60,617 bases of DNA, taken from NCBI GenBank assembly GCA_964358005.1, contig CAYHNH010000001.1:144775-205391 (forward strand), written 5' to 3'. A program made the position numbers and the translations under genes. The DNA is from an uncultured Candidatus Saccharibacteria bacterium. Lineage in GTDB: Bacteria; Patescibacteriota; Minisyncoccia; Phycocordibacterales; PALSA-1337. Under the pieces are notes generated by a model, which worked only from the letters and a program-made list of their open reading frames with translations, did not search any database and had not been told where the DNA came from. Of the stretch, positions 1-60,617 are shown piece after piece (positions within the stretch are counted from its first letter, which is position 1; every line of letters starts with the position of its first letter).

Positions 1-20
1 TCGCGCTTTCTTTTGGCTAT

Positions 21-1268
21 GTGCCGCCGAATGCGGCTGCGTGCGTGAGGCAGATGATATCCACGAGTGGAACTATCGTCGAAGACCCCGAACGCAAGGA
101 ATCAGGACAGGTGATGGTAGTAGCCGCGAAGATCTGCGACGAAGACATCCTAGTCCGCATAAAGACAAAGCTATATCCGCGTTTTGCATATAACGACGCG
201 ATAGTCTTCTCGGGGAAACTCTCAAGGCCCATTAATTTTTCTGGCGATAATGGCCGAAGCTTCGACTACAAAGGATTTTTGGCCAAAGACGACATCTATT
301 ATGAAATGAAGAGCGCATCAGTCGTCTTGTCGACGTCGACCAGGTCTACGGGATCTTTTGATATCAGCTCAGTTCTGTTTGGTTTCAAGCATCGCTTCGT
401 CTCGAATCTGGAAAAAGCCCTCGGTGAACCCCATGCGGCATTGGCGGCTGGCCTAGTAGTCGGCGAGAAGAGCGCTCTCGGCAAGCAGTTGCTCGAGGAC
501 TTCCGGATCGTGGGGCTCATCCATATAGTTGTGCTCTCTGGTTTCAATATCACCATCGTAGCGGTGGCTTTTCGGCGCGTGCTGGCGTTCTTGCCGCGAG
601 TTTGGGGGATCTTGATAGGTGGCCTGGGCATCGCTCTCTTCGGAGTGCTAGTCGGTGGTGGAGCGACGGTCGTACGGTCATGCTTCATGGCAGGAGTCGC
701 TCTTTGTGCTGATCTCATTCGCCGCGATTACAGCGTCATGCGCGCGCTGGGGTTCGCCGCTCTCATCATGCTCATTCAAAATCCTCTGATACTGCTTCAT
801 GACCCATCCTTCCAGCTCTCGTTCCTGGCCACGCTGGGTCTCATCCTCTTGGCAGAGCCTATAGAAAAGAAGCTCGCATTCATCACTGATAAGTTCGGCA
901 TGCGTGGCACTGTCGCCACCAGCTTCGCCACCCAGATATTCGTCTCACCATACATCCTCTACATGATGGGGCAGATTTCTGTGATTGGCGTAGTAGTGAA
1001 CATCCTTGTCCTGCCATTCATCCCCATCACGATGCTGGCAGTGTTTCTGACCGGGGCGCTAGGCTTCATCCATCCGTTTCTCGGGACTGCTGCAGGTTGG
1101 TTCGCCCACATCCTGCTCTCCTACGAGCTATTCATGGTCGAGACTTTCGCGCGCGTGCCCTACGCCGCGGCCACCCTGCCGCCTTTTTCCTTCTGGTGGG
1201 TGGTGGGGTTCTATGGGGTGTTTGTTGTTATCCATGTGCGCTCCGTAAAGAATAAAAAATCCAAATGA
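21..1268 (+). CDS. comEC: ComEC/Rec2 competence channel (probably 5'-truncated by the window edge)
   Basis: Competence-domain motifs GLIHIVVLSGFNI, TVVRSCFM, DPSFQLSFLAT; OB-like N-part with FDYKGFLAK; many TM segments. Confidence 0.92.
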   Translation: MPPNAAACVRQMISTSGTIVEDPERKESGQVMVVAAKICDEDILVRIKTKLYPRFAYNDAIVFSGKLSRPINFSGDNGRSFDYKGFLAKDDIYYEMKSASVVLSTSTRSTGSFDISSVLFGFKHRFVSNLEKALGEPHAALAAGLVVGEKSALGKQLLEDFRIVGLIHIVVLSGFNITIVAVAFRRVLAFLPRVWGILIGGLGIALFGVLVGGGATVVRSCFMAGVALCADLIRRDYSVMRALGFAALIMLIQNPLILLHDPSFQLSFLATLGLILLAEPIEKKLAFITDKFGMRGTVATSFATQIFVSPYILYMMGQISVIGVVVNILVLPFIPITMLAVFLTGALGFIHPFLGTAAGWFAHILLSYELFMVETFARVPYAAATLPPFSFWWVVGFYGVFVVIHVRSVKNKKSK

Positions 1269-1624
1269 GCGATTCCAAGACAAAAAAGCTAGTCATGTTC
1301 ATTACAGATGGTATTTTCATAACGCATGACCGTTTAGTCCATATTATCAAGCATAGGGCACTTTTGGCAGGAACTGTTGTGGCTGCGTTGCCATTCGTTT
1401 TGAACAGTCCGGGTAAGATCGGAGATAATTCTAAGAAAAGGTCCAATAGTTATGTGTATTGCCGCAAGATAGGGAGGATTGCTATTCGAGTAGTGGTCGA
1501 AGAAACGAAAACGCCCGGCATAAGCCGGGTCGTCTCCGCATTTCCCATGAGTCTGAAAGACTATGAGAAACTTATTGATATCTCTGGGAGGGCGGACATT
1601 CCTCCATATGAATCATCCCATTAA
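1265..1624 (+). CDS. PBECR/RelE-like (BECR-fold) putative ribonuclease
   Basis: Pattern HIIKHR..LPFVLNSP..YVYCRK..RVVVE..RVVSAF resembles PBECR domains; ATGA overlap with the comEC stop. Confidence 0.55.
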   Translation: MSDSKTKKLVMFITDGIFITHDRLVHIIKHRALLAGTVVAALPFVLNSPGKIGDNSKKRSNSYVYCRKIGRIAIRVVVEETKTPGISRVVSAFPMSLKDYEKLIDISGRADIPPYESSH

Positions 1625-1672
1625 GAGATGTTCTCTCAGCAGATCCTTTCTGATGTCAGAGTCGTCATAACT
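1572..1672 (-). ncRNA. Candidate structured antisense RNA overlapping the 3' end of the PBECR-like gene
   Basis: Minus-strand TTGACT(1703-1708)-N18-TAAACT(1679-1684) promoter; closing stem ctctg/cagag enclosing three hairpins. Confidence 0.35.
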
Positions 1673-1801
1673 GCCAGAAGTTTACTCCTCTCATAATGAT
1701 GAAGTCAAGCTGGGTGAATTACTTTTGCGCCATTGCTTATTATCTGTATTTGTTTAATATCAGGCGCAGATTAAGCAATAGAGAAAAACCGAATAAAACC
1801 A

Positions 1802-3130
1802 ATGAAAGCCTCAAAGGATAGAAGCCATACCTCATGGCTCAAATGCATGGTCTGCGGCGTCAAGGTGCCGCTTTATGGGACGGTGAAGTTCACCTGCGAT
1901 TGCGGCGGTCTGTATGACGTCGAGCACGACCATTCGTCTCTGGGCCACGTTGGAGCCATCGGCAATCGGATGATCTTCGATGCCCGTTGCCGTCCCGGCC
2001 CGAAGATCGGACAGCGCTCTGGCGTTTGGCGCTTCAAGGAGCTCGTCATGCCATCGCTCGCTGATGAAGAGATCATCTCGCTCGGTGAGGGCATCATGCC
2101 GATGCTGCCAGCCGGGAATCATCTCCGCAAATGGATCGGCGGCGATCTCGATCTTTGGATCATGCCCGAAGGCCAGACCATGACGGGTTCGTTCAAGGAC
2201 CTCGGCGGCACCGTTGCCATGAGCGTGGCCAAGGCCTCGGGCGTGAAGTCAGTCGTCTGCGCCTCGACCGGAGATACCTCGGCTATGGCTGCCGCTTACT
2301 CGGCCGCCGCGGGAATAAGCTGCACTGTTGTCCTGCCGAAAGGCCTGGTCACCGCAGTTCAGCTGACCCAGCCGATCGCCCATGGCGCAAAGATCGTCCT
2401 CATTCCCGGCAGCTTCGATGATGCCATGCGAGTCGTCGGCGAGCTCGTAGCCTCTGGGCGCGCATTTCCGGTGAACAGCATCAATCCGACGCGCATCGAG
2501 GGCCACCAGGCGACTGTTTTCCTGGCGGCGCAGTTCTTTGGTTGGAAGATGCCGGATGCATTCGTGGTTCCAGTCGGGAACGGCTCGAATTCGTCATCCA
2601 TCGGCAAGGCCATGCGTCTGCTGGTGAATCTGGGCATCGCTGATGAGATGGCGAAGCTCATCGGCGTCCAGTCCTCGGCGGCGAATCCGTTGGCGCGCTC
2701 GTGGGAAGAGGCTTACGAACATGGTTCAGTCCCTGGAATATGGGAGCGGTTCTATGAGTCCCAAGCAGTTCTGGGGAAGACTTCTGCGACGGCAGCCCGC
2801 ATCGGAAATCCGGTCTCTTTCATGAAAGTCATGCGGGAGATTGTGCTGTCGAATGGTGCCGTTCTCACGGCAGGCGAAGTCGAGCTCAACCTGGCAGTCA
2901 TGATCGCCGGCCAGGATGGCCATCTCGTCTGTCCGCAGACGGGCACGGCTCTGGCAGGCCTGCGACAGGCAGTCATGAGGAAGTTCGTCAAAAAGGGCAG
3001 CCGGGTCGTCGTGGTTTCTACTGCCACCGGCCTGAAATTCCCCGAAGTTGCGGCGGCCTACGGAGAGAAATTCATGTGCGAGTCTCCTTCGTGTGAGACT
3101 GAAGCGGTCGCAGAGCTGATCGGCGTTTGA
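1802..3130 (+). CDS. thrC: Threonine synthase-like PLP enzyme (fold type II)
   Basis: N-terminal CxxC..CxCGG; GVWRFKE; TGSFKD (PLP Lys); CASTGDTSA; VNSINPTRIEG; VPVGNG; STATGLKF. Confidence 0.85.
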   Translation: MKASKDRSHTSWLKCMVCGVKVPLYGTVKFTCDCGGLYDVEHDHSSLGHVGAIGNRMIFDARCRPGPKIGQRSGVWRFKELVMPSLADEEIISLGEGIMPMLPAGNHLRKWIGGDLDLWIMPEGQTMTGSFKDLGGTVAMSVAKASGVKSVVCASTGDTSAMAAAYSAAAGISCTVVLPKGLVTAVQLTQPIAHGAKIVLIPGSFDDAMRVVGELVASGRAFPVNSINPTRIEGHQATVFLAAQFFGWKMPDAFVVPVGNGSNSSSIGKAMRLLVNLGIADEMAKLIGVQSSAANPLARSWEEAYEHGSVPGIWERFYESQAVLGKTSATAARIGNPVSFMKVMREIVLSNGAVLTAGEVELNLAVMIAGQDGHLVCPQTGTALAGLRQAVMRKFVKKGSRVVVVSTATGLKFPEVAAAYGEKFMCESPSCETEAVAELIGV

Positions 3131-3160
3131 TGGTCTCGGCATGGATTGTGTTCATGTTTT

Positions 3161-3188
3161 GGGCGGTGCTTACGGGCCGCCCTTTTTT
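3161..3188 (+). terminator. Rho-independent terminator after thrC
   Basis: gggcgg-tgcttacggg-ccgccc followed by tttttt. Confidence 0.75.
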
Positions 3189-3199
3189 GTCAGCAAGGA

Positions 3200-3976
3200 T
3201 TACTTTTCCGTAAGTTCCCAGAGCTTTTTAAAAACCTCGCGCATGTTGTGAGCTAGAGTTGCATCGTGGATCTCGACAAGATAGAAGGGATGTTCTCGCG
3301 TCGATATCATTATGAGGTAGTCTCCGGCTACCCAGACAGTGGAGGTAAAATCCATCTTAGTTACGAACCTTATATTACGCTTCTCTCTAGGAAGCCTCTT
3401 CTCCATCTTTTGCTCTATCGGTGACGCATTACTGAGTAGCTTCGCTTTGATTTTTGGGTTCTGGTATTCCTTCAGGCTCAATATCCATTGGATCCACTCT
3501 TCATAATTTGCGACGATACTATGGTCCTGGAAACCCCACCACGTCCCGTCATTTCTCATGAGTTCAGAATTCCATTTAAGAAAATTATCGTATAGAAATT
3601 CCTCTAGGTCGCCTTCCTCGACGAATCTGATCTTCGGCACAGGGTATGTTTTTGAAGCAGCAATGAGGCTTAGCTCGCTGACTGCTTTCTTAATGAATGC
3701 CTCCTTCTCATCCAACTCGCGTTTTGATTTTTCTATTATCTTGTACAGACCTTCAGGCGGAAGAGGGGACAGATAAAGAGTTTTTCCTCCTAGATCCTCG
3801 GAGATAAATCCTTTGCTGACAAGCCCTCTAGATATGTTGTAGACAGTTGCGCGGTTTATCTTGGTCAGCCTTGAAACAGCCGCTGGGGTGAGCTTGCCGC
3901 TTTTGAGGAGCGTCAAATAGACCCTTATCTCTTTGTCGTTTAGACCGATTCCGCGCAGGGTTTCATTCGTGGACAT
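3200..3976 (-). CDS. TrmB-family HTH transcriptional regulator
   Basis: GLNDKEIRVYLTLL..INRATVYNI..L..KG HTH; PKIRFVE linker; C-terminal TrmB-like effector domain typical of CPR. Confidence 0.85.
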   Translation of the reverse strand: MSTNETLRGIGLNDKEIRVYLTLLKSGKLTPAAVSRLTKINRATVYNISRGLVSKGFISEDLGGKTLYLSPLPPEGLYKIIEKSKRELDEKEAFIKKAVSELSLIAASKTYPVPKIRFVEEGDLEEFLYDNFLKWNSELMRNDGTWWGFQDHSIVANYEEWIQWILSLKEYQNPKIKAKLLSNASPIEQKMEKRLPREKRNIRFVTKMDFTSTVWVAGDYLIMISTREHPFYLVEIHDATLAHNMREVFKKLWELTEK

Positions 3977-3982
3977 GAAAGC

Positions 3983-4021
3983 AATATATGTTGTTGGCAG
4001 AATATTGTCAACACTTGTTGA
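3983..4021 (-). promoter_or_regulatory. Leaderless sigma70 promoter of trmB overlapped by inverted repeats (candidate operator)
   Basis: Minus strand TTGACA-N17-TATATT-6 nt-ATG; IRs tgttggca/tgtcaaca and tcaaca-ct-tgttga. Confidence 0.6.
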
Positions 4022-4064
4022 ACATAAGCTGGCAATACTTAAAATATTGGGGTAAAACTTCAGG

Positions 4065-5168
4065 ATGAGAAAGTCACTATGGTTAATAGTCGCTGTTTTG
4101 GTAGTTGTTTTGGCTGGCTTGATTATTGCAAAGGGTCAATCAGTCGAACCCTCCAAAAGCCTAGAAATAGGGGTTCTTTTGCCACTCTCTAGTAATTTTG
4201 CTTGGTGGGGCGAGAACATACAGCAGAGTATAAAAGCTGCACAAGCCAATGGCTACGGGAGCAATTTCAAGTTTGTCTATGCGGACACAAAATGCAATGC
4301 CAAGGATGCAGTAAGCTCATTGCAATCCTTGATGTCTCTACACCCCTCAATGCATATATTTATTGTTGGATGTGATGATGATCTAAAAGCCGTTGAACCG
4401 TTTTTGAACAATAAAACAGACCTAGCTTTCATGGTCGGTTTGTCTGATAAGAGCCTTTATGAAAAGGGTTTTCCTACTGTAAATCTTGCAGTCAAAACTG
4501 AGTCGCAGGCAACTATGGCAGGCAAGTTCGCTTTTGAAAAGCTTGGAGTCAAGGACTTGGGGATACTAGTCAGCACGACCGGTATAGGAAATACCCTAAA
4601 TATCACTCTCAAGAATTACTTTTCGAGTATTGGAGGCCGCACTACTACTGAGACAATGAAATATAACGAACCAAATCCAGAAACCTCTATTTTAAAAATA
4701 CTACAAGCAAGACCGGACGCTATTTATATTGAGAATGATATACCTAACTTGTCGACCACACTAAAAAGACTTGACCAGCTGGGTTACAAGGGCCACAAAA
4801 TATTGTTCTACGGGGCACACGTCCAAGCGCTGATAGATACGGCTGGCAGTGCTGCAGAGGGAGCTTATGTGCCGTGGGCAATATCGGATGAGACAAATCC
4901 AGCTCGCATAAGATTCTTGGAGGCTTTCAAAAAAAATTACAGCAATGACCCATTTATCACGGCCTACTTTGTGTATGATGGAATCATTCTCTTGGACGAA
5001 GCAAATAAGGCCTGTAAGGGTGATGCTCGTTGCATAGAAGAATATTTCTATGATAAATCAGATTTTGAAGGAATTTTAGGAAAGGTTAGATATCAACTCA
5101 ACGGGGAGGTCAAGCGTAGTTTCTATTACCATCAGGTCAAAGACGGTAAATTCGTCGAGGTAAAATAG
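4065..5168 (+). CDS. Type I periplasmic-binding protein (LivK/branched-chain amino acid-like), orphan
   Basis: N-terminal anchor; IGVLLPLS, YADTKC, AAEGAY, AYFVYDGI, FEGILGKVRY motifs; AT-richer than flanks. Confidence 0.8.
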   Translation: MRKSLWLIVAVLVVVLAGLIIAKGQSVEPSKSLEIGVLLPLSSNFAWWGENIQQSIKAAQANGYGSNFKFVYADTKCNAKDAVSSLQSLMSLHPSMHIFIVGCDDDLKAVEPFLNNKTDLAFMVGLSDKSLYEKGFPTVNLAVKTESQATMAGKFAFEKLGVKDLGILVSTTGIGNTLNITLKNYFSSIGGRTTTETMKYNEPNPETSILKILQARPDAIYIENDIPNLSTTLKRLDQLGYKGHKILFYGAHVQALIDTAGSAAEGAYVPWAISDETNPARIRFLEAFKKNYSNDPFITAYFVYDGIILLDEANKACKGDARCIEEYFYDKSDFEGILGKVRYQLNGEVKRSFYYHQVKDGKFVEVK

Positions 5169-5765
5169 CTATTTCCTCACCTCCTCGAAATTCTTCTCTA
5201 CAACCGCCCAATTCAAATTCGCGAAAAAGTCTTCGATATACTGCTTCTTGCCGCTCGGCTGATAGTCGGCGACATAGGAGTGTTCCCACATGTCCACTCC
5301 TATGATCATTGCACAGTCCTGGAGCTGACCTAGGTGCTGTTCATCCACCCACATATTTATAAGCCTCTTGTCTTTACGATCATACCAGAGGACTGCCCAG
5401 CCTATCCCTCTTGTGAGTGCCAATGATTTAAACGCGGCGAGCCATTCATCGAACGATCCGCAGGTTTCGATTATCGCCTTTTTGAAGGCGCTTTTTTCAG
5501 ATAGGGGAGCTGCGCCGCCCTCGAGGAGAGAGAAGTACACCTCATGATTGCGAATGCCGTTATATTCAAAGCTGAAACGACGACTGAGCTCGCCTATGAC
5601 ATACGCATTGGCTGTCTGGTCCTCATGATATTTGGCCAGCAGATCCAGTACAGTGTTGGCATTCTTCACATAACCCTCATAGAGCTTCAAATGTTCCTCT
5701 ATGGTCTTCCCAGAGATACCTTTTAGTGTCGGAATGCTGAATTTTCGCGGCGTAAATGCTGGCAT
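5169..5765 (-). CDS. sod: Fe/Mn superoxide dismutase
   Basis: EHLKLYEGYV, NHEVYF, DMWEHSY metal ligands. Confidence 0.92.
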   Translation of the reverse strand: MPAFTPRKFSIPTLKGISGKTIEEHLKLYEGYVKNANTVLDLLAKYHEDQTANAYVIGELSRRFSFEYNGIRNHEVYFSLLEGGAAPLSEKSAFKKAIIETCGSFDEWLAAFKSLALTRGIGWAVLWYDRKDKRLINMWVDEQHLGQLQDCAMIIGVDMWEHSYVADYQPSGKKQYIEDFFANLNWAVVEKNFEEVRK

Positions 5766-5838
5766 ATTTGTTTCTTCATTAAAATTTTAATATTTTTTGA
5801 TGCGGATTTTATCAGGCTTTCATTATACTTGATTCCTC

Positions 5839-6492
5839 ATGATAAAGGTTGCAGGCATATTAGTTGTGGCGATCAGCGTTGGGGTATACACCTGGCTGCA
5901 GTCTGTGCGTCCAAATATCTTTGAAGCCTACGTTTTTGATACGCCTGGGACTCTTTCTGTCTTTATACGGACGCCAAATGACAAGAGGATGCTCATAAAC
6001 GGCGGGTCAAATGCCGATATCGTGCGCAGGATCAGCAAAATCCTGCCATTCTACTCGCGTCGTATCGATTATGTCATCGCGACTGAATCTAGCGACAAAG
6101 CGACGGCCGGCCTCAATGACGTCACAAGCCGTTATGAAGTCGATGAGATCTTCTGGGCTAAAGGAGAGGTGCCCGCGCTCAAGGCCGGCGAGGCTTTGCT
6201 CATCGACGACGAAGTAAAAGCTGACGTCCTATTTCCAGTTCCAGAAAAAGATTTTAAATACTCGAACGCCAGCTATCCGCAAACCATTTTAAGGATCTAT
6301 TATGGCGATACCACGATAGTCTACGCGGGGCAGGCGACTGACAAAATCTTAAAGTTCACAGGTCTTTTCGGCACGACAACTCCGAATCAGGTCTTGATCA
6401 ACAAGAATATGGTGAATGAAATAAATGTAAGAAAAAACGGCCCGCTGAAGATAACTTCGGACGGCCACTCTCTGAAAGTCGTGAAGATTTAG
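5839..6492 (+). CDS. ComEC-associated metallo-beta-lactamase-fold protein, degenerate metal site
   Basis: FIRTP..MLINGG..LPFYSRRIDYVIAT matches the ComEC MBL family, but THxHxDH is replaced by TESSDKA. Confidence 0.7.
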   Translation: MIKVAGILVVAISVGVYTWLQSVRPNIFEAYVFDTPGTLSVFIRTPNDKRMLINGGSNADIVRRISKILPFYSRRIDYVIATESSDKATAGLNDVTSRYEVDEIFWAKGEVPALKAGEALLIDDEVKADVLFPVPEKDFKYSNASYPQTILRIYYGDTTIVYAGQATDKILKFTGLFGTTTPNQVLINKNMVNEINVRKNGPLKITSDGHSLKVVKI

Positions 6493-6731
6493 ATCATGCC
6501 CGCATCGCGGAGAGCTCGGAAAGCGCCCTTCTTCTCGATGGTGCGGATGCCGCGGGCTGAGACTGTGAGACGGACTGACTTCTTGAGCTCCGGGACGTAG
6601 ACGGTCTTCTTCTGGAGGTTAGGATAGCGCCTGATATGGCCGCTCGGGTTGAACTGAGTAGCACGCGTCCGGTTAGAGTACCGGCCGCCGTTCAATGATC
6701 CTCGCTTTGTTATGTCGCAGACTCGTGCCAT
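6489..6731 (-). CDS. rpmB: 50S ribosomal protein L28
   Basis: MARVCDIT..RRYPNLQKK..RLTVSARGIRTIEK; start moved to the ATG at 6731. Confidence 0.93.
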   Translation of the reverse strand: MARVCDITKRGSLNGGRYSNRTRATQFNPSGHIRRYPNLQKKTVYVPELKKSVRLTVSARGIRTIEKKGAFRALRDAGMI

Positions 6732-6769
6732 ATAATTTGATGAGATTCGTATGCTAACATAAGGCTCAT

Positions 6770-7378
6770 ATGCTAGCAATACTTTCCCTGGTTATCCTCA
6801 TATTTTCGGTCATTGTTCACGAAGTGGCCCATGGATTCATGGCTGACCGCCTGGGTGACCCTACTGCCCGTATCGCTGGCCGTCTGACCTTGAATCCGCT
6901 GAAGCATATCGATCCCGTCGGCTCCATAATAGTTCCGCTCATAACTTCGCTCGCCGGCTTCACCTTCGGCTGGGCCAAGCCTGTGCCGTACAATCCATAC
7001 AACATAAGGGACAAGCGCCGGGGCGAATTCCTGATAGCCGCCGCTGGGCCGGGGTCAAATCTCCTCATCGCTATCATCTTCGGCACGATCATCCGATTTA
7101 CAGCAGAGGCTGGGGTTCTCTCCATTCCGGTCCTGACCGTATTCTCATATATAGTCATCATAAATATCGTCCTAGCCGTCTTCAACCTGATCCCTCTGCC
7201 GCCGCTCGATGGTTCCAAGATATTGTTCTCTGTCTTTCCCGATCAATATGGCCGCGCGCGCATGACCATGGAGAGATATGCGCCGGTCTTCGTCCTCGTG
7301 GTGGTATTCTTTCTCTGGCAGATATTGTCTCCAGTTATCCCATGGGTATTCAGATTGTTTACGGGAATTAGTTTATAA
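6770..7378 (+). CDS. Site-2 protease (M50)
   Basis: HEVAH, GRLTLNPLKH, AAAGP, FNLIPLPPLDG. Confidence 0.93.
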   Translation: MLAILSLVILIFSVIVHEVAHGFMADRLGDPTARIAGRLTLNPLKHIDPVGSIIVPLITSLAGFTFGWAKPVPYNPYNIRDKRRGEFLIAAAGPGSNLLIAIIFGTIIRFTAEAGVLSIPVLTVFSYIVIINIVLAVFNLIPLPPLDGSKILFSVFPDQYGRARMTMERYAPVFVLVVVFFLWQILSPVIPWVFRLFTGISL

Positions 7379-7386
7379 TTGCTCAT

Positions 7387-8076
7387 ATGGCTTACGAGCG
7401 TTTCGTCTATCTCATCTCCATATTCCCGCCTTTTCTCATCTGGGCAGTCTTCTTCTTTAAGAGGAAGGACCTGCGCCAGGAGATGGTGGTGATGAGCTCT
7501 ATCACCGGCTTCTTGGCCGTCTTCTTCTCATACTACTTTTGGACCGTCGACTGGTGGAGGCCGCTCAACATGACTGCCACGAGGATAGGAGTGGAGGATT
7601 TCATTGCCGGTTTCATCGCGGGGGGCATCGTGGCCGTGATCTATGAGGTGCTCTTCAAGAGGGAGCTACACAAACGGAAGATTCACCATCATACGAACGG
7701 CGCTTTCACTCTGATACTCCTACTTGCATCGACTCTGCTCTTCTTGTTCTACGGCGTTGGTCTGACATCTTTCTGGGCTACGGCTATCGCCTTCAAGCTC
7801 GTGGCTGTCATCATGCTCTTCATGAGGAAGGACCTTTTTATCAATGCCGTTCTTTCCGGCATCCTGATGATGATAGTTTCGCTGGCCTCATATTATCTCA
7901 TCATGCTCGTTTCGCCCGGCTGGATGGATGCGACCTATCTGCCGACTTTGAGTGGCATCCTGGTCACAGGAATACCGCTCGAAGAACTGATCTTCTGGTT
8001 CTTGGCGGGCTGCGTCTTCGGACCGTTCTATGAATACTGGCAGGGGGAGAAGCTGAAGAAACTTGCGAGAAGCTAG
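7387..8076 (+). CDS. Multi-TM protein with lycopene-cyclase-domain-like duplicated halves
   Basis: Two repeats ending IGVEDFIAGF and GIPLEELIFWF. Confidence 0.6.
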   Translation: MAYERFVYLISIFPPFLIWAVFFFKRKDLRQEMVVMSSITGFLAVFFSYYFWTVDWWRPLNMTATRIGVEDFIAGFIAGGIVAVIYEVLFKRELHKRKIHHHTNGAFTLILLLASTLLFLFYGVGLTSFWATAIAFKLVAVIMLFMRKDLFINAVLSGILMMIVSLASYYLIMLVSPGWMDATYLPTLSGILVTGIPLEELIFWFLAGCVFGPFYEYWQGEKLKKLARS

Positions 8077-8219
8077 GCTGCATGTTAAGTTAACGCCACG
8101 GCCCGAGGGGGCAACAAATCAATTATCAGGGCAAGAATGAGTAATCGCGGCGGTCTCTCCAGACCGGAAGCGGTGAAGGAACATTCAGCCACGCATTCAG
8201 CCACTAACAAGCATTACAA

Positions 8220-8642
8220 ATGCCAACAATTAACCAACTTACAAAGTCGAGCAGAAAGCGTTTCAGCCGCAAGTCGAAGTCCGTCGCATTGACGCGCACC
8301 TTCAATTCGATCAAGAATCGTCCGGTCTTCTTCCCGGCGCCATTCAAGCGCGGAGTATGCGTGAAGGTCACGACCAAGACGCCTAAGAAACCGAACTCGG
8401 CCATCCGCAAGATCGCCCGCGTCCGTCTGACGAATGGCCTCGAAGTAACCGCATACGTTCCAGGCATGGGACACAACCTCCAGGAACACGCCGTGGTCCT
8501 CCTCCGAGGCGGCCGCGTCAAAGACGTAGGCCTCCGATACTCAGTGGTCCGTGGCGTTTTGGACTGCTCCGGTGTCGAAGCTCGCAGGAAAGGTCGCAGC
8601 CAATACGGCAACAAGAAGCCTAAAGCAGCTAAAGCCGCCTAA
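8220..8642 (+). CDS. rpsL: 30S ribosomal protein S12
   Basis: [24 protein letters not shown]. Confidence 0.98.
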
Positions 8643-8647
8643 ATACC

Positions 8648-9118
8648 ATGCGAAGAAAAATAAACATAAAAAGGGAGCTCAAGCCGGACGTGACCTATGA
8701 GTCGTTGAAGATTGCCAAGTTCACCAACTACGTCATGGAGTCGGGCAAGAAGACTGTTGCCAGGAAGATCGTCGCTGACTGCCTAGAGGCCATAAAGGAG
8801 AAGGCCAAGGTGGAGAACCCTCTCGAGATCTTCGAGACAGCTCTCAAGAATACGACCCCGGCCATGGAAGTCCGTTCACGCCGCGTCGGTGGCGCCAACT
8901 ACCAGGTTCCTCGTGAAGTCCGTCCAGAACGCCAGCGCGCCATGTCTATGAAGTGGATCATCGATGCCGCCCGCTCCAAGAAGGGAGCCCCTATCCACCT
9001 GAAGCTCGCTGACGAGATCATCGCCGCTTCCAAGAATGAAGGCGAAGCTGTGAAGAAGCGCGAGAACGTCCACAAGATGGCCGAAGCCAACAAGGCTTTC
9101 GCCCACTTCGCGTGGTAG
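8648..9118 (+). CDS. rpsG: 30S ribosomal protein S7
   Basis: [27 protein letters not shown]. Confidence 0.98.
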
Positions 9119-9144
9119 ACAAACTAATTTTTTGATAAGATTGC

Positions 9145-9176
9145 AAAAGAGGTTCGGCATAGCCGCGCCTTTTTTG
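9145..9176 (+). terminator. Terminator after rpsG
   Basis: aggttcggc-ata-gccgcgcct hairpin plus T run. Confidence 0.6.
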
Positions 9177-9202
9177 TTTGATTAATAATTAACCCAATAA
9201 TT

Positions 9203-9745
9203 ATGCAGAAAAAAGAACTTGAAACGAGTGTGCTTTTAGCCGCAACGCCGGAGTTCATCGCCCGGAGGATACTCTTGATCAAAGGGCAGAAGGTGATGAT
9301 GGACAGTGATTTGGCTGAACTTTATCAGGTGCCGACGAAGGTCTTAAATCAGGCTGTTCGACGTAACATCGAAAGATTTCCGAGTGATTTTATGTTCAAG
9401 CTAAGCCTAATTGAGGCCGCCACCTTGAGGTCACAAATTGTGACCTCAAGTTCAAACTATGGCGGCCGCCGCTATCAACCACACGCCTTCACTGAGCTAG
9501 GCGTTGCCATGCTCTCATCAGTGCTAAACAGTGATCGCGCTGTACAAATGAATATCTTTATTATGCGTGCATTCGTTAAGTTGCGCGAGATGATTGCGAC
9601 AAATTCTGGTTTAGCCAAGAAAATTGAAGACCTAGAAAAAGGGCAGGTAGAGCATGGCAAGCACCTGATAGTCATATCGGCCGCTTTGAAAAAACTTATG
9701 GACGCAGGCAAGCCGCTAAAAAGTGCTATTGGCTTTGAAGTGTAA
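9203..9745 (+). CDS. ORF6N-domain DNA-binding protein
   Basis: GQKVMMDSDLAELYQV.TK.LNQAVRRNIERFPSDFMF, GGRRY.P.AFTE.GVAMLSSVLNS, C-terminal IGF. Confidence 0.92.
   Translation: MQKKELETSVLLAATPEFIARRILLIKGQKVMMDSDLAELYQVPTKVLNQAVRRNIERFPSDFMFKLSLIEAATLRSQIVTSSSNYGGRRYQPHAFTELGVAMLSSVLNSDRAVQMNIFIMRAFVKLREMIATNSGLAKKIEDLEKGQVEHGKHLIVISAALKKLMDAGKPLKSAIGFEV
9424..9450. repeat. Perfect 13-bp inverted repeat (27-bp palindrome) inside the ORF6N gene
   Basis: cttgaggtcacaa-a-ttgtgacctcaag. Confidence 0.9.
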
Positions 9746-9758
9746 TGCGGTGGTGATG

Positions 9759-9986
9759 CTAGGCCTTGACCTTGTCTATCGTCTCTTTAATATCTTCCCG
9801 TATATCATCCGCGGCGTCCGACACTCCTTCTTTGAGCTTCTTGGCGAACTTACCGATCTTCGCGCGTCTGCGCGCGCCGTCCTTGGTTGCGTATAGATAG
9901 TATGTAGTTGCCGCGCCTGCCGCGAGCCCCAGGAGCCCGAATCCAAATGCCTTGCTTGCGCTGTGCGATTGTCTATTGAATATCAT
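9759..9986 (-). CDS. YtxH-like small protein
   Basis: Gly/Ala-rich hydrophobic N-helix, YLY..KDGARRR, charged helical tail. Confidence 0.65.
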   Translation of the reverse strand: MIFNRQSHSASKAFGFGLLGLAAGAATTYYLYATKDGARRRAKIGKFAKKLKEGVSDAADDIREDIKETIDKVKA

Positions 9987-10192
9987 GTGAGTGGTTTAAA
10001 TATGTTACGGATAAAGTAATAAATGGAGTAAATTCTCTCGCCTGCCGCCCGTGCCCGCGCCAGCATTTCCTTGAATCGCGCCAGGATGGTTATCACATAG
10101 ATGAGGGCTATGACCATGAGCGCGCCGACTATGACGACCGCTACTGTGGTCACAAAAAAGAAGACATCTGCGTGGATAAGCGTTTCCATCAT
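9983..10192 (-). CDS. Small single-pass membrane protein (METLIHADVFFFVTT..)
   Basis: Long hydrophobic helix; overlaps the YtxH-like start; ECF-type promoter directly upstream. Confidence 0.7.
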   Translation of the reverse strand: MMETLIHADVFFFVTTVAVVIVGALMVIALIYVITILARFKEMLARARAAGERIYSIYYFIRNIFKPLT

Positions 10193-10197
10193 ATCCA

Positions 10198-10225
10198 ATG
10201 ACGGGGGAACAGGGCTGCGCTTACA
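10198..10225 (-). promoter_or_regulatory. ECF-type promoter
   Basis: TGTAAG-N16-CGTCAT, 5 nt before ATG. Confidence 0.65.
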
Positions 10226-10231
10226 GAAAAT

Positions 10232-10260
10232 AAAAAAGCCCGGCGCGGTTGCGTCGGGCT
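10232..10260 (-). terminator. Terminator of the 10281-10934 gene
   Basis: agcccgacgc-aacc-gcgccgggct plus T run on the minus strand. Confidence 0.75.
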
Positions 10261-10280
10261 GCACAGGAACGGAGGGCATA

Positions 10281-10934
10281 TCATTTGATGCCAAACCTCG
10301 CTCGTAGGATCACGAGACCGTCTTCGGAGAGCTTGGGCGCCAAGTGCTCATAAATCAGCCGGCCGTATTCCTCTTGTTGCTTGGGATCGAGCGGATTGAA
10401 CAATCCTGAGAAATCTCGTGATCGGAAGTTATTCAGATCATACAGCCTTTGTGCAACGAGCAGTTCGATATGTTCGTGCACACCACTACCCTTGTTGTCA
10501 TATCTCACGCTTCTGACGATCTTGATGCGTTCAGGGTCTCGCATATAGAAGAGTTCTGGGTTCTGAATCTTGACCACGATCCCGTGGCTGATCGTGCGAA
10601 CCTTTGGATTGTCAGTCAGGACTGTCACCGGTGGGGCATTTTCTACGCCGATTTCTCCAGTTGGCATATTTGAGTAGCTGGAGCTATTCCCGATGGTGAA
10701 CACTCCCCAAGGGTGCTGGACCAGTTCGCCCTTTTCCAAGGTAACGGGAACACTTGCTGGTCCTGCGAACTCGTAGAGGAATGGGGCTGTGACAAATGCA
10801 GCGATGGCAAGAATTTTTGTGTCCCGCTGGACTGTTAACCACTGGCGGCAGATATTGTGGTTTTTCTCCACCACTTTCACGAAAAGGGCGTAAACGATTG
10901 CGACGATCAATCCGAGTGCGAGATAATGAAACAT
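10281..10934 (-). CDS. Membrane-anchored hypothetical protein, possibly divergent SPFH/Band-7
   Basis: N-terminal TMs; VLTDNPKVRTISHGIVVKIQNPELFY and EHLAPKLSEDGLVI echo the SPFH core. Confidence 0.45.
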   Translation of the reverse strand: MFHYLALGLIVAIVYALFVKVVEKNHNICRQWLTVQRDTKILAIAAFVTAPFLYEFAGPASVPVTLEKGELVQHPWGVFTIGNSSSYSNMPTGEIGVENAPPVTVLTDNPKVRTISHGIVVKIQNPELFYMRDPERIKIVRSVRYDNKGSGVHEHIELLVAQRLYDLNNFRSRDFSGLFNPLDPKQQEEYGRLIYEHLAPKLSEDGLVILRARFGIK

Positions 10935-11112
10935 AGGGGGGATTCTCCAGTAGTTTGAATTTTTAGGTGCAGCTAGACTACTTTTACAACATATAGACAA
11001 GTTTGTAAAGCCTGATTGATTCTTTATTGATATTCCTGTATCTTACTCGTACTTAAAGCACTGCCTGCTTTTTTAATTTATAAGCAAAAATAAGGCAGAC
11101 TAATCATTATCC

Positions 11113-13257
11113 ATGAACCGCGACTACCCATTGGAACGAGTGCGTAACTTCGGAATCATCGCCCACATCGATGCCGGCAAGACCACCACTTCGGAGCGCA
11201 TCCTGTTCTATACAGGCATGACCCACAAGATCGGCGAGGTGCACGAAGGCGACACCGTGACTGACTGGATGGAACAGGAGAGGGAGCGCGGCATTACTAT
11301 CACCGCGGCCGCCATAACCTGCTTCTGGAATCCGACATACATGCCTGCGACCGACTTCTCTAAGAAGGTCCGTTTCAATGTCATCGATACTCCCGGTCAC
11401 ATCGACTTCACCGTCGAGGTGAAGCGTTCACTGCGCGTCTTGGACGGAGCAGTCGTGGTCTTCGACGGCGTCGCTGGTGTGGAGCCGCAGTCAGAGACTA
11501 ACTGGCGCTATGCCGACGATGGCAAGGTGCCTCGCCTCTGCTTCATCAACAAGATGGATCGCATGGGCGCATCGTTCGACAAGTCCTTCAAGTCCATATT
11601 GGAGCGTTTGAATAAGAATGCCATCAGGTTCCAGATGCCGATAGGCCTGGAGGGAGACCACAACGGCGTCGTAGACCTGCTAAAGATGAAGGCCTATGTC
11701 TTCGAGGGCGAGATGGGCAAAGATGTCATCGAGAAGGAGATACCGGCCGACCTCATGGAAGATGCCAAGAAATACCATGCCGAGCTCGTCGAGAAGATCG
11801 TTGAGCACGATGACGCCGCCATGCAACAGTACCTAGATGGCAAGGAACCTTCGATAGAGGAGCTCAAGAAGATCACTAGGAGGGCAGTCATAGACAACAA
11901 GATATTCCCGGTCTTTACCGGTTCTGCGCTCAAGAACATCGGCGTTCAGCTCGTTTTGGATGCTGTCGTCGACTACTTGCCGTCCCCTCTAGATGTTCCT
12001 CCGGTCAAAGGTCTCAACCCGAGCACTGGCGAAGAAGTCATCCGTCATGCTTCTGATACCGAGCCTTTTGCGGCGCTGGCTTTCAAGCTCCAGAATGATC
12101 CTTTCGTCGGTCAGCTGACATTCTTCCGCGTCTATTCGGGGACCATCGAATCAGGCACATATCTATACAACTCGACCACCGGCAAGAAAGAGCGTCTCGG
12201 CCGTATCGTCCGCCTCCAGGCTGACAAGCGCGAAGAGGTCAAGAAAGTCTACGCTGGTGAGATCGCCGCCGCCGTGGGTCTGAAAGACGCCCTGACTTCA
12301 CATACATTCTGTGATGAGAACAACCCGATCGTTCTCGAGAAGATCAAATTCATGGAGCCTGTCGTATCGCTCCGCATCGAACCGAAGACTAAGGCTGACC
12401 AGGAGAAGATGGGCATGGCGCTCCGTAAGCTCGGCAACGAAGATCCGACATTCCGCATATCATCGAACCAGGAGACTGGCGAGACCATCATTTCAGGTAT
12501 GGGAGAGCTTCACCTCGAGATCATGGTGGACCGCATGAAGCGCGAGTTCGCTGTGGAGGCCAATGTCGGTGAGCCTCAGGTAGCCTATCGCGAGACCATC
12601 ATGGGTACAGCTGAAGCTGAGAACAAATACATCAAACAGACCGGTGGTAAGGGTCAATACGGCCACGTCCGCCTGACGCTCAAACCTATGGAACCGCTGG
12701 TAGAAGGCGAAAAGATCCCAAAGAATACAAAGCGCTACGATGATTTCGAATTCGTGAACTCCATCAAGGGCGGCGTCATCCCGAACGAATTCATCCCGGC
12801 CGTCGAAAAAGGCGTACACGAAGCCATGGATCGCGGCATAGTCGCAGGCTACAAGATGGTCAACATCTCCTGCGAGCTCACCTTCGGTTCCTATCACGAT
12901 GTGGACTCGTCTGAGATAGCCTACAAGATCGCTGCATCCCAGGCCTTCCAGGACGCCTGTAAGCGTGCCAAGCCTGTCATCCTCGAACCTATCATGAAGC
13001 TTGAAGTGGTCTGCCCGGAGAAATATATGGGCGATGTCATCGGTTCTATATCATCCAAGCGCGGCCAAGTAGAAGGCTCGGAGCCAAAGGGCCAGGTCAT
13101 CTCTATTCACGGCAAGGTGCCTCTGTCAGAGATGTTCGGTTATACCACAGACCTGCGTTCCATGACGTCAGGGCAGGGCAGTGCCCAGATGGAATTCGAC
13201 CACTACGAGGTAGTTCCTCCGAATGTAGCCCTCGAAATCGCTGAGAAGAGGAAGTGA
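11113..13257 (+). CDS. fusA: Elongation factor G
   Basis: AHIDAGKTT, RGITI, DTPGH, NKMD, GMGELHL. Confidence 0.99.
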   Translation: MNRDYPLERVRNFGIIAHIDAGKTTTSERILFYTGMTHKIGEVHEGDTVTDWMEQERERGITITAAAITCFWNPTYMPATDFSKKVRFNVIDTPGHIDFTVEVKRSLRVLDGAVVVFDGVAGVEPQSETNWRYADDGKVPRLCFINKMDRMGASFDKSFKSILERLNKNAIRFQMPIGLEGDHNGVVDLLKMKAYVFEGEMGKDVIEKEIPADLMEDAKKYHAELVEKIVEHDDAAMQQYLDGKEPSIEELKKITRRAVIDNKIFPVFTGSALKNIGVQLVLDAVVDYLPSPLDVPPVKGLNPSTGEEVIRHASDTEPFAALAFKLQNDPFVGQLTFFRVYSGTIESGTYLYNSTTGKKERLGRIVRLQADKREEVKKVYAGEIAAAVGLKDALTSHTFCDENNPIVLEKIKFMEPVVSLRIEPKTKADQEKMGMALRKLGNEDPTFRISSNQETGETIISGMGELHLEIMVDRMKREFAVEANVGEPQVAYRETIMGTAEAENKYIKQTGGKGQYGHVRLTLKPMEPLVEGEKIPKNTKRYDDFEFVNSIKGGVIPNEFIPAVEKGVHEAMDRGIVAGYKMVNISCELTFGSYHDVDSSEIAYKIAASQAFQDACKRAKPVILEPIMKLEVVCPEKYMGDVIGSISSKRGQVEGSEPKGQVISIHGKVPLSEMFGYTTDLRSMTSGQGSAQMEFDHYEVVPPNVALEIAEKRK

Positions 13258-13272
13258 TGCTATAGTGCAGGC

Positions 13273-14373
13273 ATGAAGAACCCTTCAAGGCTTGCAACGC
13301 TTCTAGTAATAATACTCGCCGTCCTGGTCCTGGGTGGCGCGTATTTGTTTATGAGGGGAGGTTTGGAAAGCTCGACTGCTGTTTCTGAAGGGCCCTTAAA
13401 TCAGGGACCGCTTCTTGAGGTGGAAGATACTGTCATGTCTCCACCCTCGGTAGAAGAGCCTGAAAATTTAGTCATCCCAGGCTGGAACACCTATACCAGC
13501 AAAAAATACGATTTCACCTTCCAGTACCCGCCCAGTTGGACTTTGCGAGAGCAGGATCCGCAGACCATCCTGTTGGCTTCTAACAAGCTCTCACCGCGTG
13601 ACCGTCAAACAGTTTCTCTATCGTTTTTTGTGATAACTGACCCGAATTATTACACAGGCGGGGATATTCATTATGATATCGAAAGAAAAGGCTTCGTCGA
13701 TGACTCTAGAGGCCCTTCGTGTTTGAAGCCCGCATATACCCTCGGGACATTTGTGCCCGTGGAGATAAAACTACCGGTTTATCAATTATCTAGGAAAAGC
13801 ATCGTCAGCGCATCTGCAATGTCTGCGGCAATTTTGACTGACAAGGATTATTATCTGTCTATTGACGAACTTTCGGAACGGCCCATGGATGGAAATGTGT
13901 CTAAGCTATACCAGACGCTTTCATTCATAAATGGCGCCAAGGCGAGAGTGTCTGACTGCGAATCGTATCCGGGCGAGATAATGCCGCTTTATAGGGTAGC
14001 ATTGGATGAGCCGATAATTTTTACTTCTCCTGTTCGAGGGGAAGTCTGGGCGCTTGATGGGACAAGGCGCATAACATGGAAGGCAAAGGATGGCATTTCT
14101 GGGAATATGAGCATAGACCTGGTCAGCGCCGTTGACGGTTGGAGCTGTATATTGGGAGTGGCGCCGGCCAGGGCTGGGAGTTTCACTGTATCTTTAACGG
14201 AAAACCAAACATGCCCCAGTGCCCATAAGCTGGTCGTTGAACCAGGGGACTATTATTTTAGCGCCCTTTATCCCTATGAGGCACAAGATCCGTTCAACAC
14301 AGAAGTCAAAGGTGGCCTTTACAGTGACAACACCGGAACGATGATCCCCATCGAGCTCGTTAGCCCACGGTAG
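13273..14373 (+). CDS. Membrane-anchored secreted protein (PsbP-like N-domain; Kre9/GPI-anchored-like C-domain)
   Basis: TM; GWNTYTSKKYDFTFQYPPSW; FTSPVRGEVW..ITW. Confidence 0.55.
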   Translation: MKNPSRLATLLVIILAVLVLGGAYLFMRGGLESSTAVSEGPLNQGPLLEVEDTVMSPPSVEEPENLVIPGWNTYTSKKYDFTFQYPPSWTLREQDPQTILLASNKLSPRDRQTVSLSFFVITDPNYYTGGDIHYDIERKGFVDDSRGPSCLKPAYTLGTFVPVEIKLPVYQLSRKSIVSASAMSAAILTDKDYYLSIDELSERPMDGNVSKLYQTLSFINGAKARVSDCESYPGEIMPLYRVALDEPIIFTSPVRGEVWALDGTRRITWKAKDGISGNMSIDLVSAVDGWSCILGVAPARAGSFTVSLTENQTCPSAHKLVVEPGDYYFSALYPYEAQDPFNTEVKGGLYSDNTGTMIPIELVSPR

Positions 14374-14376
14374 GCT

Positions 14377-14470
14377 TGTGGATAACCTCTGCTTGGCATG
14401 GCCACAGAGTAGGCTATAATGATCCCACTACCCGAGCGGTTGGACATCTGTCCGACCGCTCGTTCTCTTT
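14377..14470 (+). promoter_or_regulatory. DnaA box, sigma70 promoter and leader terminator-like hairpin
   Basis: TGTGGATAA 14377-14385; TTGGCA-N16-TATAAT 14393-14420; hairpin 14433-14462 followed by ttctcttt. Confidence 0.55.
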
Positions 14471-14504
14471 GCTTGCATCGTTAACAATCGGCTAACCAAT
14501 AAAA

Positions 14505-15806
14505 ATGTTTAAAAACCACAGCATCCATATCATCGCAACTTATGCCTTGTTTCTTTTGGCTTCACCCTTGATTTGGACTTCTGACGCTAGTGCTCAGGCA
14601 AATTGCACCAGCTTCTTCTGCACAAGTTCCGCGGGCTTCGGTCAGGAGGTTCAGACGACTGGTCAGGAGGTTCAGACTGTTCAGACGAACAGTGCTCCGG
14701 TCAATAGCTTTTTTTATACTGGATCGCAGGCAGTGGCGCCCCAAGCTTCCGTGGTTGTCGTTCAAGCACCTGTTGTTACGGTCCAAGCTCCGGCGCCGAA
14801 CACCGTTTCCGTGTTGGTACTATGCAATACCTTTGATTCCGATCTTGGCTTGGGAAGCTCTGGTCCGAAAGTCATTGATCTTCAGACATATCTCCGCGCT
14901 ATCGGACTCCTTCCCGTCGTCCCTTCAGGTTTCTATGACTACAACACCGAACAGGCGGTCAGATCATTCCAGCTAAGGTCGGGTATCCCTGGGTCCGGAA
15001 CTCTTAATCCAGAAACGCGTAGTCTGCTCCAAGCTTCCTGCTGGGGCACTCCGCAGGGCACCCGGATTGGGATAACGCCCTCTGTGGTCGTCCCAACCTC
15101 CCAGGATGACCGCTATTACTTTTGTGGCGGCAGTGCACCTATAAGCGCTGGTGTAGAGAGGGGAGCACAGCTATACCGCGTTGGAGATCCGGCGAACCAG
15201 TGGACATTTACGACTGGTACACCCGGGTCTTGTCAGTGGACATGTGCAGCGGGATACGGGCTCTCAAATGACAGCTGTGCCGTTGTGGGCACTGCTAGGC
15301 CGTCTAGCATCTCTCACCAGTCATGCGGAGGCATGGAGCCCCAGTTGAATGGTTATACTACGAAAGGAGCGGGGTCATATACCACGGGCTATGGGACTGC
15401 GAACTGGACTTTCGTAGCTTCGAATCCGGCCGCCTGCCAATACTCCTGTATAAACGGTGGCACATATAATGGTTCTAGTTGCGCGGCTCCTGCCCCTGTC
15501 GCATCTCCGAGACCAGCAGAAAATGGAGTAACATGGGCTTCAGTTCCTTCGAATGTCCCTGCTGGGCGGCCGTTTAGCGTCACGGTGACAAATTCTGGCA
15601 CAAAGACCTGGGGAGCTAGCCACGATCTCGGCCTCTCCGCCTCCAACCAGGTGCTACAATTAAGGAACCTCGGCCCGACTCCGCCCGGCGGAACTAAGAC
15701 CGTGACATTCACGGCTCCCACGGGGATAGGCAACTACAAGTTGCAAGCGGTGGAGCAGGGTGTAGAGTGGTTCGGAAGCATTAAAATCATCAGTTTGACC
15801 AATTAA
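14505..15806 (+). CDS. Secreted surface protein: peptidoglycan-binding domain, two Cys-rich repeats, Ig-like C-domain
   Basis: Signal peptide; DLGLGSSGPKVIDLQTYL..TEQAVRSFQ; WTF..CQWTC/CQYSC repeats; FSVTVTNSGTKTW. Confidence 0.75.
   Translation: MFKNHSIHIIATYALFLLASPLIWTSDASAQANCTSFFCTSSAGFGQEVQTTGQEVQTVQTNSAPVNSFFYTGSQAVAPQASVVVVQAPVVTVQAPAPNTVSVLVLCNTFDSDLGLGSSGPKVIDLQTYLRAIGLLPVVPSGFYDYNTEQAVRSFQLRSGIPGSGTLNPETRSLLQASCWGTPQGTRIGITPSVVVPTSQDDRYYFCGGSAPISAGVERGAQLYRVGDPANQWTFTTGTPGSCQWTCAAGYGLSNDSCAVVGTARPSSISHQSCGGMEPQLNGYTTKGAGSYTTGYGTANWTFVASNPAACQYSCINGGTYNGSSCAAPAPVASPRPAENGVTWASVPSNVPAGRPFSVTVTNSGTKTWGASHDLGLSASNQVLQLRNLGPTPPGGTKTVTFTAPTGIGNYKLQAVEQGVEWFGSIKIISLTN
14640..14687 (+). 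repeat. Short in-frame tandem duplication (GQEVQTT/GQEVQTV/QT)
   Basis: ggtcaggaggttcagac occurs twice with a 21-nt period. Confidence 0.8.
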
Positions 15807-15824
15807 TATCTTATAAATAATAAA

Positions 15825-18800
15825 ATGAAAAATCACAGCATTTACGTTGTCGCTACCTACGCCTTGCTCATCCTGGCCTCTCCATTGATAGTGAGCTCGG
15901 TCGCTAACGCCCAGGCGGTCAACTGCCCGGCCGGCTATGTTTGTACGCTCATAAACTCGGCTAGCCCCAACTTCAATACTCCGCAGTCGCAAGGTTTTTT
16001 CAACGCCCCTGGTTCAAGCTCTACGGGTGCTCCGAACTATACTTATACCCAACCGCAGACCAACTCTTCAGTCCCGGCTGCGTCCGTGAGCCCCGTATCA
16101 CCCTGTTATTTCTACAGTAACAATCTCTCTCTAGGCAGCCGCGGTTCCGATGTCGTCGCCTTGCAGAATTTCCTCATATCCAAGGGATATCAGCTTTATG
16201 GGGCGACCGGCTATTTCGGTTCCCAGACGGCAGCCGCTCTGCAGTCATATCAGGCTACGAATGGCATCAATGAAGGAGGTTATTTTGGTCCGATCACACG
16301 AGCGAAGCTGAACAGCTCTTGCTCGGTTGAGATGCCCACGCCCCAATTTCCCTGGAGGATCACTCATAGCGCTGACTTAAATCAGGATTGGAAGATAGAT
16401 GCGAATGAGCTCAATACATTCCAGATCTTGTATGGGTATCGATCTGGTACGGTCCGTACAGGTGAGTATTCAGTTAGTCCTAACGTTGGACGAGACGGAA
16501 ATATCTATGTTGCCGGGCCCGGAACACAGACAGGCAGGACTCATTCTGGCGATTCTAATCGTGATTGGCGCATCTCTCTGAACGAACTCACTCGAGTGAT
16601 CGAACTCTCGAATGCCACTGGAGGTTACCGCATCCAGACTGGAACAGAAGACGGTTTTGCTCCGATCAGTACAGTCTCTAACGTCTCGTTGTCGGTCGTC
16701 CCAATTGGCACTCCTACCATAACAAGAGCCAATGTCAGCGCAGGTTGGTCGTCCTATGAGACTTTCCAGTATACCGCTCAGTTCAATGCACAGATGACGG
16801 CGGTGGGAGCTGATGCGTTCGTCGGTCTTCCGGGGGCAAATTTCCCGGCTGTTTCGTCAGGATCATTCAGTATCTACAAGAATGGCGCGATTGACTATTC
16901 TAATTACAACGCCACAGTCTCATATTCCCAGCCGTCAGACACTGCAACAGAGCCTAATTATTCTTCCACCTTCGTCATCAGACAGAATCAGACCGTGACT
17001 GTCCCTATAACGATTTCCTTTACTGTAAATTCTCCCGGCGCGAATACATTCGGAGTCCGACTGAACCAGATCAATTGGTCCAATTCGGGAGGGAAGGCTG
17101 GAACTGACTTGTCTGGTTCCGGATGGTCTACACCTTATGTTGGAGGACCTCAGGTAGGCGCCCCATATATAACCTCGGTCACCGCGAGCCAAGCATCCAC
17201 AGGAGTCGTCACATTGAATGTCGTCGGCAGCCGATTGAATGGGGGAACCTTAAATAGAGATGAAGTGGTCTATATCGATGGACAGACCGCATACGTTGGA
17301 ATAATCAGCCAGTCAACCGATGGGACTTCTCTCTCGTTCAGCCTATCGTCTCTCTCTGCGGGCAGCCACACTCTTAAGATAGTGAACTCTTCTGGTCCTA
17401 ACGTTGGGACAAGCAATGTCGTTTCGTTTAGTCTGTTTGCCAATTCTGCTGCTTCTCTGGATATCACACAGTATAAAGATGGTGTTTCCACATCAGCCCA
17501 GGCTGGCTCGAACGTCTATGTTCTCGGAGTGAAGCTCACAGCCGGTGCGCAAGGGTTCAATACTTCTGGTTTCCAAGTCTCGGCTGACAACTCATCCATC
17601 CTGTCCAATGTCCGCCTCATCGATGGTAATAGCGTCTACTATCCTAGGGGCCAACAGGGGATCAATACGTACGACTTCTATTTCTCTGGTTCTATTCCAG
17701 CCTACGGTAACAAGGTTTATCTCATGAAGGCTGATATACCGGCGACTGCCTCGGGCCGCACTAGATTCACATTGAACGGCCTCTATCATAGCTATGGTAG
17801 TTCAGGCACAGTCGGCGGATCATTCTTTGGGATAGCCTCTCCCGACTTCACTGTCTCAGGTCCAAACGTAGGCTCTTCAGCTGATATCAAAGCAAATGGA
17901 TCAGATAGTCCTGTAGCTATAGCTAACGGTTCGAATGCTCAAGTTTCCTGGACATCGGTCAACACTACATACTGTACGGCTGCCGGCTCTACGGTGAGCT
18001 TGGTAGGCGGCGGCACGTGGGGTAATAACGGCCGTCTTGGAACGAGCGGTAGCGTCTACGTGACGACACCCGCGAGTGGCTCTTCGGTCTATTTTGACAT
18101 CCAATGCTACAAGTCAGATGGCACGTCTGTGACGGACAGGGTCTACCTACCTCTCGCAGGGACCTCGGTGGCACAGCCTACGGTCACTGTCCTTAGCCCG
18201 AACGGACATGAGACATATCGAGTGGGCGATACGATCACTTTACGCTGGAGCACTGCAAATGTTCCGGCCAATACTTCCGTAATGTTCCAGCTATCCTACT
18301 TCTTGTCGGGTGGTACGAGCAGGATGGAAGACGGTATGATGACATCCTATCCATCAGCGACAGCGGGCACGGTCCAGTGGACGATCCCGGCAAGATACGG
18401 ATCTGGCTATGAGCCTGGGGGATTCAGAGTGCGAGCCGTGTTAACAGGTCCTAACATTCCGTCTAGCAACCCTCCCCAAGACTACAGCGATCAGTCGTTT
18501 ATGATCTCTAGTTCTGTCCCGACGACTTCCTGCACTGATTCTGACGGCGGACAGAACCCCAATGTCGCCGGCCTCACCGACGGCCGTGTTAACGGCATCG
18601 GATCATATTTCAACGACTCCTCAGTCGGGTCTAACGGCGGAGCATGTTCCGGCGATTCTTGCACAGGCGTCGCCGAGGGATATTGTTCGAATGGGGCAGT
18701 CACGAATATCGTGATGCAATGCTCATCTGGCTATTCCGTGAATGGGGCTTGTGCTACCAGGACGAATTACCCGCCTGAAGTCACCCAGTTCCATTCTGCA

Positions 18801-19694
18801 GATACGAATAGGAACTGGAGGATAGAAAGCGGCGAGCTTTCCTCATTCCAAATTCTTTATAACTATCGTTCTGGCACTGTCCGCACTGGAGAATATTCAG
18901 TCGGTGCAGGTGTATATGTACCTGGACCGGGGACGCGCACCGGGGCGACTCATTCGGGTGATTCTAACAGGGATTGGAACATCTCCCTTTTTGAATTGAC
19001 CCGCGTCATCGAACTCTCGAATACTGCCGGCGGCTACAAGGTCCAGGCAGGCACTGAGGATGGCTTTGCTCCGGTGACGTCAACTGCAGCTTGTACTGAC
19101 TCCGATGGCGGGCAGAATCCCAATATCGCCGGTCTCACCGACGGCCGCGTGAACGGCATCGGATCATATTTCAACGACTCCTCAGTCGGGTCTAACGGCG
19201 GAGCATGTTCCGGCGATTCTTGCACAGGCGTCGCCGAGGGATATTGTTCGAATGGGGCAGTCGCCAACATCGTCATGCAATGTTCAACAGGCTATTCTGT
19301 GAGTGGCGCTTGTGCGAACAAGGTCATAAGCGTCAATCCGATCGAGTCTCAGCTTAGCGTCAGCTCTACTTGCGTAGCTCCGGGAACTCCGATAAGCGTG
19401 ACTGCCTGGGTTCAGGGTGATGGCATCACTTCAAAGATCCTTGAAAAAGATACGAATTCGGATGGAGTCTTCGGCGAAGCTGCTTCTTGGGGGAGCGGAC
19501 CCGGTACCCACTACTTCACAAGCAACGAAAGCGCGGATTATAAAGGCACGTATAGCTTGAGATTCTTGATAAATGGCCAGGTCAGAAATGCGGCCAGGGT
19601 CAGTGTCTCTGATGGATGCAGTTCGAGCGATACGTCTCTCAATGCCGCCATCTGGGATGCTATAAATGAATACTTAAGGAGCAATCCTCAATAA
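15825..19694 (+). CDS. Large mosaic surface protein (PG-binding, two dockerin/EF-hand-like domains, Ig-like domains, two CTDSDGG Cys repeats)
   Basis: Signal peptide; LSLGSRGSDVVALQNFL; HSADxNxDWxI..EL..RVIEL..TEDGFAP x2; SPNGHE; CTDSDGG x2. Confidence 0.8.
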   Translation: MKNHSIYVVATYALLILASPLIVSSVANAQAVNCPAGYVCTLINSASPNFNTPQSQGFFNAPGSSSTGAPNYTYTQPQTNSSVPAASVSPVSPCYFYSNNLSLGSRGSDVVALQNFLISKGYQLYGATGYFGSQTAAALQSYQATNGINEGGYFGPITRAKLNSSCSVEMPTPQFPWRITHSADLNQDWKIDANELNTFQILYGYRSGTVRTGEYSVSPNVGRDGNIYVAGPGTQTGRTHSGDSNRDWRISLNELTRVIELSNATGGYRIQTGTEDGFAPISTVSNVSLSVVPIGTPTITRANVSAGWSSYETFQYTAQFNAQMTAVGADAFVGLPGANFPAVSSGSFSIYKNGAIDYSNYNATVSYSQPSDTATEPNYSSTFVIRQNQTVTVPITISFTVNSPGANTFGVRLNQINWSNSGGKAGTDLSGSGWSTPYVGGPQVGAPYITSVTASQASTGVVTLNVVGSRLNGGTLNRDEVVYIDGQTAYVGIISQSTDGTSLSFSLSSLSAGSHTLKIVNSSGPNVGTSNVVSFSLFANSAASLDITQYKDGVSTSAQAGSNVYVLGVKLTAGAQGFNTSGFQVSADNSSILSNVRLIDGNSVYYPRGQQGINTYDFYFSGSIPAYGNKVYLMKADIPATASGRTRFTLNGLYHSYGSSGTVGGSFFGIASPDFTVSGPNVGSSADIKANGSDSPVAIANGSNAQVSWTSVNTTYCTAAGSTVSLVGGGTWGNNGRLGTSGSVYVTTPASGSSVYFDIQCYKSDGTSVTDRVYLPLAGTSVAQPTVTVLSPNGHETYRVGDTITLRWSTANVPANTSVMFQLSYFLSGGTSRMEDGMMTSYPSATAGTVQWTIPARYGSGYEPGGFRVRAVLTGPNIPSSNPPQDYSDQSFMISSSVPTTSCTDSDGGQNPNVAGLTDGRVNGIGSYFNDSSVGSNGGACSGDSCTGVAEGYCSNGAVTNIVMQCSSGYSVNGACATRTNYPPEVTQFHSADTNRNWRIESGELSSFQILYNYRSGTVRTGEYSVGAGVYVPGPGTRTGATHSGDSNRDWNISLFELTRVIELSNTAGGYKVQAGTEDGFAPVTSTAACTDSDGGQNPNIAGLTDGRVNGIGSYFNDSSVGSNGGACSGDSCTGVAEGYCSNGAVANIVMQCSTGYSVSGACANKVISVNPIESQLSVSSTCVAPGTPISVTAWVQGDGITSKILEKDTNSDGVFGEAASWGSGPGTHYFTSNESADYKGTYSLRFLINGQVRNAARVSVSDGCSSSDTSLNAAIWDAINEYLRSNPQ
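18591..19262 (+). repeat. Exact 111-bp direct repeat (18591-18701 and 19152-19262) inside longer diverged repeats
   Basis: aacggcatcggatca...gaatggggcagtc identical in both copies, offset 561 nt. Confidence 0.9.
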
Positions 19695-19711
19695 TTAGGC
19701 CATTTTCAAGC

Positions 19712-19738
19712 AAAACCCCCGCTAGAGCGGGGTTTTTT
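19712..19738 (+). terminator. Terminator
   Basis: aaaacccccgct-ag-agcggggtttttt. Confidence 0.75.
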
Positions 19739-19809
19739 GTTTGGAAAGTACTATAATGTGCGTACGTCTACTTTGTTAGGGGACCTTTATTTGTTAATCA
19801 TTCAATATT

Positions 19810-21600
19810 ATGAAAAAAACCATAGCATTGCTCGCTTTTGCTCTCCTTATCGGCTTTCAGGCTGCCGATGCTCAAAATTACTCGTTCTCGAGCAACATGA
19901 CTCTGGGGTCTAGGGGTCAGGAAGTAGTGAATATCCAATCCTTACTCATATCGAAGGGATATGACATACCAGCGATCAGTTCTGGCGCAGCTCAGAAGGG
20001 CTATTTCGGTCAGCAGACGCGCGAGGCCTTGGCTCGCTACCAGCAAGCGAACGGGATCCCGGGAACCGGCTTCTTCGGACCGCTCACTCGCTCCAAGATA
20101 AATCCTGACGGTGGTGCGGGCGGTGGTGGTATGATAGGCGGCGCTGGAACAGGCGACACGGGAAGCGGCAATGTGAACATAAGACCGGTGACAGTTCTTG
20201 CTCCGAATGGAGGAGAGGTACTCCAATTGGGCACCAGCTACAATGTCATGTGGAGGACGACGGCAGTATCATCCGCGCCGAGCGTGTCGATATACGTCGT
20301 GACCAATCATTGCCCGACAGGCTCGCAGGTCTGTCCGGCGGTGATGGATTCTAATTTTACTATCGCATCGAATATCCAGAATTCCGGTTCGTACACCTGG
20401 AATGTCGGTTCGTCCCTGAGCGTACAATACGGGGACCGCATCACCGAGGGAAGATATTATTTGATCGTATGCAAAGGAACAGAACAACCCCGCTCTGCTG
20501 GTTGTGACTCTAGCGATCAGACCTTCAGCATAAGCGCGGTGGGTGGGGGCATATCTCCGCTCACTCTGATCTCCCCGAACGGCGGTGAGACATGGCAGCG
20601 GGGGACTCTGCAGAGCATAACCTGGTCCTCACCGGCTTATTTCCGGCCAGCGTACGCTGATATAAGGCTCATGACATATTACCCTCCATGCACCGGAAAT
20701 GTTTGCCCTATGTATTCAGAACGAGCGCCCTTCGATATAGCAAAAGGAGTGAGCATCAGCAGCAACAATTACACTTGGCAGGTAGGTAGCGTCATCGCTG
20801 ATTATGGCTCCGGAGTTACCGATGGAATGTACCAGATACAGATCTGTGAGACAGGGTCTTCGGCTTGTGATTCTAGCAATGCGCCGTTCACGATAAGCGG
20901 AGGCGGCGTCACGCCGGTTCCCGGACCGGCCCCAGTCATCCATGGTCTTGATGCTCCAACCACCTTGGCTGTCGGTCAGACTGGAACTTGGACAGTGCGT
21001 GCTTCCGATCCGCAGGGCGGAGTCCTTAGCTACTCTGTAGTCTGGGGCGATGAGCCTGTCTACTACATGGCGCAGTCCACTGCTTCCGCAGGCGGACAGT
21101 TCGTGCAGGCGACGACATTCACGCACGCATACGCGACTACTGGTAATTATTCACCTATATTCACAGTCAAGAATTCAGCGGGTGTGACCCGAGAGACACG
21201 AGCTTCCGTGCAGGTCGGCTTGCAGCAGAACCCGTCCGGGGTCACCCTCGTAAGCCCGAATGGCGGCGAGGTTTGGAGGCGCGGCACCCAGCAGAACATA
21301 ACCTGGTCAGGCTTTGTTCCTGGTTATAATGTGAGCAGTGGGTCAGTCCGCATCACTATGGCTTTCCGATGCCCTCCTACCAATGGATTTTGCACAGCGC
21401 AAGCTCACCCGACCTACATAGTCCAAAACAGCGCTACGAATAGCGGCTCCTCGGCGTGGCAGGTAGGCAGTGTTACGATCGACGGCTACACTGCCACGAG
21501 CGCCCCGATCGGCAGCTATCTCATGACCGTGTGCCGATATGACGGCGGCGCCCAGACCACCTGTGACACCAGCGATGCGCTGTTCACGATCACTGACTAG
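19810..21600 (+). CDS. Secreted protein: PG-binding, three SPNGGE (Kre9-like) domains, PKD-like domain
   Basis: Signal peptide; TLGSRGQEV..GYFG; PNGGE x3 with CDSS; WTVRASDP..VWGD..FTHAY. Confidence 0.8.
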   Translation: MKKTIALLAFALLIGFQAADAQNYSFSSNMTLGSRGQEVVNIQSLLISKGYDIPAISSGAAQKGYFGQQTREALARYQQANGIPGTGFFGPLTRSKINPDGGAGGGGMIGGAGTGDTGSGNVNIRPVTVLAPNGGEVLQLGTSYNVMWRTTAVSSAPSVSIYVVTNHCPTGSQVCPAVMDSNFTIASNIQNSGSYTWNVGSSLSVQYGDRITEGRYYLIVCKGTEQPRSAGCDSSDQTFSISAVGGGISPLTLISPNGGETWQRGTLQSITWSSPAYFRPAYADIRLMTYYPPCTGNVCPMYSERAPFDIAKGVSISSNNYTWQVGSVIADYGSGVTDGMYQIQICETGSSACDSSNAPFTISGGGVTPVPGPAPVIHGLDAPTTLAVGQTGTWTVRASDPQGGVLSYSVVWGDEPVYYMAQSTASAGGQFVQATTFTHAYATTGNYSPIFTVKNSAGVTRETRASVQVGLQQNPSGVTLVSPNGGEVWRRGTQQNITWSGFVPGYNVSSGSVRITMAFRCPPTNGFCTAQAHPTYIVQNSATNSGSSAWQVGSVTIDGYTATSAPIGSYLMTVCRYDGGAQTTCDTSDALFTITD

Positions 21601-21602
21601 GC

Positions 21603-21775
21603 TTGCCAAATCCACAACAATTGATATCATTGTCCATATGAGATTATCGGCAACATATATGAAGCACTTCTGGAACCTTAAGGCGAATGCCGGAGGTGTT
21701 TCTTCTATGAATAGATAATCGTCCTAATTATTTAGAATCATGAAGACCTCCGGCTCTCCGGAGGTTTTTCTTTTA
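21603..21775 (+). promoter_or_regulatory. Transcription attenuator (mutually exclusive 1:2, 2:3, 3:4 pairings)
   Basis: seg1 gaagcacttctgg 21661-73; seg2 ccggaggtgtttc 21690-702; seg3 gaagacctccgg 21742-53; seg4 ccggaggtttttc 21758-70 plus T tract. Confidence 0.75.
21638..21718 (+). CDS. Attenuator leader peptide MRLSATYMKHFWNLKANAGGVSSMNR (26 aa)
   Basis: ATG 7 nt after TTGCCA-N16-TATCAT; overlaps attenuator segments 1 and 2. Confidence 0.6.
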   Translation: MRLSATYMKHFWNLKANAGGVSSMNR

Positions 21776-21790
21776 TCAGGGAACACGAAC

Positions 21791-21931
21791 ATGGAATCAA
21801 TTTCAAACACAACTAGGAACATGACGATTGCGCCGACGCTCCTTAAGCGAGCGTTCTGGCTTACTTATTATAAGGGGGCTTTTATGCACCTTATTTTTCC
21901 GAATATTCGGATTCTGGCCAGAGGGGATTGA
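21791..21931 (+). CDS. Second upstream ORF (46 aa, contains FWLTYY), possible second leader peptide
   Basis: Open frame just after the terminator; followed by an 11-bp IR at 21943-21987. Confidence 0.35.
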   Translation: MESISNTTRNMTIAPTLLKRAFWLTYYKGAFMHLIFPNIRILARGD

Positions 21932-22014
21932 TCCAAGACTTTCTAACCAGCATCTGAATCTATCGATTCGGAATGTATGCTGGTTAGTTCTTCAAAACCT
22001 AGTTCAAAACTCAT

Positions 22015-23022
22015 ATGAGCTCATACTACCTAAATCGGACGGGTTCTATCCCGCTCCAGCTTCAAGAACGCCGCCGTATCTCTCCCCAAGTCAGGTCTGC
22101 CGTCGATAGCTTTATCGACGAGACCTATGGTATCGAGGATTTTACGGCGCTTACCCGTTCTTCCATGCCTGAATCCGTGCAGCAGGCGATCGCAGAGGGC
22201 AAAAGCGTGGGTGTCCTGGCCAGACAGATGCCGGGAATCTGTGCGGAAGACATGGCTATGTATATCCTGTGCAAGCGCCTGGGCATGGTCCCTTTCGCCT
22301 GGTCATTTGTCCGCGATACATTCGTGGGTGTGAATCATGACAAGCGCCATCGCGTCAGCATCCCTTGGGTGAAGTGGAGCGCCAAAGGCAACGCCGTCGT
22401 CACTTATGAAGATGTGGCGGCCGGCGGCCTGGCGTCCGCGGAGCGATCCAGGTTGGATGCGATCAAGGTGAAGTCCGGAGGATTCTTGCCTGACTATCAC
22501 TTCGGTCTGCGCCATCAGGTGTTCAACGGCAGTTACCCGACCGGCGATGTCTCGAAATTCTACGGCGAAATCCTGGCTAGGACGACCCGCAATCGCCCCA
22601 CCCAGGTCTATCGCGTGGTAAACGGAAGGGATACGCTGGTCGCTGGCGATTTTACACCCGAAGAGGCTCGTTCCCTCGTGGTGCGCCCGGTGTCTCACTG
22701 GTATTACCCGATCTATCTTTCTATCTTCACGGATGGAAGTCTCGTCCTTCTGGACACTTACGAGAACCCGGACGGGGGAGTGCCGGAGGCCAAGGTCCTA
22801 TTCGAGAAGACCATTGCGGGCCTCGATGAATCGGGATTAGGCTGGGCGCCGCTAGTCATCCAGACGGCGCCATTGTGCCTCGATATGATGTTTTGCAACA
22901 GGCACATCCTCGAAACGCCTGGAGCGGCTGAAAAACTACTGTCCAGTTCGCGTTTGTGGCATGTGAGCACGTTCGATGCTGCTCGCCATTTCGCTGATCA
23001 GGCGGTGATGTTCAAGGGGTGA
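22015..23022 (+). CDS. Hypothetical cytoplasmic enzyme-like protein
   Basis: 335-aa ORF with motif-like blocks LARQMP..ED, RDTF..N.DK, LPDYH, WYYPIYLS. Confidence 0.7.
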   Translation: MSSYYLNRTGSIPLQLQERRRISPQVRSAVDSFIDETYGIEDFTALTRSSMPESVQQAIAEGKSVGVLARQMPGICAEDMAMYILCKRLGMVPFAWSFVRDTFVGVNHDKRHRVSIPWVKWSAKGNAVVTYEDVAAGGLASAERSRLDAIKVKSGGFLPDYHFGLRHQVFNGSYPTGDVSKFYGEILARTTRNRPTQVYRVVNGRDTLVAGDFTPEEARSLVVRPVSHWYYPIYLSIFTDGSLVLLDTYENPDGGVPEAKVLFEKTIAGLDESGLGWAPLVIQTAPLCLDMMFCNRHILETPGAAEKLLSSSRLWHVSTFDAARHFADQAVMFKG

Positions 23023-23146
23023 GTAGGTTTCCGTGTGATTGTGTGAGGCGGTTGGATCCACATCTTTCCGCCCACACATTTTTGTGAATCGTCCAGTAAC
23101 GATTTTGTTAAATTATCAGACAGTGTGGGAGTATTAATTAAAAGCT

Positions 23147-24100
23147 ATGAAAAACAAAATGTTTAAAACCATAAGGATGCTGACGAGACTGGGAACTCGG
23201 CAGGGAAAAATGGCTGACAAAGCCCTCGGTTATTTGTGTAGGACCTTACGAGCCAGTAAAGTCGATTTTGTGATCGAGAGCTTTTCTACCTGCATACCGA
23301 TGTTTAAAAAGGCTGAGCTTGTGATCGATGAAAAGAGAATTGGATGTGTCGGCTGTGGCCTGACTAGCGGTCGGATACCTACGACCAGTACTGCCAGCTC
23401 GCTCGTGTCTTCAAGGCTTATGATCGATACGCCGGTCATCTATTGCAATGCAAAATGCCCGGTTCCCTCGCCGACAAACTTTTCATTTGCCCCTGCGATC
23501 GGGGTGTCACCAGCTATTTTGAAACGCTTGGTATCTGCGAAATCGTCCAGAGCATCGCTTGTGGTCAAAAAACAGAAAACCATAGGCCACTACCTGTTGG
23601 TTGGAAATATGAAAGACCCGAAGACCCTAGTGTTCAGTCACTATGATTCTCTTGGGCCGGGAGCGGTAGATAATGCCAGTGGGACTGCTATTGCATTAAG
23701 TGCCGCGGCCGAGCTTAACCGTAAAGGCGACCTCGGCTCGACCCTATTCGTTTTCGATGGTAACGAAGAGGTTTCCTACGATTATCCAACTTATTGGGGT
23801 CACGGTTATAGGGAATTTGAGAAGAGATACTCCAAGCTGCTAAAAAAAGCCGAGCGGATCATCGTTGCTGACTGCGTAGGGCAGGGGAAGAGCGCTTTTA
23901 TCAAGGACCCGCATATCGTAAATTTGGCTTTTCCGTTGAAAGGTATCCATGACCTGAAAGGCAAAATCTCCATATTAAGCGGAAATTTCGAGAAACTGAT
24001 GGCAGTTTATCATTCCGAGTTGGACCTATCGACGCAGATTTCTGGGGTTGATCTTGAACGAGCAAGAAAATTGCTCGTTAGGGCCTGTTCTGGGCGATAA
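23147..24100 (+). CDS. M28-family Zn peptidase
   Basis: SHYDS, GAVDNASG, GNEE, D, YHS..D ligands. Confidence 0.85.
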   Translation: MKNKMFKTIRMLTRLGTRQGKMADKALGYLCRTLRASKVDFVIESFSTCIPMFKKAELVIDEKRIGCVGCGLTSGRIPTTSTASSLVSSRLMIDTPVIYCNAKCPVPSPTNFSFAPAIGVSPAILKRLVSAKSSRASLVVKKQKTIGHYLLVGNMKDPKTLVFSHYDSLGPGAVDNASGTAIALSAAAELNRKGDLGSTLFVFDGNEEVSYDYPTYWGHGYREFEKRYSKLLKKAERIIVADCVGQGKSAFIKDPHIVNLAFPLKGIHDLKGKISILSGNFEKLMAVYHSELDLSTQISGVDLERARKLLVRACSGR

Positions 24101-24157
24101 AAACATCGTATCACCTCATGCACGACCCGAGCCCATGCTACAATCTAAGGCGACAAC

Positions 24158-24517
24158 ATGCAGCACCAGGAACAAATAAAGCCTGAAAACGAAATCCTCG
24201 CAGAGAACCTCGGCGTGCTGGCTGATGCTTTTGTGCGCGAAGTCGATGCGGGCAGATACGGAAGCGATATGGACAATCAGGTAACTAGGCTCGCATATGC
24301 AATGAGGGAAACCATCACGGATTTTTCAGAGGAGATCGATGGCCGCAGGGTTGTCACTGACCTCGACAAATTCCAAGCCGATATTGCGGGTATGAGGGAA
24401 ACTGTTCTTGGGCAGTATCCTCCAGTATTGAAACCGACTATAGAAAAGATGTTCAGCAAAGTCATGATTGTAGCCACATCGGCTGAGAATGCTGGTGTTG
24501 AGGCCGAGGCGGCCTAA
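24158..24517 (+). CDS. Hypothetical acidic helical protein
   Basis: 119-aa ORF preceded by tgcTACAAT. Confidence 0.6.
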   Translation: MQHQEQIKPENEILAENLGVLADAFVREVDAGRYGSDMDNQVTRLAYAMRETITDFSEEIDGRRVVTDLDKFQADIAGMRETVLGQYPPVLKPTIEKMFSKVMIVATSAENAGVEAEAA

Positions 24518-24610
24518 AATTTGCGCTCCTTTTGACCTTGTGTTAAGCTAGTTTTTACGCGCCCCTGTGATACTTTTTGGGCGATTTATTAATTAGCATT
24601 AACAATTTAT

Positions 24611-24658
24611 CTTTGGCTCTCGCTGTCTGGCATCACGCCTAGACAATGCGAGCCAAAG
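24611..24658 (+). promoter_or_regulatory. Long hairpin in the tuf 5' leader
   Basis: ctttggc..tcgc.tgtct.ggc-atcac-gcc.agaca.gcga.gccaaag. Confidence 0.5.
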
Positions 24659-24676
24659 CACTAAATCAATAATCAT

Positions 24677-25864
24677 ATGGCAGCAGAATTCAACCGTACA
24701 AAGCCGCACGTCAACGTGGGAACCATCGGTCACATCGACCACGGAAAGTCCACTTTGACCGCAGCTATCGTGGCCGTCCAGGCCAAGAAGGGCATGGCGA
24801 CCGCAAAAGCCTACGCCGAGATTACCAAGGGTGGTACTGTCCGCGATGCAACGAAGACCGTCACTATCTCACTCTCGCACGTCGAGTATGAGAGCCCTCT
24901 CCGCCACTACGCTCACATCGATGCTCCTGGCCACGCTGACTATATAAAGAACATGATCACCGGCGCCGCCCAGATGGACGGAGCTATCCTCGTCGTGTCT
25001 GCTCTCGACGGTGTCATGCCTCAGACCCGCGAACATATCCTCCTGGCCCGTCAGGTCGGTGTGCCTCAGGTGCTCGTATTTTTGAATAAGTGCGATGCAG
25101 TCGAGGAAAAGGACCTTATTGACCTCGTCGAGGAGGAAGTGCGTGAACTCCTCACGAAGTACCAGTTCGATGGCAAGAATGCCCCGGTTATCCGCGGCTC
25201 TGCCCTCAAGGCTCTCGAAGGCGATCCTGTTTGGACCGCTAAGATTGATGAGCTCTTGAACGCCCTTGATACCTATATCCCAGAGCCTGTCCGCGAGAAG
25301 GACAAGCCGTTCCTCATGCCTATTGAGGACATCTTCTCTATCGAAGGTCGTGGAACCGTGGTCACTGGCCGTATCGAGCGCGGCACGATCAAGGTCGGAG
25401 AGGAAGTCGAGATCGTAGGATTCCGCGATACGGTCAAGACGACCATCACCGGCATCGAGATGTTCAACAAGTCTCTCAAGGAGGGTATCGCTGGCGACAA
25501 CGCAGGACTCTTGCTCCGTGGCACAGCCAAGGACGACGTGTCTCGCGGCCAGGTGCTCGCAAAGACCGGTTCGGTCAAGCCTCACACAGAATTCGAGGCA
25601 GAAGTCTACGTTCTCAAGAAAGAAGAGGGAGGCCGTCATACGCCGTTCTTCACTGGATATAAGCCTCAGTTCTATATCCGCACGACGGACGTCACTGGTG
25701 AAGTGACTCTGGCCGAAAAGGTAGAGATGGTCATGCCTGGAGACACAGTCACCTTCAAGGTGAAGCTCGTGGCCCCGGTAGCCCTCGAAGCCCAGATGCG
25801 TTTCGCTGTCCGCGAGGGTGGCAAGACTGTCGGTTCCGGCGTCGTAACGAAGGTGGTTGCTTAA
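24677..25864 (+). CDS. tuf: Elongation factor Tu (atypical switch-I region)
   Basis: [35 protein letters not shown]. Confidence 0.99.
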
Positions 25865-25873
25865 TAAATAGTC

Positions 25874-26284
25874 ATGGCGACAGAGAAACACACAACGAAG
25901 AAGGCTGCTTCAAAGTCAGAGGGTGCTAAGCCTCATGTTGCCAAGGCAGCTCGCGCCAAGAAATCTGCGCACGGCGAGACTCCTCACTTGAGGATCCGAG
26001 TCCGAGCCTATGAGCACAAGATATTGGATGCGTCGCTCCGCCAGATCATGGACACGGCCGCGAGATACGATGCCGAGGTCCATGGTCCAGTGCCCCTGCC
26101 GACAGAGATAAAGAAGTACACGGTCAACCGCTCTTCATTCATCGACAAGAATGCCCGTGAGCAGTTCGAGATGAGGGTCCACAAGCGTTTGATCGACATC
26201 GTGAACCCCAATCCGAAGGTCATCGAGGCGTTGACGAACTTGAGCCTGCCGTCAGGCGTGAATATAGATGTGAAGATGATGTAA
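25874..26284 (+). CDS. rpsJ: 30S ribosomal protein S10 (basic N-extension)
   Basis: LRIRVRAYEH, GPVPLPT, REQFEMRVHKRLIDI. Confidence 0.97.
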   Translation: MATEKHTTKKAASKSEGAKPHVAKAARAKKSAHGETPHLRIRVRAYEHKILDASLRQIMDTAARYDAEVHGPVPLPTEIKKYTVNRSSFIDKNAREQFEMRVHKRLIDIVNPNPKVIEALTNLSLPSGVNIDVKMM

Positions 26285-26312
26285 GAGGGTTTGTCAGTCA
26301 GGTTGTTTTACA

Positions 26313-26435
26313 GAATGGTAGCGAATGTATGTTGAAGAACATCTCGCAGGAAATTCCTTGCTAGGAATTTCCGAGATATAGCGCAGGCACTGCAGTGCCT
26401 GACGCGTGTTCTGAAACGTGCATTCGCTACCATTC
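26313..26435. other. Y-shaped nested inverted-repeat element between rpsJ and rplC
   Basis: 21-nt arms gaatggtagcgaatgtatgtt / aacgtgcattcgctaccattc enclosing ggaaattcct-tgct-aggaatttcc and caggcac-tgca-gtgcctg. Confidence 0.8.
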
Positions 26436-26450
26436 GTCAAATTCAATTCA

Positions 26451-27062
26451 ATGAAATTCATTTTAGGAAGAAAACTCAATATGACCCAGATCTACGGCGG
26501 CGACGGCTCTGCCATTGCGGCTACAGCTGTCGCTGTCCGCGGCAACGTTGTCACCCAGATCCGCACTAAGGACGTGGACGGCTATGAGGCTGTGCAGGTC
26601 GGGGAGGGCGCACGTAACGTGAACAAGATCGCCAAGCCGCAGAAGGGCCATTTCAAGGAGTTGGGCAGTTTCGCCAGCGTCTCTGAATTCCGTGTGGATG
26701 CTCCTGTCGTCAAAGTTGGCGACAAGATCGAGCTCACACAGTTCGCTCCGGGCGACACAGTCGCGGTCTCAGCTATTTCCAAGGGAAAGGGCTTCCAGGG
26801 CGTGGTCAAGCGCCATGGCTTCAAGGGTGGTCCCCGCACTCACGGCCAGAAGCACTCCGAGCGCGAGCCTGGCTCTATCGGCGGAGGTCTCCGTACTCGC
26901 GTGCCAGTCGGCACCCGCATGGCCGGTCGCATGGGCAGCGATCGCATCACAGTCAAGAACCTCAAGATCGTCCACGTTGATTCGGCCGAGAATATCATGT
27001 ATGTTTCCGGAGCTATCCCGGGACGCCGTGGCACTCTAGTCGAGATAGTCTCTGCCAAATAA
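26451..27062 (+). CDS. rplC: 50S ribosomal protein L3
   Basis: GRKLNMTQ, SKGKGFQGVVKRHGF, MAGRMG. Confidence 0.98.
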   Translation: MKFILGRKLNMTQIYGGDGSAIAATAVAVRGNVVTQIRTKDVDGYEAVQVGEGARNVNKIAKPQKGHFKELGSFASVSEFRVDAPVVKVGDKIELTQFAPGDTVAVSAISKGKGFQGVVKRHGFKGGPRTHGQKHSEREPGSIGGGLRTRVPVGTRMAGRMGSDRITVKNLKIVHVDSAENIMYVSGAIPGRRGTLVEIVSAK

Positions 27063-27073
27063 TCATCACTACC

Positions 27074-27742
27074 ATGGAAGCCATTTTATACAACCAGGAA
27101 GGAAAATCAGCAGGTAAGTTCGCTCTACCGAAGGGCATATTCGATGTTCCTTGGAACAATGACCTCGTCCACGAAGTCGTTCGCCTCATGAATTCGAACT
27201 CGCGCACCAACGTCGCCCACGCCAAGACTCGCGGCGAAGTCCGCGGTGGTGGCAAGAAGCCTTGGAGGCAGAAGGGCACAGGCCGCGCTCGTCACGGTTC
27301 CTCGCGTTCACCTATATGGGTAGGCGGTGGTACCACTCACGGCCCTCGCAATGAGAAGAATTTTGACCGTAAGATCAACAAGAAGGCCAAGACCAAGGCG
27401 CTCCTCACTATCCTTTCGCGTAAGTACAAGGATGGCGAGATCCTGTTCCTCGATGGCGTGAACTTCGCCGCTCCGAAGGCCAAGGAGGCAAAGACTGTCC
27501 TCCTGTCGCTCTCGAAGATCAAGGGCTTCGAGAAGCTCGGCACCAAGAAGGCCAACGCCGCTATCATCGCTCTCGAGAAGAAAGTCGCGAGCGTCGAGAA
27601 GAGCTTCCGTAACTTCGGCAATGTGAGCGTCGAGGAATTCCGCAATATCAACCCGGTATCGCTTTTGAATCACACCTATCTCATCGTCGCTAACCCGGCC
27701 GAGTCGCTGAAGGCGCTTACCGCTAAGGGCGAGAATAAATAA
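27074..27742 (+). CDS. rplD: 50S ribosomal protein L4
   Basis: KTRGEVRGGGKKPWRQKGTGRARHGS. Confidence 0.98.
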   Translation: MEAILYNQEGKSAGKFALPKGIFDVPWNNDLVHEVVRLMNSNSRTNVAHAKTRGEVRGGGKKPWRQKGTGRARHGSSRSPIWVGGGTTHGPRNEKNFDRKINKKAKTKALLTILSRKYKDGEILFLDGVNFAAPKAKEAKTVLLSLSKIKGFEKLGTKKANAAIIALEKKVASVEKSFRNFGNVSVEEFRNINPVSLLNHTYLIVANPAESLKALTAKGENK

Positions 27743-27748
27743 ACTATC

Positions 27749-28189
27749 ATGGCATTACTCTGGTCAAAAAAGCCGAAGGCAGAAACGAATTACAGCGAAG
27801 AGACTCGCAAGCTTACGAGTTCTGGCAAATCTGCCAAGGGAAAGGTTGTGAAGAGCGAGAAGTCTACAGCTGCTCCCAAGGCAAAAGCGGTCGCCCTGCC
27901 GTCAGGCCATTTCGACGATGCCGCAGGAGCGATCATCCGTCCTCATATCACGGAGAAGTCAGGTCTCTTGAGCCAGGCGGGCACGTACACCTTCCAGGTC
28001 GCTTCGGGAGCGAATAAGACTGCTGTCGCCAAGGCGGTCAAAGCTCTCTACAAGGTGACCCCGGTCAAGGTGGCGGTCATCAACCTTCCGGCCAAGAAGA
28101 TATTCGTGAAGGGCCGCATCGGCACCGTTTCGGCTATGAAGAAGGCCATGGTCACTCTGAAGAAGGGCGACAAGATAGATTTTGTATAA
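27749..28189 (+). CDS. rplW: 50S ribosomal protein L23 (N-extension)
   Basis: IIRPHITEKS, KKAMVTLKKG. Confidence 0.96.
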   Translation: MALLWSKKPKAETNYSEETRKLTSSGKSAKGKVVKSEKSTAAPKAKAVALPSGHFDDAAGAIIRPHITEKSGLLSQAGTYTFQVASGANKTAVAKAVKALYKVTPVKVAVINLPAKKIFVKGRIGTVSAMKKAMVTLKKGDKIDFV

Positions 28190-28204
28190 AAGAACACCAT
28201 TATC

Positions 28205-29059
28205 ATGAAAACATACCGACCCACAACCAAATCGCGCCGACATATGACGACTTTGCCGTTCAAGGAATACTTGACTGCGAGCGAGCCGTACAAGCCGCTG
28301 ACGTCAGGTTTCAAGCGCGACGTGGGCAGGAACGCCCACGGCCGCATCACCGTTCGCCACAAGGGTGGGGGGCACAAGAAGCTCTTCCGCGACGTGGATT
28401 TTCTCTATGACAAGAAGGACATCAACGCTACGGTCAAGACCGTGGAATATGATCCTTTCCGCACTGGCTACATAGGTCTGGTGAGCTACAAGGATGGCAC
28501 CAAGCGCTATGTTCTCTTGCCGAAGACCATGAAGGTCGGCAATTCATTCATCGTATCCGAAAAGGCCCCGATCGAGATAGGTAACAGACTACCGCTCAAG
28601 AGCATTCCTGTCGGAACATTCATATACAACATAGAGATCAAGCCTGGATCAGGAGCCAAGCTCGTCCGTTCGGCTGGCTCATTCGCGCAAGTTGTCGCTA
28701 ATGACGCAGGTTACACCCACATAAAGATGCCTTCTACCGAGATCCGCAAGATCCACGATCAGGCCTGGGCCTCTATAGGTGCCGTCTCGAACGAAGAGAA
28801 TCGCCTGGTCTTTATCGGTAAAGCCGGCCGCTCTCGCTGGATGGGCATACGCCCGACAGTCCGCGGTACCGCACAGAACCCTGTGGATCACCCATACGGT
28901 GGTGGTGAACAGCGTCAGGGCCGTGGTCTCCGTCGTTTGAAGACTCGCTGGGGCAAGCCTGCTGGCAAGGGTCAGAAGACTCGCACTCCGAAGAAATACT
29001 CGAACGTATTCCGTGTGTCTCGCCGCCAGCCTGGCCGTTTGATGAGGAAGGGCAGTTAA
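28205..29059 (+). CDS. rplB: 50S ribosomal protein L2
   Basis: GRITVRHKGGG, EYDP.R, RPTVRG..NPVDHP.GGGE. Confidence 0.98.
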   Translation: MKTYRPTTKSRRHMTTLPFKEYLTASEPYKPLTSGFKRDVGRNAHGRITVRHKGGGHKKLFRDVDFLYDKKDINATVKTVEYDPFRTGYIGLVSYKDGTKRYVLLPKTMKVGNSFIVSEKAPIEIGNRLPLKSIPVGTFIYNIEIKPGSGAKLVRSAGSFAQVVANDAGYTHIKMPSTEIRKIHDQAWASIGAVSNEENRLVFIGKAGRSRWMGIRPTVRGTAQNPVDHPYGGGEQRQGRGLRRLKTRWGKPAGKGQKTRTPKKYSNVFRVSRRQPGRLMRKGS

Positions 29060-29074
29060 AGTATAATTTCCATC

Positions 29075-29194
29075 ATGTTCAAATTCCTATCAGGCGGTGT
29101 GAAAGGCTTTATCGAATCTCTCCTCTATCAAGTCATCGGCGTGGAGCGTAACGCTAAGATCGCCCTCAAGGCCGAAAAGAAGAAGGATAGATAA
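29075..29194 (+). CDS. Unannotated 39-aa small ORF MFKFLSGGVKGFIESLLYQVIGVERNAKIALKAEKKKDR
   Basis: TATAAT 7 nt before ATG; amphipathic helix plus basic tail; ends at a terminator hairpin. Confidence 0.55.
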   Translation: MFKFLSGGVKGFIESLLYQVIGVERNAKIALKAEKKKDR

Positions 29195-29226
29195 AAAAAC
29201 GCCGCCCAGTTGAAGCCGGGCGGCGT
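29193..29226 (-). terminator. Terminator of the inserted minus-strand genes
   Basis: acgccgccc..gggcggcgt with A run on the plus strand. Confidence 0.75.
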
Positions 29227-29255
29227 CGCAACAAAGAACTACAGCGTGAGATCGG

Positions 29256-30344
29256 TCACCCTCGACCCGGATTCGTTGGCATCGGGTCGGTGTTCGGGTA
29301 GTCGAACCGGAACACCATAAGCTTGCCGGTGGTCCCCACCCAAGACGAGGGGGAGCGGAGACTGATCTCCGTCCATTTCATCTCCGGGTTGGCCCAGTAG
29401 GCGGCTGCGTCGACGTAGTAAACGGCGGTCGGCATCTGGCTCGCTGGCATGCCCGCCGGAAACGTGAGGGTTCCGGTGACCATGTTTGTGAACTTGATCC
29501 GCACCAGTTTGTCTCCGGGTTGGAACACGAGGTTGCTGGTGTTGTCCGGCAGACTGCGCTCGCCCGTGATGTTCGGGGTGAAGCCCGTCGCGGTCACAGG
29601 CACAACCGGCTGCAATGATCCGTCGCCGCCGTATACCAACCGGTCCCCGTTACTGCGTGTAACGTAGATGGTCGTATTTGGTCGTCCGGCGAATTCGCTG
29701 CCGAGGATGAGGAATCCGTTGTTTTGGTCCACCCGGTTACCGGAGTTGAAGTCGTAGACACTAACGACATTGCCTTTGTTGTCAGTGGTGACCGCTTGGG
29801 CGCCCTGGATAGCGAAGAACTGCACCGGCACCCAATTCAACGATTCGATCGGTATCTGGAGTGCCGCCACCGGAACTTCCCACAAGCCGGTCAGCACATT
29901 CTTCACCAGGGTGAATTGGGCGTGGCCGACGAACAGCGTGAATTGATTACGCATGTCCGGTGTCCGCCACCCATAGGTGATGTCGGCATCGATCGGCTTC
30001 GTCGGATCGACCCGATAGTCCAGCTTGATGGCCCGCACCTTTGCGGTCATGCTGGCCGTATCGATGTCGCCGGCGGTGTAGTCGACTTCATCGCTGGTTT
30101 TGCCGCTCGCCGAACCGCTCCAGTTGCTGAGGTAGAGCTTGTTGACGAGCCCTTCCGCGAACAGCTGCATTTCGGCCTTCGAGCCGGTCGGCAGTTTGGC
30201 CGGCGGCGGTGTGAGCGCCGGCTGGGTCGGGGTCGGGACAGTCGGGACGGGGACAGTCGGGGCGGTTTGGGCCGTCACGACGAGGGAGTTGAGGAACAGC
30301 GCGGCGATGAGCAGCGCGGTGATTTTGATGACGTTTGCTTTCAT
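29256..30344 (-). CDS. Secreted hypothetical protein (Pro/Thr linker, beta-rich)
   Basis: Signal peptide ending VTA-Q; PTVPVPTVPTPT; visibly GC-richer than flanks. Confidence 0.7.
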   Translation of the reverse strand: MKANVIKITALLIAALFLNSLVVTAQTAPTVPVPTVPTPTQPALTPPPAKLPTGSKAEMQLFAEGLVNKLYLSNWSGSASGKTSDEVDYTAGDIDTASMTAKVRAIKLDYRVDPTKPIDADITYGWRTPDMRNQFTLFVGHAQFTLVKNVLTGLWEVPVAALQIPIESLNWVPVQFFAIQGAQAVTTDNKGNVVSVYDFNSGNRVDQNNGFLILGSEFAGRPNTTIYVTRSNGDRLVYGGDGSLQPVVPVTATGFTPNITGERSLPDNTSNLVFQPGDKLVRIKFTNMVTGTLTFPAGMPASQMPTAVYYVDAAAYWANPEMKWTEISLRSPSSWVGTTGKLMVFRFDYPNTDPMPTNPGRG

Positions 30345-30408
30345 TTTTCTCTGTGGATTTTCTCTGCAATTGACTCTGACTCTGAGATTGTTGTTTGTGT
30401 TTGCTTGC

Positions 30409-30645
30409 TTACGGTTTTTTCATGACCGGCGTGGCGCCCTTGTAGACGACACGGACCATTCCGTCCGGTCCCATGACGCCGATGGGCTCCTCGGAGGGAG
30501 TCGCAGGGGCGGGGGGAGGGGCGGACGTTTTGGCAACAGTCGCCGGCGCTTTGGGCGCCAACGGGATGTTACGGTTGAAGTAAACAGCGAATAGGCAGAT
30601 GCCCACCGCGCAAACGGCCGCGAGGCCGTAGACGATCTTTTTCAT
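30409..30645 (-). CDS. Small membrane-anchored Pro-rich protein
   Basis: MKKIVYGLAAVCAVGICLFAVYF; co-oriented with the 362-aa gene. Confidence 0.5.
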   Translation of the reverse strand: MKKIVYGLAAVCAVGICLFAVYFNRNIPLAPKAPATVAKTSAPPPAPATPSEEPIGVMGPDGMVRVVYKGATPVMKKP

Positions 30646-30769
30646 GGTTGGAGGAGGTTGAGGGAGTTACAGGTTGAAATAGCCGGCTAAAAACAACTAA
30701 TCTCAGGGCACAGAAATGCTCGAGATTCGCGTATTTTCAAGGGGCTACCGATAATTGGGTTCGCCGGCA

Positions 30770-30798
30770 ACCTTAGCATAAAGCTAGCCAAATGTCAA
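30770..30798 (-). promoter_or_regulatory. sigma70 promoter of the inserted operon
   Basis: TTGACA-N17 (ending tgc)-TAAGGT on the minus strand. Confidence 0.55.
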
Positions 30799-30901
30799 GG
30801 GTCACTAGTGGCATAAGCGATTCCGGTCGGTGGGAGATTGACTTAAAAATACGGCTCTGCTACTATGCCTCCAAGCTCTATCGGAGCTATTTTCTTTCAA
30901 T

Positions 30902-31252
30902 ATGTCACGTTCACTAAGCAAAGGCCCATTCATCGAGGAATCCCTCCTCAAAAAGATCGTCGGCAAAAAGCCTGCGCAGACGGGTACTATCAAGACCTGG
31001 TCGCGCCGATCCCAGATCTCGCCGGAAATGGTGGGCTTTACCTTCGGGGTATATAACGGCCGCATGCACATAGACGTATTAGTCACCGAGGATATGGTTG
31101 GACACCGCCTCGGTGAATTTTCGCCTACTCGCAAGTTCGTGAGGCACGGAGGTAAGATGCAGAAGGAGATCGAGCTCAAGGCCAAGGAGGCCGAAGTCGC
31201 TTCAGCTCAGGCAGCCAAGGCCGCTTCTGATGCCGCCGGAACCAAGAAATAA
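30902..31252 (+). CDS. rpsS: 30S ribosomal protein S19
   Basis: [29 protein letters not shown]. Confidence 0.98.
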
Positions 31253-31260
31253 TCACTACC

Positions 31261-31647
31261 ATGATCACCGCCTCCCTCCAAAACTATAGGATCACACCGC
31301 GCAAGGTGAGGCTGGTCGCAGATATGATACGCGGCAAGGGCGTCGCAGAGGCCAAGAACATCCTGGACAATGCCAATAAGAAGGCCAGGCATCCCATTTC
31401 GGCCCTCATAGACTCTGCTGTAGCCAATGCTTCCCATAACCACAAGATAGAGAAAGGCAATCTTTTCATAAAGGAGATCCGGGTCGACCAGGGCTACGTG
31501 CTCAAGCGTTCCATGCCGATGTCGCGCGGTTCCGCATTTCCGCTGAAGAAGCGCACCAGCCACATCAGTATCATTCTTGCGCCGGCACCGGAAAAGAAAG
31601 CGAAGAAGACTGTGAAGCCTGCCGCAACCAAAGCCGCCAACAAATAA
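31261..31647 (+). CDS. rplV: 50S ribosomal protein L22
   Basis: TPRKVRLVADMIRG, SAVANA, KRTSHI. Confidence 0.98.
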   Translation: MITASLQNYRITPRKVRLVADMIRGKGVAEAKNILDNANKKARHPISALIDSAVANASHNHKIEKGNLFIKEIRVDQGYVLKRSMPMSRGSAFPLKKRTSHISIILAPAPEKKAKKTVKPAATKAANK

Positions 31648-31648
31648 C

Positions 31649-32332
31649 ATGTCACATACCGTCCATCCATATTCACACAGGCTAGGGATCATACGCGACT
31701 GGAAGAGCCGCTGGTTCTCGACGGACAAGAATTATCGCACTGCCCTCAAGGCCGACATCCTCATGCGCGAGTTTCTCACCAAGGAGCTCCGCGCTTTTTA
31801 CCTCGGTGGCATAGAGACAGAGCGCACCAGGAAGACTATCCGCGTCATCGTGAAGACTTCGAGGCCAGGCATGATCATAGGGAAGGCAGGAGACGGTGTA
31901 GTCAAGTTGCGCGAGAAGGTGCTCAAGCTCTTGCGCACTAACAAGATCGACCTCGGAGGGCAGGAGCTCAAGCTAGATATCGAGGAGATACGCAGTCCAG
32001 AGTCCAATGCGGCCATAGCGGCTATGATGATAGCCGAGGCTCTCGAGAAGCGTCTGCCTTTCCGCCGCGTCATGAAGCAGATCATCGAGAAGATCATGGC
32101 AGTAAAGGAGGTAAAGGGAGTCCGCATATATCTGGGCGGCCGTTTGGGCGGGGCCGAGATAGCGCGCTCAGAAGAGATGAAGCGCGGCCGCATCCCGCTC
32201 CAGACCCTACGCGCCGACATCGATTTTGCCAGGGAGAAGGCTCACATGACCTATGGCGACATCGGCATCAAGGTTTGGATATACAAGGGTGAGATCTTCA
32301 AGAAGGACCAGGAGAAAGGAGCCAATAAATAA
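31649..32332 (+). CDS. rpsC: 30S ribosomal protein S3
   Basis: RPGMIIGK.G, GRLGGAEIARSE, PLQTLRADID. Confidence 0.98.
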   Translation: MSHTVHPYSHRLGIIRDWKSRWFSTDKNYRTALKADILMREFLTKELRAFYLGGIETERTRKTIRVIVKTSRPGMIIGKAGDGVVKLREKVLKLLRTNKIDLGGQELKLDIEEIRSPESNAAIAAMMIAEALEKRLPFRRVMKQIIEKIMAVKEVKGVRIYLGGRLGGAEIARSEEMKRGRIPLQTLRADIDFAREKAHMTYGDIGIKVWIYKGEIFKKDQEKGANK

Positions 32333-32341
32333 GAAACTACC

Positions 32342-32767
32342 ATGCTAACTCCTAAGAAAGTCAAACATCGTAAGTGGTTCACCATGAGGCAGCATCCTGC
32401 CAAGGAGGCTTCGCATGCCGAGACTCGCGGCCTTAAGATCGCCTTCGGCTCGTATGGGCTCAAGGCCGTCACCTATGCTCGCGTCACCTCGAACCAGATC
32501 GAGGCGGCTCGCAAGGTTGCGATGCACCACGCCGGCAAGACAGGCAAGATCTGGATCCGTATATTCCCGGACCATCCTTTCACGCAGAAGCCTGCCGAAG
32601 TGAAGATGGGTAAGGGCAAGGGCGACCTCCAAGGCTTTATCGCTGTGGTCAAGCCGGGCCGCATCATGTTCGAGATCGACGGTGTCGAACCCGCGGTCGC
32701 CGAGGAGTGTATGCGCAAGGCTGGCACCAAGCTGCCGCTCAAGACCAAGATAATCAGCCGCAAATAA
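32342..32767 (+). CDS. rplP: 50S ribosomal protein L16
   Basis: QIEAAR, WIRIFPD.P, MGKGKG. Confidence 0.98.
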   Translation: MLTPKKVKHRKWFTMRQHPAKEASHAETRGLKIAFGSYGLKAVTYARVTSNQIEAARKVAMHHAGKTGKIWIRIFPDHPFTQKPAEVKMGKGKGDLQGFIAVVKPGRIMFEIDGVEPAVAEECMRKAGTKLPLKTKIISRK

Positions 32768-32768
32768 C

Positions 32769-32954
32769 ATGGATACCAAAGAACTCAAAGCAAAGACGCC
32801 AGCCGACCTGGCCAAGATGATATCGGAGAAGCGCGAAGCGCTCAGAGTCTTCCGTTTTGGTGCCGCCGGAGCCAAGTCCAAGAATGTCCGCGAGGGCCGG
32901 ACCATCAGGAAGGACATCGCCAGGATTTTGACAGTCCTCAATACAAAAGGTTAG
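32769..32954 (+). CDS. rpmC: 50S ribosomal protein L29
   Basis: RKDIARILTVLN; operon position. Confidence 0.95.
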   Translation: MDTKELKAKTPADLAKMISEKREALRVFRFGAAGAKSKNVREGRTIRKDIARILTVLNTKG

Positions 32955-32965
32955 ACTCAACACCC

Positions 32966-33229
32966 ATGGCCAACATCCCCGCAAAAACCAATGAGACCCA
33001 GCCACGACGCCAGACATTCACTGGCAAAGTGACTTCGGCGAAGATGAAGGATACGGCCGTCATTGTCGTAGAGCGCTATGTGAAGCATCAGAAATACGGC
33101 AAATTCATGAAGAAGCAGACCAAGATCATGGCCCATGATGCCGGTAATACCAAGAAAGAGGGCGAGCAGGCCACTGTCGAGGCGTGTGCTCCCATCTCCA
33201 AGAATAAGGCCTTCAAGATCATCGCCTAA
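32966..33229 (+). CDS. rpsQ: 30S ribosomal protein S17
   Basis: GKVTSAKMKDT, KH.KYGK, AHD, PISK.K. Confidence 0.96.
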   Translation: MANIPAKTNETQPRRQTFTGKVTSAKMKDTAVIVVERYVKHQKYGKFMKKQTKIMAHDAGNTKKEGEQATVEACAPISKNKAFKIIA

Positions 33230-33250
33230 CGATCCAATCCCAATACTCCA

Positions 33251-33622
33251 ATGATACAGCCACGCTCAATAGTCAAAATAGCAGATAACTCCGGTGCAAA
33301 GATCGGGCGCATATTCAAAGTCCTTGGCGCATCAAAGAAGCGCTGGGCCGAGATAGGCGAGATAGTCGTGCTTTCGGTCCAGAAGGCCGAGCCGCGAAAG
33401 GCGGTCAAGAAGAAAGACGTCCTTCACGCGGTGGTCGTCCGCCAGATCAAGCCGACCCGCCGAAAGGACGGATCGTACGTCCGTTTCGACGAGAACGCAG
33501 TGGTCATCATCGAGAAGGGCAAGAAGGAGCCGATCGCCGGGCGCATCTTCGGCCCGATCCCGCGCGAGATCGCCGAGGCCGGCTTTCAGACCATAGCTTC
33601 GCGCGCTTCAGAGATAGTTTAA
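33251..33622 (+). CDS. rplN: 50S ribosomal protein L14
   Basis: ADNSGAK, RFDENAVV, RIFGPI.RE. Confidence 0.98.
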   Translation: MIQPRSIVKIADNSGAKIGRIFKVLGASKKRWAEIGEIVVLSVQKAEPRKAVKKKDVLHAVVVRQIKPTRRKDGSYVRFDENAVVIIEKGKKEPIAGRIFGPIPREIAEAGFQTIASRASEIV

Positions 33623-33626
33623 ATAT

Positions 33627-33845
33627 ATGCATATCAAGAAAGGAGACACAGTCGTAATATTGTCCGGCGATGACAAAGGCAAGACAGCCAAGGTCCTTCA
33701 GGCCATGCCTAAGGAAGGCAAAGTCCTCGTCGATGGCGTGAACATCGTGAAGAAGCACGAGCGTGCCAGGAAGGAGGGTCAGAAAGGCCTGGTCGTCGAT
33801 CGCGCCATGCCTATAGCCGCCTCCAAGGTAAAGCTTGCAAAATAA
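33627..33845 (+). CDS. rplX: 50S ribosomal protein L24 (short, 72 aa)
   Basis: IKKGDTVVILSGDDKGK KOW motif; VDGVNIVKKH. Confidence 0.95.
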   Translation: MHIKKGDTVVILSGDDKGKTAKVLQAMPKEGKVLVDGVNIVKKHERARKEGQKGLVVDRAMPIAASKVKLAK

Positions 33846-33846
33846 C

Positions 33847-34407
33847 ATGGCCTACAAATCAACATTTGAATTGAATAAAGAATCGTGGAAGGCTCTCCAG
33901 GCCAAGCTCGGGCTCAAGAATCCGATGCAGGCCCCGCAGCTGTCCAAGATAGTCATATCTAGCGGCTTCGGTTCGGTGAAGGACAAGAAGAAGATAGAGC
34001 TCATCGCCGACAGGCTCGCTAAGATCACCGGCCAGAAGCCGGCAGTCCGCGTGACCAAGAAGGCCATCGCTACATTCAAGACCCGCGAAGGTGATCCCAT
34101 CGGCTACCAGGTCACTCTCCGCGGCAACCGCATGAATGAATTCCTGGATCGTTTGATCCACGTGGCATTGCCTCGTACTAAGGACTTCCGTGGCCTCTCC
34201 CGCACTTCAGTAGACGCTATGGGCAACTACACTATCGGCATCAGGGAGCATACTATTTTCCCGGAAACTGCAGACGAGGACCTCAAGGACGTCTTCGGTA
34301 TGGCCATCACCATCGTGACGACTTCGAGCGACAAGAAGGCCACTCTCGCATTTTTGGAACATCTAGGTCTGCCTTTGAAGAGGGAAGAAGAAGCCAAGAA
34401 GAAATAG
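33847..34407 (+). CDS. rplE: 50S ribosomal protein L5
   Basis: ITGQKP, VTLRG.RM, LPRTKDFRG. Confidence 0.98.
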   Translation: MAYKSTFELNKESWKALQAKLGLKNPMQAPQLSKIVISSGFGSVKDKKKIELIADRLAKITGQKPAVRVTKKAIATFKTREGDPIGYQVTLRGNRMNEFLDRLIHVALPRTKDFRGLSRTSVDAMGNYTIGIREHTIFPETADEDLKDVFGMAITIVTTSSDKKATLAFLEHLGLPLKREEEAKKK

Positions 34408-34450
34408 GAAACAAGGGCTGCCAGGTGCAACGGCGCCGCTATTGTGAGAA

Positions 34451-34969
34451 TCATGCAGTTGTCAGCGTTCCTTCGTACATCGCCTTGAGCTTCGTGAGAC
34501 CACGGTGGACATGCACTGCTAGGGTGTTCGTGGTCATTCCGGTGCGCTCTGACATCTCTGAGAGGGTGAGATGCTCCATGAAGCGCATCCTGATCGCTAG
34601 GCGGTACTTGAGCACCAGCCGATCAACGAAGACCGCTGCCATCTTGCCATCGAGAGTGTCGATGATCCTATCATGATCGTCGGAAGACGGTTCGTAACCA
34701 GACTCCATCAAGGCATCCAACGATGTGGCCTTGCGCTTGCGGTATTCGTCTACGATCAGATTATTGAGCACGTGATACAGGAAGGCCTTCATCACGATGA
34801 CTTTGCCGCCGCGCTTCAGATAGTTCCAGGTCTTCAGAAAAGTCTCCTGGACGAGGTCCTCGCCCGTCTCGCGATCGCATACCTTGAATGATGCGTGGGC
34901 ATTGAGACCTTTTTCAAAGTCGTGGTGTGCCGTTGCGAACATATCCTGCATCGAGATAAGGGTGCTCAT
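34451..34969 (-). CDS. ECF sigma-70 factor
   Basis: EDLVQETFLKTW, KAFLYHVLNNLIVDEYRK, region-4 HTH ..VHVHRG. Confidence 0.9.
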   Translation of the reverse strand: MSTLISMQDMFATAHHDFEKGLNAHASFKVCDRETGEDLVQETFLKTWNYLKRGGKVIVMKAFLYHVLNNLIVDEYRKRKATSLDALMESGYEPSSDDHDRIIDTLDGKMAAVFVDRLVLKYRLAIRMRFMEHLTLSEMSERTGMTTNTLAVHVHRGLTKLKAMYEGTLTTA

Positions 34970-35195
34970 TTGATTTTGTACGTTAGTGGGATCTGTTTCG
35001 AAGATTTAATAAGAATTTAACAATAGCCTTATCCTCGTATATAAGCAAGGGCCCGGGTCTCTTTTTGTGCGCTCTGCAGGGACAATGTGGGGATAGCTTT
35101 AATATATTTTTAATATATGGTATGCTACATGGGTCAAAAGGGACGATAGGAATGCCATTGCCGAACTCTTAAAAGAGTGTCATAACTAAAAAGAA

Positions 35196-35867
35196 ATGAA
35201 AATACTCATCGTGGAAGACGAAAAGAAGCTATCAGAGATACTGAAAAAAGCCCTTACAGGAGAAGGTTATTCGGTTGATACGGCCCTCGACGGGGTATCC
35301 GGCCTCCGGAAAGCCCTAAAAGGCCAGTATGGCTTGATCATCCTGGATATAATGCTCCCAAGGAAGGATGGTCTGGAAGTGTGCGCCGAGCTGCGTGCCC
35401 GCCATATCCACACGCCAGTTATCATGCTCACGGCTCGCACGACGGTTGAGGATCGTGTAAAAGGCTTGGACATAGGCGCGGACGATTACATGACTAAACC
35501 TTTCGGTTTGGATGAGCTGTTCGCACGCATAAGGGCAGTGCTCCGCAGGAGGAAGACGGCCGACGCGCTCACCCTTAAGGTCGACGATCTCGTCATGAAT
35601 ACGAAGAAGCACGAAGTCCGCCGGGGAGGAAAGGCCATAGCGCTCACTCCAAAGGAGTACCGCCTTTTGAATGCGTTGCTCCGCCATAACGGAGAGGCTT
35701 TGACTCGACGCCAGCTTATCGACGTTGTCTGGGATGAGAATTTCAAGGAAACTAATAATGAGCTTAATGTCCACATGCGCTATTTGAGAAGGAAGATGGA
35801 CTCGAGCCCATCGAAGCAGCTTATCCATACTGTCCGCGGGGTCGGTTATTCTCTCGGCGTGAAATAG
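35196..35867 (+). CDS. OmpR/PhoB-family response regulator
   Basis: ILIVEDE, ILDIMLP, GADDYMTKPF, LTPKEY, IHTVRGVGY. Confidence 0.96.
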   Translation: MKILIVEDEKKLSEILKKALTGEGYSVDTALDGVSGLRKALKGQYGLIILDIMLPRKDGLEVCAELRARHIHTPVIMLTARTTVEDRVKGLDIGADDYMTKPFGLDELFARIRAVLRRRKTADALTLKVDDLVMNTKKHEVRRGGKAIALTPKEYRLLNALLRHNGEALTRRQLIDVVWDENFKETNNELNVHMRYLRRKMDSSPSKQLIHTVRGVGYSLGVK

Positions 35868-35869
35868 AT

Positions 35870-37039
35870 ATGAAACAATACATAAAAAAACTCGAAGCTC
35901 TAGCCGAGCAAGGCTCAGCGTCCGAACGACGCCTCGAAGCGCTTATGAAAGCCCTGCCTGTCGGGATCACCTTCTCGACTGATGTCACGTGCTCGAACAT
36001 CACCGGGAATCCGTATCTCTTGAAAAAGCTCGAGATGGTGAAGGGGGACAACATCTCTATATCCGCGCGGAACAGGAACATCGTGGGCACTAAGCTAAAG
36101 CATTTTATAAACGGCAAGAGGATAACCGCCGCCGAGATGCCCATGCAGAGAGCGATAGCGGAGAATAGGCAGACGGAGCCTTTGGAGATAGAAGTGGAGC
36201 TTCCCAGCGGCAAGCATTGGACTATGGAAGCCATAGGAGCACCCGTTCGTGATGAAAAAGGCAACGTCGTCGCTTCTGTCGCAGTTAACATTGACCTTAC
36301 TGAACGCAAGCTTGCCGAAGAGGCAAGGAGGCTTGAAAGGATAATATTGCAAGAAAAACAGAAGGTTGAATTTATCTCTGACGCTACCCATGAGCTTCGG
36401 ACCCCGCTCGCGATCATAAGAGGGAATGTAGACCTCGCATTAAGGGAGAGGTCTCCAAGCCCGGAAAAGACCAAGGCATCACTCGACGCCATAAATACCG
36501 AAGTGATATATCTTACGAACCTTCTTTCAGATCTTTCGCTTCTCACAACGAAAAACGCGGATTTCCATAGGAAGGTCGATCTCGGGAAAGCCGATGTGAA
36601 TCGTCTGATACGCCACATAGCGAAGAGGCACTACGGTCTTGCGAAGAAGGCTGGCATCTCGATAGATGTCGACATGAGAGATAGGATATGGGTGGAAGGG
36701 GATGAGTCCTATCTCAAGCGCCTTTTCTCTAATATCGTCAGCAATGCCGTGTATTATGGGAAGAAAGATGGCTCCGTATGGATAACAGGAAAGAACGAGG
36801 GAGGTAAGGCTGTGATCGAGATACGAGATAATGGCATAGGCATATCGAAAAAAGACCTGCCACATATATTCGAACGATTCTACCGGGCTGAGGGCTCGCG
36901 CTCTAAGGATTTCGGCGGCAGCGGCTTGGGGCTAGCCCTCGTCAAATGGATAGCAGAAGCCCATGGAGGCTCTGTTAGCGCGGAGAGCGTCAAAGGCAAG
37001 GGCAGCACGTTCAGGGTCATGTTGCCGATATCGCAATAA
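35870..37039 (+). CDS. Cytoplasmic PAS sensor histidine kinase
   Basis: PAS/PAC; THELRTPL; N box NIVSNA; DNGIGI; GSGLGL; no TM. Confidence 0.95.
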   Translation: MKQYIKKLEALAEQGSASERRLEALMKALPVGITFSTDVTCSNITGNPYLLKKLEMVKGDNISISARNRNIVGTKLKHFINGKRITAAEMPMQRAIAENRQTEPLEIEVELPSGKHWTMEAIGAPVRDEKGNVVASVAVNIDLTERKLAEEARRLERIILQEKQKVEFISDATHELRTPLAIIRGNVDLALRERSPSPEKTKASLDAINTEVIYLTNLLSDLSLLTTKNADFHRKVDLGKADVNRLIRHIAKRHYGLAKKAGISIDVDMRDRIWVEGDESYLKRLFSNIVSNAVYYGKKDGSVWITGKNEGGKAVIEIRDNGIGISKKDLPHIFERFYRAEGSRSKDFGGSGLGLALVKWIAEAHGGSVSAESVKGKGSTFRVMLPISQ

Positions 37040-37059
37040 TCGCCATCAGGGAGCGTCTG
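37032..37059 (+). promoter_or_regulatory. ECF-type promoter
   Basis: CGCAAT-N16-CGTCTG, 8 nt before ATG. Confidence 0.45.
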
Positions 37060-37067
37060 ATATATAT

Positions 37068-37544
37068 ATGATAACCCCAAAAAAGAAGGCGGACATGCCC
37101 GCAGATTTCCTCGAACGCGTCTGGAACGAGAGCATGACCCATGTAAAGACGGTTGTAGACATGGTCTCCGAGCCTTTCCTGATGCTGGATATGGACTTAT
37201 CTGTGGTAGCCGCAAATGAAGCTTATTATGAGATGTTCAAATATATAAGGAAGGATGTTGAGGGAAAGTCTCTCTATGCTCTAGGAAGCGGGGAGTGGGA
37301 TACTGCGTCTCTTCGGGCCAAATTGTCAAAAGTGTCGGAGCATGAGGGTTTCTTCTCTGGATTCCAGATGACTATAAAGGCTAAGTCTGTGGGGTCGAAG
37401 ACCCTGATCCTGAATGCCCGTAATATACAGACCAAAGGAGTTCCGGGCGATTCCGGCCTCCTTTATTCAATGATCCTTCTTGCTATGGAAGACATAACAG
37501 AAATGGTGCTAATCGCCGCGGGCATCAGGAAGAACCTTTTGTAA
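37068..37544 (+). CDS. Stand-alone PAS-domain protein
   Basis: [33 protein letters not shown]...[15 protein letters not shown]. Confidence 0.85.
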
Positions 37545-37567
37545 TATACCTTCTCAGCAAACGGCCT
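37540..37567 (+). promoter_or_regulatory. ECF-type promoter (leaderless)
   Basis: TGTAAT-N16-CGGCCT, 6 nt before ATG. Confidence 0.6.
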
Positions 37568-37573
37568 GGTTGC

Positions 37574-39070
37574 ATGAGAAAGACCATAATAGCTACGGGC
37601 GTATTCGCTTTATCCATAATAGGGATAGTATCGGCATTCGCTGGAGGAGGCGCAGGATCGGTGTTCAATACAGCGCGAGCCGATGACAGTCCCTGCGTGG
37701 CGGGAGGTCGTCTGACCTATGACCAGGCTGTCGACGCCTACGCCAGGGGAGAATTGAGGATAGATCGTCGCCCCGACTTGGCCGCGAACCGTGTCGATAT
37801 AACGGTTACGAACGGCACGCTCTGTTCAGTCGCTGTCAGCATGGGATCATATAAGATGTTCGGACCGTACAGCCTGTCTACGCAATCGCAGCAGGAATTC
37901 TTCGACGGCACGCAGACTGCGGACATACCTGCCGGTGGAAGCCAGAATCTCGCAGTGAACCTGCCCAACTGTGCTGCACAATACGACATCTGGTATGGCG
38001 ATGTTATGACAGTCCTCATTGACAATCAGCCTTACGGCAATCTCCTTGCCGGGGATCAGGTCAACCAAAACAATTTTTGTACGCATCCAGTTACACCGAT
38101 CGCCGCCAGCCTCTCGGCTGATGCGACCTGTGTAGTCCCCGGCACGAACATCGCTTTTATAGCCGCTATCACTGGGGATGGCATCACCTCGAAAACCCTC
38201 GAAAAAGACACTAATGCCGACGGAGCATATGGAGAAGTCGTCTCGTATGGACCAGGACCAGGAACTCACGCGTTTACGAGCGCTGAAGTGCCGAGCTATT
38301 CAGGGACTTATTCCATAAAGCTCATGGTGAATGGCACTGAAAGGGCGAGGAAAGATGTCACTGTGAATATTTCCTGCGGCCCTGTAGCTACTCCGTTGCC
38401 CACACCAACTCCGACCCCAGTTGCGACTCCCTCACCGACCCCAGTAGCTACTCCGTCGCCCACACCAACTCCGACTCCAGTAGCGACTCCTTCACCAACT
38501 CCGACTCCAGTTGCGACTCCCTTACCGACCCCAGTAGCTACTCCGGCGCCCACGTCCACGCCCACGCCGACACCAACTCCTACAGTTACCCCTTCGCCGG
38601 CCCCCGTGACTCTCGCCGTAGTGACCCAACCTATAGTCAATTCTCAAGGAGGTGGAGGACCGATGATCAGTATGACAAAGGTTCCGAGCCCAGCTGCGTT
38701 GCCTGACGGGCCTGGCCTGGTGACTTACACGTATACCGTTTGGAATGACAATAACCAGCTCGATCTGACGGACGTTTCAGTGGTCGATGACAAGTGCGGC
38801 CCGCTGGCGTTCTTATCAGGAGACAAGAACAACAATCGCAAGCTCGACCCATATGAGAGGTGGATATACGCCTGCACATCCAGATTGACCGTGACGACTA
38901 CCAACACTGCTGTGGCGATCGGATACAACGACAATCCATCGCGCCAACCAGTGACAGCCACAGTGATTGCTACTGTGGTTGTAGGCACGCCGCCCGTCGC
39001 CCCATCTCCGGCGGTTATCGAATTCTACGCGCCAGACTATCCGAATGCCGGATTTGCGCCTTGGAAATAG
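37574..39070 (+). CDS. Secreted Pro/Thr-linker surface protein, putative sortase substrate
   Basis: Signal peptide; Ig-like domains; VTYTYTV.N..L..V.V.DDKC; C-terminal YPNAGFAP. Confidence 0.8.
38381..38602 (+). repeat. Pro-Thr low-complexity tandem repeats ([12 protein letters not shown])n
   Basis: Recurrent ccagtagctactccg / ccaactccgac units. Confidence 0.85.
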
Positions 39071-39073
39071 CAC

Positions 39074-39721
39074 ATGGCCTTACGACAATTACATAGATTC
39101 GCGTTGATAGCGGTCATATTATCAGCTGTGCCGCTCATTCCGCTCGCAGCGATGCATGCAGTCAAGGTCCAGAGGGCGGGGGAAGCTGCAGATGAAGCAG
39201 AGCAGCTCGCTCTGATGCAACGCCGGCTCATCGAGGAGCAGACGACATTTAGCAGGCCCGTTAGGATACGCATACCGGCGATCGGTGTCGATGTCAAGAT
39301 CGAACATGTCGGTCTGAACCAGGACGGTTCCCTGGGGGCCCCAGCCGGCCCGAAGACCGCTGGGTGGTTCTTTGCCGGACCGATCCCAGGCAAGGCTGGC
39401 AGCGCTATCATAGCGGGTCACTCGGGCTGGAGCCGTGGCGTCAAAGCCGCCTTTGACGAGCTCTACAGGCTCCGCCCAGGAGAAAGGATATATCTCGAGG
39501 ATCAGAAGGGTATAACCATCACATTCGTTGTGAAGAGCTCCGGACGATATGGCGAAAAGAGCAGCACATCAGAGGTGTTCAACTCCTCCGACGGTCTGCC
39601 GCATCTAAATCTGATCACCTGCGGCGGCACGTGGAATGCAGAGAGCAAGAGCTATTCTGACCGCGTCGTGGTCTTCAGCGATTTTTATCCAGAGCAAGCC
39701 GCATCGGTGGTCCAGATCTAG
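39074..39721 (+). CDS. Class F sortase
   Basis: N-terminal TM; PVRIRIPAIGVD; AGWF..GP.PG..GSAIIAGH; LNLITC; RVVVF. Confidence 0.93.
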   Translation: MALRQLHRFALIAVILSAVPLIPLAAMHAVKVQRAGEAADEAEQLALMQRRLIEEQTTFSRPVRIRIPAIGVDVKIEHVGLNQDGSLGAPAGPKTAGWFFAGPIPGKAGSAIIAGHSGWSRGVKAAFDELYRLRPGERIYLEDQKGITITFVVKSSGRYGEKSSTSEVFNSSDGLPHLNLITCGGTWNAESKSYSDRVVVFSDFYPEQAASVVQI

Positions 39722-39724
39722 TCC

Positions 39725-39752
39725 TGTAATGATGACGGAGACCCTACGGCAT
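39725..39752 (+). promoter_or_regulatory. ECF-type promoter
   Basis: TGTAAT-N16-CGGCAT. Confidence 0.6.
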
Positions 39753-39830
39753 CAATGCGATGGAGCAAAAAGGCAGGTCGAGCTTTATACCCACATGGAT
39801 TTACAAGCATTAAACAAAACAATTCAAAAT

Positions 39831-40508
39831 ATGAAAAACAAGATATTCGGTACAGGCATCCTAGTAGCAGGCATACTGGCGATCAGCATCCCCTCATTTG
39901 CGAGCGCCGCCACGCTCAACCGCGAGCTGCAGTTCGGAATGAGCGGCACAGACGTGTCAGCGGTCCAAACATTCCTGGCCACTGACCGAGCCCTTTATCC
40001 GCAGGGAATGGTAACAGGCTACTTCGGGTCTTTCACAAAATCCGCAGTCACCAACTTCCAGTTGAGGAATGAGATCCCGGCTGTCGGCCGTATCGGTCCG
40101 ATGACTCTCCCGATCATCAATCTGCAGATGTCTACCGGCATGTACATGGGCATGAGTTACGCGGGAGTCCCTACTGGCGTTTACTCAGGTGGAGATGTCA
40201 ACGCTCCGATACTGAGCAACTTGGGCATCAATACAGCCAACACCAGCGCTGTCGTCGCTTGGAATACGAACGAGCTCGCCACAGGCGTCGTCTACTACAG
40301 CACGAGCCCGCTCAATGTATCAGAGAGCATGACATCGGTCAGCGCGAGCGGCAATAAGGCTATGACAGACTCGAGTCTGCGCACTTCGCAGAGCATAGCC
40401 ATAGCAGGACTTCAAGCCGGAACGACTTACTACTACCTGGTCTACACGACGGACGCTTCGGGCAATGTGACGATCACATGGCCGTCGACCTTCCAGACGA
40501 AGAACTAG
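39831..40508 (+). CDS. Secreted PG-binding plus FN3-like protein
   Basis: Signal peptide; LQFGMSGTDVSAVQTFL..TGYFG; WNTNE..GLQAGTTYYY. Confidence 0.85.
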   Translation: MKNKIFGTGILVAGILAISIPSFASAATLNRELQFGMSGTDVSAVQTFLATDRALYPQGMVTGYFGSFTKSAVTNFQLRNEIPAVGRIGPMTLPIINLQMSTGMYMGMSYAGVPTGVYSGGDVNAPILSNLGINTANTSAVVAWNTNELATGVVYYSTSPLNVSESMTSVSASGNKAMTDSSLRTSQSIAIAGLQAGTTYYYLVYTTDASGNVTITWPSTFQTKN

Positions 40509-40534
40509 CTAGCAGTTGTAGATCGGTTGCATGC

Positions 40535-40560
40535 AAAAGCCGCCCCCTGAGGCGGTTTTT
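40535..40560. terminator. Bidirectional terminator
   Basis: aaaagccgcc-ccctga-ggcggttttt between convergent genes. Confidence 0.75.
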
Positions 40561-40574
40561 GTTGCATCGATAGA

Positions 40575-41066
40575 TCACGATTCTGCCTGCTTTTCTAGCG
40601 ACAGGCCGGAATTCTTTTCGAGAGCGCCTATGATCTCTATCTCTTTGCCCATGTAGAAGATGATAAGGGTATCATCCACATGTATATGCACGTCCTTTTT
40701 CCAGTTGTGCGGCGATGAATCGCCGATGTGTTCGTACTTCTTAGCAAATTCTGAAGCTTCGCTGTACGCTTTCTGTCTATCAGGGTATTCGAATACCTGG
40801 ATATTGTCGCCTTTGAATGCAACCATGCGGCCGGGGACGGATAGACCTTTACGCAGCACCTTACCGCTTGATACAGGCTCTAGCTGGCTCTCCTTGAGTT
40901 CTGATATCAGCTGTTCTGTCGCGAGCCCGAGACGGGTTTGCTCGGAGGAGGCCATCGCGATCGAGACCTCGCCGGGATCGTAGAAAAGCTTTAGAAATAG
41001 CGCTGACAGAATCAACGCATCGGCGATGGCGGCGTATAGGATAAATTTTTTTAGGAAGGCATTCAT
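40575..41066 (-). CDS. Membrane-anchored hypothetical protein
   Basis: N-terminal TM; IQVFEY..W...H....LIIFYMG. Confidence 0.7.
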   Translation of the reverse strand: MNAFLKKFILYAAIADALILSALFLKLFYDPGEVSIAMASSEQTRLGLATEQLISELKESQLEPVSSGKVLRKGLSVPGRMVAFKGDNIQVFEYPDRQKAYSEASEFAKKYEHIGDSSPHNWKKDVHIHVDDTLIIFYMGKEIEIIGALEKNSGLSLEKQAES

Positions 41067-41073
41067 GCACTTA

Positions 41074-41101
41074 ATGACGCCAAAGGGCTTGCTGCATTAC
41101 A
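41074..41101 (-). promoter_or_regulatory. ECF-type promoter (leaderless)
   Basis: TGTAAT-N16-CGTCAT, 7 nt before ATG. Confidence 0.65.
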
Positions 41102-41127
41102 TAAAACCGCCCAATGGGCGGTTTTAT
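41101..41127. terminator. Symmetric terminator
   Basis: ataaaaccgccca-a-tgggcggttttat. Confidence 0.8.
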
Positions 41128-41182
41128 GCCGATAGTGCATGCTCCAGTAAGGCTTGGAGCATATGAATCCGGACCGTGCTAG

Positions 41183-41833
41183 CTAGATGGAAGCGGTCGT
41201 TGTCGCCGTGGTCGAAGCTGTCACGACGATGGGGAGCGTGACCGATACTTTCGCGCCGCTCTGATCCTTCACTGTGAATTTGGCCGTATATGTTCCGGCG
41301 GAGGCAAAGGCGTGAGTGAACGTGGAGCTTGTCACATAGGGCTGCCAGAACCAGAACCAATTGCTCCATATGCTGTCGCCGAAATTGGCTTTGTACGACA
41401 ACATTTCGTTTTCAGGATCTGAAGCATTGATGGTCCAGGTCGCTGACTGTCCAGCGACTACCGTAGTCGTGCCTGCGATCGAATCAATCACCGGAGACAG
41501 ATTCTTGATAACAGACTTGGTGCTTGTGCCATTCCTGCCGGTAAGCTTCTTCTGTATCCCTGGAGGCAGGGCGATCGTGGAGCTTGCCGTAGTCGTGCCG
41601 TTGGTCTTGATGTATCCAGGCGCGACGAGCTGGCCGTAAGCGTTGCCGTTGCCCTGGGCATTAACGGCAGACGAGGAACTTCCCGTCCCAAAGCTTACGT
41701 TTGCGTTGAGAGACGCACCGGCGCCGACCCCGACCGTCTCGAGCGGGCCCTTCGCGAGTGCCGCGACAGGCGAGAGCGCTAGAGCGAGGGTCAAGAACGA
41801 GCCTATCGCTATGGAACTATATGTTTTTTTCAT
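41183..41833 (-). CDS. Secreted PKD-domain protein
   Basis: Signal peptide; LPPGIQKKL; WTINASDPE..FGD..FTHAF..GTYTAKFTVKD. Confidence 0.8.
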   Translation of the reverse strand: MKKTYSSIAIGSFLTLALALSPVAALAKGPLETVGVGAGASLNANVSFGTGSSSSAVNAQGNGNAYGQLVAPGYIKTNGTTTASSTIALPPGIQKKLTGRNGTSTKSVIKNLSPVIDSIAGTTTVVAGQSATWTINASDPENEMLSYKANFGDSIWSNWFWFWQPYVTSSTFTHAFASAGTYTAKFTVKDQSGAKVSVTLPIVVTASTTATTTASI

Positions 41834-41881
41834 AGATTTATTATCCTTATGAATGATAATGCACCCGACGGTGCACCTAAA

Positions 41882-41909
41882 GTAACGCTAGCTTCGTATG
41901 GATGTTACA
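41882..41909 (-). promoter_or_regulatory. ECF-type promoter
   Basis: TGTAAC-N16-CGTTAC. Confidence 0.55.
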
Positions 41910-42033
41910 AGCACAGATCAGAGCTGACTTTGATGCGGCCTGGAAACGGCCGGTTAAATGCGGACGGAGAATGAGCCTGATCTGATTGAAAAGGAGCCAT
42001 AGGGTCACAGGATTCTCGTGAATTATCAATTCA

Positions 42034-42061
42034 TGTAAGAATGCCTTTTCATATCCGTCTA
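42034..42061 (+). promoter_or_regulatory. ECF-type autoregulatory promoter (leaderless)
   Basis: TGTAAG-N16-CGTCTA, 6 nt before the sigma ATG. Confidence 0.7.
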
Positions 42062-42067
42062 AATCAC

Positions 42068-42595
42068 ATGACGACCCAAGACTCCCTGAAATCAACTTTC
42101 AACGCAACTTATCAGGCTGAGGCTGATGCGATTTTCAGGTTTTGCCTAGTCAGAGTCTCGGATCGCGAGCAGGCTCTAGACCTGGTGCAGGAGACATTCA
42201 CCAGGCTGTGGAAGACGCTCTCGAGCGGCAAGGAGATGTCGAACAGTCGGGCTTTTCTGTTTACTGTAGCCCACAGGCTCATCATCGACTGGTACCGCAA
42301 GAAGAAATCGCTCTCTCTCGAGAGTATGTCGAATGAGGAAAGTGGGGAATCATACGACCATGCCGACGAAGCGACGATGTATACTGGTCTGGAGATGGGG
42401 TCCGAGGGCAGGTTCCTTTTAGAGAAGATAAGAGAGCTCAACCCATCGTATCGGCAGGCCGTATATCTCCGGTTCGTAGAGGGGCTCCCGCCGCCGGAGA
42501 TAGGCGACATATTGGGGATATCAGCCAATGCCGCATCCGTCCGAATCAATCGAGGTATCAAAGAGCTTCGGAATCTGACTGGATATGATGTATAA
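42068..42595 (+). CDS. ECF sigma-70 factor
   Basis: IFRFC..RV.DRE.A.DLVQETF, RAFLF.VAHRLIIDWYRK, EIGDILGISANAASVRINRG. Confidence 0.93.
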   Translation: MTTQDSLKSTFNATYQAEADAIFRFCLVRVSDREQALDLVQETFTRLWKTLSSGKEMSNSRAFLFTVAHRLIIDWYRKKKSLSLESMSNEESGESYDHADEATMYTGLEMGSEGRFLLEKIRELNPSYRQAVYLRFVEGLPPPEIGDILGISANAASVRINRGIKELRNLTGYDV

Positions 42596-42630
42596 AATGA
42601 ACCAAAACGTAGAGTGAATAAACCAATAGT

Positions 42631-43380
42631 TTGAATAAACCAATAGAAAAAGCTATAGAAGAAATAAAAGGGATCAGGATGACTTCTGGCGAGCGCGAAA
42701 TCCTGAGGGACAAGCTCGCGAGGATCACAACGGAAAAGGATGCGGCCGGAACTCCGGCCGCATCTCAGTTTGAGAGCCCTTATAGATTCTACAGGCTCTG
42801 GGATAATGCCGAGCGGAACTGGCCGGCGGCTGTTTCGGCCCTCATCATCATCCTGCTGGCGCTCGGCGGCGGCGGTGTAGCTCTTGCGGCCCAGAGGGCT
42901 TTGCCGGGCGACAGGCTGTATGCTGTCAAAGTCAGTGTCATCGAGCCTGTCACAGGCGCATTCAGGGGCACGGGAGAAGCTTTGGCTGTGTGGCAGGCGA
43001 GCTTGGTTTCTACCAGGCTCTCCGAGGTGGAGACTTTGGCGAGCGAAGGCAAGTTGAATGATGAAAAGCGCACTAGGATCGAAGGTTTGCTTGATAAGCA
43101 TACAGCGGCTTTCTCGCAGGCGCGAGGTCATGTCGAGAAGAATGAATCACCCGAAAAGGCCAGGGATGTGAGCGAGACCTTGAAGGCGTCGATATCTGGC
43201 CATGTGAATCTTCTGAATCAGATAACGGTTGCGGCCAGCACGACGGCGACGTCCAGCCGTTCCAAGGAGAATGCTCAAGCCGCTTCACTCATAAAGGCTA
43301 AAGCCGAAGCTCATACAAAGGATGCCGAGAGCTCTTGGAGCTTGCCGTCAATAGACAAAAAAGAGTTGAAGGGGTTGTGA
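42631..43380 (+). CDS. DUF5667-like membrane protein, putative anti-sigma
   Basis: Single TM followed by AQRALPGDRLYAVKV.V.E and RLSE; directly after the ECF sigma; start codon uncertain. Confidence 0.75.
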   Translation: MNKPIEKAIEEIKGIRMTSGEREILRDKLARITTEKDAAGTPAASQFESPYRFYRLWDNAERNWPAAVSALIIILLALGGGGVALAAQRALPGDRLYAVKVSVIEPVTGAFRGTGEALAVWQASLVSTRLSEVETLASEGKLNDEKRTRIEGLLDKHTAAFSQARGHVEKNESPEKARDVSETLKASISGHVNLLNQITVAASTTATSSRSKENAQAASLIKAKAEAHTKDAESSWSLPSIDKKELKGL

Positions 43381-43812
43381 ATAATAAAAATCAGGATGCG
43401 ATAGGGGGAGGGCATCAGTCTTCCTTCAGCTCAACTTTTTTCATTTACAATAATAGGAGAATATGCTGTTAAATGTCATTGTGCCTTTCCTGTTACACAA
43501 ACAAGTGAGGAAGCTGCGTTAGCGATTGCTAACTAAGGTGGAATTTTTTCTACATAACACCACATCTGTCATTTACTGTATATAAAAATAGTAGGCGTAG
43601 CCGAAGGGTAATACCCCTTGGCGCTAGTGCTTATCCGCATGGTAATTTTGGTCTGACGAAATACTTCTACGGTCCATTGAGTATCGAATCTTGACCATTC
43701 AAGGCCATTCTGTTAGTGTATGCCTTACCTCCATATACCCGGTATTTAGAGGAAATAGCGATTGGAAGCGAGATTCGCCTATAGGCGGACAAGCTAACCA
43801 ATCCAATTTTAC

Positions 43813-43998
43813 ATGGCGAAAACATCAGTAATAGCAAGGTCGAAAAAAACGCCGAAATTCAAGTCGCGCGTCGTTAGGCGTTGTTTCCGCTGTGGCCGCA
43901 AGCGTGGTTATATGCGCGATTTCGATATATGCCGCATCTGCTTCCGTGAATTCGCGAACGAAGGCATGATCCCAGGCATTAAGAAGTCTTCCTGGTAA
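43813..43998 (+). CDS. rpsN: 30S ribosomal protein S14, Zn-binding type
   Basis: RCFRCGR..ICRICFRE..IPGIKKSSW. Confidence 0.97.
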   Translation: MAKTSVIARSKKTPKFKSRVVRRCFRCGRKRGYMRDFDICRICFREFANEGMIPGIKKSSW

Positions 43999-44008
43999 AT
44001 TTAAATAT

Positions 44009-44404
44009 ATGGTAACCGACCCTATTTCAGATCTCATAATCCGCCTCAAGAATGGCTCCGATGCCAAGAAGCCTATTGTTTCAGTGCCTTATTCGAAGTT
44101 CGCTGAGAATATAGCCCATGCTCTCAAGAAAGCCGGCTATGTAGAGAGCGTCGAGAAGAAGGGCAAAGACCTCGTGAAGACTCTCGAGATAGGCATGCTC
44201 TATGTCCCGGGAAGCGGCGCCCGCATTCACGGAGTTGATCGCATTTCGAAGTCATCGCGCCGTGTTTACCAGAAGGCCGAGGATATCCGCACATATCGCA
44301 GCGGCTTCGGCAATACGATATATTCGACATCCAAGGGTGTCCTGACAGACATGGAGGCAAAGAGGACAAAGGTCGGTGGGGAGGTTTTGTTTAAGATCTG
44401 GTAA
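44009..44404 (+). CDS. rpsH: 30S ribosomal protein S8
   Basis: TDPISD..IR.KN, STSKGV, GGEVL. Confidence 0.98.
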   Translation: MVTDPISDLIIRLKNGSDAKKPIVSVPYSKFAENIAHALKKAGYVESVEKKGKDLVKTLEIGMLYVPGSGARIHGVDRISKSSRRVYQKAEDIRTYRSGFGNTIYSTSKGVLTDMEAKRTKVGGEVLFKIW

Positions 44405-44413
44405 TACAATCAT

Positions 44414-44947
44414 ATGTCACGCCTCGCCAAAAAACCGATAACGATACCGCCGAAGACTGAAGTCTCATATTCAGCAGGTGTCATCACAGTGAAGGGCCCT
44501 CTGGGCACTCTCTCGAAGACATTCAGGCCCATGGTCAATGTCGCCATAGCCGATGGCGCGGTTCAGTTGACCCCGGCCAATGATTCTATCGCGACCCGCG
44601 CCATGATCGGCACATACGTCTCCCATCTCAAGAACATGATGGCAGGAGTGAATAAGGTCTATGAGAAGAAGCTCATCGTCGAGGGTATCGGCTTCAAAGC
44701 TGATGTCAAAGGCAAAGACCTTGTATTGGCTCTGGGCTTCTCACACGGGATAAATATGCCTATCCCAGCCGATCTCAAGGTCGTTTCCGAGAAGAACACC
44801 ATCACCATATCCGGCATAGATTGTGAGAAGGTCGGTCAGTTCGCTGCTGACGTGAGGTCCAAGAAGAAGCCGGAGCCATACCTCGGCAAGGGAGTGCGAT
44901 ATTCCGACGAGGTCATAAGGAGGAAGCAGGGCAAGAAGGCAGCATAA
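44414..44947 (+). CDS. rplF: 50S ribosomal protein L6
   Basis: VKGPLG.L, LGFSH, PEPY.GKGVRY. Confidence 0.98.
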   Translation: MSRLAKKPITIPPKTEVSYSAGVITVKGPLGTLSKTFRPMVNVAIADGAVQLTPANDSIATRAMIGTYVSHLKNMMAGVNKVYEKKLIVEGIGFKADVKGKDLVLALGFSHGINMPIPADLKVVSEKNTITISGIDCEKVGQFAADVRSKKKPEPYLGKGVRYSDEVIRRKQGKKAA

Positions 44948-44955
44948 ATACCAAC

Positions 44956-45306
44956 ATGAAGATCATACAGAAAAAAGCAGTCATATTCAGCCGCCGTAAG
45001 GCCCGCATCCGTGCCAAGATCACCGGCACTGCCGAGCGTCCTCGCTTGGCTGTATTCAAGTCCCACAGATATCTATATGCCCAGATCATAGACGACGTGA
45101 AAGGCAACACTCTGGTGTCTACGGATTCGCGCAAGGTGGGCGGTGAGACTCCTGTGGAGCGCGCCAAAGCCGTGGGAGTCGAGATTGCCAAGAAGGCAAA
45201 AGCGGCTAAGATAGCCAAGGTAGTCTTCGATCGCAGCGGCTACCTATATACAGGCAAGATCAAGGTCGTAGCCGATGCCGCCAGGGAAGGAGGATTGGAA
45301 TTTTAA
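44956..45306 (+). CDS. rplR: 50S ribosomal protein L18
   Basis: GTAERPRL.VFKS, VVFDR.GY.Y.G. Confidence 0.98.
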   Translation: MKIIQKKAVIFSRRKARIRAKITGTAERPRLAVFKSHRYLYAQIIDDVKGNTLVSTDSRKVGGETPVERAKAVGVEIAKKAKAAKIAKVVFDRSGYLYTGKIKVVADAAREGGLEF

Positions 45307-45313
45307 TAAATAT

Positions 45314-46078
45314 ATGCCAGCAAAAGAAATAAAACAGAATGAGGCAGCAGGCGATTTGAAAGTGCCTCCAACAGGCGTTCCTGTCGAGGCTGTAATAGCG
45401 GAAGAAGCTGCAACCCCTGAGAAGCCTGTGGTAGCGGCCGCTGTAGGCCTATCTGCTGGTCAGACAGGGAAAGTCACTCCTGGCAAGCGCATGCGCGATT
45501 CAGCTCGACTGGGCGGACGCGGAGGCCATCAGGGGGCCGGCGGCGGTCAGAGGGGCGGTCAGCGCGGCCCTGGGGGTCGTGGAGGCGGCCGCGGAGGCGA
45601 AGGACGCGAGCGCGTCAAGCCGGAATTCGATTCCAAGATCATAGACATACGCCGCGTCACCCGTGTCACTGCAGGAGGCCGTCGCATGAATTTCAGCGTG
45701 GCTGTGGTAGCTGGCGACAGGAAGGGGCGCGTAGGTGTAGGCCTCGGTAAGGGCTTGGACACCGCGTCCGCAGTCGAGAAAGCGACGCGCGAGGCTAAGA
45801 AGCATCTCATCCGTGTCCCGCTCTCGGCGGCCATGACCATCCCTCACGCCATCGAAGCCAAGCTTGGCAGCGCCAGGATCAAGATATTCCCGGCTCGCGG
45901 CAGCGGTATCGTCGCGGGCAGCTCCGCACGCGCGGTCATAGAGCTGGCCGGTATCAAGGACGTATGCGCGAAGATATTGTCAGGCAGCAAGAACAGACTG
46001 AATAACGCCCGCGTAGCCATAAAGGCGCTCGATTCGTTGGTAAAGATCCCGAGGACGCCTAGGGCATCACACAAATAA
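45314..46078 (+). CDS. rpsE: 30S ribosomal protein S5 (long N-extension)
   Basis: RRVTRVTAGGRR, GRVGVGLGK, RAVIELAGI. Confidence 0.97.
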   Translation: MPAKEIKQNEAAGDLKVPPTGVPVEAVIAEEAATPEKPVVAAAVGLSAGQTGKVTPGKRMRDSARLGGRGGHQGAGGGQRGGQRGPGGRGGGRGGEGRERVKPEFDSKIIDIRRVTRVTAGGRRMNFSVAVVAGDRKGRVGVGLGKGLDTASAVEKATREAKKHLIRVPLSAAMTIPHAIEAKLGSARIKIFPARGSGIVAGSSARAVIELAGIKDVCAKILSGSKNRLNNARVAIKALDSLVKIPRTPRASHK

Positions 46079-46079
46079 C

Positions 46080-46700
46080 ATGCAGACCAATTCACTAACA
46101 AGGACTCACCCGAATATGAAGCGCATGCAGGTCGCCCGTGGCGGCAAGCGCGGCAAGACTTCCGGTCGCGGAGGCAAAGGCCAGACTGCTCGCGCGGGTA
46201 ACAAGCGCCGTCCTGAATGGCGCGATATAATAAAGAAGCTGCCGAAGCTGCGCGGCCGTGGCAAGAATTCGAACAAGACCGTCGTCACCAATCTGCAGAA
46301 GCCCTTCGTATTGAATCTCAAGGCACTCGAAGGTGCATTCAAGGCGGGAGATGTGGTCAACCCAGCATCGCTCATCGAGAAGGGTATCGTAGCTACGTGG
46401 TCGGGTCGCGTTCCTCGCATTAAGATCCTAGGGGATGGCGAGATAACCAAGGCCCTCAAGGTCTCTGGTGTAGCTCTCTCCGAGACAGCCAAAGCCGCCA
46501 TCGAGAAGGCAGGAGGAACAGTCACTATCTTCGTGCCTGTCGTGACGGCTACCAAGGTGGTCAAGGTTTCTGATCCTTCTCTCGCAAAAAAGCCAGTCAA
46601 AGCCCCCGAAGCAAAAGCAGAGCCAGTGAAAGCGGCAAAGCCTGCAAAAGCCGCAAAGCCGGCAAAGACCACAAAGCCAGTAGAGCCTGCTAAGAAATAA
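46080..46700 (+). CDS. rplO: 50S ribosomal protein L15 (AKP-rich C-extension)
   Basis: GKTSGRGGKGQTAR, IKILGDG, IEKAGG. Confidence 0.96.
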   Translation: MQTNSLTRTHPNMKRMQVARGGKRGKTSGRGGKGQTARAGNKRRPEWRDIIKKLPKLRGRGKNSNKTVVTNLQKPFVLNLKALEGAFKAGDVVNPASLIEKGIVATWSGRVPRIKILGDGEITKALKVSGVALSETAKAAIEKAGGTVTIFVPVVTATKVVKVSDPSLAKKPVKAPEAKAEPVKAAKPAKAAKPAKTTKPVEPAKK

Positions 46701-46705
46701 TCTGA

Positions 46706-47998
46706 ATGCAAAATTTTTCCGCAAAAATCGCAGTCGTCTTTAAAGATCCGGTCCTGCGCCGCCGCATCGGCTTTACAATAGGCATCCTGGTCTTGTTCAG
46801 ACTGCTCGCGGCCATACCTATGCCAGGCGTCAATCCGGAGACTCTGGCGGCGCTATTGAATTCTAGCCAGTTCTTCGGTTTCCTGAACATATTCTCCGGT
46901 GGCGGCCTGTCCAATCTTTCCATAGTCATGCTCGGAGTCGGACCGTTCATCACGGCTTCGATCATAATGCAGGTCCTCACTATCGTCATACCGAAGCTGA
47001 AGGCTCTCATGCATGAGGAGGGCGAGGCTGGCCGCGCCAAGCTGTCGCAGTATTCTAGGGTCATGTCTGTCCCGCTGGCGGTCATACAGGCTATAGGTTT
47101 TATCATACTTTTCCAGTCGCAGAATGTCCTGCCGGCTCTCGATCCGTTTGCCTTCACGCTGAACGTTATCGTGGTTTCTGGTGGATCGCTCCTCCTCATG
47201 TGGTTGGGCGAGCTCGTTTCCGAGTTTGGCATAGGCAACGGCGTATCGCTAATCATATTCGCCGGCATAGTCTCGAGCCTGCCTATGAGCGTCATCCAGA
47301 ACTACCAGAAGCTCGTCGCTTCGGGCATGGAGAATCTGCCTTTCTATATACTTGTCCTCGCGGTAGCAGTGCTCGCTACGGCTGCGGTCGTCTATGTCAC
47401 CGAGGCTGAGCGCTCTGTTCCTGTGACTTATGCCAAGCAAGTCCGTGGCAACAAAGTCTATGGCGGCGCATCGTCCTACCTCCCGTTGCGCCTCAACCAG
47501 TCAGGCGTCATTCCGATTATCTTCGCTTTGTCCATACTGCTTTTCCCTCAGATAATATTTAGCGCTTTGGCAAAATGGACCGCTCAGCCGGCCCTGGCAG
47601 CATTCTCGGGGACTATTTCCAGCTGGCTCACGCCGCCATCTTGGACATACGGCATCCTCTATTTCGTCATGGTGGTGCTCTTCACTTATTTCTATACCGC
47701 GGTCACGTTCGATCCTAAGATGATATCGGAGAATCTCCAGCGCTCTGGCGCTTTCATCCCTGGAGTCAGGCCAGGCGAGCACACGCAGTCGCATCTCGGC
47801 TCTATCGTCACGAGGATCACCTTGGTAGGCGCGCTCTTCCTGGGTATCATCGCTATTCTGCCTCTCATCATCCAGGTATTCTCGCCTGATGCCACAGACT
47901 CCTTCGCCGTCGGAGGCACAGCTCTCCTCATCGTCGTCTCTGTAGTTTTGGATCTCTTGAAGAAGATAGAAGGTCAGGTAGCGATGCGGGAGTACTAA
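46706..47998 (+). CDS. secY: Preprotein translocase SecY
   Basis: LGVGPFITASIIMQ, GIGNG.SLIIF, GAFIPGVRPG, GGTALLIVV. Confidence 0.98.
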   Translation: MQNFSAKIAVVFKDPVLRRRIGFTIGILVLFRLLAAIPMPGVNPETLAALLNSSQFFGFLNIFSGGGLSNLSIVMLGVGPFITASIIMQVLTIVIPKLKALMHEEGEAGRAKLSQYSRVMSVPLAVIQAIGFIILFQSQNVLPALDPFAFTLNVIVVSGGSLLLMWLGELVSEFGIGNGVSLIIFAGIVSSLPMSVIQNYQKLVASGMENLPFYILVLAVAVLATAAVVYVTEAERSVPVTYAKQVRGNKVYGGASSYLPLRLNQSGVIPIIFALSILLFPQIIFSALAKWTAQPALAAFSGTISSWLTPPSWTYGILYFVMVVLFTYFYTAVTFDPKMISENLQRSGAFIPGVRPGEHTQSHLGSIVTRITLVGALFLGIIAILPLIIQVFSPDATDSFAVGGTALLIVVSVVLDLLKKIEGQVAMREY

Positions 47999-48047
47999 AA
48001 CTACCAGCGAGCTTCCATAAATCCTCACTTGCCGCTATAATCCTGAA

Positions 48048-48650
48048 ATGAAACCACAGGCATTTATGTTCATGGGACGGCCGGGCTCTGGAAAGGGTAC
48101 GCAATCACAACTTCTGATGGCAAGGCTCAATGAGCTCGATCCGTCGCGCGAGGTCCTGCACGTTGAGACTGGGGCTGAATTCAGAAAATTCTATGAGGGG
48201 CCTAGCTATACGGCTAAGCACAGTAAGGAGATAATAGATTCGGGCAAGCTTATGCCAGTTTTTATGACGGTCTACGCATGGGGCAACGCTCTGGTCGCAC
48301 GCTTCAAAGGGAACGAGCATGTCATCTTTGACGGAACGCCCAGGAAGCTCCTTGAGACACAGCTCATAGAAGGCGTCTTTCCTTTTTACGGTTTGAAACC
48401 GAATGTCATATACCTCGATGTCCATCATGACGAGTCGAAGAAGCGCCTAATATTGCGAGGCCAGACCCAAGGAAGGAGGGATGACAATGAGGCGGGCATA
48501 CGACAGCGCAATGTGGCTTATGAGACTGAGATTCAGCCGTCGATAGACTACCTGCGTAAGCATCCGGAGATGCATTTCCACGATATCGATGGCATTGGCT
48601 CTGTGGAGGAGGTGCATGCCCGCATCATGGAGAAGCTGCATTTGGACTAG
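48048..48650 (+). CDS. adk: Adenylate/nucleoside monophosphate kinase
   Basis: GRPGSGKGTQ, FDGTPR, GRRDD. Confidence 0.88.
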   Translation: MKPQAFMFMGRPGSGKGTQSQLLMARLNELDPSREVLHVETGAEFRKFYEGPSYTAKHSKEIIDSGKLMPVFMTVYAWGNALVARFKGNEHVIFDGTPRKLLETQLIEGVFPFYGLKPNVIYLDVHHDESKKRLILRGQTQGRRDDNEAGIRQRNVAYETEIQPSIDYLRKHPEMHFHDIDGIGSVEEVHARIMEKLHLD

Positions 48651-48653
48651 ATT

Positions 48654-49421
48654 ATGATCACTATCAAGATGAAGAAAGACATAGCGGTCCTCCGGGAAGG
48701 GGGACAGCGGCATGCCCTCATCCTGCGCGAGCTCGCGGCCATGGTCAGGCCGGGAGTGACAGCTGGAGAATTGAATACCCGGGCGGAAGATTTGATAAAA
48801 GAAGGAGGGGATGCGGCCGCTTTTTTGGGTTACAAGCCGGAGGGAGCGCCTCGCCCCTATCCTGCGGCGCTCTGCGTTTCCATAAATGAAGAGATAGTGC
48901 ATGGCATCCCCAATGAGAAAGAGAAGATCATAAAAGAGGGGGATATAGTGAGCCTTGACCTCGGTCTGATACACAATGGTTTGATAACAGATTCCGCAGT
49001 CACTGTGGCCGCAGGAACGGCGAGCAAAGAGGCACAGAAGCTTCTCAAGATGACGCAGGAGGCTCTGATGGCAGGCATAAGAGAGGCCAAGGGCGGCCGG
49101 CGCGTAGGCGATATTTCGAGTGCCATAGAGCGCGTCGGCGTTGCGGGCAGGTTCGGGATCGTGGAAGAATTGGCCGGCCACGGCGTCGGATATCACGTCC
49201 ATGAGGATCCGTATGTCCCGAATTACGGCGAAGCGGGTCGTGGCGACGTCCTGAAACCCGGCATGGTCATAGCCATCGAACCCATGTTCAATCTCGGCAC
49301 GCATAAGATAAAGCTGGATAAGGACGGATACACCTACCGCACTGCCGATGGAAAACCCTCGGCGCATTTTGAGCATACTATTTTGATCACGAAGGGAGAC
49401 CCAGAAATATTGACGTTGTAG
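48654..49421 (+). CDS. map: Methionine aminopeptidase type I
   Basis: SINEEIVHGIP, D.G..DSA, GHGVG..HEDP, AIEPM, AHFEHT. Confidence 0.98.
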   Translation: MITIKMKKDIAVLREGGQRHALILRELAAMVRPGVTAGELNTRAEDLIKEGGDAAAFLGYKPEGAPRPYPAALCVSINEEIVHGIPNEKEKIIKEGDIVSLDLGLIHNGLITDSAVTVAAGTASKEAQKLLKMTQEALMAGIREAKGGRRVGDISSAIERVGVAGRFGIVEELAGHGVGYHVHEDPYVPNYGEAGRGDVLKPGMVIAIEPMFNLGTHKIKLDKDGYTYRTADGKPSAHFEHTILITKGDPEILTL

Positions 49422-49513
49422 TTATTTTTAGCACCACGAAAGCTCCTCCGTTCGTATTACTAGTGGGAGAACAAGATAGCACATTCCAAAAGTTCTCCAA
49501 CCCAATTTCCATA

Positions 49514-49544
49514 AGCCCACACATTTCGTGCGGGCTTTCTTTTT
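49514..49544 (+). terminator. Terminator ending the spc operon after map
   Basis: agcccacac-atttc-gtgcgggct plus T tract. Confidence 0.7.
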
Positions 49545-49595
49545 CGTGCGACAGCGCTTTTGCTCTGCGCGGCAAAATCCTGTATGATTCCACGC

Positions 49596-50219
49596 ATGAA
49601 AACTCCTCAAAAAGCCCCTCATTATAAGCATGAGCGCACTATGGTCATCATCAAGCCTGACGGCATACAGCGCAGTCTCATGGGCGAGATCATCGGACGC
49701 TATGAGCGCATCGGTCTCAAACTGGTGGCCGCCAAGATGTTCGTGCCTACAGAGGAAATGATCGAGAAGCATTATACCCTCGACCCCGAATGGCGCGTGA
49801 AGACTGGCTTGAAGACCATAAAGGGTTACCAGGACAAAGGTCTGACGCCGCCTTCCATGGACCCGCGGGAGATAACTGGCGTCATCCTGAGGAATCTCGT
49901 GAGATATCTCTCGGCAGGTCCGGTCATAGCCATGGTCTGGCAGGGAGCTCATGCGGTACAGATAGTCAGGAAGCTCACTGGCTCTACCGAACCTCTGACT
50001 TCACCAGCAGGAACTATCAGGGGCGATTATATGCTCGACTCGTATCAAATGACGGATTCGGACGGCCGTGCGGTCAGGAATCTCGTCCACGCGTCAGGCT
50101 CGGTCAAAGAGGCAGAAGACGAGATAGCTCACTGGTTCAAGAAGGATGAGATAATGAATTACAATATCGTTCAGGACAAGATAATGTACGACGTGAATAT
50201 GGACGGTATTCTCGAGTGA
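49596..50219 (+). CDS. ndk: Nucleoside diphosphate kinase
   Basis: ERTMVIIKPDG, GTIRGDY, NLVHAS. Confidence 0.95.
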   Translation: MKTPQKAPHYKHERTMVIIKPDGIQRSLMGEIIGRYERIGLKLVAAKMFVPTEEMIEKHYTLDPEWRVKTGLKTIKGYQDKGLTPPSMDPREITGVILRNLVRYLSAGPVIAMVWQGAHAVQIVRKLTGSTEPLTSPAGTIRGDYMLDSYQMTDSDGRAVRNLVHASGSVKEAEDEIAHWFKKDEIMNYNIVQDKIMYDVNMDGILE

Positions 50220-50303
50220 TTTGCAGACCACTTTTGCCACAAGGTCAAATGAGTGTCCGAACTGTCTTTTGCGCTTGCGCTCTCCTATGGGAGGTCTAAA
50301 ATA

Positions 50304-50445
50304 GATACAGGTTGCAGGAGTATTATTCTACAAAATCAATTTTTAAGGGAGATCAATGATTTAAATATCTAATTCGCGGGCACCTTGGTGTTCCGCGTGA
50401 GATCGCCCACCTGCTAAAGCGGGTAAAATACTCTCGCAACCTATC
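50304..50445 (+). ncRNA. ssrS: Probable 6S RNA
   Basis: Own promoter TTGCGC-N16-TAAAAT; closing stem aggttgcaggagtatt/aatactctcgcaacct; A/U-rich central bubble; 3' bubble hairpin acctgc-taaa-gcgggt; apical stem; terminator after. Confidence 0.6.
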
Positions 50446-50472
50446 AAGAACACCGCCTCGGGCGGCGTTTTT
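50446..50472 (+). terminator. Terminator of the ncRNA
   Basis: aacaccgcc-tcg-ggcggcgttttt. Confidence 0.7.
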
Positions 50473-50513
50473 GAATCAGATGGATCTATCCACTGAGTGC
50501 TATAATAATTTCA

Positions 50514-51878
50514 ATGTCGAACCCAAAAGTCATGTTTGCAGGCGCGGTGGGAGCGGTGACGGGCTCTAATTTTTTATTGCAGTCCCCTGAGGGTGTGAGT
50601 ATTCTCATAGACTGCGGCCTGGTCCAGGGGGAGAGAGTTGCTACTGCGGCCAATCGTGATCCATTTTCATACGAACCGGGCTCGATAAAGGCTCTTCTCA
50701 TAACCCATGCCCATCTTGATCACGTAGGTCGCATCCCGAAGCTCGTTAAGGAAGGCTTCACTGGCCATATCTACTCGACGCCGCAGACTAAGGATCTTGC
50801 GGAGTTGGTGCTTGTGGACGCAGTGGGCATCTTGGCTGAAGAGGCACGTCGTGATGGAGCAGACCCGCTCTATGTCATGGATGATGTGCTAAAGGTCTTT
50901 CCACAATGGAAGACTGTTGAATACCATGAGAGCTTAAGCTTGGTTCCAGGTACCTCCGCTATCTTTCTGGACGCTGGCCATATCCTGGGTTCGGCCATGA
51001 TCGAAGTGACGTGTGGGGGCAAAAAGATCTTGTTTAGCGGCGACCTAGGTAATTCGCCGGCACCCCTTCTCTGTGATACTGAGCCTTTGGGGGATGTAGA
51101 CTATCTGGCTATTGAGAGCACATATGGAGACAGGAATCACGAACCAAAAGAAGATCGTTTGATCAAATTCGTGCAGATCATAAAGTCTACTTTAGGGCAG
51201 GGAGGCACGCTGGTGATTCCGGCTTTTTCCATAGACCGGACTCAGCTCATCATATACGAGCTCAATAATCTCATGGAATCGGGCCGCATCAAGCGCGTGC
51301 CGGTGTTCGTCGATTCGCCAATGGCGATAAAGGCAACCCAGATATACAAATCCAATCCGGATCTTTTTAATACTCGCATCCGCGAGCAGATTCAGAGAGG
51401 GGATGATATCTTTAGCTTCCCAGGCTTGGAATACGCTGTCTCTCAGGCTGATTCACGGAATATAGAGAGGCTCCATAGCGCGAAGATCATCCTCGCTGGG
51501 TCGGGGATGTCCATGGGCGGCCGCGTCATCCGCCATGAAGAGAACTTTCTACCGGATCCAAAAAGCACAATTTTGCTCATCGGATATCAAGCAGTGGGGT
51601 CATTGGGGCGCGAGCTTGCCGAAGGAGCAAGGAAGATACGTATTCATGGCAGAGAAATCAAAGTCAAAGCTCGCATAGAGACGCTATACAGCTATTCGGC
51701 TCACAAAGACAGCGATCATCTTGTCGAGTTCGTCTCGACAGGGACGAGTCTTTTAAAAAAAGTTTTTGTAACGCATGGGGAACCTGGGTCTTCGATGCAC
51801 CTAGCGCAGAGGCTCAATGACGAGCTCGATGCACACGCCATCGTCCCGGAGAAGAATAAATTTTACGATCTGATATAA
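50514..51878 (+). CDS. MBL/beta-CASP RNA-processing hydrolase
   Basis: DCGL.QG, THAHLDH.GR.P, AGHILGS, ESTYGDR.H, SAH.D, HGE. Confidence 0.93.
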   Translation: MSNPKVMFAGAVGAVTGSNFLLQSPEGVSILIDCGLVQGERVATAANRDPFSYEPGSIKALLITHAHLDHVGRIPKLVKEGFTGHIYSTPQTKDLAELVLVDAVGILAEEARRDGADPLYVMDDVLKVFPQWKTVEYHESLSLVPGTSAIFLDAGHILGSAMIEVTCGGKKILFSGDLGNSPAPLLCDTEPLGDVDYLAIESTYGDRNHEPKEDRLIKFVQIIKSTLGQGGTLVIPAFSIDRTQLIIYELNNLMESGRIKRVPVFVDSPMAIKATQIYKSNPDLFNTRIREQIQRGDDIFSFPGLEYAVSQADSRNIERLHSAKIILAGSGMSMGGRVIRHEENFLPDPKSTILLIGYQAVGSLGRELAEGARKIRIHGREIKVKARIETLYSYSAHKDSDHLVEFVSTGTSLLKKVFVTHGEPGSSMHLAQRLNDELDAHAIVPEKNKFYDLI

Positions 51879-52017
51879 AAACCACCTGGGCACAAGGATC
51901 CGTGGATCTCAGTGCACCCAGGCGTTCGCCGGGAAAAACGTAAAAATAAAAGGGAACTGTGTCCCTTGTATTTTACACTCTATGAAACCATGAGCGCGAA
52001 CGCGTTCTGTGTATAAC

Positions 52018-52368
52018 CTATTTGACCAGAGCCACTACCTTCTTGAAAGCTTCAGGCTTGAATTCTGCGAGGTGAGCGAGAGACTTGCGATCTAGAGCGA
52101 GACCTTTCTTCTTGGCGGCGCCGATGAACTTACTGTATGTGAACTTCTCGTCGATAGAGCGGAGTGCGGCGTTGATCTTCACGTTCCAGAGGCGGCGAAA
52201 ATCGCCTTTCTTGTCGCGGCGGTGTGCGAAGGCATAGGCTCCGGCATGGGCGAGAGCCTCGTTGGCGGCAGCTTCATTGGTAGAACGGCGGTGCCTGAAA
52301 CCCTTCGTCTGGCGGAGGACATTTCGGCGGTTCTTCAGGGCATTTACTCCTTTTTTGACGCGTGTCAT
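52018..52368 (-). CDS. rplT: 50S ribosomal protein L20
   Basis: MTRVK.G, FRRLW..KINAA, LDRK.LA.LA. Confidence 0.97.
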   Translation of the reverse strand: MTRVKKGVNALKNRRNVLRQTKGFRHRRSTNEAAANEALAHAGAYAFAHRRDKKGDFRRLWNVKINAALRSIDEKFTYSKFIGAAKKKGLALDRKSLAHLAEFKPEAFKKVVALVK

Positions 52369-52394
52369 GTGATTATCTTATGTTCTCTAGTGGC

Positions 52395-52583
52395 TTATAA
52401 GTTTATGAGGAAGCGGCTCTTGGCGTCATTGTTCATGTGCACAGAATTCATGCGGCGCTTCGACATGCTGGTGCGGGTGCGCTCTTTGGCATTGAAATGG
52501 TTCTGACCGGCCTTGCGAGCCAAAATCTTCCCGTTGCGGGTGACTTTGAGGCGCTTGGCGAATGATTTTACTGTTTTTCTCAT
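52395..52583 (-). CDS. rpmI: 50S ribosomal protein L35
   Basis: KT.KS.AKR.KVT..GK; between infC and rplT. Confidence 0.93.
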   Translation of the reverse strand: MRKTVKSFAKRLKVTRNGKILARKAGQNHFNAKERTRTSMSKRRMNSVHMNNDAKSRFLINL

Positions 52584-52600
52584 ATAATAAATGTTATCTT

Positions 52601-53110
52601 CTATTTTTTCTCCACGATTATCGTCAATCCCTTGGGGCCCTTCACGGCCTCCTGGGCGATCTTGTACTCCACTGTTATCAATTTGAGTATCCTCTCAAGG
52701 CGCTCTTTCAGGAAATTGATGTCCATGTATTTCGAGCGGCCGACAAGGAAAAGGTCGATCTTGACGCGATTTCCTTCTCCCAGCCATTCCGAAACGCGCT
52801 TGGCTTTGAGATTGAGGTCATGTTCACCGGTCCCGATCTTGACCTGGACGGTCTTGAGCTCGGTCGTGACTGTCTTGGTCTTGGCGACCTTGACCTTCTT
52901 CTTTTCATCGTACAGATACTTCCCATAATCCATTATCTTTCCGACCGGAGGGGTGGCATTGGGGGAGATCTCGATGAGATCGAATCCCCGTGCTTTGGCC
53001 TCCTCCAGCGCCTTAGAAATAGGCAACACCCCCAGATTCTCGCCTTCGGCGGTAATGACCCGCAATTCAGGGGCCTTAATTTGGTGGTTTATTTTGACGC
53101 GGATAGCCAA
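52601..53110 (-). CDS. infC: Translation initiation factor IF-3
   Basis: IN.QI.A.E.RVI, DLIEISP.A.PPV.KIMDYGKY.Y; start codon uncertain. Confidence 0.96.
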   Translation of the reverse strand: MAIRVKINHQIKAPELRVITAEGENLGVLPISKALEEAKARGFDLIEISPNATPPVGKIMDYGKYLYDEKKKVKVAKTKTVTTELKTVQVKIGTGEHDLNLKAKRVSEWLGEGNRVKIDLFLVGRSKYMDINFLKERLERILKLITVEYKIAQEAVKGPKGLTIIVEKK

Positions 53111-53231
53111 CGATTTACGGACGATTATGGTTACAGGGGTTATTTATAGCACAGCCCTGGAAACTAAGCAAACAAGCCATTATTGACCAGATAATCGCCC
53201 TAATATACCAAATATATCGAATGGGTCTCTA

Positions 53232-54326
53232 TCACAAGAACTTTCTTACGAGTCTGATAGCGTATTCGGGCAACCTTTCTAGGAAAAAGCGCGAGCGCCA
53301 TTCGTCGTAGTTGACTTCTGTGCACTTATGCATGTCGTGGACGAAGTGCGATGCCAGCTCCTCATTGAAGCGCGAATTGGTGCTTATGATGTTCGCCTCG
53401 AAATTGTAGAGCAGGCTGACGTGATCCAGGTTGAGCGAGCCGACCGTAGCCCATTCGCCGTCGACGACCCCGCTCTTGCTGTGGATCAAGCTCTCTCCAT
53501 TCTTGTTTGGGTAGAGGAAGATGCGGGCTCCTGATTCGAGCAGGGTGGTGAAGAATGACCTGGCTCCGAGATCAAGAGCAGGGAACTGGCTCGTCTTGTC
53601 GGGGATTATTATCCTAACGTCCACGCCGCGGTGAGCAGCCAATTTGATTACCCGGGCTAGCCTGGCTGTCGGCACGAAATATGGCGTGGTCAGGTAGACG
53701 TAGTTCTTCGAGGCCCGGATAGCCTCTACCAGAGATTTGTAGAGATATCGCTTGCCGGGGGTGGGACTGTTCGTCACATACCGGAATTCGCGGTCGCGCG
53801 CGGATATCTTCGGAGGTATGTGCCGTTTGTCGTCAGCTCTGGCCCACATGCGGTCGAAGGCGTTCAGCATCTCTGCCGCTACAGGGCCTTCGAAGCGGGC
53901 ATTGGTATCGCGCCAGCCCTTCATGGAATCTTTTACGCATATACTGCCGGTATAGCCGATCTCCTCGTCGATGACGAGCGTGCGGCGATGGTTGCGAAGG
54001 TACCAGGAGCGTATGTTGGGCACCTTGAAATAACCGGGAATGAGGGTCTTCCAGAACAGCAGGCGGATGTTCTTCTTGCGCAGATCCTCGGCGATGTTGG
54101 ACCCGAAGAAGGTGAAGCTGCCAGCCGCGTCCCACAGGAAGCGGACGTTCACACCAGCTGCCGCGCGCTCGATGCAGATGTCTAGGAGCCTCTGACCGTA
54201 TTCATCCTTGGTAAATATGTACTGTTCGAGCGCGATAGAGCGCTTGGCCCGGGCGCAGTCTTCGAGCATGGCTTTCCAAGCTTCTTCATTTGAGGCGTAG
54301 AGTACCCATTTGGTCGAGGAGGCCAT
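53232..54326 (-). CDS. Cardiolipin synthase-like phospholipase D
   Basis: NHRRTLVID and IHSKSGVVD..VGSLNLD; TPYF; AAHRGVDVRII. Confidence 0.9.
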   Translation of the reverse strand: MASSTKWVLYASNEEAWKAMLEDCARAKRSIALEQYIFTKDEYGQRLLDICIERAAAGVNVRFLWDAAGSFTFFGSNIAEDLRKKNIRLLFWKTLIPGYFKVPNIRSWYLRNHRRTLVIDEEIGYTGSICVKDSMKGWRDTNARFEGPVAAEMLNAFDRMWARADDKRHIPPKISARDREFRYVTNSPTPGKRYLYKSLVEAIRASKNYVYLTTPYFVPTARLARVIKLAAHRGVDVRIIIPDKTSQFPALDLGARSFFTTLLESGARIFLYPNKNGESLIHSKSGVVDGEWATVGSLNLDHVSLLYNFEANIISTNSRFNEELASHFVHDMHKCTEVNYDEWRSRFFLERLPEYAIRLVRKFL

Positions 54327-54350
54327 ATATTATGTGCTACGATATCACCT

Positions 54351-54797
54351 ATGACGGCTTTAGTCGATTATAAAAAAGCCCGGTTTAACTATGAGATCCT
54401 GGAGACCTTCGAGGCGGGGATTGAGCTTTTTGGCATCGAGGTGAAGTCGCTCAAGAAGGGCCAGGGCTCGCTCGACGGGTCGCATGTGCTGGTGAGGGGC
54501 GGCGAGGCTTTTGCCGTGAATACATTCGTGCCTCCATATCAGGAGAAGAACACTCCGAAGGACTATGATCCACGACGAAATAGGAAGCTGCTCCTGACCC
54601 GTAAGGATATAGCCAGGCTAGCGTCACTAGGAGAGGGTAAGGGATTGACAGTGGTGCCAATTTCGATATATAATAAAGGCCCGTTCGTGAAGGTCTCTGT
54701 TGCGGTAGTGCGCGGCAAGAAGAGGTTCGACAAGCGCGCGACGACCATGAAGCGCGAGACTGATCGGGAGGCAAGGAGGGTTATGAAAGATCGTTAA
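54351..54797 (+). CDS. smpB: SsrA-binding protein
   Basis: KKARFNYEILETFEAGIEL.G.EVKS, R.RKLLL, GKK.FDKR. Confidence 0.98.
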   Translation: MTALVDYKKARFNYEILETFEAGIELFGIEVKSLKKGQGSLDGSHVLVRGGEAFAVNTFVPPYQEKNTPKDYDPRRNRKLLLTRKDIARLASLGEGKGLTVVPISIYNKGPFVKVSVAVVRGKKRFDKRATTMKRETDREARRVMKDR

Positions 54798-54814
54798 AAA
54801 TGTAGAAACCACAT

Positions 54815-55175
54815 GGGGATGATCGGCATAGACAATTGCCGGCGTCCGTTCGTGCGGCGCGAGCCGGGATGACTCGTAAATCCGTCCCAAACTCGAAATG
54901 CTAACACCAAATCGCCGTATTTCACGGCATCTGATTTCGCATTCGCCCGCGTTTAAGCGAGCGCGTCTATCTAGGGGGATCCTGACCTTAGTGTGATGTC
55001 ATAACCTGGAAGTAGGGGACAGAGCTTCTCACTCTGTCTTCCGAAACATAGAGATCGCAGATGCGTGTTTTGTTAGCTTTATAGCTCATCTGTTAAACAC
55101 CAAAGTTATCTACCGCCGTAGATCCGTTCGGTCAGCCTCGATTGCACCCGGGTTCGATTCCCGGCATCTCCACCA
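54815..55175 (+). ncRNA. ssrA: tmRNA
   Basis: 5' GGGGAUG / 3' CAUCUCC-ACCA with G3-U wobble; T-arm ccggg-ttcgatt-cccgg; tag frame ANTKSPYFTASDFAFARV* at 54900-54956; next to smpB. Confidence 0.95.
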
Positions 55176-55201
55176 TTTAGTAGTCATGCTATACTTTATC
55201 C

Positions 55202-55603
55202 ATGAAAGGAATGGTTACGCTGACAATTGGCACCTTGATAGTCCTGGTAGGGCTATATTTTTTGATAGACGGTATTTCCTTTGTGTTTGTATCAGAAAAA
55301 ACCGAGGGTGTTGTTGTTAGTGTGTATCACACTGCACGCGTGTCTGTTCCAACGATTGAGTATAGAGTCAACGACAAAATTTATTCCTACACTCCTACTG
55401 CGAATTCGAGTTTCTCAGAGCAAGAGGGTCAAAAGGTTACGATATATTATGATACCAATGACCCTTCAAAAGCTAGGATCAGGTCTTTTAGTCACCTATG
55501 GTCAGTTGGTTTGATTCCGTCTGTATTCGGAGGTTTATTGATATTGAGCGGAGTCTACCAGATTAGGACAAAACGCGTTCTCGACATTTCCAAAGGCATC
55601 TAG
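55202..55603 (+). CDS. DUF3592-like membrane protein
   Basis: TM - TEGVVV..P.IEY..GQKVTIYYD..DPSKARI - TM. Confidence 0.8.
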   Translation: MKGMVTLTIGTLIVLVGLYFLIDGISFVFVSEKTEGVVVSVYHTARVSVPTIEYRVNDKIYSYTPTANSSFSEQEGQKVTIYYDTNDPSKARIRSFSHLWSVGLIPSVFGGLLILSGVYQIRTKRVLDISKGI

Positions 55604-55669
55604 CATTGCAAAACCCAAGGATATAGTTGGTTCCAACTTTGGCTCGCAAAGTCCATTAACACAGATAAT

Positions 55670-55700
55670 AAAAAAGCCCACATGCTTCCGCGTGTGGGCT
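55670..55700 (-). terminator. Terminator
   Basis: agcccacac..tgtgggct plus T run on the minus strand. Confidence 0.7.
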
Positions 55701-55731
55701 GGGGGAGGGGTCGCGGATGCCTAGACTGCGA

Positions 55732-56379
55732 TCAACCGTTCGCCAGGCGCTTGCCTTTGGGAGTGACCGCATAATCGGCGTATCTGCCAGTGCCGTCCTT
55801 CTTCAGGAAACCGGCGGCGACCATCCGTTCGAGGATGCGTCGAGCCTGCCTCGCGCCGATAACTTTGTAATGCTCGAAGATGATATCGAACACGTCCTGG
55901 ACTGTCCACCATTTGATGGCGACCTTGTCCATGATGTCGAGGATGATCCTCCGCGCGATGCGCTCATCCTGGGCCAGCTCCTTTCTCGGTCGGCCGGGTT
56001 TTCCGACGGCCTTTTGGCCTTCGGGTTCCTCCGGTGCGGTGAAGACCGTGCTGCCGAGCTCGCCCGTGATGTCGCTGAACAGGGCAGATCTCCTGCCGTT
56101 CTTGGCGGTCAGTTTGCCGATGTAGCTCGTTCCGACGTTTCTCGGATTCATGATCAAGCCGACGTCATCAGCTGAATAGCCATCGGTTACCTGGATCGTT
56201 CCAGATCCCACGTATCTGCCGCCCGAATCTCCGGTGATCTCTAGCAGATAGCGCCTTCCGGGTCGGGAGCGCTCGAGCAATTTCATGACGAGCAGCCTGG
56301 TCGCTTCGAGAGCGAGGGCGCTCACGTTGCGGCCTGCAGTCAGGTCGCGGATGTCTAAGCGTGTCTTTTTAATTTTCAT
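55732..56379 (-). CDS. Hypothetical DNA-binding protein (AT-hook-like motif and C-terminal winged helix)
   Basis: KPGRPRK; ARQARRILERMVAAGFLKKDGTGR..Y.VTPKG; TTGACA-N17-TAGGGT promoter upstream. Confidence 0.55.
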   Translation of the reverse strand: MKIKKTRLDIRDLTAGRNVSALALEATRLLVMKLLERSRPGRRYLLEITGDSGGRYVGSGTIQVTDGYSADDVGLIMNPRNVGTSYIGKLTAKNGRRSALFSDITGELGSTVFTAPEEPEGQKAVGKPGRPRKELAQDERIARRIILDIMDKVAIKWWTVQDVFDIIFEHYKVIGARQARRILERMVAAGFLKKDGTGRYADYAVTPKGKRLANG

Positions 56380-56514
56380 TACGAACTAGGATTGTGGTTG
56401 TTTCTCAAAGCCGTCGAAACCCTAACATAAAATCTAATTAGTGTCAATTTCACTCATATTTTTCAGCCAGATGATATATAATATGCGCTTCCGAAAAAAG
56501 TCACACTAAATACA

Positions 56515-56763
56515 ATGTCCATATTTCTTGTAGTCGGCATATTTCTTCCACGGCTTGCGGCCGTTATCCTTTATTTCTTTTCGAATTGGTTCATGGGCGT
56601 CTTCAGCACATGGCTGTGGCCCGTCTTGGGCTTCCTATTCATGCCCTATACGATGCTGTGGTACAGCGTCGTCATGAACATCTCGCATGGGGTATGGGGA
56701 TTCTGGAATATACTTTTTTTGGTGATCGCGATCTGCATGGACCTGTCATCGCCATTCAGCTAG
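56515..56763 (+). CDS. Small multi-TM protein
   Basis: PRL..WPVLGFLFMPYTML hydrophobic pattern. Confidence 0.7.
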   Translation: MSIFLVVGIFLPRLAAVILYFFSNWFMGVFSTWLWPVLGFLFMPYTMLWYSVVMNISHGVWGFWNILFLVIAICMDLSSPFS

Positions 56764-56772
56764 GATACCGCG

Positions 56773-56985
56773 TTATCTATTCGATGATTCCTTGAGCTTC
56801 TTGACCTCTCTCTCTAGGTCGGCGATCCTTTCGTCGTCGCTCTTGTGGTGCGTGATGAACTTCTTGACCTGCGGCCAAATGAGGGCGCCGATGATGACGT
56901 CGAAGAGGATTATCAGGAATACCTCGAACTGCCAGTGCGCGGGGTCGGTGAGGAGGGTCCAGAATGTTTCAGAGGCTTCAGGCAT
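56773..56985 (-). CDS. Small membrane protein with coiled tail
   Basis: DPAHWQFE.F..; TATCAT 6 nt before ATG. Confidence 0.6.
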   Translation of the reverse strand: MPEASETFWTLLTDPAHWQFEVFLIILFDVIIGALIWPQVKKFITHHKSDDERIADLEREVKKLKESSNR

Positions 56986-57068
56986 ATGCTGATGATACTA
57001 CATTTTATGCATAAAATCCGCAACGATAGCCATGCAACAAAAGTCCGGCTAAAGCGTTATTTCACAGA

Positions 57069-57106
57069 GAAAAGAATTCCCCGACGCTCTGCAAAAGCGT
57101 CGGGGA
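57069..57106 (-). terminator. Hairpin terminator
   Basis: tccccgacgct..agcgtcgggga. Confidence 0.65.
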
Positions 57107-57162
57107 GAAGAGAAACTGGGAACACTACAACACTACACTAACGATCAAGGGGTCCCCCTTGA

Positions 57163-57402
57163 CTATGCTGCCTGCGCCGTATCCGGGAATTCGAGGAGCG
57201 CGGCGGACTTTCTGGGTCCGCGGCTCTTCAAGGCGAGCGCCGATGCCGGTGGAAGAAAGACGTTACCGCACCTCATCACGAACAGGGCCTGCGAGCCCAT
57301 GCCGATGAAGCCGATCTCGTCCGTTTCGTCTACCGGAACCGTGCCTCCACGATCCCTGAACACTTCTTGTGGGCAGCTTTTTTGACACATGGAACCATTC
57401 AT
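57163..57402 (-). CDS. Hypothetical protein
   Basis: 79-aa ORF with AAGGAG 7 nt upstream and a terminator downstream. Confidence 0.5.
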   Translation of the reverse strand: MNGSMCQKSCPQEVFRDRGGTVPVDETDEIGFIGMGSQALFVMRCGNVFLPPASALALKSRGPRKSAALLEFPDTAQAA

Positions 57403-57614
57403 ACGTTTTTCTCCTTTTATGGTTTTAGTGCCGGACCCACTCAGTTTATTGACCTCCTAAAAGAACAACTGACAGTTAGGAATTTTAGTGCATTGGGAGA
57501 CAGGGCACAAGGCCTGAAAACCTCTAGTAACCTACAGTTTGTCCACAGAGCTATTCACAGTTTTGGATAGCTGCCATGCTACAATTGGCTCTATTAAAGG
57601 CCTAAAATAAATTC

Positions 57615-57827
57615 ATGGAACCAAACAACAATAGCAATACATGCGGAACGGACTCCTGCTGTGGCTGTGGCCACCACATGGTGGGCCCAGTCGCGGTGAT
57701 CCTTATCGGCGTGACTGTGCTCCTCGAGACTTTCGGCGTACTCACTCCTTATGTCGCCGGAATAATCTGGCCGATCCTTCTTATCATCGCCGCTTCAGGC
57801 AAGCTCTGCCGATGCTGCAGGAAATAA
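57615..57827 (+). CDS. Small two-TM protein with Cys/His-rich termini (DUF5668-like)
   Basis: CCGCGHH..ILIG...LL..G....WPILLII..LCRCC. Confidence 0.7.
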   Translation: MEPNNNSNTCGTDSCCGCGHHMVGPVAVILIGVTVLLETFGVLTPYVAGIIWPILLIIAASGKLCRCCRK

Positions 57828-57842
57828 TTAAGCAAGAACACG

Positions 57843-58568
57843 ATGGCTACACAATCAGATAATGACGGCATATCGATGCCGATCGCGATAATCGCCGCTT
57901 CCATCATCTTGGGGGGCTCTATTATATTTGCCTCTACCAGGATGTCAGCCCAGCAGGGCATAGCCGTGTCCAGAGCTCCGGCCACGGCTGCTGTTCCTGC
58001 GGCGAACCCGGTCCAGCAGGTCAAGGCAGTCGATGTGAAGACAGTGAAGCTCGCGTCACCCATCATAGGATCTCCGACAGCGCCGGTCGCCATCGCTTAT
58101 TGGTATGACTATAGATGCTCATTCTGCAAAAAATTCGGTGCAGAAGTCATGGACAACGTTTACAAGGACTATGTGAGGACTGGCAAGGTAAGAGTGGTGT
58201 TCAAGAGCCATCAATTCCTAACTGCCGATTCGACTGCTTACGGGATAGCTGAGCGTGCAGTCTGGGAAGCCGCTCCATCCAAATTCTACGACTGGCACAA
58301 GCTCGTCTTCGAGAATCAAAGCCAAGCGACCAAGGCGAACATCCCGGGTCTCACCGAGCAGGCACTCGGAAAAGCATATGCTGATAAAGTCATGGCTCTC
58401 ATCGCGGCCAAAGGGGATACATACCAGAAAGCCATCGAGGCCGACAGGACCGAAGGATCGACCTTCGGCATCCGTTCGACGCCTTCATCCGTCATAGGCA
58501 AACAGTTGGTCATTGGCGCCAAGTCTTACGCAGAAATCAAAGCGGCCATCGATGCCGCGCTGAAATAG
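57843..58568 (+). CDS. dsbA: DsbA-family thioredoxin-fold protein
   Basis: TM anchor; G.P.APV..DYRCSFC; GIRSTP cis-Pro. Confidence 0.88.
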   Translation: MATQSDNDGISMPIAIIAASIILGGSIIFASTRMSAQQGIAVSRAPATAAVPAANPVQQVKAVDVKTVKLASPIIGSPTAPVAIAYWYDYRCSFCKKFGAEVMDNVYKDYVRTGKVRVVFKSHQFLTADSTAYGIAERAVWEAAPSKFYDWHKLVFENQSQATKANIPGLTEQALGKAYADKVMALIAAKGDTYQKAIEADRTEGSTFGIRSTPSSVIGKQLVIGAKSYAEIKAAIDAALK

Positions 58569-58611
58569 AAGCTTCGCTTCCATTTTCCTCGCTGCCAAGT
58601 ATAATCAGGAT

Positions 58612-60534
58612 ATGTCTAACGGAATGGCAAATCCTGGCAGTAATGGCCGTCAGAACGGGCGCAAGAAGCCCACGGTCTCGCCGCGCTGGAGCTTCATAAA
58701 CATCATAGCCACGGTTATCCTGGTCTTTCTTTTGGTGACTGGAATATATGCCGAGTACGCGGGCCAGACAGAGGATGTGCCGAAAGTACCTTTTTCGGAG
58801 ATCGCAGAAGGAGTGAAAAAAGGCCAAGTAGCCTCGCTCGTCATCCAGGATACGACTGTCATCGCCAGATATTTCGACAAGACTGTAAAGAGCTCCCAGA
58901 AGGAATACGACTCGTCTCTTACAGAATCTCTCGCGCGCTTCGGCGTCAGCCCTGCCGTCATGGCGTCTACTAGCATCACCGTCGCTACTCCGAGCGGGTT
59001 CATGTACTGGCTTGGCGAGCTGGCGCCATTCCTTGCCCCGATACTATTCCTGGTCTTCTTCGTCTGGCTCATTTCGAGGCAGATGAAAGGTGCTGGCATG
59101 GCGGCACTGTCGTTCGGTCAGTCGAAGGCTCGTGTCACTATGCCCGAAGATGCGAAGCAGAAGATAACATTCAAGAACGTGGCCGGAGCCAAAGAAGCAA
59201 AACAGGAATTACTGGAGATCGTGGACTTCCTGCGCAATCCCAAGAAATTCATAGATATCGGAGCTGAGATCCCCAAGGGCGTGCTCCTCATGGGTGCGCC
59301 TGGAACCGGCAAGACTCTGCTCGCGCGAGCCGTTGCCGGGGAAGCTGGCGTAGCCTTCTTCTCGATATCAGGTTCCGAATTCGTGGAGATGTTCGTCGGT
59401 GTCGGTGCTTCGCGTGTAAGAGACCTCTTCAAAATGGCCAAGGATACGGCTCCATCGATCGTCTTCGTAGATGAGATAGATGCGGTCGGGCGGACCCGCG
59501 GTGGGGGATTCGGTGGCGGCAACGACGAGCGCGAACAGACCTTGAACCAGATCCTCGTCGAGATGGATGGCTTCGAGCCCAATGAGAAGGTCATAGTCAT
59601 GGCGGCTACGAACAGGCCTGATGTGCTTGATCCGGCATTGCTCCGTCCTGGCCGATTCGATAGGCGCGTGGTCATAGACCTGCCAGACAGGAGCGATCGT
59701 GAGGAGATATTGAAGATACATGCCGGCAAGAAGCAGCTCGCCGAGGATGTGAACCTACGCGTGGTCGCCGAGAGGACCCCGGGCTTCTCCGGAGCTGATC
59801 TAGCGTCTCTCACAAACGAGGCCGCTATCCTGGCGGCACGCGAGGCACGGACGACTATCGGCCAGTTCGATCTCATCCGTTCGATAGAGAAGGTCATGCT
59901 CGGGCCGGAGCGCCGGAGCCACGTCCTGTCGCCTCGAGAGAAGGAGATAACGGCCTACCACGAAGCTGGTCATGCCATAGTCGCATCGGTCCTGCCGCAT
60001 GCCGATCCAGTCCACAAGATCTCGATAATATCTCGCGGCCGTGCGGCGGGCTATACCCTGAAACTGCCTTTCGAGGAACGCAGATTGCAGTCGCGCAAGG
60101 AATTCCTGGATGATATCGCTGTTTCCTTGGGCGGCTATGTAGCCGAGAGGATGATGTTCGATGACTTCACCACAGGGGCTTCAAATGACCTGCAGGTCTC
60201 GACGGCTCTGGCTCGCGACATGGTGACCCGCTATGGTATGTCGGAGAAGATCGGTCCGGTCGCTCTGGAGAGCGCCCAGGGTAAGGTCATGTTCGGCATG
60301 GGCGTGGGCGACCGAGAATATTCGGAGAAGATAGCCGCCGAGATAGACGGTGAAGTCACCAGGATCATGACCGAAGCCCGTGGCCATGCGGAGAAAGTAT
60401 TGGGGGCTCATAAGAAGGCTTTCGAGGCTGTCGCGAAGACTCTCATCGAGAAAGAGACGATAGAGAGGGAGGCGTATGAGCTTCTCCTGGCCGCTAACGG
60501 CATAATAGTGAAAAAGGAGCAGAAGATAGTATAA
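58612..60534 (+). CDS. ftsH: ATP-dependent Zn metalloprotease FtsH
   Basis: Two TMs; GAPGTGKT; DEID; RPGRFDR; HEAGH. Confidence 0.98.
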
Positions 60535-60556
60535 TTGCCTACGTTATTCAGTACAC

Positions 60557-60617
60557 CCGCCCTTAGCTCAGTTGGTTAGAGCATCGAGCTTATACCTCGA
60601 GGGTCCTTGGTTCGAAT
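60557..60617 (+). tRNA. tRNA-Ile (anticodon UAU), truncated by the window end
   Basis: TAGCTCAGTTGGTTAGAGC D-arm; tcgag-ctTATac-ctcga anticodon arm; GGTTCGAAT T-loop. Confidence 0.9.

Follow-up and report, generated by a model that had tools for sequence, protein, structure and literature searches.

The switch I region of EF-Tu is among the most conserved of all protein stretches, and its gene, tuf, is a standard marker of vertical descent. In the canonical protein Asp50 is a second-shell ligand of the Mg2+ ion near Thr25. Gene conversion between tufA and tufB is known, and so is the transfer of tuf in enterococci. Mosaic genes have been described as well, and tet(M) is cited as one in the passage of PMC4342817 that deals with it. 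Section 12 of the same paper describes a monovalent cation in translational GTPases that is bound by an Asp of the P-loop and a Gly of switch I, the latter a proposed ligand. The tuf gene considered here lies in a window of 60,617 nucleotides, by which we mean the whole stretch of DNA that was analysed. Its product is like the canonical bacterial EF-Tu of E. coli and Thermus (6i8r_A, 1efc_A and 1ttt) in length, in its three-domain build and in sequence, with about 70% identity. Solved chains align with it from end to end, the canonical ones at E values from 1e-177 to 1e-184, and the best of them is 6i8r_A (E = 2.3e-184). The P-loop, the DxPGH, NKCD and SAL motifs and the position before rpsJ are also shared. 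Unlike canonical EF-Tu, the protein of the window is missing Asp50, the Pro-Glu-Glu stretch and the Gly of RGITI, and its loop is two residues longer. We argue that this loop was probably imported by recombination a long time ago into a gene that is otherwise native to its lineage.

The gene occupies positions 24677 to 25864 on the + strand and encodes 395 amino acids plus a stop. Two curated whole-protein models identify it as EF-Tu, with 665.3 bits for TIGR00485 (cut-off 522.4) and 674.3 for PRK12735 (cut-off 479). The GTPase motifs G1, G3, G4 and G5 are all present in the translation, in a quoted string of 17 residues and in SAL. G1, the P-loop, reads GHIDHGKS at residues 18 to 25 (24728 to 24751, +). 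Directly downstream come rpsJ, which encodes S10 (25874 to 26284, +), and then rplC and rplD, as read from the list of open reading frames. This is the usual operon position, and here a first-pass annotation of the same DNA was correct. S10 and L3 are found downstream of tuf in 46 of 68 CPR loci.

The genome that holds the window (G000) has 771,086 bases in 16 contigs and is 96.46% complete and 0.3% contaminated. It contains a single match at the level of EF-Tu. The four other matches are other GTPases, with E values of 8e-13 or weaker. No second copy of tuf was found in this genome or in its relatives, the latter being the 147 genomes of the order that have a match. Only one genome of the order (G514) has two EF-Tu matches, and these are adjacent and in one frame. 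The gene for EF-Ts, tsf, was found in G000 with 154.9 bits. As the sole EF-Tu of the cell this protein must deliver aminoacyl-tRNA, and its predicted role is that of the cell's working EF-Tu. The loss of the canonical switch I string does not exclude it from the family, because whole phyla use a loop of the same form in their only EF-Tu.

Residues 31 to 72 (24767 to 24892), a string of 42 letters, read exactly as the first-pass annotation had quoted them, and its other quoted strings, of 30 and 14 letters, are present too. The canonical G2/switch I string D.APEE.ARGITI is absent, and a different string of 15 residues is found instead. At the position of the canonical ID.APEE.ARGITI the protein has a stretch of 19 residues that is two residues longer. 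The alignment with solved chains gives the same answer: a loop of 16 residues stands opposite idkap--eekergiti, which makes it two residues longer. The loop is without Asp50, without the Pro-Glu-Glu stretch and without the Gly that precedes the conserved Thr. The Thr itself is retained as Thr63 (24863 to 24865, +), opposite the conserved Thr of the canonical GITI, and the basic Lys60 takes the place of the canonical Arg. Thr63 is invariant in our alignment A1 and is kept in all three loop forms described below. We take the residue numbering up to 51 to coincide with the usual numbering of E. coli EF-Tu.

We call this form of the loop type B and the canonical form type A; both names were coined in this analysis. 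Type B is defined as I-[AT]-KGGTVRD-xx-K-x-[VL]-TI in a loop two residues longer than the canonical one. The tuf protein of the window matches the pattern, has the expected length and follows the pairing rule for residues 25 and 50, with Ser25 and Thr50. The motif KGGTVRD, which was used for surveys, lies at 24827 to 24847 (+; G000:C1:169601-169621), and its back-translated pattern occurs once in G000, inside tuf. A third form, VAKASExxGRRDxxKI[IL]TI, turned up in passing. We call it type C, and it is common to the Verrucomicrobiota and to the CPR order of the window. It is five residues longer than type A. Its start is as in type A and its end is as in type B.

The type B loop is unusual, yet it is not a chance oddity. 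The first-pass annotation had taken it to be a signature of the EF-Tu of Planctomycetes and Verrucomicrobia. The loop does dominate in Planctomycetota and Verrucomicrobiota, but this description is too narrow. In a search with one genome per species, 118 of 120 matches to KGGTVRDxxK among those listed (at least 120) fall within EF-Tu frames. The type B matches listed mostly carry Planctomycetota or Verrucomicrobiota labels. Further labels among them are Polyangiaceae/Sorangium, Bdellovibrionota, Elusimicrobiota and Omnitrophota, and five of the loci listed (L044, L066, L074, L080 and L148) look like the window's own family. Type B is the sole form in some of these genomes. Five of them, from Opitutales, Lacipirellula, Sorangium, Bdellovibrionota and Elusimicrobia, are without any other EF-Tu, and the Sorangium genome has two equal type B copies. 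It must also be said that the Verrucomicrobiota hold three forms. In a sample of this phylum, which is that of the Opitutales genome, there are matches in 39 of 41 genomes, and the 30 loci listed are 8 of type A, 9 of type B and 13 of type C. A sample of Myxococcota has matches in 21 of 31 genomes, and of the copies at these loci 25 are type A and 5 are type B. Two tuf copies per genome occur in Sorangium and in several Myxococcota. Among the full-length proteins classified, none was found outside forms A, B and C.

The CPR tuf genes were surveyed for KGGTVRD too. In a sample drawn evenly from the phylum type B was found in 6 of 401 genomes, G000 included, and these belong to families f1, f129, f47 and f46. 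The reversed control pattern gave 1 hit in the same 401 genomes. Type C was found in 2 of the 401, both from f129. In a sample of the order, type B is present in 4 of 151 genomes (G000 and G500 of f1, G479 of f207 and G474 of f202) and type C in 16 of 151, which come from 13 families. Family f129 has two genera with type B and two with type C. The sequences that flank the loop there are specific to the lineage and common to both types, which differ by about 7 codons, essentially GGTV against ASEKEGR. Since types B and C share their flanks in this family, a change of type need not always bring a long foreign tract.

The picture is simpler in f1, the family of the window. All 16 full-length tuf genes of the window's genus are type B, and the sister genus within f1 is likewise. 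One genome of the same genus (G008, 72% complete) has a partial canonical gene, 66% identical, on a 1.8-kb contig, and we take this fragment to be misbinned. A tree of S10 plus L3 from 46 CPR loci unites family f1 with L044 and L080 in one clade (support 99), and all of its members are type B. In the same tree L161 of family f207 lies apart from f1, and type C is scattered. The type B loop is a fixed trait of the whole of f1 and not an event of this one genome. Its age shows in third codon positions that are saturated even between members of the genus (identity of 0.45 between L001 and L006).

Most of the protein is of CPR ancestry. The mean identity of the window's protein to nine canonical proteins of the same order is 0.79 over residues 73 to 395 and 0.39 over residues 25 to 72. 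For 88 non-CPR type B proteins the values are 0.66 and 0.71. As diagnostic sites we used the 26 columns where the consensus of the same-order canonical proteins differs from that of the non-CPR type B proteins. Within residues 35 to 62 the window has the type B state at 11 of 11 such sites, and within residues 219 to 370 it has the CPR state at 10 of 11. Single comparisons point the same way. Against L023, a canonical protein of the same order, 24 of 44 positions differ in residues 18 to 63 and 55 of 320 differ in residues 76 to 395. Against L186 of the Verrucomicrobiota, 6 of 46 differ in residues 18 to 63 and 104 of 318 in residues 76 to 395. From the diagnostic sites, the group consensus rows and the comparison with L023, the smallest tract of non-native character is residues 33 to 64 or thereabouts (24773 to 24868, +). 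It consists of a flank of 14 residues and a loop of 18.

Trees of 75 proteins were made with a quick IQ-TREE search, a site-mixture model and SH-aLRT support. All 34 CPR proteins, whether of type A, B or C, form one clade with a support of 95 for residues 76 to 200, 100 for residues 201 to 395 and 100 for residues 76 to 395. Forcing all 35 type B proteins together over residues 76 to 395 is rejected (dlnL 125.9, p-AU 8.7e-6). The closest database proteins have the source names Taylorbacteria, Paceibacterota, Parcubacteria and Patescibacteria, which fits the name Parcubacteria given in the first-pass annotation. Residues 76 to 395 are native to the Parcubacteria-type order. The remainder of the protein had been called the Parcubacteria form from the start, and this has held up. 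The native part as we delimit it runs from residue 65 to residue 395 (24869 to 25861, +) and takes in the rest of the G domain and domains II and III.

The first-pass annotation had predicted that separate trees of the two parts would place the gene differently. They do. A free tree of residues 1 to 75 splits type A from types B and C at 99. The CPR type B proteins are a clade (96) inside type B, and the CPR type C proteins are a clade (98) nested among the type C proteins of the Verrucomicrobiota at 82. However, an AU test on the same residues does not reject a tree with all CPR proteins together (dlnL 17.4, p 0.278; gaps count as missing data in this test, so the shared length difference is not used). 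A tree of the 57 N-terminal columns that are left once residues 47 to 64 are taken out has a single CPR clade at 95. Residues 47 to 64 are the core of switch I (24815 to 24868, +) and the only block whose removal restores the N-terminal CPR clade. This implies that the discordant signal of the trees sits in the loop itself, in about 18 type-defining residues.

There are other marks around the loop. The flank in f1 (..AVQAKKG[LM]A..K.Y) is like that of types B and C in the Verrucomicrobiota, and the canonical flank in the same order is longer and variable. Neither Q35 nor KG[LM]A occurs in CPR family f129, in its type B or its type C proteins, so type B does not need Gln35. Residues 83 and 89, on the other side of the loop, say more. 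Ala83 and Tyr89 are found together in 21 of 21 canonical proteins of the same order, and Cys83 with Tyr89 in each of the roughly 75 further type A and C proteins examined. Phe89 is found only in type B: in 36 of 51 Verrucomicrobiota, 36 of 50 Planctomycetota, 4 other rows and 9 of 18 f1 genes. Within f1 it always comes with Cys83, and it is in none of the roughly 95 type A or C proteins. The other 9 of the 18 f1 genes, the window's included, have Ala83 and Tyr89, the order's own state. Among the best 120 database hits, the CPR-like proteins have AYI in 45 cases, CF[IV] in 58 and AFV in one.

Some f1 members have foreign-type states at residues 83, 89, 108, 133 and 141; in the window these states stop before residue 65. 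Since the foreign-type reach goes to residue 89 or beyond in some members and ends before 83 in others, more than one exchange is needed. The CPR-typical Ser65-Leu66 stands between the type B core and Cys83/Phe89 in the f1 members that carry the latter, and this makes the region a patchwork and not one clean tract. Different regions of tuf also give different groupings within f1. L007 is the closest relative of the window over residues 76 to 395, where 26 of 320 residues differ, and it differs at 12 of 46 in residues 18 to 63 (p 9e-4). Two loop haplotypes can be told apart in f1 by residues 20, 25, 50, 59 and 61. ISTTT is found in 11 genes and VTASI in 7. In the non-CPR type B sequences sampled, ISTTT is confined to Verrucomicrobiota, and VTASI nearly so. 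For either haplotype the nearest segment outside CPR is labelled Verrucomicrobiota and is 40/46 identical, whereas one haplotype matches the other at 34/46. Two separate imports into f1 are no more than a lead. A consensus quartet test of that idea was discarded as circular, with only the 5 haplotype-defining sites in support.

For the donor, residues 18 to 66 alone were scored against 5.8 billion proteins. The best 120 hits include 104 of the same CPR build and 14 of a non-CPR build, and one cluster among the latter is named Verrucomicrobiota. The best match among these 120 that is not CPR-like is identical at 41 of 49 residues. No close or recent donor was found among the best 120 hits. In the DNA, the third-position identity between the segment and the best Verrucomicrobiota segments is 0.30 to 0.50, and GC3 is 0.70 in the segment against 0.67 in the rest. 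Such DNA-level evidence of transfer was set aside as uninformative, the synonymous sites being saturated even within the genus. The saturated third positions and the lack of a close match mean that the event is old and that no donor can be named. Our best guess is that the donor was Verrucomicrobiota-like. The suggestions of the first-pass annotation that the donor was a host, and that the sensitivity to toxins or antibiotics aimed at EF-Tu might be altered, are speculative.

We argue that an old import of the loop block by recombination is the probable explanation. Homologous recombination would have brought a foreign stretch of type B tuf into an ancestor of f1, with the P-loop and the HVEYE/RHYAH region, two highly conserved coding stretches that border it, as the arms. 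The DNA could have come by direct uptake or by way of a short-lived second copy of tuf. Later recombination among relatives would then have shortened and reshuffled the foreign tract, so that it would now end before residue 65 in the window's genome, and half of f1 would retain the foreign-type C83/F89. The shared indel, the flank markers Q35 and KGxA, and F89 favour import. The case is good, but the AU result (p 0.278), the concentration of the signal in residues 47 to 64, the saturation and a best match of 41/49 keep it from being closed. A rival is change in place. The family's own canonical or type C loop would have mutated stepwise under strong structural constraint and converged on type B, with no part for foreign DNA. 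The AU test does not reject one CPR clade over residues 1 to 75, and the N-terminal part is CPR-like once residues 47 to 64 are left out. Types B and C in f129 are only about 7 codons apart within the same flanks, type C resembles a half-way form between A and B, and the co-variation of residues 25 and 50 in 160 of 160 proteins means that the loop is under tight constraint. However, this scenario requires a two-residue insertion and at least 11 replacements that end in an identical string. There is no intermediate among the classified full-length proteins, all of which are A, B or C. Q35, KGxA and F89 with C83, which type B does without elsewhere, nevertheless co-occur in f1, and B and C are rare and scattered in CPR (6 and 2 of 401 genomes). 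We consider it unlikely.

We would put no more weight on a scenario where an ancestor had its tuf replaced or duplicated by a complete foreign type B gene, of which recombination or gene conversion with native-type alleles later left only the loop region. It would suit the unequal reach of the foreign-type states among f1 members (residues 83, 89, 108, 133 and 141 in some, before 65 in the window) and the groupings that vary by region within f1, and genomes with two tuf genes do exist elsewhere, in Sorangium and several Myxococcota. But 0 of the 147 genomes of the order with a match have two tuf genes, residues 76 to 200 are already one CPR clade at 95, and tuf is in its native operon position. 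This too is an improbable history. There is also the question of an artefact, in which Planctomycetota or Verrucomicrobiota reads were joined to a CPR gene in a chimeric assembly or a contig was misbinned. Stretches of tuf are conserved enough to be mis-joined in metagenome assemblies, and G008 does carry its odd canonical fragment on a 1.8-kb contig. Yet all 16 full-length genes of the genus, which come from separate assemblies, are built in this way, as is the gene of the sister genus, and so are 104 of the best 120 database hits. Independent Logan contigs of runs X1 and X2, which may be the source sample of the window, cover 24315 to 24976 with 1 mismatch and 24300 to 24976 with 0 mismatches. 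At contig level they span the upstream spacer, the whole segment and the conserved core, so that they bridge the junctions where a chimeric assembly had been feared. The gene also lies 24 kb inside a 205-kb contig. The mosaic is not an assembly artefact, and we give that explanation next to no weight. For runs X4 and X5 contig cover is missing over parts of the stretch.

Among 160 type B proteins, GKT goes with I-A-KGG in 106 and GKS with I-T-KGG in 54, and there are 0 mixed cases. A backbone tree of 133 proteins requires at least 8 changes of state at residues 25 and 50, and in 6 of 6 independent pairs the two residues go together (sign test p 0.031). This covariation points to a direct packing of residue 50 on the P-loop, but co-transfer of both residues in one tract fits equally well. 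Thr63 is presumably a ligand of Mg2+. The switch I Gly of RGITI is absent from types B and C alike. We infer that type B EF-Tu, with Thr63 and the basic Lys60 in its switch I, still works as a GTP switch here. One might suppose that a loss of EF-Ts lies behind the loss of Asp50, but this was ruled out by the presence of tsf in 5 of 5 type B genomes searched. An AlphaFold2 model built with 36 type B sequences has a mean pLDDT of 85.2, with values below 50 in switch I (residues 52 to 64) and switch II (residues 86 to 98). The low values at switch I make the model uninformative about the shape of the loop.

A bolder scenario goes beyond the import into f1, and we offer it tentatively, as a possibility that we would not bet on. 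The canonical, C and B loops may be discrete forms that do not grade into each other and that cross phyla as a recombination cassette. More than one form is found on a native backbone in the Verrucomicrobiota, in the Myxococcota and in at least four CPR families, and the f1 haplotypes have exact counterparts at all 5 sites only in Verrucomicrobiota among the non-CPR type B sequences sampled. DNA-scavenging episymbionts might then have repeatedly taken up fragments of tuf from a verrucomicrobial partner or host, perhaps driven by conflict with agents that have switch I as their target. If a short block with the effector loop did move from genes of the Planctomycetota/Verrucomicrobiota type into Parcubacteria, and if the three forms are patchy across phyla, then tuf phylogenies and markers carry a hidden mosaic. 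The loops would also be natural swaps on matched backbones, usable to probe Asp50, the Pro-Glu-Glu stretch and the Gly of RGITI. The loop type might even record the ecological contact of episymbiotic CPR with their partners. The mosaic suggests that phylum borders do not stop the exchange even of a translation factor's core switch.

The string GGTVRD had no match in a search of the full-text literature. In the same literature, supplements and Jenkins and Fuerst 2001 aside, no description of a type B or type C loop or of a mosaic tuf in CPR was found. Where Gupta 2012 and Kamneva 2010 touch on this point, they go no further than to cite Jenkins and Fuerst 2001. The EF-Tu of Planctomycetota and Verrucomicrobiota is like the window's protein in the loop. 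It is identical at 13 to 16 of the 16 loop core residues, it differs from the canonical length by the same two residues, its residues 25 and 50 are tied in the same way, and its best segment is 40/46 identical. The likeness does not extend to the backbone, where it is about 66% identical over residues 73 to 395, against about 79% for the canonical proteins of the same order, and belongs to another clade. Known mosaic genes likewise have a short internal block whose ancestry is other than that of the rest of a conserved gene. Unlike in those mosaics, the block here belongs to an essential translation factor with a single gene copy and makes up its effector loop, the partners belong to different phyla, and the event lies so far back that no signal of it survives in the DNA. 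Mosaic genes and the transfer of tuf were known already; what appears to be new is a mosaic between phyla with the effector loop at its centre, together with the three discrete forms of that loop.

In the type B form of EF-Tu, whose KGGTVRD switch I is two residues longer than the canonical loop, the P-loop Ser/Thr at residue 25 (24749-24751 in the window's tuf) is strictly coupled to residue 50 (24824-24826). The pair is Thr/Ala in 106 of the 160 type B proteins and Ser/Thr in the other 54, and mixed combinations number 0/160. This state changes at least eight times on the backbone tree. There are six independent pairs on that tree, and residues 25 and 50 change together in all of them (6/6).

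The tuf genes of f1, the window's own type B family, split 9:9 between H.DCPGHADF[IV]KN and [13 protein letters not shown]. The first-listed set is L009, L012, L015-L018, L020, L021 and L160; the other side is L001, L006-L008, L010, L011, L013, L014 and L019. The same genes also divide into two loop haplotypes, ISTTT and VTASI at residues 20, 25, 50, 59 and 61, and the two divisions are discordant. Since the 9:9 split does not track the loop haplotypes, we read it, from the sequences, as a sign of intragenic recombination in tuf among these relatives.

Two relatives have odd tuf copies. One genome of the window's genus (G008, 72% complete) has a partial canonical tuf, L034, with 66% identity to the window's gene. 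It sits on a contig of 1842 bases that is probably misbinned from another CPR organism. In the window's order, the tuf match at G514:C1:57813-59087 is broken into two pieces, query 2-294 and query 270-394, which overlap and lie inside a single open frame of 429 aa. This arrangement suggests an insertion or duplication within the gene.

Two stable stem-loops (24541-24665) are predicted in the spacer immediately 5' of the window's tuf. The segment 24518-24680 has a minimum free energy of -47 kcal/mol (z-score -4.1), and 0 of 200 shuffled sequences folded as well. The stem-loops could terminate the gene upstream, or they could be structural elements of a leader. Downstream, provided that translation of S10 really begins at the ATG at 25874, its frame has about 37 additional Lys- and Ala-rich N-terminal residues (25874-25985) before the usual start, HLRIRVRAYEH....

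Besides the canonical and type B loops, switch I exists in a third discrete form, type C, with the pattern VAKASExxGRRDxxKI[IL]TI. It is found in 16 of 151 genomes of the order sample, in 2 of 401 genomes of the phylum sample, and at 13 of the 30 loci listed for the Verrucomicrobiota sample (in the range L191-L212). Loci of the window's order that have it are L022, L025, L033, L162-L170, L174 and L176. The CPR family f129 has it at L254 and L255. The backbone under the CPR type C loops is CPR, as it is with CPR type B. With five residues more than the canonical loop, type C looks by its sequence like a half-way form between canonical and type B.

Follow-up and report, generated by a model that had tools for sequence, protein, structure and literature searches.

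Two probable promoter classes of paralogous ECF sigma factors at a cell-surface gene island of a Paceibacteria bacterium

Genes and candidate promoters in the window

The window, a 60,617-nt stretch from the 771-kb assembly of an ultra-small Paceibacteria bacterium (Patescibacteria/CPR), contains genes for two ECF sigma factors, here called sigma-A and sigma-B (Table 1). Sigma-A scored 87 bits against TIGR02937 (cut-off 42.9) and matched no NCBIfam equivalog at its cut-off. The initial annotation had listed seven promoter-like sites with exactly 16-nt spacers; all were re-found as described, and its count of five lying 5-8 nt from an ATG was correct (42034, 41101, 37540, 37032 and 10225). At 39725, the ATGs 2 and 7 nt away are not gene starts, and the in-frame ATG lies at 39795. 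The 37032 site overlaps the stop of the histidine kinase gene, and the 41101 site comes directly after the hairpin that terminates the PKD gene.

Table 1. Genes and promoter-like sites in the window
Feature	Coordinates	Strand	Remarks
Operon: 69-aa membrane protein (MxTLIHADxFFF...) and 75-aa YtxH protein	9759..10192	-	Pfam YtxH 2.8e-10
Class A promoter TGTAAG-N16-CGTCAT	10198..10225	-	5 nt to ATG 10192; terminator precedes
Candidate extra class A-like site GGAAAG-N16-CGTCTA	19743..19770	+	Follows terminator; 39 nt to PG_binding + PKD gene
PG_binding + PKD protein, 596 aa	19810-21600	+	Behind 19743 candidate site
Second ECF sigma, sigma-B (ECF2), 172 aa	34451..34969	-	Predicted reader of class B promoters; left edge of island
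Divergent control region, sigma-B / response regulator	34970..35195		Sigma70-like TTGCTT-N17-TATTGT and two TTAAAT boxes 11 bp apart
OmpR-type response regulator	35196..35867	+	Pfam
PAS histidine kinase	35870..37039	+	Pfam
Degenerate promoter-like site CGCAAT-N16-CGTCTG	37032..37059	+	8 nt to PAS ATG 37068
Stand-alone PAS protein, 158 aa	37068..37544	+	Pfam PAS_4/PAS
Class B promoter TGTAAT-N16-CGGCCT	37540..37567	+	6 nt to ATG 37574
Pro/Thr-rich surface protein, 498 aa	37574..39070	+	C-terminal end sortase-motif-like, without membrane tail
Sortase, class F-like	39074..39721	+	Pfam Sortase 6e-19
Class B promoter TGTAAT-N16-CGGCAT	39725..39752	+	Leader 42 nt (ATG 39795) or 78 nt (ATG 39831)
Secreted PG_binding_1 + Fn3-like (Pur_ac_phosph_N) protein	39795..40508	+	Pfam, translation from ATG 39831
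163-aa protein, hydrophobic N-terminal segment	40575..41066	-	Sequence
Hybrid promoter TGTAAT-N16-CGTCAT	41074..41101	-	7 nt to ATG 41066
Secreted PKD-domain protein, 216 aa	41183..41833	-	Pfam PKD_4 1.8e-12; target of divergent promoter
Divergent class A-like promoter TGTAAC-N16-CGTTAC	41882..41909	-	48-nt leader, ATG 41833
Class A promoter TGTAAG-N16-CGTCTA of sigma-A gene	42034..42061	+	6 nt to ATG 42068
ECF sigma factor sigma-A, 175 aa	42068..42595	+	Pfam Sigma70_r2 + Sigma70_r4_2
DUF5667 single-pass membrane protein, putative anti-sigma of sigma-A	42631..43380	+	Pfam DUF5667 E = 1e-4, below cut-off

Conservation of the motif upstream of sigma-A

Analysis of sigma-A orthologue loci (47-82% identity) showed the N16 motif upstream in 74 of 80, with the consensus (T/A)GTAAGaaa-N16-CGTC(T/A)T, and none in the other 6; the relatives share ancestry, and counts across them are not independent. 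A count over 18 orthologue loci showed the motif at the same promoter position in 14. Spacers of 14, 15 and 18 nt were found in none of the 80 loci and a spacer of 17 nt in 5, while the spacer sequences themselves were distinct in 73 of the 74 motif-bearing promoters. At positions free to vary in the search, -35 base 6 was G in 71 of 74 promoters and -10 base 3 was T in all of them; CGG at -10, though permitted, did not occur. The three bases after the -35 hexamer were A in 71, 64 and 50 promoters, and an ATG lay exactly 5 nt downstream in 48. Within the genome, which has seven sigma70-family genes, the motif was found upstream of the sigma-A gene only. Conservation upstream of orthologous sigmas, proposed as a check in the initial annotation, thus bears out its reading of the motif as an ECF-type promoter and of the 42068 sigma as autoregulated. 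From these data, the ECF promoter of sigma-A is most probably autoregulated and leaderless, and its conservation runs deep.

Two other readings of this site were considered. The motif might be read by one of three other ECF sigmas, encoded on contig 4, so that its presence at 42068 would reflect a cascade and not autoregulation. The genome does encode five ECF-size sigmas, and sigma cascades are known in other bacteria. However, the motif accompanies the gene of the 42068 type in 74 of 80 genomes, and the contig-4 sigmas have TATAAT-like boxes upstream instead of such a motif, which makes this reading very unlikely. It would be harder still to believe that the element is an operator, or an RNA or translation signal where the coding region begins, with the other matches due to chance. 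The element does abut the start codon, but so, at the same distance, do the TATAAT boxes of the genome; its two parts are separated by a spacer fixed at 16 nt but not conserved in sequence, it fits ECF -35/-10 geometry, and it is also found on the divergent strand and, ahead of leadered genes, at a distance of 40-120 nt.

The neighbourhood of sigma-A was also conserved. The gene directly 3′ of the sigma matched DUF5667 in 65 of 76 cases (the window counted in), in agreement with the proposal that this membrane protein is the conserved downstream partner; it is presumed to be the anti-sigma of sigma-A. In 850 kb flanking the sigma-A loci, 50 further motif matches occurred at N16 and 35 at N17, compared with 3-7 at other spacers, and CGGC was not enriched (7 at N16, 3-11 at other spacers). 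In 58 of 78 loci from relatives, the 260 nt preceding the sigma also contained a divergent motif (N16 or N17) arranged back to back, and PKD, Fn3-like or Big_2 domains were found in 17 of 20 divergent targets.

Frequency and position of the motif

The strict pattern TGTAAN-N16-CGKC, which misses the two looser sites at 41909 and 37032, matched five times in the window. This was above the expectation for shuffled sequence: the mean over 100 dinucleotide shuffles was 0.48, and none reached five. Over the 771-kb genome the raw count at N16 was no higher than at N10-N23 (10 versus 3-11). Position, however, distinguished the N16 matches from 103 matches at 18 control spacers (N8-N26 without N16): 9 of 10 had the start of a same-strand gene 0-120 nt downstream, compared with 10 of 103, and 7 of 10 were intergenic, compared with 7 of 103 (Fisher one-sided p = 1.4e-7 and 8.9e-6, respectively), gene calls being approximate and made with a purpose-built codon-usage caller. 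The proposed genome-wide scan therefore favoured the motif by position but not by raw count, and the case rests on position and conservation.

In a second whole genome (G017), 8 of 18 N16 matches lay upstream of genes, compared with 0-5 at other spacers. A position weight matrix from 14 foreign promoters, trained solely on sigma promoters of other genomes, ranked sigma-A's own site first and the 10225 site second genome-wide, and the 19743 candidate ninth (score 15.2). The CGCAAN-N16-CGTC class, to which 37032 belongs, was not enriched genome-wide (6 at N16, 3-10 elsewhere). Taken with the conservation, these patterns argue strongly that the repeated motif is a real promoter signal.

A second promoter class at sigma-B loci

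Orthologues of sigma-B were preceded by nGTAA(T/C)-N16-CGnnnn in 41 of 70 loci, the other 29 having no N16 motif. Of these 41 promoters, 31 had CGGC and 5 had CGTC as the -10 element; G did not occur at -35 position 6. In 402 kb of sigma-B flanks, GTAAT-N16-CGGC was found 79 times, compared with 0-6 at other spacers, while GTAAG-N16-CGGC (5) and GTAAG-N16-CGTC (4) were at background level. In relatives, the class B targets included PAS orthologues, 16 in number, and 7 genes orthologous to that of the PG-binding protein of the window, the latter with TGTAAT-N16-CGGC. In this genome, GTAAT-N16-CGGC occurs at only two sites, both directly before genes, and the class B assignment covers these two and is linked to the relatives by homology.

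The initial annotation had placed all sites in a single regulon, which would require the 42068 sigma alone to read both CGTC and CGGC sites, the second sigma being irrelevant. The sites do share TGTAA and the 16-nt spacer, TGTAAT is the -35 element in 3 of the 74 sigma-A autoregulatory promoters, and in G017 a CGTC-type site precedes the PG-binding orthologue (GGTAAG-N16-CGTCTG, 44 nt upstream). Overlapping recognition among Bacillus subtilis ECF paralogues is also described (PMC5758882). Against this stand the lack of CGG in any of the 74 sigma-A promoters and of CGGC enrichment around sigma-A genes, and the abundance of CGGC around sigma-B genes and in their promoters. A single regulon is thus improbable. 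The CGGC sites at 37540 and 39725 match the motif of the second sigma, which the initial annotation had not named. This sigma is more likely than the 42068 sigma to control the PG-binding gene and the sortase operon of the island, and its module also includes the PAS gene. The comparison points to two promoter classes for two related sigmas, not one.

The classes overlap, as seen in the five sigma-B promoters with CGTC and the class A-type promoter of the G017 PG-binding orthologue, so that cross-recognition is possible.

A PAS homologue occurred in 45 of 80 sigma-B loci, divergent to sigma-B in 41 of the 45. The 37032 site occupies the position of the TGTAAT-N16-CGGC promoter found 6-8 nt before the 16 PAS orthologues, and the PAS protein here, by alignment, lacks their C-terminal tail of about 35 aa, which looks coiled-coil-like by eye. 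No class B motif was found upstream of the sigma-B gene in this genome. The layout of its control region recurs where the divergent neighbour is a close orthologue of the response regulator (62-66% identity), and the TTAAAT boxes may be response-regulator boxes.

Proposed regulation

The observed positions and conservation of the motif, the conserved partner and the identities of the targets make it likely that the window holds the promoters of two paralogous ECF sigmas of a Paceibacteria (CPR) bacterium, each with its own class. We infer that sigma-A would read (T/A)GTAA(G/C/T)-N16-CGT(C/T) promoters: in the window, those of its own gene, the divergent PKD gene and the YtxH operon, and elsewhere in the genome those of a small membrane protein, a DUF2795/nuclease pair and two substrate and sortase operons. 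Sigma-B would read TGTAAT-N16-CGGC promoters, namely those of the 498-aa surface protein with its sortase and of the PG-binding/Fn3 protein; the PAS gene would be an ancestral target whose site is degenerate here. Where TGTAAT is combined with CGTC (at 41101 and before a DUF5670 gene on contig 7), either sigma or both could recognise the site. The classes are likely discriminated by the third -10 base (T versus G) and the sixth -35 base (G versus T). In this genome, the divergent two-component system seems to have replaced autoregulation in the control of sigma-B. Anti-sigma function, start sites and inducing signal enter the proposal as suppositions.

Target genes

The predicted targets encode small membrane proteins or proteins that are secreted or associated with the wall. 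They comprise three substrate and sortase operons, PKD/Fn3 and peptidoglycan-binding proteins, the YtxH operon, a DUF5670/bPH_2 pair and the DUF2795/nuclease pair. Domain content thus upholds the earlier description of the downstream genes as overwhelmingly envelope or surface, including sortase and substrate pairs, and both sigmas together appear to turn on cell-surface genes. The genome has four sortase genes, three of them in motif-headed operons; the sortase of the window scored 123 bits against NF033748, below the cut-off of 166.

The site before the YtxH pair, noted earlier as lying outside the island, proved real, with the motif before the orthologous operon in 6 of 11 relatives' loci. 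The motif was also kept at a small xPNTG substrate and sortase pair in three relatives (G012, G007 and G019) and at the DUF5670 target in G012, G007 and G017. For the 41101 promoter a single orthologue was found (G014), with TGTAAT-N16-CGTCAT about 130 nt upstream; the 163-aa protein behind this promoter matched no Pfam or NCBIfam family. The 498-aa protein had no orthologue in the genus sample and hence no footprint evidence.

Comparison with known systems

By analogy, the mechanism is probably classical ECF biology, closest to that of B. subtilis sigmaX and sigmaW, whose -35 hexamers are TGTAAC and TGAAAC, respectively. As with sigmaX, sigmaW, sigmaM and sigmaV, two-domain sigmas have a co-encoded membrane partner, envelope-related targets and an autoregulated promoter in which a -35 'AA' core and a -10 'CGT' lie about 16 nt apart; none of the NCBIfam equivalogs SigX, SigW, SigM and SigV was matched at cut-off by the sigmas studied here. 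PMC5758882 describes -10 CGAC for sigmaX, CGTA for sigmaW and CGTC as shared, a precedent for paralogues whose promoters overlap and are distinguished mainly by one or two bases of the -10 element, and the T/G discriminator proposed here parallels this rule. The B. subtilis systems differ in that their -35 element is xxAAC and not GTAAG or GTAAT, their discriminating bases are at -10 positions 3-4 (A/T, C/A) and not position 3 (T/G), and the partner is RsiX or RsiW and not a DUF5667 protein. Here, in addition, many transcripts are predicted to be leaderless and the regulon includes sortase operons.

The sigmas also resemble groups of ECF classification 2.0 and the ECF Hub in their autoregulation, co-encoded regulator and motif predictable from conservation upstream of orthologues (PMC7826278). 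The main text of that paper has no mention of Candidatus, candidate phyla, Parcubacteria, Saccharibacteria or sortase, and no numbered group was matched from it; one of the groups already described may nevertheless have this motif.

Predicted leaderless transcription

With the -10 element ending 5-8 nt before the ATG, transcription would be expected at or next to the start codon, giving leaderless mRNA, and many motif-driven transcripts seem to start in this way. The TATAAT promoters of the genome show the same short distance: of 769 called starts, 67 had a TATAAT-like box exactly 6 nt ahead, compared with 24 at 7 nt and 18 at 8 nt, and no Shine-Dalgarno peak was found over these starts. Leaderless-transcript genomes, such as those of Actinobacteria and Deinococcus, likewise lack a Shine-Dalgarno signal and have the -10 box at a constant, short spacing from the start codon. 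What differs here is that the feature extends to ECF-type promoters as well: in 48 of the 74 sigma-A promoters, 5 nt separate the end of CGTCnn from the ATG.

Two promoter classes and two ECF sigma factors

The initial annotation had assigned seven sites in the window (42034, 41909, 41101, 39725, 37540, 37032 and 10225) to a single regulon, that of the ECF sigma factor encoded at 42068, here called sigma-A. All seven were recovered at these positions, each with a 16-nt spacer (N16) and five with an ATG 5–8 nt after the second hexamer. Comparison with related genomes indicated a pair of sister sigmas, not one, and likewise two classes of promoter: class A, (T/A)GTAA(G/C/T)-N16-CGT(C/T), and class B, TGTAAT-N16-CGGC. 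What stands of the earlier interpretation is an ECF-type, apparently autoregulated promoter at the head of a surface programme. The island's gene list was likewise borne out by Pfam, and a second ECF sigma gene, ECF2, was absent from it. The window corresponds to C1:144775-205391 of the source genome, G000; sites and genes are collected in the table.

Promoter sites and genes in the source genome G000 (plain numbers, window positions; C, other contig coordinates)
Feature	Position	Strand	-35/-10 hexamers	Assignment or source
Site before sigma-A + DUF5667 protein	42034		TGTAAG/CGTCTA	
Site before PKD protein	41909		TGTAAC/CGTTAC	
Site before 69-aa membrane protein + YtxH	10225		TGTAAG/CGTCAT	
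Site before 149-aa VPNTG substrate + sortase	C3:88457		TGTAAG/CGTCAG	
Site before ice-binding-like FPDAG substrate + sortase	C4:40395		TGTAAA/CGTCTA	
Site before DUF2795 protein + secreted nuclease	C3:25635		TGTAAC/CGTCTT	
Site before 74-aa membrane protein	C1:45842		TGTAAC/CGTCAG	
Site before PG_binding + PKD protein	19743		GGAAAG/CGTCTA	candidate
Site before 163-aa protein	41101		TGTAAT/CGTCAT	hybrid
Site before DUF5670 + bPH_2	C7:26241		TGTAAT/CGTCAT	hybrid
Site before 498-aa surface protein + sortase	37540		TGTAAT/CGGCCT	class B
Site before PG-binding/Fn3 protein	39725		TGTAAT/CGGCAT	class B
ECF2	34451–34969	-		
Response regulator	35196–35867			Pfam
PAS histidine kinase	35870–37039			Pfam
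Stand-alone PAS protein	37068–37544			Pfam
498-aa Pro/Thr-rich protein	37574–39070			
Sortase	39074–39721			Pfam
PG_binding_1 + Fn3-like protein	to 40508			Pfam
163-aa protein, no family	40575–41066	-		Pfam
PKD protein	41183–41833	-		Pfam
ECF sigma (sigma-A)	42068–42595	+		Pfam
DUF5667 protein	42631–43380			Pfam

Sigma-A consists only of sigma2 and sigma4 regions (PF04542, 1.3e-12; PF08281, 2.9e-11) and scored 87 bits against TIGR02937 (cut-off 42.9). Among the seven sigma70-family genes of G000, five of them ECF-sized, only the gene at 42068 had the motif upstream. Class A motifs preceded sigma-A homologues at 14 of 18 loci in a genome-search sample (at least 33% identity). A search of 80 sigma-A orthologue loci (47–82% identity), with several positions left free and T or G allowed at -10 base 3, placed.G.AA.-N16-CG[TG][CT] beside the start in 74; spacers of 14, 15 and 18 occurred in none of the 80 and a spacer of 17 in five. 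The motif's recurrence at the gene's own promoter suggests that sigma-A is autoregulated, as had been proposed.

Base composition at the 74 sites was sharply defined. The -10 element read CGT in every one and CGG in none, though G was allowed, and its fourth base was C in 68. At -35, base 3 was T in 61 and A in 13, and base 6 was G in 71, giving AAG there and not AAC; the three bases after the hexamer were A in 71, 64 and 50 sites. The downstream ATG lay at exactly 5 nt in 48 sites and at 6 nt in seven, and 73 distinct spacer sequences were present. The consensus is (T/A)GTAAGaaa-N13-CGTC(T/A)T-N5-ATG. When a position weight matrix (PWM) was built from 14 foreign sigma-A sites, the window's 42034 and 10225 ranked first and second across G000.

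The surroundings of sigma-A were also conserved. The gene directly 3′ matched DUF5667 in 65 of 76 cases, pointing to a conserved partner, a putative anti-sigma that would bind sigma-A. A back-to-back divergent promoter, arranged like 41909 in the window, was present in 58 of 78 loci, and the genes it drives in relatives encoded PKD, Fn3-like or Big_2 proteins in 17 of 20 examined. Further matches around relatives' sigma-A genes (850 kb) numbered 50 at N16 and 35 at N17, compared with 3–7 at other spacers.

Sites with CGGC behaved differently. GTAA(G/T)-N16-CGGC was not enriched in sigma-A loci (7, versus 3–11 at other spacers), whereas its CGTC counterpart was (108 at N16 and 36 at N17, versus 3–7). 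Given this, and the absence of CGG at the sigma-A promoters themselves, sites 37540 and 39725 are unexplained by sigma-A. Their low scores with the foreign sigma-A PWM, which first made them look like weak sites, follow from membership of a second motif class.

That class was found at ECF2, which matched PF04542 and PF08281 over their cut-offs and scored 51.3 bits against TIGR02937. The N16 motif was present in 38 of 70 ECF2 orthologue loci, versus 0–6 at other spacers, and nGTAA(T/C)-N16-CG...., with the -10 left free, in 41. In these 41 promoters the -35 was TGTAAT in 32, with G at base 6 in none, and the -10 was CGGC in 31, CGTC in five and CGAC in three, so that AAT and CGG are typical, as against the usual ECF AAC and CGT. 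For both sigmas the spacing and layout are those of the typical ECF motif, and the letters agree in part. Many of the promoters, inspected by eye, had another GTAAT box some 10 nt further upstream. Across the ECF2 flanks (402 kb), GTAAT...CGGC occurred 79 times at N16 (0–6 at other spacers) and GTAAT...CGTC 25 times (0–9); GTAAG...CGGC (5) and GTAAG...CGTC (4) were at background.

Class B motifs headed 64 ORFs in relatives, 37 of which had a blastp match in the G000 proteome: 16 to the window's PAS protein, seven to the PG-binding/Fn3 protein, five to the product of C3:102774-103556, two to DUF5670 and one to the 149-aa sortase substrate. The seven PG-binding/Fn3 orthologues show the class B promoter at 39725 to be conserved. 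For 37540 the sequence is the only ground for placing it in class B, no orthologue of its target having turned up in the genus sample. These two were the only strict class B sites in G000, both directly before genes. The remaining site, 37032, corresponds in degenerate form to the class B promoter found 6–8 nt before PAS orthologues.

Control of ECF2

The bipartite motif before ECF2 at 41 of 70 relatives' loci suggests autoregulation there; in G000 no class B motif was found upstream of the gene. A PAS homologue was present in 45 of 80 ECF2 loci and divergent to the sigma gene in 41 of the 45. It was absent where a close orthologue of the response regulator (62–66% identity, six loci) was the divergent neighbour, and in five of these six the class B motif gave way to a TTGACT-type promoter with TTAA(A/G)TTAAG repeats of 11-bp period after it. 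The window had the same layout at 34970–35195, where TTGCTT-N17-TATTGT is followed by TTAAATTCTTATTAAATCTT. From this shared arrangement we infer that ECF2 in G000 is controlled by the two-component system, and the TTAAAT/TTAAG repeats, beside an OmpR-type regulator, are a candidate regulator-binding site. Wherever an OmpR-type regulator was the divergent neighbour, in the window and in relatives' loci L233, L237, L283, L286 and L305, direct repeats of this kind and period separated the ECF2 start from a sigma70-like promoter.

The window's PAS protein lacked a C-terminal tail of about 35 residues found in 15 of 15 aligned orthologues, and diverged more from these than they did among themselves. 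A complex prediction for ECF2 and the PAS protein returned 'no answer' (scores 0.00 and 0.00), which is evidence neither way.

Conservation of targets and sortase operons

The motif before the YtxH operon was present in six of 11 relatives' loci (five CGTC, one CGGC), and that before the xPNTG substrate and sortase was kept in G012, G007 and G019. The DUF5670 motif was kept in G012 (at N17), G007 and G017. We had considered bPH_2 as the conserved target of that operon; relatives' bPH_2 loci mostly lacked the motif, which leaves DUF5670 as the target that is conserved. For the 163-aa protein one orthologue was found, with the motif about 130 nt upstream.

Four G000 genes matched Pfam Sortase, three of them in motif-headed operons. 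Sortases with an adjacent LPXTG-like substrate (motif, hydrophobic stretch and basic tail) were found, the two complete substrates ending in VPNTG, a transmembrane segment (TM) and RKHAYR, and in FPDAG, a TM and KKCRSH. The class F sortase model scored below its cut-off. In the window the substrate/sortase pair is incomplete, the 498-aa protein having YPNAG but lacking a TM tail. The protein's end (region 39040–39074), 3 nt before the sortase ATG, carried no hydrophobic or basic tail, unlike the other two substrates; its sorting signal may be truncated, or the protein may be processed in another way.

No sortase was found in G017, and sortase operons are therefore not universal members of the regulon, whose core is conserved and whose shell varies. 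Relatives' sortase loci showed only a slight excess of matches at N16 (12) and N17 (11) over other spacers (1–8). In the closest relative (G012:C51; L207/L216) the sortase gene had a CGTAAC-N16-CGTTAT site of its own, 7 nt before the ATG, besides the promoter that precedes the xPNTG substrate.

Positional enrichment in whole genomes

The strict pattern matched five times in the window, versus 0.48 expected, and none of 100 shuffles reached five. Across G000 (771 kb, 16 contigs, GC 0.516) the raw strict count at N16 (10) was not above that at other spacers (3–11). Position distinguished them: nine of the ten N16 matches fell within the 0–120 nt preceding a same-strand gene, and seven were intergenic, compared with 10 and 7 of 103 matches for 18 control spacers (Fisher, p = 1.4e-7 and 8.9e-6, respectively), with gene calls from our own codon-usage caller. 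Relaxed regular expressions gave 66 candidate sites, mostly noise, and were replaced by the PWM and spacer controls. A scan of a second whole genome, G017, repeats the positional signal, with eight of 18 N16 matches upstream and 10 of 18 intergenic; other spacers gave 0–5 upstream.

Start-site geometry

Of the 769 called starts in G000, 67 had a TATAAT-like box (at most one mismatch) exactly 6 nt upstream, versus 24 at 7 nt, 18 at 8 nt and 1–17 at other distances, and no Shine-Dalgarno peak was found before the called starts. Together these patterns indicate that leaderless mRNAs are probably widespread. The ECF -10 hexamers, at 5–8 nt, fit the same geometry, with transcription start sites predicted accordingly close to the ATG.

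Relation to known systems and possible meaning

Because few CPR/Patescibacteria have been cultured, their gene regulation has hardly been studied. Our literature search found nothing on DUF5667, nor anything on ECF sigmas of Parcubacteria or the regulation of sortases in Patescibacteria, and co-mentions of ECF sigma with Patescibacteria, or of leaderless with CPR, were unrelated to these promoters. According to the main text of the 2021 ECF classification, autoregulation and co-encoding with a regulator are usual among ECF sigmas and make their promoters predictable; that main text does not mention CPR lineages (PMC7826278). Passages of PMC5758882 describe common 'AAC' -35 and 'CGT' -10 promoters for Bacillus subtilis sigmaX, sigmaW, sigmaM and sigmaV, with the -10 variants CGAC, CGTA and CGTC deciding specificity or overlap. 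Here too related sigmas are split by promoter letters, but the letters differ: AAG/CGTC for sigma-A and AAT/CGGC for ECF2. The pair falls outside the NCBIfam equivalog families SigX, SigW, SigM, SigV, SigY and SigZ, for which the best scores were 50–76 bits, below cut-offs of 130–265.

The targets include peptidoglycan binders, PKD/Fn3 proteins and substrates of sortase, the molecules with the best prospect of mediating host or surface contact. The parts could be assembled, improbable as we judge the whole to be, into a two-tier surface-remodelling circuit specific to Paceibacteria. The two-component system would switch on ECF2, and sigma-A would be gated by DUF5667. Through sister promoters one base apart per hexamer, the two sigmas would share control of nearly all sortase-anchored and secreted Ig-like surface proteins in an ultra-small cell that probably depends on a host, and placement of the sigma-A module between rplE and rpsN would tie surface display to the state of growth. 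If this were true, the programme by which an uncultured CPR lineage attaches could be predicted from DNA alone across hundreds of genomes.

The mechanism is textbook ECF biology, its specialist value useful rather than surprising. It lies in two sharply defined, widely conserved motifs with assignable sigmas and surface proteins as targets, which offer an annotation key for regulons in hundreds of CPR metagenome-assembled genomes and a natural pair of orthogonal ECF/promoter parts. The ECF promoters also join the evidence for leaderless expression in CPR/Patescibacteria.

Ribosomal setting and further observations

The sigma-A/DUF5667 module lies inside the ribosomal spc operon (region 33835–44404), flanked by rplE (L5, 33835–34407) and by rpsN (S14, 43813–43998) and rpsH (S8, 44009–44404). 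Both flanks were found in the same order in 10 of 80 relatives' loci (L053, L054, L055, L056, L090, L094, L096, L098, L108 and L112). The L5–S14 gap of L108 holds sigma and partner only; in G000 the insert has expanded to about 9 kb. A sigma70/terminator consensus scan of 34000–44100 gave a count not above shuffles.

CGCAAN-N16-CGTC, the form that 37032 takes, was considered as a third class and rejected, as it showed no enrichment. One such site, CGCAAC-N16-CGTCTA-ATATACATAT-ATG at C2:22530, closely similar to 37032, lies before rpsD (S4) within the end of the preceding gene; this look-alike is probably due to chance, or may be an internal promoter. GTAA-N19-CGT (listed as 'spacer 18') was over-represented in G000 (57 matches, versus 20–41 at other spacers), and 11 of 23 matches to.GTAA.-N18-CGTC in G017 were intergenic; this N18/N19 excess may represent the motif of another sigma. 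G017 contig C1 also held four identical copies of CGAAAA-N16-CGTCAC (38151, 241787, 280094 and 805276), each followed by a 237-aa ORF, in what looks like a multi-copy, possibly mobile, element.

An Rfam scan of the window at gathering thresholds gave no match over the promoter sites; its only matches were a tmRNA gene (99 bits, 54815–55175) and a partial tRNA (60557–60617), cut by the window end.
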